Of a stretch of DNA of 20,000 bases, positions 1-20,000 are shown in pieces. How positions within the stretch are numbered: position 1 is the first letter of the stretch; every line of letters begins with the position of its first letter. The translations under genes were made by a program, and so were the position numbers. Below the pieces are notes generated by a model. It was not told the DNA's origin. It searched no databases and saw nothing but the letters and a program-made list of their open reading frames with translations. The stretch lies in the IMG/VR virus record IMGVR_UViG_3300035675_000007; one strand, 5' to 3'. This DNA comes from an uncultured virus (IMG/VR IMGVR_UViG_3300035675_000007). Lineage: Duplodnaviria > Heunggongvirae > Uroviricota > Caudoviricetes.

Positions 1-2
1 GG

Positions 3-122
3 AAACGTCCTCGCATCGGCACATACGACTTCCGCATCGAGACAGTCGAGAGCGAGGGCGAGGACGAGGGGATGGGGAACTGCAGGTTTGGCCTCAACCT
101 CACCATCGGGAGGCTCAGATGA
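3..122 (+). CDS. Hypothetical protein, 3' end only (KRPRIGTYDFRIETVESEGEDEGMGNCRFGLNLTIGRLR*)
   Basis: Open frame 3 from the window edge with GC3-rich codons; its TGA overlaps the ATG at 119 (ATGA). Confidence 0.65.
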   Translation, partial: KRPRIGTYDFRIETVESEGEDEGMGNCRFGLNLTIGRLR

Positions 123-457
123 GCGAAGAATATGTCATCTTTGGCTACCAATACGCAGACGGCAAGCTCCAGCTCGTCGAGTCAGAAGTCCTGGGGGGAG
201 TGATCAATCCCCTCTCGGCGCTCCCGGCTAACTGGGGCATCACGGCAACGTGGGTTGATCGAACGCTCATCCTCGACGTCTCCGCTCGCATCACCGATGG
301 AGGCGCCGGGATCTATGAGCGCGCCCGCGCAGACATGATCGCCAACCTCGTTGCCGTCGCGCTCACGGCACCCTGCAATCACGAGTGGACTGAATCGGAC
401 GACCCTGGCTGGGACGAGTGCACCCGGTGCGGGGAGATACGGCAGTACGAGCCATGA
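119..457 (+). CDS. Hypothetical phage protein with C-terminal CxH...CxxC zinc-ribbon-like motif
   Basis: GGAGG upstream; ATGA overlaps at both ends; CNHEW...ECTRCGE. Confidence 0.75.
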   Translation: MSEEYVIFGYQYADGKLQLVESEVLGGVINPLSALPANWGITATWVDRTLILDVSARITDGGAGIYERARADMIANLVAVALTAPCNHEWTESDDPGWDECTRCGEIRQYEP

Positions 458-831
458 CCAAGGGCGCCATTGAGAAACACTCTCCGTGCTGCGAGGACAG
501 CAAGGGAAACTTTGATCCACAGGCCCACAAGTACGCTCGTGTGTACTACAGCCCCAACGAACACAAGTACGATGAAGGCCAATGCTACTACTGCGGGCAG
601 CCGTGGCCCTGTGATGTTTCCGTCTTGCAGTCGGAGATCACCCACCTCAGCAACCTAATCGAACAGGCCCATGAACTCATCAGGGAGTTGGCCGAGACAG
701 TCCACCAGACCGGCTTAATCCGTGACCACGCCGACCCCAACGACAAGACAGGCTGGAACGTCCACGGTATCGAGACGTGCGAGGACTCGCTGTGCGTCGA
801 TGCTCTCGCCTTCATCAGAAAGGAGGAATGA
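454..831 (+). CDS. Hypothetical Cys/His-rich protein
   Basis: ATG 454 overlaps the previous TGA; HKY..GQCYYCGQPWPC followed by a coiled-coil-like segment. Confidence 0.75.
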   Translation: MTKGAIEKHSPCCEDSKGNFDPQAHKYARVYYSPNEHKYDEGQCYYCGQPWPCDVSVLQSEITHLSNLIEQAHELIRELAETVHQTGLIRDHADPNDKTGWNVHGIETCEDSLCVDALAFIRKEE

Positions 832-832
832 A

Positions 833-1066
833 GTGTCTCCGAAGAAGCACAAGCGATTGATTGGCGGCTTCACGAGAGCGGTCAATCTCAAGGGGGTTAC
901 CGAGGACGAGATCTTCGAGCAGACCAAGAGCCTGCTCCTGGCGATGGGGTTCGATATCCCCAACGAGAAGGACCTCCGCAAGGTCGTGCGATCCACGATC
1001 AAGGCCAACCTCCGCACCAACTCGAAGATCGAGGTGCTGATGACCCCACCACGGCTGGTGAACTAG
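833..1066 (+). CDS. Hypothetical basic protein (77 aa)
   Basis: AGGAGG at 821-826 then GTG at 833; good codon usage. Confidence 0.75.
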   Translation: MSPKKHKRLIGGFTRAVNLKGVTEDEIFEQTKSLLLAMGFDIPNEKDLRKVVRSTIKANLRTNSKIEVLMTPPRLVN

Positions 1067-1100
1067 TCATGCCTCGCGTCCAATCCGAGGCGCAAGTGCA

Positions 1101-1331
1101 ATGAGTGAGCGCATAGACCAGGTCTATTGCGACGACTGCGGTGAGCCGCTGCTTGAGATCGGCGTCGAGCCGATCCTGCGGGCAGAGGTCACCGTCCTGC
1201 GCGACGACCGCCACTACATCGGCACGCTCCCGTCGCCGGTGGCTTCTGCCAACGCAGGGGAAAGCGCGGTCCTGTGCAGCGAGTGCTTCCGTCGCATCTT
1301 CGAAGGCAGAACAGAGAGGAGTGCAGACTGA
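1101..1331 (+). CDS. Hypothetical zinc-binding protein (CxxC...CxxC)
   Basis: CDDC and CSEC motifs; stop overlaps the next ATG. Confidence 0.7.
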   Translation: MSERIDQVYCDDCGEPLLEIGVEPILRAEVTVLRDDRHYIGTLPSPVASANAGESAVLCSECFRRIFEGRTERSAD

Positions 1332-1585
1332 TGTCCCAGGAGAAGATCTATCTGACCCCCATTCGCAGGGGCGCAAACGGCATTCCCAATACCCGCGGCC
1401 GGATGATGGTGGTGCGTGAGCACTTCGTGCCCATCGGCCGCGTCAGCATCGGCAACAGGGGCGGTCCGGCGAGTGGTGTCCGGCCCGTCATCGACGCCGT
1501 CGATTACGCCTACCAACTCGGTCGCAACGGCTCGATGAAGCCGATCCGCCAGCGAGGGCACAAGCGCAACAAGGAGATGAAGTAG
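1331..1585 (+). CDS. Hypothetical basic protein
   Basis: GAGGAG upstream and TGATG overlap at 1329-1333. Confidence 0.7.
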   Translation: MSQEKIYLTPIRRGANGIPNTRGRMMVVREHFVPIGRVSIGNRGGPASGVRPVIDAVDYAYQLGRNGSMKPIRQRGHKRNKEMK

Positions 1586-1888
1586 ATGGGATACATCAAG
1601 GTCTACAAGAAGGCGACCGATCGGGTCGAGCACGAGGTCGCTGGGAAGAAGCGGAAGTACCGCAGCTCGCGCCTGGGAGCCTATCTGTTCGAGATCGAGG
1701 CCGGCATCGACGAGTCAGCGTACAGGCCGAGGGCCATTGCCATCGCCCTCCACTCTTGCCAGACCCGTAACCACGGCGGGATGGAAAGCGGGTCGGGGAT
1801 GACGGCACGACTATTGCTGCCTCACGCCAAGCAGCTCGTCGTGGCTCTGCTCGAAGCAATCAGGGAAGCCGAGAGGGAGGTGTCCTGA
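1586..1888 (+). CDS. Hypothetical protein
   Basis: AAGGAG SD; abuts the previous stop; TGATG coupling downstream. Confidence 0.75.
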   Translation: MGYIKVYKKATDRVEHEVAGKKRKYRSSRLGAYLFEIEAGIDESAYRPRAIAIALHSCQTRNHGGMESGSGMTARLLLPHAKQLVVALLEAIREAEREVS

Positions 1889-2103
1889 TGCCGAAGCTCA
1901 ACGATGACGACAAGGACAGGTGCAGGTGCACGCTGTTCCACACCTACCCGTTCCACGAGGGCAACCATCGCTGTGGCGCTCGAAGGGATACGGAGGTCAG
2001 CAACCTCTACTGCACCGAGTGCGAGATGACGCACGGCAAGCGCTCTAGACAGGAGGCCAAGAAGGTTGGAACTGCAGCAAACCGTCAGGCAACAGGTGCT
2101 TGA
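1888..2103 (+). CDS. Hypothetical Cys/His-rich protein
   Basis: GGAGG SD; CRC..H..H..H.C...CTEC..H. Confidence 0.65.
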   Translation: MPKLNDDDKDRCRCTLFHTYPFHEGNHRCGARRDTEVSNLYCTECEMTHGKRSRQEAKKVGTAANRQATGA

Positions 2104-2368
2104 CATCCTCGGACAGGCGCCGGCCACGTGGCTGGACGTGCCGCCTAACAAACCGAAGGAGGAACCGCCCCCTGGGCCTAGCAATGACTGGACATGGGAG
2201 CACTACAAGGAGTATTGGGGTCAACTGCCCCCACTCGAACCACCCGAGAACCACGCCTTCCTGATTCTCCTCAAGCATCCGAACGTGGAGAAGGAATATG
2301 CCGATGCGGCAGACCAGGTCCTCAAGGCCTACATGAAGGAGAACGAACCGTGGACATCAAGAGCGTAA
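2066..2368 (+). CDS. Hypothetical Pro-rich protein
   Basis: AGGAGG at 2051-2056, TTG start. Confidence 0.65.
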   Translation: MELQQTVRQQVLDILGQAPATWLDVPPNKPKEEPPPGPSNDWTWEHYKEYWGQLPPLEPPENHAFLILLKHPNVEKEYADAADQVLKAYMKENEPWTSRA

Positions 2369-2559
2369 CCGTGGCGACGCCGCGGGTCCCGACCGAACCG
2401 CCCGAGTACCCAAAGGTCACTCTGTATGACAACGGGACTCGCGTCATCGACCTCTGTCCAAGCCCAGCCAAGATCACAAGCCAGGCTCTCGCGCACGGTG
2501 TCGTCCTGATCTGGAGTGGATCGGGGCGTCTCGTGTCCATCGTCGCTGATCCCGTCTGA
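2350..2559 (+). CDS. Hypothetical small beta-rich protein (weak DUF2283-like pattern)
   Basis: AAGGAG upstream of GTG 2350; GVVLIWSGSGRLVSI resembles the DUF2283 C-terminal hairpin (weak). Confidence 0.55.
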   Translation: MDIKSVTVATPRVPTEPPEYPKVTLYDNGTRVIDLCPSPAKITSQALAHGVVLIWSGSGRLVSIVADPV

Positions 2560-2573
2560 AGCAGGAGGCGAAC

Positions 2574-3659
2574 ATGACAACCAAGGTCTACATCGCAGGC
2601 TCCGATCCCGAGGTCGAGGAGATCTTCTCGAACGCCAAGAAGATCATCGAGGAGGCGGGGCACAGCTTCGAAGACGAGGCGCTTCGGCTCACCATCGCCG
2701 AGGCCCTCGGCAAGGCACAGGCCGACACGACAGAGGCCGGCACCAAAAAGGCGACCGTCAGCGACGGTGGCGATCTCGTCATCGCCGGCGCACCGACCAC
2801 CAAGCGTCGGGCCAAGCCCGGCCAGAAATACTGGTACGACAAGGAGGGTGATCGCCAGTTCCTCGACTGGTACATCCTCGGCCGTCGCAATGGCACCGTC
2901 GAGGGGGCCCTGATCGTCGTCGGTCCGTCCGGCACCGGCAAGACCGAGGGCATCATCCAGGCGTGCGAGCGGCTGGACGTGCCGCTCTACATCGTCAACT
3001 GCGCCTCGATCACCACGATCGAGAAGTGGGTCGGCCACAAAGAGATCGACCACACGGGCACGCACTTCGTCCTGTCCGAGCCGATGCGCTGGATCGAGGC
3101 GAAGGACCCCGACTGCCCGCCAGGAGTCGTGCTGCTCGACGAGGGCACCCGGCTTCATCCGACCTTCCACAACATCACCTTCCCGCTGCTTGACGGCCAG
3201 CAGCGGATCTTCATCCCCGAGATGCACGGCTATCTCGAAGTCCATCCGCAGACAGCGTTCATCATGACGGCCAACATCGGCGGCAAGTACACCGGCACGT
3301 TCACCATGGACGAAGCCATGCGTGAACGGTTCGGCTACACCGTCGAACGGGAATGGCCCCCGGCTGCCGAGGAAGCCAAGATCCTCTCCTCGCTCTACCC
3401 GACGATCGAGGAAGAGAAGATCAAGCTGATGGTCCAGATCGCCAACCGCTCCCGGCAGATGTGGGTGAAGCAGGACCTGAGCCGACCGATCTCGACTCGC
3501 ATCCTGATCTTCGCCTGCCGCCTCGTCCGGGATGGCGCGTCGATCGCCCGCGCCTTCGAGCTGACGGCTGTCCCCCTGTATTCGCAGGATGGTGGCCAGC
3601 AGTCGGAGCGCGGCCTGATCAAGGGCATCATCAGCGGCAAGGGCGGGGAGGGTGCGTGA
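2574..3659 (+). CDS. MoxR/CbbQ/NirQ/CobS-like AAA+ ATPase (AAA_5 type)
   Basis: AGGAGG SD; Walker A GPSGTGKT, Walker B VVLLDEG, sensor-1 MTAN, arginine finger DEAMRERF, C-terminal ISTR. Confidence 0.92.
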   Translation: MTTKVYIAGSDPEVEEIFSNAKKIIEEAGHSFEDEALRLTIAEALGKAQADTTEAGTKKATVSDGGDLVIAGAPTTKRRAKPGQKYWYDKEGDRQFLDWYILGRRNGTVEGALIVVGPSGTGKTEGIIQACERLDVPLYIVNCASITTIEKWVGHKEIDHTGTHFVLSEPMRWIEAKDPDCPPGVVLLDEGTRLHPTFHNITFPLLDGQQRIFIPEMHGYLEVHPQTAFIMTANIGGKYTGTFTMDEAMRERFGYTVEREWPPAAEEAKILSSLYPTIEEEKIKLMVQIANRSRQMWVKQDLSRPISTRILIFACRLVRDGASIARAFELTAVPLYSQDGGQQSERGLIKGIISGKGGEGA

Positions 3660-3958
3660 TCCTTCGCAGTCAATCCGCGATCGCATTCTGCACTTGCCGC
3701 TTCGAGCACCTGACAGCAGATCGGGTTCACATCGGCCTGATCTTCCATTGCCATGCCGATGACGCCAAGAAGTTCTCGCGACACCTTGTCGTCTTCGTCG
3801 ACGAGAAGGACGCGTACACGGTGCTCATCCCAGGGGGATACGACTATCCGAGCTTTGGTTCATCGTGGAATCGGATGGTATTCCCCAGACTGAGCGTAGC
3901 CGCTGGCTGCAACACCCACATCTTCAGCATCGAAGGAGGGGCCGATGAAGGTCAGTAA
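3656..3958 (+). CDS. Hypothetical Cys/His-containing protein between the ATPase and vWA genes
   Basis: GTGA overlap with the ATPase stop and GGAGG SD; fills the gap to the vWA gene. Confidence 0.65.
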   Translation: MILRSQSAIAFCTCRFEHLTADRVHIGLIFHCHADDAKKFSRHLVVFVDEKDAYTVLIPGGYDYPSFGSSWNRMVFPRLSVAAGCNTHIFSIEGGADEGQ

Positions 3959-6113
3959 GCGCCTGGGCCGCTACGTCAAGCGGATTCCAGCAACGGTCAG
4001 CGAACCGAAGCCTGAGCCGATCAGGGCGGTATCGCCAAAGGAGATGAAGCCGGCCACCAAGCCGGCCTACTCGTGGACACCGGGCTACAAGACCGGTGAC
4101 TACGTCTTCTCGATGCGGTCCAAGAAAGAATACTGGCTCACATCGAAGGAGCTGCAGGAATACGACGCCGCCCTCAACCGGATCGAAGATGACGAGGCCT
4201 TCGAGGACTGGTTCGAGGAGTGGCTCAAGGCTCACCCGTACGTCAAGCCCAAGGACTACTACCAGTCCAAGCCCTATGACTGGGGCAAGACTGGTGGCGG
4301 GAAGGGCCTATCCAGCTGGTGGAGATCGGACCTCTACACATCCTGGGGAGGCGCGTGGGGCACGGGCACGGATGAGCGGCGGCTCGCCGAGGTCATGCAG
4401 GTCGTCGCGTCCACGATCAAGATCGTCGATGACAACGATCCTCCTTCGGTCGTGCAATGGGCGGCGAAGGACGCAACCTCGTCCACCAACCTCAACGCCA
4501 ACATCATCTCGATCAGCCCCGAGGCAGCGCTCGACAAGTCGCTGACCATCGAGGATGCGATCGACATCTCGACCTCCCACGCCCTCCACGAGGCGGGGCA
4601 TGACAACCCGGAATACGGGACGCGCACCATCGTCCACCAGCTGGAGAAGCCGGACCGGCTCAAGCCGCTCGCCGTCGTCGCCACGCTGGCCAACATCATC
4701 GAGGACAACCGCACCGAGCGGATCACCGGCAAGGAGAAGTATCCGGGCTTCGACCCTTACTTCCCCAAGGGCAAGGCAGATCTGTGGAAGCGCCGCAAGG
4801 CAGAGTTCAATCCCGAGAAGTGGGGCGACATCTACGAGTGCCTCAACGCCCTGATCATTCACCTCCGCTGGCCAGAGCACAGCCCGGAGATCCTCTCCGA
4901 TCCGTCCTTCACCGCGGAGCTTCCGTGGTGGGAAGAATGGGAGCGCAAGTACCAGGGCGGTGAGGTCGGCTTCCGCCAAACCATCATCGACGGGCTCGAT
5001 CGTCTCGCCAACGACGAGGAACGCAAGAAGGAGATGGAGCAGATCGCCGATGGCGAGAAGGCAGACGATCTGGCGCGGCGTAAGCTTGAGGAGGCCCTCG
5101 ATCGAGCCCTTGAGCGGGTCGCGGACAAGGTCGCGCAGTCCTGCTGGTCCGAGACCGAATACGACAAGAAGCTGAGTTCAGAGGTAGCCGAACGAGTCAA
5201 GAAGCTCGTCAAGGAGAAGCTGCACCAGTCGGCAATCCTCACCGAGTGCGGCAGCACCAAGCCGAAGCTGTGGGTCCGCAAGCCGATCGAGTACCCGTCC
5301 TCGATCAAGGCGTACACCGGCAAGCCCTCCCCGCTGGTCGACCGCTACAAGGCAGCCCTCCAGTTCAGGCCGGAGCTTCCTCGCTTCTCGACCCGGCTGC
5401 TGAAGTCCGGTGACATCGACGAGGAAGAGCTGTGGCGCTGGGGTATCCAGGACTACCGGGTCTTCGAGCGCCAGAACATCGAGACCTACCCGAAGGCGAT
5501 CGTCGGGCTGCTCGTCGACATGAGCGGTTCGATGGAGCACTCCATCCGGTGGGAGAACGACTACAAGACCAAGGTCTGGGTCGCGCAGCAGCTGACCCAG
5601 CTGTTCGTACTCGCCCTTCGGGACATGGAGGGCATCAGGCCGTATGTCTACGGGCACACGGGTGACCTCAACCTGAACGCGACAGAGACCTCGGCAGCCG
5701 ACTTCATGTACATCTGGGAGCCGGGCGATCCGCTCACTCGGATCGGCCTGATCACCGCCGAGGACCATGGCAACAACTACGACGGGTTCGCAATCGACTG
5801 GGCGGTTGACCAGTTGCTCGCCAACAGGATCGAGCAGGACGAGAGCGTCATCCTGATCGTCCTGTCAGACGGCTATCCGGCCGGCCACAACTACGGCGAC
5901 GAGATGGCCATGCAACACGTCCACCGGGTCGTCGATGGTGCCGAGAAGCGGGGAGTCCCCATTCTGCAGGTCGCCATTGACCACGCCCTTCGCCCCGCAG
6001 CGCAGGGGAAGATGTATCGCTATTGGGTCCCGTTCAGGTCTGCGTCCGAGCTTCCTCGCCAGATGGCGACCGAGCTGTCGCGGATGCTGAACACCAAGTA
6101 CGTAGGTGGGTGA
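3945..6113 (+). CDS. CobT/NorD-like vWA-domain protein with N-terminal HExxH zincin-like domain
   Basis: AAGGAGG SD; HALHEAGH plus NIIEDNRTE; GDIDEEEL...VFER linker; MIDAS DMSGS, NYDG, ILIVLSDGYP. Confidence 0.9.
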   Translation: MKVSKRLGRYVKRIPATVSEPKPEPIRAVSPKEMKPATKPAYSWTPGYKTGDYVFSMRSKKEYWLTSKELQEYDAALNRIEDDEAFEDWFEEWLKAHPYVKPKDYYQSKPYDWGKTGGGKGLSSWWRSDLYTSWGGAWGTGTDERRLAEVMQVVASTIKIVDDNDPPSVVQWAAKDATSSTNLNANIISISPEAALDKSLTIEDAIDISTSHALHEAGHDNPEYGTRTIVHQLEKPDRLKPLAVVATLANIIEDNRTERITGKEKYPGFDPYFPKGKADLWKRRKAEFNPEKWGDIYECLNALIIHLRWPEHSPEILSDPSFTAELPWWEEWERKYQGGEVGFRQTIIDGLDRLANDEERKKEMEQIADGEKADDLARRKLEEALDRALERVADKVAQSCWSETEYDKKLSSEVAERVKKLVKEKLHQSAILTECGSTKPKLWVRKPIEYPSSIKAYTGKPSPLVDRYKAALQFRPELPRFSTRLLKSGDIDEEELWRWGIQDYRVFERQNIETYPKAIVGLLVDMSGSMEHSIRWENDYKTKVWVAQQLTQLFVLALRDMEGIRPYVYGHTGDLNLNATETSAADFMYIWEPGDPLTRIGLITAEDHGNNYDGFAIDWAVDQLLANRIEQDESVILIVLSDGYPAGHNYGDEMAMQHVHRVVDGAEKRGVPILQVAIDHALRPAAQGKMYRYWVPFRSASELPRQMATELSRMLNTKYVGG

Positions 6114-6400
6114 TGCTGTTCCACCACTCTGTAGGCAACAGAATCTGGATGCTCGACCGCTCGCGGCATCCGTGCGATAAAGGCATGAAGAAGTCCCCGC
6201 CATCCATTCTCCATCCCGGGGAGATCCTCCACAGCGAGTTCTGTGAGGTGGAGATCCTGGTGATCGGGGACACCCCGACCGAAACCGGATATCCCGCATT
6301 GGCCTTCCCGTCGTTCGAGAGCGGCCCGAAGTATTACACGGTGCTTCCGAGCGACATGCACCACATCGCCGTGGTGCCGTTGAGGCACGTGCTGAAATGA
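6110..6400 (+). CDS. Hypothetical protein (start GTG 6110 or ATG 6113)
   Basis: Overlaps the vWA stop; ATGA overlap with the next gene. Confidence 0.6.
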   Translation: MMLFHHSVGNRIWMLDRSRHPCDKGMKKSPPSILHPGEILHSEFCEVEILVIGDTPTETGYPALAFPSFESGPKYYTVLPSDMHHIAVVPLRHVLK

Positions 6401-6693
6401 AAATCTGCACCAACAGGTACTCGGTCCCGTATCCGGTCACTCCGACTGGGACTGTCGTCCACGACAATGACGATTGCAGGGACCAGTACGTCGTCATCTC
6501 AGACCCGCTCCCGGACAACGACACGAGAGCATGGGATGGTGAGAGAGGAATCAACCTGACGCGCTACGCGCTGCTCTATATACGCGAAGAACTCAGGGTA
6601 GTGATAGCTGATTCTGTCCATTGGAGACACATGCATCTGGCAGACATCCAGGATGCGATGCACTACCTCCATGCCCAAAAGGAGGAAGAGTGA
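6397..6693 (+). CDS. Hypothetical protein
   Basis: Coupled at both ends by NTGA overlaps. Confidence 0.65.
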   Translation: MKICTNRYSVPYPVTPTGTVVHDNDDCRDQYVVISDPLPDNDTRAWDGERGINLTRYALLYIREELRVVIADSVHWRHMHLADIQDAMHYLHAQKEEE

Positions 6694-7151
6694 TCATCAA
6701 GGAGAATGTGCGGATCGTCCAGGAAGTTGTGGGAGATGGGACGGTCTACGAGTCGACGGACTCGATTGGAGAAGATCTCGCCGCGATGGGCCTGTCCAAC
6801 TCCGTGCAGGAGGAGGTCTGGGTCATCACCATCGACGGCGGCAGGATGGTCAGGCGCTACTACTCGGTGGCCAAGGGCAACTACCACGACTGTGACGTGT
6901 CCCTGCCGGCGATCCTCTCGCCGGTGTTCCTCTCGGCAACTGACCGGTTCGTGGTCGCCCACAACCACCCGAGCGGGGCGCTTGAGCCAACCCAGCAGGA
7001 CTTCAACATGACATGGAGGATCGCTGAGGCGGCGGATCTGCTCGATCTCATCTTCGAGGATCACCTGATCGTCGCCCCAGGTGGTCGCTGGTATTCGATG
7101 CGCGGCCATCGCCAGATGCGCGCGCCTCGCTCGAAGAAGGTGGCGGAATGA
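6690..7151 (+). CDS. radC: RadC-like JAB/MPN domain protein (JAB domain only)
   Basis: GGAGG SD and GTG start; QEE, VAHNHPSGALEPTQQD and DHLIV motifs of the RadC family. Confidence 0.88.
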   Translation: MIIKENVRIVQEVVGDGTVYESTDSIGEDLAAMGLSNSVQEEVWVITIDGGRMVRRYYSVAKGNYHDCDVSLPAILSPVFLSATDRFVVAHNHPSGALEPTQQDFNMTWRIAEAADLLDLIFEDHLIVAPGGRWYSMRGHRQMRAPRSKKVAE

Positions 7152-7423
7152 ATCTCACCGTCACGAAGGCAGCACGGGGAAGGAGGTATGAGTTCATCGT
7201 GAACTCCTATCACCCGGTAGGATCAGAGCACAAGATCTTCCACACGGGGATCACCAGGAGGGATGGGTTTCGCTCCCAATACCTCGTCATTGTCACAGAG
7301 GGACCGAATACCACCTCGGTTCCCGCGGGCTTGTGGAGCCGCATCCGGAACCTGCTCCATGCCCGCGTCGGCTGGCTCTCCTCGTACGATCTGAAGAACT
7401 ACTATCGGAGGCTGGACCCGTGA
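7148..7423 (+). CDS. Hypothetical protein
   Basis: ATGA overlap upstream and GTGA downstream. Confidence 0.65.
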   Translation: MNLTVTKAARGRRYEFIVNSYHPVGSEHKIFHTGITRRDGFRSQYLVIVTEGPNTTSVPAGLWSRIRNLLHARVGWLSSYDLKNYYRRLDP

Positions 7424-7716
7424 TCAGGAGGATGAAAGCGGCGCGCAACAAACGGTGGGTGCTGCAGCCCTGGTATACGATGTCAAGGGCGTACGAAGAC
7501 CTTCCGAAGCACTCGGTCATCGACACCGGGATCGTGGTGGATCGGAAATACTACAAGGAGCCGAACCACCTCTTTGTCGTGAAACTCGAAGAGCCGATGC
7601 TGAAGCCGTACGAGGGGAACAACTACTTCTTCCGGCCGGTGCTGACGGAACGCGTCTTCCTGCAGACGATCAGAGATCTCAGGCAACACTACGTGCCAGA
7701 AAGGGAGGCCACGTGA
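7420..7716 (+). CDS. Hypothetical protein (start GTG 7420 or ATG 7432)
   Basis: GGAGG at 7407-7411; GTGA overlaps at both ends. Confidence 0.65.
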   Translation: MIRRMKAARNKRWVLQPWYTMSRAYEDLPKHSVIDTGIVVDRKYYKEPNHLFVVKLEEPMLKPYEGNNYFFRPVLTERVFLQTIRDLRQHYVPEREAT

Positions 7717-7973
7717 GCAGGTACATCGATCCAACGGCCTATCGCTATGCCTTGGTGCACGATGAGTACGAGGATCTGGACCTGCTCGATTACTTTTCGG
7801 TCGATGACGACTATCGTTTCGAGGACTGGGCCTTGGTTCGCATCAACCATGTCTGGAGGACCAATACTGGACAACTGGTTACCGGTGTGCGTATAATCAA
7901 GGAGTCGCCGACGGTAAGGGACATCAGGAGGCTGGCTCGCGCCAGGCTGGGCGCGCAACAGTTGGAGCCGTGA
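7713..7973 (+). CDS. Hypothetical protein, acidic N-half and basic C-half
   Basis: GGGAGG SD and GTGA overlap. Confidence 0.65.
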   Translation: MSRYIDPTAYRYALVHDEYEDLDLLDYFSVDDDYRFEDWALVRINHVWRTNTGQLVTGVRIIKESPTVRDIRRLARARLGAQQLEP

Positions 7974-8434
7974 ACTACCCCGATCTGGCCAAGCACTATG
8001 GCATTCCCATGTGTGGGATTGCCGGCCACGGCGGTCCGTGCGGCTCTGTCTCTTCGCACATGCGGGGTAGGATGGAGTTCAGCCCAAGTAGGGGACGTTT
8101 CATCCATTGGATAGATCGTGAAGTGACGAAGCCGGGCCTGCTTCGCTTCCTGACCATAGTCGCCGACGTCTTCGTCGGTGACGATCGAGCAGTCGCGTTC
8201 CCTCCCGGCACCCCCCTGACAATGCGGAAGCCGCCCATCACTCCGTGGTGGACCGCCTACGCCATCAGGGGTATGTGGGTCGAGATGGAAATGTCGAGGA
8301 TTGGATACCCCTGTAACGCGGAGGACATGGCCTCTGAACGGAGAATGGTTCACATGTATCTCATGACCAGGAGTGACAACATCCGCCTTCTTCATCCAGG
8401 CTGGGAGGCCTGGGCCACTAGAGGAGTTCCGTGA
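7970..8434 (+). CDS. Hypothetical protein
   Basis: GGAG SD and GTGA overlap; 154 aa fills the operon. Confidence 0.65.
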   Translation: MNYPDLAKHYGIPMCGIAGHGGPCGSVSSHMRGRMEFSPSRGRFIHWIDREVTKPGLLRFLTIVADVFVGDDRAVAFPPGTPLTMRKPPITPWWTAYAIRGMWVEMEMSRIGYPCNAEDMASERRMVHMYLMTRSDNIRLLHPGWEAWATRGVP

Positions 8435-8435
8435 C

Positions 8436-9245
8436 ATGCGTAAGCCGTCTATCTCGACACTCGCCGCACAAGAGAAGTCCCGAAAGGCCATTCACGGGAT
8501 GTATCAGCTCCTCGCCCCGGTTGGGCAGGAGTCGACGGAAAGCGTCAACTACAAGAGTCTCGCAGCGGCGATCGGCGTCGAGCCGTACCTGCTCCAGCGG
8601 ATCATCACCCTGCTGGCCAAGAAGGGCGCGCTCGTGCGTCGTTACCGAGGGCATGTCGGCCAGCCCAGCGCCGGCAAGTCCAGCTACTGGACGCTCACCG
8701 TCCCAGAGGAGGAAGCCGTCAAGATCATGATCTCGGACTGGAAGAACCTCTACCAGCCAACCCCCAAGCCGAAGGAAACCCCGGCGAAGGAGATCGCAGC
8801 CGACGCTGTCGTCGTCGCCGATGAGCGCTCGCCGGAAGAGGTCCGTGCCATCGCCGGACCGGAGAACAAGAACGAGCCGTTCGAGGTTCTCCGCCATCTG
8901 CGTCGTGACGAATCCGCAGCGCAAGTGGAAGCCGTGCGCCAGTACATCGATCGGGCTGCATTCCTCGATCAGAAGCTGGACGAGCTGGCCAAGGCGGGGA
9001 TCACCGTGAACCGCGCAGCCATCGTGTTCGAGCGCGACGAGCGCCTCGAAACGCTGGCCCTCCTCCTGCCCTACATCAACAACCTGGAGGGTCGGATCAC
9101 CGTCATGCAGGAGACGATCGAGTCCCTGCAGAAGAAGGCCTCCGTGTCAACCGAGCTGGCACAGGAGAACCGCAAGCTGAAGGAGCAGAACCAGCGCCTC
9201 ATCTCCGAGAAGGTCGGGCGCAGCATCGTGAGCGCCTCGGCATGA
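8436..9245 (+). CDS. Putative DNA-binding protein: N-terminal winged HTH plus C-terminal coiled coil
   Basis: GAGGAG SD; YKSLAAAIGVEPYLLQRIITLLAKKGALVRR..G...YWTL is wHTH-like; heptad-rich C-terminus. Confidence 0.75.
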   Translation: MRKPSISTLAAQEKSRKAIHGMYQLLAPVGQESTESVNYKSLAAAIGVEPYLLQRIITLLAKKGALVRRYRGHVGQPSAGKSSYWTLTVPEEEAVKIMISDWKNLYQPTPKPKETPAKEIAADAVVVADERSPEEVRAIAGPENKNEPFEVLRHLRRDESAAQVEAVRQYIDRAAFLDQKLDELAKAGITVNRAAIVFERDERLETLALLLPYINNLEGRITVMQETIESLQKKASVSTELAQENRKLKEQNQRLISEKVGRSIVSASA

Positions 9246-9412
9246 ACGAGGACAAGGACTACAACGAAGCGGCGGCTGCGAAGCTCGCCGAACAGTGGAC
9301 GGCGATGTGGGCGGTGATGGTGAGGGGAGGCCTCCCGCCCAAGGATGCCACCCGCGTCCTGCGGACCTACATCAAAGCCACCTTCGGGCATATGGACTGG
9401 AGGCCCAAGTGA
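9242..9412 (+). CDS. Small hypothetical protein (56 aa, MNEDKDYNEAAAAKLAEQWTAMW...DWRPK), absent from the ORF track
   Basis: ATGA overlap upstream and GTGA overlap downstream; exactly fills the gap. Confidence 0.7.
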   Translation: MNEDKDYNEAAAAKLAEQWTAMWAVMVRGGLPPKDATRVLRTYIKATFGHMDWRPK

Positions 9413-10191
9413 CGCCACCCGTTGTGCTCTCGGCATCATCGGTAGCGACCTACCTGCGATGCGGCCAGCAGTGGTACTACGCCTACATCATGAACTACAA
9501 GGAACCGCCCAACCTCAAGAAGGTGGTGGGCATCGCGACCCACCGGGCGGTCGAGCTGAACATGGAGCAGAAGATCACCACCAAGGTCGATCTTCCGACC
9601 GAGCAGGTCCTCGACGCGTTCGCCGACGCGTTCGACAAGGAGTCCGAGGACGTCGAACCCGATGAGCGGGAGAGCCCCGGCGAGGCGAAGGACTCCGGGA
9701 TCGCGATCACCCGCCTCTATCACGAGACGGTCGGTCCTCCGATCCAGCCGTACTGGGTGGAGCGGCAGGTGCAGTACGCGGTCGATGGGGTGCCGTTCAC
9801 CGGCATCCTCGATCTCGTCGAGGAGCGCACCGATCCCGTCATGGGCAGCCAGCACTTCGTTCTGCGGGACGTGAAGACCACGGCGCAGACGCCTTCACGC
9901 CAGCGGTACGCCATCCAGATGACCGGCTATGCCGTCGCCGTCAAGCACGAGACGGGCCAGGACAGTGCCGATGTCATCCTCGACTTCCTCGTGCGAACGA
10001 AGCTTCCCAAGTACGTCCCCCTCTACGCCGACGTCACCAAGAACACGATCCGCCAGTTCAGCGACGTCGTGGGACAGGTGATGAATGGCATCAACGCAGG
10101 CAACTTCCCACCGAACGGGCTGGTCGGCACGGCCTGCTCGTGGTGTGGCTACCGAGATATCTGTCCGGCATTCAAGGAGTTCAGCAAGTGA
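9409..10191 (+). CDS. Cas4/RecB/AddB-like PD-(D/E)xK exonuclease with predicted Fe-S cluster
   Basis: LSASSVATYLRC, GIATH, GILDLV...DVKT, QMTGY, CSWCGYRDICP (1+3 Cys). Confidence 0.88.
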   Translation: MTPPVVLSASSVATYLRCGQQWYYAYIMNYKEPPNLKKVVGIATHRAVELNMEQKITTKVDLPTEQVLDAFADAFDKESEDVEPDERESPGEAKDSGIAITRLYHETVGPPIQPYWVERQVQYAVDGVPFTGILDLVEERTDPVMGSQHFVLRDVKTTAQTPSRQRYAIQMTGYAVAVKHETGQDSADVILDFLVRTKLPKYVPLYADVTKNTIRQFSDVVGQVMNGINAGNFPPNGLVGTACSWCGYRDICPAFKEFSK

Positions 10192-10514
10192 GCGACGTGA
10201 ACGTGGCGGTCGTGAGTGGATCGCTGGAGAAGGACCCGGTCATCAGCTCGACCAACACCGGCATCGAGATGGCCAACTTCTCGCTCGTCTGCACCGAGGA
10301 GTACCAGGGAAAGACGAAGGAGATCCTCGTCAAGTGCATGGCGTGGGGCGACACCGCCACGGCCGTGGCGGAGCTTCATCAAGGCGACCTCATCGTCGTG
10401 CAGGGGAAGCTGAATGGGAAGCGGAGCGAGAAGTCCGGCTACATCTCCATGGAGCTGACGGTCTCGCGCTTCATCGTCCCCTTCCAGCTGGGGGCGGGGC
10501 CGCTCTTCCAGTGA
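10188..10514 (+). CDS. ssb: Single-stranded DNA-binding protein (OB fold, no acidic tail)
   Basis: NVAVVSGSLEKDP...ANFSL...CMAWG..A...GDLIVVQGKL SSB pattern; AAGGAG SD. Confidence 0.85.
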   Translation: MSDVNVAVVSGSLEKDPVISSTNTGIEMANFSLVCTEEYQGKTKEILVKCMAWGDTATAVAELHQGDLIVVQGKLNGKRSEKSGYISMELTVSRFIVPFQLGAGPLFQ

Positions 10515-10524
10515 GGACGGAGTA

Positions 10525-11031
10525 ATGCACTTCAGCGTTCTCGTGATGACCCGACAGGGTCTCGACGGCCAGATAGCTCGACAGCTCGACAAATTCGACG
10601 AGAACGATCCGAGTTGCACCAACCCGAAGTGGGACTGGTGGGTCATCGGCGGTGGCTTCAGCGGCATGCTCGACGGCTACGATCCAAGAACTAATCCGAA
10701 GAACTACAAGCCCTGTGCCTACTGCGAGGCGACGGGGATCACGACAGAGGCGGTCGCCGAGAAGCACCCCGCCTACAAGCCCCACGTCGGCAAGACGTGC
10801 ATTCAATGCCTGGGAAGCGGCAAGAGGCTCGTTTCTCCATCTGAGCTGGAACCACACGAGGGAGACCATCGGGCGGCGATCCTGGTCACCCGCGAGTCTC
10901 TCTCCTACGTGCCCTACGCGATCATCGACCTTGCTGGCCAATGGCATGAAATCGAGTCCAGCGAAGAGGTTGAGGAGATCATCCAGAACAACCTGGCCTC
11001 CGTCGTAAGCGTGGTTGACTGCCATGACTGA
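10525..11031 (+). CDS. Phage hypothetical protein with KWDWWVIGG motif and inserted DnaJ-type zinc finger
   Basis: NPKWDWWVIGGGF, CAYCEATG...CIQCLGSG, C-terminal VVDCH. Confidence 0.75.
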   Translation: MHFSVLVMTRQGLDGQIARQLDKFDENDPSCTNPKWDWWVIGGGFSGMLDGYDPRTNPKNYKPCAYCEATGITTEAVAEKHPAYKPHVGKTCIQCLGSGKRLVSPSELEPHEGDHRAAILVTRESLSYVPYAIIDLAGQWHEIESSEEVEEIIQNNLASVVSVVDCHD

Positions 11032-11296
11032 CGAGTCGATCTTCCGTCCGTATGACCCGCCCACCCAACAGGAACGTCTGCTGGAGCTACTCATCGAGTC
11101 GTTCCCAGAGGGCCTGAGCGCGATGGAGATCCTCCGTCGCGGTGGGATCTACCGGGCTGCGGCAAGGGTGTCCGAGTTACGTAAGAGGGGCTGGCTCATC
11201 GAGACAAAGACCGAGCACGGCAAGACGGCGGTATATCGCCTGACGAGCCTGACCAACATCTACTGGAAGCCCGAGCAGAAGGATCTCGGGCTGTGA
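11024..11296 (+). CDS. Winged HTH DNA-binding protein (HTH_39-like)
   Basis: TQQERLLELL...GIYRAAARVSELRKRGWLIET...YRL. Confidence 0.8.
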   Translation: MTDESIFRPYDPPTQQERLLELLIESFPEGLSAMEILRRGGIYRAAARVSELRKRGWLIETKTEHGKTAVYRLTSLTNIYWKPEQKDLGL

Positions 11297-11307
11297 GGAG
11301 GACCGAC

Positions 11308-12123
11308 ATGGCACGCAAGCAGGAACAACCACTCTCCGAGCAGGAGCAGCTGGAGATCGAGAGCCCAAGCGACTACGGCTCCGACGAGCCGACACCCGAG
11401 GCCATCGTCGACGCCGAGGACGCGGTCGAGCGCAAGCGACCGTGGGCGAGCGATCCGTTCATCAACCTCAAGGGCAAGATGTATCTGCCGGCTCGCCGGC
11501 GCATCCAGTGGTTCCGTGGTGACATCGAGCCACATCCACTTTGGACGATCGACACCGTGGAGCTGCTCCACGAGCGAGGCAAGCGGATCTCACCGTCAAG
11601 GATCGAGGGCGGCTATGCCCTGATCCGGGCCGAGGTGCGTGATGACACCGGCAGGCTCATCGCCGCCGGGTCGAAGAGCGAGCACAGCGAGAACTTCCCC
11701 GACTACTACGAGAAGGCGGAGACAGGTGCAATCGCGCGTGCGCTGGCAGTCGCCGGATACGGCACGGAGCTGGCGATGGACCTCGACGAAGGGGTCGCAG
11801 AGGACGGGTCGCTCCGGATCGCCGACAGCCCCGTCCAGGTCACAACATCCTCTGTTCCATCGGCAGGTCGGGGTGGACGAAGCACGACGCCGACCGAGGC
11901 CCACGTCCAGGAGATAGCGCGCCTCGCAGCGCGCCTCGGCCTGTCGGCCCGCGGGGTTGCCGACATGCTCAACTCCCTCCTCCCCGACAAGGTGAGCATC
12001 ACGCTCGGGGATGATCCGGCTGAGGACTCGGCCACGATCAGGGCCTGGATCAGCAGGCTCTCCCCGGAAGAGGTGGCATTCGTCATCGACGCCATGCAGA
12101 TGGCGATCAAGGCACGGCCATGA
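11308..12123 (+). CDS. Putative single-strand annealing protein (Sak/Rad52-like)
   Basis: GAGGAGG SD; LKGKMYL..RRIQWFR and EKAETGAIARALAVAGYG motifs; context with exonuclease and SSB. Confidence 0.7.
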   Translation: MARKQEQPLSEQEQLEIESPSDYGSDEPTPEAIVDAEDAVERKRPWASDPFINLKGKMYLPARRRIQWFRGDIEPHPLWTIDTVELLHERGKRISPSRIEGGYALIRAEVRDDTGRLIAAGSKSEHSENFPDYYEKAETGAIARALAVAGYGTELAMDLDEGVAEDGSLRIADSPVQVTTSSVPSAGRGGRSTTPTEAHVQEIARLAARLGLSARGVADMLNSLLPDKVSITLGDDPAEDSATIRAWISRLSPEEVAFVIDAMQMAIKARP

Positions 12124-12124
12124 G

Positions 12125-12418
12125 ATGGAGATCACGCACTACGTTCTCGATGGACACGAAGTACGAGAAGCCCCGCTGCGTGAGTGGGTGTCGTTCTTCG
12201 AGAACACGGACGCCCGCAGGGTAGCCCTCGACGTAATCGATAACACGAGCATCTCCACCGTCTTCATCGGCGTGGACGAGACACAGCTGTTCGAGACGAT
12301 GATCTTCGGCGGCGGATATCCGGATTTGTGCTGGCGATACGACACGTGGGACGAGGCCATGGAGGGCCACAGGGACATTGTTGCCCGCCTCCTGGTCGGC
12401 CTCCCACCGAGGAAGTGA
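12125..12418 (+). CDS. Conserved-looking phage hypothetical protein
   Basis: ISTVFIG...LFETMIFGG...RYDTWDEAMEGH pattern recalled from phage proteins. Confidence 0.75.
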   Translation: MEITHYVLDGHEVREAPLREWVSFFENTDARRVALDVIDNTSISTVFIGVDETQLFETMIFGGGYPDLCWRYDTWDEAMEGHRDIVARLLVGLPPRK

Positions 12419-12419
12419 G

Positions 12420-12614
12420 ATGACGAACGAGAAGAAGGTGTCTCCTCTCCGTCCCGGGAACGAGAGGGAGGAGCCGGAACCGCAACGGCTGACGTTCGGC
12501 ATGCACAAGATCTGCACGACCTGCAAGGGGACCGGGCGGCTCGGGCGATCTGACAAGTCGTCCGCGTGCATGCACTGCAGCGGAAGGGGGTTCGTTCCCT
12601 ATGCCGGAATGTAA
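12420..12614 (+). CDS. Small DnaJ-type zinc-finger protein
   Basis: CTTCKGTG and CMHCSGRG. Confidence 0.75.
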   Translation: MTNEKKVSPLRPGNEREEPEPQRLTFGMHKICTTCKGTGRLGRSDKSSACMHCSGRGFVPYAGM

Positions 12615-13125
12615 GCGCTGCTGCGTCTTCTACCGCAGCGGGTCGTATTACTCGCATCGACGCTCAGACACGCACCGCGACACCCTGGCACATAACCAGG
12701 ACCGATTCGGTGCGCTGACGGTCAGGTGCAAGATCTGCGAGGAGCCATATCCGACGGGGGGCTACTCCGAGCACGCCCAATGGGAGCAGCACGTCAGGCT
12801 CACGAAAGCCGGAAGCAGACGCCTGCTCCGGGGCATCGCGCTCGCTACCTACGCCAATCGCCTGAGGAGGATCAGCGCTGCCGTCATGAGCGGAGTCACG
12901 ATGGCGGAGGTAGGCAGGCAGTTCGGGATCACGAAGCAGCGCGTCCACCAGATCGCCAAGGATGCGCGGATCAAGAAGCCGATCTACGTCCGGCGAATAC
13001 CAGCCACGAGGTGCTACCTCTGCGACGAGGCATTCACCTCGTGGTCAGACCACGCCATTGGTCCAGAGCACATTCGTCGGAGGGACGAGATCGGAAACTT
13101 CATCCGGAAGTACCGTCCCTCATGA
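12601..13125 (+). CDS. Triple C2H2-like zinc-finger protein with internal sigma70-region-4-like HTH
   Basis: Three CxxC-x(9-11)-H-x5-H units; TMAEVGRQFGITKQRVHQI HTH. Confidence 0.75.
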   Translation: MPECKRCCVFYRSGSYYSHRRSDTHRDTLAHNQDRFGALTVRCKICEEPYPTGGYSEHAQWEQHVRLTKAGSRRLLRGIALATYANRLRRISAAVMSGVTMAEVGRQFGITKQRVHQIAKDARIKKPIYVRRIPATRCYLCDEAFTSWSDHAIGPEHIRRRDEIGNFIRKYRPS

Positions 13126-13134
13126 ACGTGCCGG

Positions 13135-13390
13135 GGGCGCTGGGCTTAAGCGGGGCACACGCCCCCCTTGCGGGGAGGCGTGGGTGCCGTACGGCCTTGG
13201 GGAATCGCGTACGCACCTTCCGAGAGGCTGGCCCCTGGTCTGCCTTTACGCCATCGCCTCTCGCGCCCGCTGTTCACCACAGCGCAGGACGGGGGTTCAC
13301 GTGGAATCAGGGTGGTGCAAGCGCACCTCCGGGTCTATCTCCCGGCTCGTCCACGCCCGATGCACCACTTCGGCTTGCGCCTATCCTGGG
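13135..13390 (-). ncRNA. Candidate structured non-coding RNA, family unknown
   Basis: About nine helices in an intergenic gap; two GCAA-capped hairpins and G-U-closing pairs that work only on the - strand. Confidence 0.5.
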
Positions 13391-13417
13391 CTTTACGGAT
13401 GGAGTACGATATTCCTA

Positions 13418-13445
13418 CATCGAGGATTGCGTGGAACCCTCGATG
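13418..13445. promoter_or_regulatory. Inverted repeat CATCGAGG-N12-CCTCGATG (operator or hairpin)
   Basis: Perfect 8-bp arms at 13418-13425 and 13438-13445. Confidence 0.5.
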
Positions 13446-13449
13446 GGCT

Positions 13450-13490
13450 GGACCGCCGAGGCTGGAGAGCGCTTCGGCGGTCCTTTCTTT
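13450..13490 (+). terminator. Intrinsic terminator
   Basis: 13-bp stem GGACCGCCGAGGC/GCTTCGGCGGTCC (one G-U) followed by TTTCTTT. Confidence 0.75.
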
Positions 13491-13516
13491 ACGGGGCTCT
13501 CCAGCCGGCATAGTCT
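13488..13516 (+). promoter_or_regulatory. Putative sigma70-type promoter TTTACG-N17-TAGTCT
   Basis: -35 at 13488-13493, 17-nt spacer, -10 TAnnnT at 13511-13516, ~60 nt upstream of the GTG at 13579. Confidence 0.6.
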
Positions 13517-13578
13517 ACGCCCCCGCCGGGGGCCGTACATGGCGATTCTGCAGCCGTTATCGTGAGGAGGAACAGCCC

Positions 13579-14085
13579 GTGCCACGCCCGGGCCAGGACA
13601 AGTGGCCCTGTGTCTTCCGCGGGATCTTCATCAGGGAGGTCGTCGATCCGAAGGTCAAGCGGGCCTACGATGCCGAGAAGAAGAAGGCCAACTTCGGCGA
13701 TCTTCGACGGACATGGAGGGAGGAACACTGCAAGACACTCAATCCGTATGGGTCAGACACCTGCCCATATCCAGAGCACGACTGCGCCCTGGCCTTCTAC
13801 AAGGCAGCGACTGACGCAGCCGTCGCAGACAACCCCGGTGGTGCGTTTCGCCGTAAGGCCCGCATCATGGCCCTCGACCGGGCCGAGAACAAACCGCTGA
13901 GCCGAGATGCGCCGACACGCGAAGCGCGATCCGGTGACGCCGGACCTGCGCCTGCAGATCTTCGAGAGGGATCAGGGGTGTATCGCCCCCCGACTCGACC
14001 TGTCCGAATCGGGTCGATGTTCGGGACGGCTCACGCTAGACCACGTCAAGGACAAGCCGATGATGGGAAAGCGAGCCCCAAGTGA
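13579..14085 (+). CDS. Hypothetical protein (HC..C..HDC metal motif; NPGGAF motif)
   Basis: GAGGAGG SD at 13564-13570 and GTG 13579; the upstream extension to 13168 is judged non-coding. Confidence 0.7.
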   Translation: MPRPGQDKWPCVFRGIFIREVVDPKVKRAYDAEKKKANFGDLRRTWREEHCKTLNPYGSDTCPYPEHDCALAFYKAATDAAVADNPGGAFRRKARIMALDRAENKPLSRDAPTREARSGDAGPAPADLREGSGVYRPPTRPVRIGSMFGTAHARPRQGQADDGKASPK

Positions 14086-14191
14086 CCGAGCCCACCTTGT
14101 CGTCCTCTGTGAATGGCACCACCTCTGGAGCGGATGGGCAACCGCCAATCGACCCATCCTACGTGCTTATCTCCAGTCTCGGGAGTCGTGA
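13907..14191 (+). CDS. Small HNH-like endonuclease
   Basis: LRLQIFERDQGC...C..RLTLDHV...HLVVLCEWHH. Confidence 0.75.
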   Translation: MRRHAKRDPVTPDLRLQIFERDQGCIAPRLDLSESGRCSGRLTLDHVKDKPMMGKRAPSDRAHLVVLCEWHHLWSGWATANRPILRAYLQSRES

Positions 14192-14393
14192 GGTCCTGAT
14201 CCTCGGCCCGGCCCGCTGTCAGGGCTGCGGCCTCCTGGTCTTTCTGTGGACGGACATGATCTGGCGCGACCCGAACCGTCGGGAGCACCACTGCAATCCA
14301 GCCAAAGCGCGCCACGTGGCCCAGGTGGGCCTCGACCGCTACCGCCCGCTCCATGAGCTGATCCCCCAGGCTCCAGAGGGCTACGAGTGGTAA
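14082..14393 (+). CDS. Hypothetical zinc-binding protein (start uncertain: 14082 or 14163)
   Basis: ARCQGCG...HHC; C-terminal part fills the gap to the next gene. Confidence 0.55.
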   Translation: MTEPTLSSSVNGTTSGADGQPPIDPSYVLISSLGSREVLILGPARCQGCGLLVFLWTDMIWRDPNRREHHCNPAKARHVAQVGLDRYRPLHELIPQAPEGYEW

Positions 14394-14794
14394 AAGGGCA
14401 TATCCAGCGGCTCTACGACCGCCGGGCTCTCTACTTCAACCGCAAGGCCATCTCGATGGGTCTCCACGGCACCGTGACGGCCGAGGAGCTGGTCGTCCTG
14501 CCGCTGGTCTGTCACTACTGCGGGATCGGCTTGACGCACTCCCTGACGGAGTTCGACCACCAGATCCCGTTCGAGCGGGGCGGCTCGAACACGATCGACA
14601 ACATCGTCCGCTGCTGCAAACACTGCAACGGGACGAAGTTCACCAAGACGCCGACGGAGTTTCTCGAATTCCAGGAAGAGCCATTTCTTTGCATTGTGTG
14701 CGGTCGTTCTTTCCGACCACGATACAGTGACTGGAAGCGCGGTTACGGAACGACCTGCAGCCGGAAGTGTGCCGCCAAGAAGAGGTTCCTATGA
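14387..14794 (+). CDS. HNH endonuclease with C-terminal CxxC...CSxxC zinc finger
   Basis: CHYCG...FDHQIPFERGGSNTIDNIVRCCKHCNGTK; CIVCG...CSRKC. Confidence 0.88.
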   Translation: MVKGHIQRLYDRRALYFNRKAISMGLHGTVTAEELVVLPLVCHYCGIGLTHSLTEFDHQIPFERGGSNTIDNIVRCCKHCNGTKFTKTPTEFLEFQEEPFLCIVCGRSFRPRYSDWKRGYGTTCSRKCAAKKRFL

Positions 14795-14994
14795 CCAGAC
14801 TCATGCTGGCCCTCGGGGTGACGGGGTTGACCTTCGTCATCCTGCTCGGGCTGTATCTCCTCTACACGTTTATCGGTGAGATGGTCTGGATGCTGGCCAT
14901 CGCCGCTCTCGCAGCTGGGGCGGGCATCTGGCTCGCAGATTGGGTGACCGAGAAGTGGGCCGAGCGCCAGAAGGAGCGCACCAAGGAGGGCTGA
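14791..14994 (+). CDS. Small membrane protein, 2 TM helices with charged tail
   Basis: ATGA overlap; two hydrophobic stretches. Confidence 0.7.
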   Translation: MTRLMLALGVTGLTFVILLGLYLLYTFIGEMVWMLAIAALAAGAGIWLADWVTEKWAERQKERTKEG

Positions 14995-15386
14995 ACCCCT
15001 GGGTCGTCGAGATCCCGGGTCAGCCGATCTCCGTCAACCACCTGTATCGCCAGACGTTGGTGAGGAGGGGGGATCGGACGGTACGGGCGATGCGCAAGGA
15101 CGACGGGGTGGAGAACTACCAGGTTCTCGCCTCGATGTGCACGAAGATGGCGGTGCCCAAACCGTGGAAGGAGTATCTGGCCGGCAGTCCCAAGGAGTAC
15201 ATCAGGATGCGCTACTGGTTCTTCTTGAACCACGACATGGACTGCTCGAACGCGTTCAAGGCGCTCGAAGACGCTATCGCCCATGCCCTCGGGATCAATG
15301 ACAAGCGCTTCCTCCCCTGCGCCGTCGCCAAGACGACCGGGAACAAGGAGCCCTACGTCAAGGTCGAGGTGAGCGTTGATGGATAA
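14991..15386 (+). CDS. rusA: RusA-like Holliday junction resolvase (start uncertain: CTG 14991 or TTG 14940)
   Basis: IPGQPISVNHLY; DMDCSNAFKALEDAI...GINDK; EPYVKVEV. Confidence 0.8.
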   Translation: MNPWVVEIPGQPISVNHLYRQTLVRRGDRTVRAMRKDDGVENYQVLASMCTKMAVPKPWKEYLAGSPKEYIRMRYWFFLNHDMDCSNAFKALEDAIAHALGINDKRFLPCAVAKTTGNKEPYVKVEVSVDG

Positions 15387-15561
15387 GCAGATTCCAGCCC
15401 ATGAGCCACGGGAGCCGTTTCTCAGGATGACAAGATGGAAGAAGGTCAAGAAGACAAACGGCTCGGAGTGGCAGTCGTCGGCGACGCACTGCTCCCTGTG
15501 CGGGGCCAAGGTCTATCTGGACGGGGACAGGTGGGTGCACCTTCCGAGGCCGGACAAATAG
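15379..15561 (+). CDS. Small hypothetical zinc-binding protein
   Basis: GAGGTG SD; HCSLCG...WVH. Confidence 0.55.
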   Translation: MDKQIPAHEPREPFLRMTRWKKVKKTNGSEWQSSATHCSLCGAKVYLDGDRWVHLPRPDK

Positions 15562-15577
15562 AAGGACAAATAGAAGG
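15552..15577. repeat. 12-bp tandem duplication (GGACAAATAGAA)x2 + GG
   Basis: Exact repeat at 15552-15563 and 15564-15575. Confidence 0.9.
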
Positions 15578-15654
15578 CGACTTGATGCTTCTTATCTGGA
15601 TACTTGACGAGTTGCTGAGGCAGCACCTCCGGAACACCCTGTGGAGGGGAGTAC

Positions 15655-16038
15655 ATGAACATAGCGATCATCGGTAGCAGGACGTTCCCCCTGACCAAGG
15701 GGGTCGGCTACATCTTCGAGCTGATCGCAGGGCTGCGAGCCAACGACAGGGTCCTGGTGCGGCCATCCGAGGGCGTCGATTACATCGCCAAGACGCTCGC
15801 CGGGGCACTCGATATCCCCGTCACGGAATTCAGGGCAACAGGCGGTCGGGAACTCGTCTTCAAGCGGGACGAGGACCTAGTTGCATATGCCGACCGTATT
15901 GAGGCATTCTTTGACCCGGATCACGTCATGGAAGGCGGGACCGGACATATCGTGGAGGTGGCGCTCAGATCCGGGAAGCCGGTCAGGGCGTGGACGGTCC
16001 GCGATGGGGAGCTGGAACTGGTCGGAAGCGATACGTGA
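15655..16038 (+). CDS. SLOG-superfamily (DprA/Smf/YspA-like) Rossmann-fold protein
   Basis: IAIIGSRTF, EGVDYIA, RDEDLVAYAD, GGTGHIVEVALRSGKPV. Confidence 0.82.
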   Translation: MNIAIIGSRTFPLTKGVGYIFELIAGLRANDRVLVRPSEGVDYIAKTLAGALDIPVTEFRATGGRELVFKRDEDLVAYADRIEAFFDPDHVMEGGTGHIVEVALRSGKPVRAWTVRDGELELVGSDT

Positions 16039-16490
16039 AGATCGACGAGGCACAATTGCGCCGCGCCACTGAACTCGTATCCTTCTTGGCGTCCGAGTAT
16101 TACGAAGAAATTCCGCTCCGCATCCACACGAGGGGCACCGATAACCAGTCCCGTATCGGTGCCCCTCCCTTTGCGCCCGAGTTCATCAAGTGGATCGACG
16201 CCGGCTCCGACGACGAGCGCTACAAGGACAAGCGGGCCCGCCAGCGGGGCGAGTACACGAGCCACGATCACCGACAACGGGTGACCCGGGTGATGCGGGA
16301 GATCCGGCGGGTGGCGCCCAGGGAATACTTCGTCCTGAGCCTCGCCACCACCAAGGCGATGAGCGTCGGCCAGATCGCCACCGCCATGAACGATCGTGCC
16401 GAGCAACGTGGGCTGGAGGAGCGCTACACCGTCAACGACGTGACGGCGCTGCTGCTTCTCGCCCTGAGCAAGGCGGTCGCCTGGTACTGA
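16035..16490 (+). CDS. Putative transcription regulator with C-terminal sigma70-region-4-like HTH
   Basis: PREYFVLSL...MSVGQIATAM...TVNDV...ALSK; last gene of the + block. Confidence 0.65.
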   Translation: MKIDEAQLRRATELVSFLASEYYEEIPLRIHTRGTDNQSRIGAPPFAPEFIKWIDAGSDDERYKDKRARQRGEYTSHDHRQRVTRVMREIRRVAPREYFVLSLATTKAMSVGQIATAMNDRAEQRGLEERYTVNDVTALLLLALSKAVAWY

Positions 16491-16494
16491 GCAC

Positions 16495-16538
16495 AAAAAG
16501 AAGGCCCCGGCCTGCTTGGTGAGTAGCAGACCGGGGCC
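16495..16538 (-). terminator. Intrinsic terminator of the late (- strand) transcript
   Basis: On the - strand a 14-bp stem (one G-U) spans 16503-16538 and is followed by TTCTTTTT; lies between convergent genes. Confidence 0.85.
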
Positions 16539-16593
16539 ATGTCCCCGTAAAGACAGGGACGATTGTGCTCTATGCGGTTCCAGAACGCAAGCC

Positions 16594-17175
16594 TTAAATG
16601 ATCCCGTAGATATGGAGCAGGGTGGTAGCGGCGAAGATGCCCAGGGTGATGAGGATGCCGACCATCCAGCGGTTGTTCTGAGCAATCTTTTCCATCAGGG
16701 CACTAGTTGCATCCTGCCTGACGGTCACCTTTTCCTCGGCGATGATCTTCTCGTCGTAGTTCTCGAACTTGGCGTCGACTCTCTCGATCAGCGCCGCATG
16801 TTCTCGTTCGAAACGGCCGACCGACATGAGCTGGTGGCTACTGGTCTCTAGCGCTTCGATGTCCCTCCGCAAGGATGACATCTCTGACAGGAGCGACGAA
16901 GTAGCCTTGTCGATAGCCGTATCGGTGAGGATGTGCTCCCGCTCATGAAATTCTCGGTGTTCATTGTTGAGGGCTGCCAGGGTCTCGAACTGGGAGTTGG
17001 TGATCTGCCGCTCGTACGCGAGAGCAGCGTCTCGAATGGCGACCTGAGATGCGAGAGCTTGATCAGATAGGCGTCGCTCATAATCGATACTTTGGTCGAC
17101 GAGTTCACGGTGCGCATTGACTTCACGCTTGGCGATCTCTCGTTCATAGTTGACTGCTTGGCGGATCTTGCTCAC
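16594..17175 (-). CDS. Coiled-coil protein with C-terminal TM anchor (lysis-associated candidate)
   Basis: GGAGG SD and GTG start; helical repeats; C-terminal RWMVGILITLGIFAATTLLHIYGII. Confidence 0.75.
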   Translation of the reverse strand: MSKIRQAVNYEREIAKREVNAHRELVDQSIDYERRLSDQALASQVAIRDAALAYERQITNSQFETLAALNNEHREFHEREHILTDTAIDKATSSLLSEMSSLRRDIEALETSSHQLMSVGRFEREHAALIERVDAKFENYDEKIIAEEKVTVRQDATSALMEKIAQNNRWMVGILITLGIFAATTLLHIYGII

Positions 17176-17350
17176 GCTGACCTCCAGCTAACGCCGGGTG
17201 GTGGCGCTTCCTTGGCCGAGCGGAGATCAGCTCTGAGCCGCAGTTGGGGCATTTAACGGCCTTGTTGCCCGGGATTTTGAGCATGCCGAAGTAGGAGGTT
17301 GGCGGGCATTTCGGGCATTTCAGGGGTAGGCCGTATCCATGCCCGTCCAT
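17144..17350 (-). CDS. Small zinc-ribbon protein
   Basis: CPKC and CPNCGSEL; fills the gap, but no clear SD. Confidence 0.55.
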   Translation of the reverse strand: MDGHGYGLPLKCPKCPPTSYFGMLKIPGNKAVKCPNCGSELISARPRKRHHPALAGGQREQDPPSSQL

Positions 17351-17366
17351 GGATCAGGCCGTGCCG

Positions 17367-18104
17367 CTAAGCATCGAGGGCCTTCCAGATTTCCCAGATC
17401 GCATTCATGTATGCGTAGGGGAGGAAGGCATCGCCGCTGGCGCCCCACGTCGAGCCGAAGCTGTTGCGGAGCCGCAGCGCCTTGCGGTTGTCGTCCCAGC
17501 CGTCGATGACGATCGCGTGGCCACCGACCTTGTAGTCGGGGCGCCGCATGATGTAGTTGACGTTGCTCTCCGGGCTGATGTTCCAGGAGTGATACCAGGC
17601 CATGGCGCAGACGATCTCGCCATAGGTCTTGACGGCGGTCTTGATGGCCGTGGTGCTCTTGGAGACGGCGTAGTACGACTTGATCTTGTGCTTGGACGGC
17701 TGGCCGATGGATACGACCGGGTAGCCGACCCGAAGGAGCCGATCCATGGCGCTACGGAGGTAGGCGCCGTTCTGCGTTCCGCCGATCTGGCGGAAGAACA
17801 GGGACTCGTCGAAATTCCAGAACTTGGCCGGGCTCTGGTCGTCGCGGTCCTGGTAGGACTTCAGCGACGAGGTCGAGTAGGCCACGCACTGCGGCGTCGA
17901 GCCCTGGTTCAGGATGGGCGGGCGGTTTGGCACGACGTAGGTCGTCGGCAGGCTCACACCCTGGGGATCAATCCCCTGAGCTTCGTACAGCTCTTCAATC
18001 TGCCAGTCTCGCTCGTCGGGCGGAGACTGCTCGGCACCCGGGTTGAATTCCTGGGCGAGGGAAACCGTGATGGTTTCCTTTTCCGAGACGAGTTCTTTTT
18101 CCAT
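17367..18104 (-). CDS. Papain-like cysteine peptidase (family C1A, xylellain-like)
   Basis: AAGGAG SD; PDERDW, NQGSTPQCVAY (Gln/Cys), GGHAIVIDGWDD (His), RNSFGSTWG (Asn). Confidence 0.92.
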   Translation of the reverse strand: MEKELVSEKETITVSLAQEFNPGAEQSPPDERDWQIEELYEAQGIDPQGVSLPTTYVVPNRPPILNQGSTPQCVAYSTSSLKSYQDRDDQSPAKFWNFDESLFFRQIGGTQNGAYLRSAMDRLLRVGYPVVSIGQPSKHKIKSYYAVSKSTTAIKTAVKTYGEIVCAMAWYHSWNISPESNVNYIMRRPDYKVGGHAIVIDGWDDNRKALRLRNSFGSTWGASGDAFLPYAYMNAIWEIWKALDA

Positions 18105-18113
18105 CGCGTCTCC

Positions 18114-18443
18114 TTACTTGACGATGCTGGTGGCTGCGGTGAGGCGTTGGTCGAACGACAGTGATCCGTCGTCTTCGGCCAGCAGGTTGTTCCAGATGAT
18201 GTTGTAGGCGGCTGCGCCGACGACCGTGGCGATGGTGATGAGCTGCACCACGTTCTCAATGCTCAGCTCGGCACCGGACAGCAGCGCCCCGAACACGCCA
18301 ACGACGACATAGCAGATGAATGCGATGACGGCGTTGATGGAGCGGGAGAAGCCCTGCTGCTTGATCAGCGCGATGAGGATCGGGCTGATGGCCGAGAAGA
18401 TGATGAACGCGGTGTTCTGCATGGGGTCAAGGACGGGGTCCAC
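18114..18443 (-). CDS. Holin-like membrane protein (3 TM)
   Basis: AGGAGG SD and GTG start; three hydrophobic helices with charged C-tail; between tail genes and a hydrolase. Confidence 0.75.
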   Translation of the reverse strand: MDPVLDPMQNTAFIIFSAISPILIALIKQQGFSRSINAVIAFICYVVVGVFGALLSGAELSIENVVQLITIATVVGAAAYNIIWNNLLAEDDGSLSFDQRLTAATSIVK

Positions 18444-18592
18444 TGCTACCTCCTATGTGTTCTGCCTGGGCGACATCGCAAATGGGCATAGAACCTCCAT
18501 GGTTCCGGGGGTCCTGATAGGAGGGAGAGCGGTCGTGCATGGCACGATTGGCCCAGAAGGGCGTATCAGGCTGGGATAAGTGTACCCCGGCC
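18444..18592 (-). promoter_or_regulatory. Structured leader of the holin-peptidase cassette
   Basis: Several inverted repeats, including an 8-nt anti-SD complementary to the holin SD. Confidence 0.5.
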
Positions 18593-18594
18593 GA

Positions 18595-18837
18595 TCAGCT
18601 TGCTACAGCGTCTGCGTAGAAAGATCCTGTCATCGTGTCGAGCGTGATGGCGTCCGCAGAGAAGCTGTAGATCCCCGCCTTGTTCTCCAGGACGGCGAGG
18701 CGCGCTAGCGCATCCTCAAGAAGCGCGTCGAGCAGCGACCCCGGGAGGTACCGCTCAAGGGCCTCCGCCAGCGCGATGACGCTGGGTGGCTCAGTCCCGT
18801 GGTGGTCGAGATCCCGGTCGTGCGTCGCTCTGCTCAT
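18595..18837 (-). CDS. Hypothetical protein
   Basis: ATGA overlap with the tail gene stop. Confidence 0.65.
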   Translation of the reverse strand: MSRATHDRDLDHHGTEPPSVIALAEALERYLPGSLLDALLEDALARLAVLENKAGIYSFSADAITLDTMTGSFYADAVAS

Positions 18838-20000
18838 GTTCCCAACGTCCTGCAGGTTACATACATCGTATCGGTCGCCACGGGCGCCGACGTCATCGTG
18901 AACTCACCTGAGGCTGGATCACTCTCGGTATAGTGCGTGTCGCGCACCTGCTGCAATCCATTGAGATAGACGACAAGTGTGTTCATGATGTAGGCGAATT
19001 TCACAGTGAACACCGTCCTCGACCCGTCCATGCTTTCGAGCGGCGTGAGCGTGGCATAGTCACCGTAGCCAGCATCGGTCGAGTCGTCGGTGATCGCATT
19101 GATGGCCTGCGCTTCCGTGGCCGGCCTGTAGTTGAGGATCGTCTTCCACAGGGCGATGGGGTCCGTGTACTGCAGGCTGAACTCGCCGTTGAACTGGACG
19201 TGGGCATTCCCACCTGGATCAAGCTCCGGGAAGGTGATGCGCAACGTCCGACACGGCATGTACTCGGAAACGTCGAAGCTGGCCAGGTTGATGCTGACGA
19301 TATCGCCGGCGATGATGTGGTCCGGTGTGCCGTCCAGCTCCGGGACCTGTTCCCCGAACCAGGTGAACTCGAAGAACCACTGGGGATAGCGAAGACCCTT
19401 CTGCTGTCCGTACACATCTGCGCCTGGGGGGCCATTTACGATTACGTTGGCCCGAGCCTTGACGGCCGAGAGGATCTTCAGCTCATTGAAGTGGGTCTCG
19501 GAGATCTGCCAGCGTCCGTGGGTGTCGATCGAGCTGCCCGGAACCAGGTCACCGTCGTCGATCCAGCTCTTTCCGGCGACGTAGGTGTAAGAGTCAGTGT
19601 CGTCCTGGATGCGGGCGAAGACGGTCGAAGTTGTCGCAGGGGCGCCACCACCCCAGATCAGCGCGTCGTTGATGATCAGGGTGCCATCTTCCGTGCCCGA
19701 GACCTCCCGGAACCCCCAGGTCGCCCCCTGGTACTCGTCCGGGCTAGTGGTGATGGCGTTGTAATTCGGACTGTCCGAGAAGCCCCAGCGCTTCTGGATC
19801 GTCTCGTAGGCGTGGTAGTGCACCTTCTTGTCGGGACCGATGTAGAACACGGCCCCAGCCCATGCCGCCTGCTCGTCGAACTGGTCGCGGATCTTCGTTC
19901 CCTGCTGCTTGTAGAAGAAGGTCTCGTCTGAATCGTCCGGCAGAACAGCGGTGATGTCGTCGATTTCCGAGGTCGCATCGAATCCGCTGGGGAAGTCGCA
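18834..20000 (-). CDS. Putative minor tail/virion structural protein, 5'-truncated by the window
   Basis: Frame is open to base 20000 (CDFPSGFDATSEIDD...AWAGAVFYIG); acidic and beta-rich; C-terminal DGSRTVFTV...VYLNGLQQ...YTE...SAP module typical of tail proteins. Confidence 0.75.
   Translation of the reverse strand, partial: CDFPSGFDATSEIDDITAVLPDDSDETFFYKQQGTKIRDQFDEQAAWAGAVFYIGPDKKVHYHAYETIQKRWGFSDSPNYNAITTSPDEYQGATWGFREVSGTEDGTLIINDALIWGGGAPATTSTVFARIQDDTDSYTYVAGKSWIDDGDLVPGSSIDTHGRWQISETHFNELKILSAVKARANVIVNGPPGADVYGQQKGLRYPQWFFEFTWFGEQVPELDGTPDHIIAGDIVSINLASFDVSEYMPCRTLRITFPELDPGGNAHVQFNGEFSLQYTDPIALWKTILNYRPATEAQAINAITDDSTDAGYGDYATLTPLESMDGSRTVFTVKFAYIMNTLVVYLNGLQQVRDTHYTESDPASGEFTMTSAPVATDTMYVTCRTLGT

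Follow-up and report, generated by a model that had tools for sequence, protein, structure and literature searches.

A divergent member of the EGFOA family of structured RNAs very probably lies antisense in a long gene-free spacer of an uncultured phage

A gene-free spacer in the DNA of an uncultured phage very probably carries, at positions 13315-13219 of the minus strand, a divergent member of the EGFOA family of structured RNAs (Rfam RF02955), as judged from comparison of sequences. Positions refer to the window, that is, the whole stretch of 20,000 nucleotides (61% GC) that was analysed. According to our best explanation, the spacer would be the gene for a small structured RNA of the EGFOA class, read from the minus strand; the HTH gene at 12601-13125 would converge with it, and the gene that starts at 13579 would point away from it. 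A preliminary description of the same DNA had proposed a structured non-coding RNA on the minus strand, antisense to the plus-strand genes, and the EGFOA match bears this out; its statement that the RNA could not be assigned to a family has to be given up, the core being EGFOA. The same description had called for an Rfam search on both strands and had held that a match would remove the novelty of the RNA. That search matched RF02955, below the cut-off of the family, and the claim to novelty therefore falls. What the spacer holds is a real structured RNA, but a divergent copy of a catalogued orphan family and no new class.

Codon-position GC periodicity is absent from about 13126 to 13530, and the run 13036-13546 is the longest aperiodic one anywhere in the 20-kb window. 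Since the GTG at 13579 is the most likely start of the downstream gene, given the GC3 frame and a GAGGAGG at 13564-13570, the gap extends from 13126 to 13578. The length of about 450 nt that had been claimed for it is thus confirmed (453 nt measured, with coding periodicity lost). The genes around the gap are all on the plus strand and belong to DNA metabolism (Pfam, PHROGs). Three plus-strand genes close to the gap are the following.

12601-13125, plus strand: gene for an HTH DNA-binding protein of 174 aa, with its stop at 13125; convergent with the RNA
13579-14085, plus strand: downstream gene, divergent from the RNA; start assigned by the GC3 frame, with GAGGAGG 8 nt upstream
14387-14794, plus strand: HNH endonuclease gene, from family search

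Further plus-strand neighbours encode a DNA repair protein and a PD-(D/E)XK exonuclease. The product of 12601-13125 matches Pfam Sigma70_r4 with an E value of 7.1e-5, under the Pfam cut-off, and matches phrog_686; besides the HTH it shows several CxxC pairs. A search among 5.8 billion proteins of 95-305 residues, in which the longest contig measured 70 kb, returned only this protein itself, and no locus for it was found in viral contigs. The product of 13579-14085 has no family match. Gene calls at 13562-14191 are unsettled, because the GC3-favoured gene 13579-14085 would overlap the ORF 13907-14191; the ORF list gives 13562-13900 at this place, and GC3 prefers the frame of 13579-14085 instead. 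Also among the plus-strand genes of DNA metabolism, at 2574-6113, a CobS-like AAA ATPase (phrog_249) adjoins a protein of 722 aa, one end of which is a VWA region of the CobT type. Pairing of the CobS/CobT type is familiar among phage auxiliary genes. ARAGORN detected no tRNA or tmRNA genes, and a promoter scan returned 0 sites.

The 34-kb viral record G001 is identical to the window across all 701 nt compared, and the metagenome locus L021, with 100% identity over 1460 nt, is the sole other copy; the phage collection gave no match to the spacer at either near or distant settings. Contigs from four DNA runs have no variant letters in the spacer, so that no covariation can be obtained from them, and no RNA run is listed among the sequencing runs with this phage.

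Run with its gathering thresholds, Rfam gives no match anywhere in the 20 kb. Below them, RF02955 aligns to 13221-13309 of the minus strand over its full model positions 1-108 with 28.9 bits, the gathering cut-off of the family being 37.7 bits, which is a curation threshold and not a structural feature. The E value of this match is 0.0031 over 701 nt, 0.0014 over 321 nt and 3.6e-5 when RF02955 alone is run against the 34-kb record, and other Rfam families give rows only at E values of at least 2. The match takes in both conserved unpaired blocks of EGFOA, CCGUCCU and GUAAAG..AGACC.GGG, as well as the helices. The RF02955 model misplaces the 5′ block of the window because of a long linker. The elements of the core, all on the minus strand, are the following.

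13219-13315, minus strand: EGFOA-class core, about 97 nt long, which starts 3 nt ahead of the pseudoknot strand and ends 2 nt past P2
13308-13312, minus strand: 5′ strand of the pseudoknot, CCCUG (CCCAG in other members), pairing with 13233-13237
13293-13306, minus strand: linker of 14 nt between the CCCUG strand and the CCGUCCU block
13286-13292, minus strand: CCGUCCU block, identical in all aligned family members
13268-13284, minus strand: P1 hairpin, CGCUGU/ACAGCG with loop GGUGA (R2 alignment, constrained fold)
13256-13263, minus strand: 5′ arm of P2, CGAGAGGC (R2 alignment, constrained fold)
13250-13253 with 13229-13232, minus strand: P4, UGGC/GCCA (Rfam, R2, constrained fold)
13233-13249, minus strand: P4 loop of 17 nt, GUAAAGGCAGACCAGGG, whose final five bases are the pseudoknot strand
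13233-13237, minus strand: 3′ strand of the pseudoknot, CAGGG, pairing with CCCUG
13221-13228, minus strand: 3′ arm of P2, GCCUCUCG (R2 alignment, constrained fold)

How a score under the cut-off should be read became clear from the family itself. A strict pattern made from the conserved blocks of the match gathered 3 viral, 7 genome and 36 metagenome loci, and these 46 comprise 33 EGFOA-like loci (26 distinct sequences), the copy of the window and 12 chance-like loci (9 distinct). When the 26 distinct sequences were scored with Rfam, 11 reached the cut-off or exceeded it, 9 fell at 23.8-34.3 bits and 6 had no row; none of the 9 distinct chance sequences had one. With 9 of 26 members at 23.8-34.3 bits, RF02955 is narrow, and a score of 28.9 bits is one that plain members receive as well. 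A looser viral scan added two more phage copies, L072 and L084, which score 12-15 bits with RF02955; with our subgroup model R1, one of the two reaches 99.3 bits and the other 65.7 bits. The Rfam model thus misses a large share of evident members, and EGFOA is wider than catalogued.

A further argument for membership comes from a second model, R2, made only from L004, a phage EGFOA copy with 64% GC that scores 56.9 bits with Rfam, and containing neither any sequence of the window nor the pseudoknot. Searched against the window plus 34 loci (60.8 kb), R2 found 13218-13306 of the minus strand over model positions 1-92 with 34.2 bits and an E value of 2.3e-8; all 16 modelled pairs are standard in the window, which ranks fifth of 32 rows, above many members that clear the Rfam cut-off. 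Chance pattern loci received at most 10.8 bits. On the gap only, with filters off, the core was the only real match (E 1.9e-10). A genome search with R2 returned no match in G001, and direct cmsearch returned the core from the same DNA with 34.2 bits, so the miss is one of the pre-filter. With respect to L004, both bases are changed in 10 of the 16 pairs with pairing kept: in the R2 alignment these double changes amount to five of five pairs in P1, three of eight in P2, where one more pair has a single-sided change, and two of three in P4. R1 gave on the window a local match to the loop only (20.5 bits, E 0.0037); R1, built from a low-GC subgroup, is too narrow for the high-GC type.

The conserved sequence and the predicted fold agree with this placement. 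The window carries all 21 specified motif bases; the blocks CCGUCCU (13292-13286) and GUAAAG-NN-AGACC-N-GGG (13249-13233) are correctly spaced, and across 27 sequences their columns show little or no variation. A constrained fold of the window reproduces P1, P2 and P4. In a MAFFT subgroup of 8 sequences these three helices covary, with double changes in 12 of 23 pairs and a score that none of 500 shuffles reaches; 90.7% of the cells of this alignment pair, against 72.1% in shuffles. The MAFFT alignments A1-A3 had helices out of register and did not enter any model. Because the core is without a G-U pair, homology is all that sets its strand.

The pseudoknot adds a line of evidence that R2 does not contain. 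Upstream, each of the 26 other EGFOA-like sequences carries CCCAGA, and its P4 loop contains CCUGGG; the window, alone among them, has CCCUGA upstream and CCAGGG in the loop. Family and window thus differ by a compensatory change from CCCAG:CUGGG to CCCUG:CAGGG, in which an A-U pair is turned into U-A, and the last five bases of the P4 loop would pair back to CCCUG to form the pseudoknot. In 25 of the 26 sequences CCCAGA lies 5-25 nt 5′ of CCGUCCU, and in L009 it lies farther away, behind an inserted hairpin. In L084 the pairing reads UCCAG:CUGGA, so that a different pair is doubly changed there, and L072 has ACCAG:CUGGA, with one A-A mismatch. Overall, 134 of 135 cells pair in 27 sequences and two of the five pairs have a double change, one in the window and one in L084; this covariation was matched by 2 of 500 shuffles, and slid controls pair in at most 64%. 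The CCCUGA partner in the window was picked with an expectation in mind, the chance of a CCCUG within 30 nt being roughly 0.06. The 5-bp pseudoknot is in this way backed by two independent compensatory swaps.

EGFOA was first reported as a motif in PMC5737381, and a later account describes it in unusually long gene-free spacers (10.64898/2026.07.01.735769). The window resembles such members in its CCGUCCU block, in P1, P2 and P4 with the GUAAAG-NN-AGACC-N-GGG loop, in the pairing of the loop with an upstream pentamer and in its gene-free and unusually long spacer of 453 nt; those at other EGFOA loci measure about 780-3200 nt. Like the high-GC copies L004, L022, L023 and L028, it is without the optional hairpins P3 and P5. 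It differs in its score (28.9 bits against the cut-off of 37.7), in the U-A pair of the pseudoknot that is A-U elsewhere, in a linker of 14 nt where most members have 5-10 nt, although L028 and L025 have similarly long ones, in being antisense to both neighbours and in two extra upstream CGUAAAG loops, which are unique among the loci.

How does this fold relate to the helices that had been drawn in the preliminary description? All of them exist where they had been placed. The pairing CAGGAU/GUCCUG (13383-88/13285-90), said to close a domain A, has six of six pairs on the minus strand, including one U-G, and five of six on the plus strand; the 8-bp helix GUGGUGCA/UGCACCAC has eight of eight, and CGUGGA/UCCACG and GGGCGC/GCGCCC have six of six each. 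The hairpins GGC-GCAA-GCC, 13329-45, 13269-83, 13222-62, 13189-212 and 13154-88 (CCCC-GCAA-GGGG) are all there, both GCAA loops are where they had been claimed, and CTGGGCTT occurs at 13140 and 13386 only. Two of these elements are conserved in the family, since the former linker hairpin 13269-83 is P1 and the hairpin 13222-62 is P2 plus P4; the flanking helices are without comparative support. The helix said to close a domain B shares one base with P1 and one with P2, the one closing domain A occupies part of the invariant CCGUCCU block, and the 8-bp helix overlaps the first base of the pseudoknot. The two-domain architecture, the crossing pairing, a ribozyme and an ssDNA origin, all of which had been put forward, found no support.

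Folding energy speaks less clearly. The comparison with shuffles that had been proposed for 13135-13390 came out moderately in favour of the minus strand (z -2.44, with 2 of 200 shuffles as good, against z -1.32 and 26 of 200 on the plus strand), and within this span the core and domain A are near chance: z is -0.03 on the minus and +0.19 on the plus strand for 13219-13315, and -0.35 and +0.44 for 13316-13400. The corresponding values are -1.38 and -1.48 for the 3′ flank 13126-13218, -2.73 and -1.99 for the whole gap and -3.68 and -2.09 for 13401-13545, which lies beyond the span described earlier. Since z is so uneven by segment and only 13401-13545 is strong, folding energy is weak evidence by itself.

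Outside the core, the gap contains the following elements.

13154-13188: GC-rich hairpin of 14 bp, -25.1 kcal/mol, with a GCAA loop on the minus strand and without a U-tract
13316-13400, minus strand: 5′ flank with the proposed domain A helices and a CGUAAAG (13391-13397) in an AUCC/GGAU loop
13418-13445: near-perfect palindrome or hairpin of 11 bp, with a G-U pair on the minus strand and an A-C mismatch on the plus strand
13450-13506, minus strand: two interleaved inverted repeats, with stems of 11 bp (13496-13506/13460-13470) and 10 bp (13474-13483/13450-13459)

The hairpin at 13154-13188 lies about 33 nt past the core and 29 nt past the stop codon of the convergent gene, and L004 shares the layout of core, C/G-rich hairpin and convergent gene. 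We infer that it is a putative two-way terminator: the 3′ end of the RNA would lie at 13188-13154, and the same hairpin would also halt the convergent mRNA. It resembles an intrinsic terminator in its position between two convergent units and differs from one in that neither strand has a U-tract. By analogy with members in low-GC hosts, which appear to be so organized, the RNA would form its own transcription unit. On the plus strand, the 10-bp stem at 13450-13483, followed by TTTCTTT, matches a terminator consensus scan; it departs from an ordinary terminator in being interleaved with the 11-bp repeat and in a T-run that is the complement of the GUAAAG motif. Besides these elements, 13401-13545 has a hairpin at 13519-13533, and its elements lie just 5′ of the ribosome-binding site of the next gene.

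It is conceivable, though unlikely, that the core is one module of a larger composite minus-strand RNA of about 250-400 nt, in which it would follow two GUAAAG-loop modules, at 13400-13383 and in the interleaved stems 13506-13450; this reading comes near to the multi-domain RNA of the preliminary description and is compatible with our best explanation. CGTAAAG occurs four times in the 20-kb window and three of these copies are in the gap, all on the minus strand (13244, 13391 and 13487); the expectation is 0.6, and none of 200 shuffles reaches four. The third copy (13487-13493) sits within the 13450-13506 repeats, where on the minus strand an H-type pseudoknot is possible, with a GUAAAG..AGGACC loop resembling that of P4. 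The strand preference in folding energy of 13401-13545 and of 13135-13390, and the G-U pair that the stem 13418-13445 has on the minus strand only, favour a longer RNA as well. Weighing against it are the z of domain A (-0.35), the results of R2 with filters off, which gave the 13462-13505 stem -0.3 bits (E 3.3) and nothing for the other module, and the fact that the 10-bp stem with its T-run can be read as a plus-strand terminator. No other EGFOA locus has the triple GUAAAG, and no relatives of the flanks were found across the phage, viral-contig, metagenome and protein collections searched.

Comparison with other hosts lends this idea some substance, since conservation or promoter-like and 3′ motifs there reach 60-230 nt past the Rfam core. 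Three closely related Bacillaceae loci (L052, L055 and L053) have in common a sharply bordered block, about 485 nt long, with terminator-like hairpins and with different flanks around it, which points to a discrete unit that goes beyond the Rfam model. This block comprises about 230 nt upstream and 130 nt downstream of EGFOA, and its upstream part contains CGUAAAAG and CCCGUCUG, faint echoes of core blocks. The low-GC environmental loci L003, L015, L024, L027, L034, L037, L040 and L045, a diverse group, have in common two motifs: a -10-like TATTATAACA, which precedes the pseudoknot strand by 60-75 nt, and GGGGAC(U)UAU, which follows P2 at a distance of about 50 nt. Because the EGFOA unit exceeds the 108 Rfam positions in other hosts, a transcript exceeding the core is plausible here too. 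It is considerably less probable, and in our view improbable, that the whole gap is one minus-strand RNA of about 350-400 nt made of the EGFOA core and two modules with GUAAAG loops, of which one would be an H-type pseudoknot of 11+10 bp. If true, the three linked modules could be a single-chain EGFOA assembly, given that the known trimers and dimers use separate chains, or alternatively an accessory domain steering assembly.

Could the gap instead be an ordinary regulatory spacer that separates two plus-strand transcription units, with terminators, promoters and operator palindromes, and resembles EGFOA by chance? The terminator-like plus-strand site at 13450-13483 with its TTTCTTT, the palindromes near the start of the downstream gene, the adjoining gene of an HTH regulator and an Rfam score under the cut-off would fit such a reading. 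We nevertheless regard it as very improbable in view of the R2 E value of 2.3e-8 with 16 of 16 standard pairs, the presence of all 21 motif bases when chance loci matching the motif score at most 10.8 bits, and the compensatory swap in the pseudoknot; elements of this kind may, moreover, coexist with the RNA. A structured ssDNA replication origin has even less to recommend it, and we give it almost no credence. It would account for the many GC-rich hairpins and for a gap within a DNA-metabolism region, but iterons and an AT-rich unwinding stretch were not seen in the gap, the family helices covary as RNA does, with UG and GU pairs among types, and EGFOA also occurs in chromosomal islands, in tandem copies and, in low-GC hosts, with promoter- and terminator-like flanks. 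Other members are described as folding and assembling as RNA (10.64898/2026.07.01.735769). The least credible of all is a hidden small protein gene on either strand, since the ORFs 13146-13280, 13335-13511 and 13415-13585 (minus strand) and the long plus-strand frames that cross the gap are set against the lack of codon-position GC periodicity, the absence of Pfam or PHROGs matches for the gap ORFs and the fact that, at 61-70% GC, chance by itself yields long open frames. The gap is non-coding, and its GC3 pattern and its ORFs without family match support the identity of the EGFOA core as RNA.

What might an EGFOA RNA do in a phage? Two EGFOA RNAs have been solved by cryo-EM and are described as oligomers, trimers and dimers, of separate chains (10.64898/2026.07.01.735769). 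By analogy with these, the RNA of the window would probably self-associate into small oligomers, and it would work as a folded particle and not by base pairing with its neighbours. The orphan structured RNAs ROOL and GOLLD, some of them prophage-borne, are described as forming RNA-only multimers (10.1101/2024.12.08.627333; PMC5737381); they are far larger than EGFOA, and the likeness is one of kind and not of family.

EGFOA occurs in six viral records, and in four of them it lies in DNA replication or recombination modules: in the window it is antisense, amid HTH, exonuclease and HNH genes; in G002 it lies 225 nt behind a primase/helicase gene and near RusA and exonuclease genes; in the provirus G003, it has an amidase gene on one side and DNA polymerase III alpha on the other; and in G076, it is flanked by RNA ligase/NinG genes and by a DNA methyltransferase gene. 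The contexts in G004 and G075 are uninformative. In the bacterial family of one carrier, the neighbours include a CBASS cyclase with E1/E2 genes, AAA ATPases, a helicase-nuclease, Mrr-type nucleases, serine recombinases and an integrase. In a Peribacillus locus (L059:3549-10908), EGFOA lies in a 777-nt spacer with a DncV-like cyclase and an E1/E2 fusion on one side and AAA_21/AAA_15 ATPase and helicase-REase genes on the other, a region that looks like a defence island; L059-L061 come from the cultured carriers Peribacillus, Bacillus and Paenibacillus. Carriage is sporadic: of 67 genomes from the bacterial family mentioned above, 4 contain EGFOA, two of them in two copies. In one of these two, a Bacillaceae-family genome (L066:5990-6124 and 7607-7741, minus strand), the copies form a tandem pair, 1.6 kb apart and with 58.5 bits each, within about 3.2 kb without an ORF of at least 90 aa. 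Short ORFs just 5′ of EGFOA in two other loci are unrelated.

Phages, in which it often adjoins genes of replication and recombination, and mobile or defence islands thus carry EGFOA only here and there, and on this basis we offer the tentative guess, less likely to be right than wrong, that it serves a conserved protein as scaffold or decoy, either in the conflict of phage and host or in phage DNA metabolism. The RNA of the window would be self-standing and compactly folded, would probably associate with itself and would move with mobile elements. In this phage it lies antisense in the early DNA-metabolism region, and the copies that cultured Bacillaceae carry make expression and phage-challenge tests feasible.
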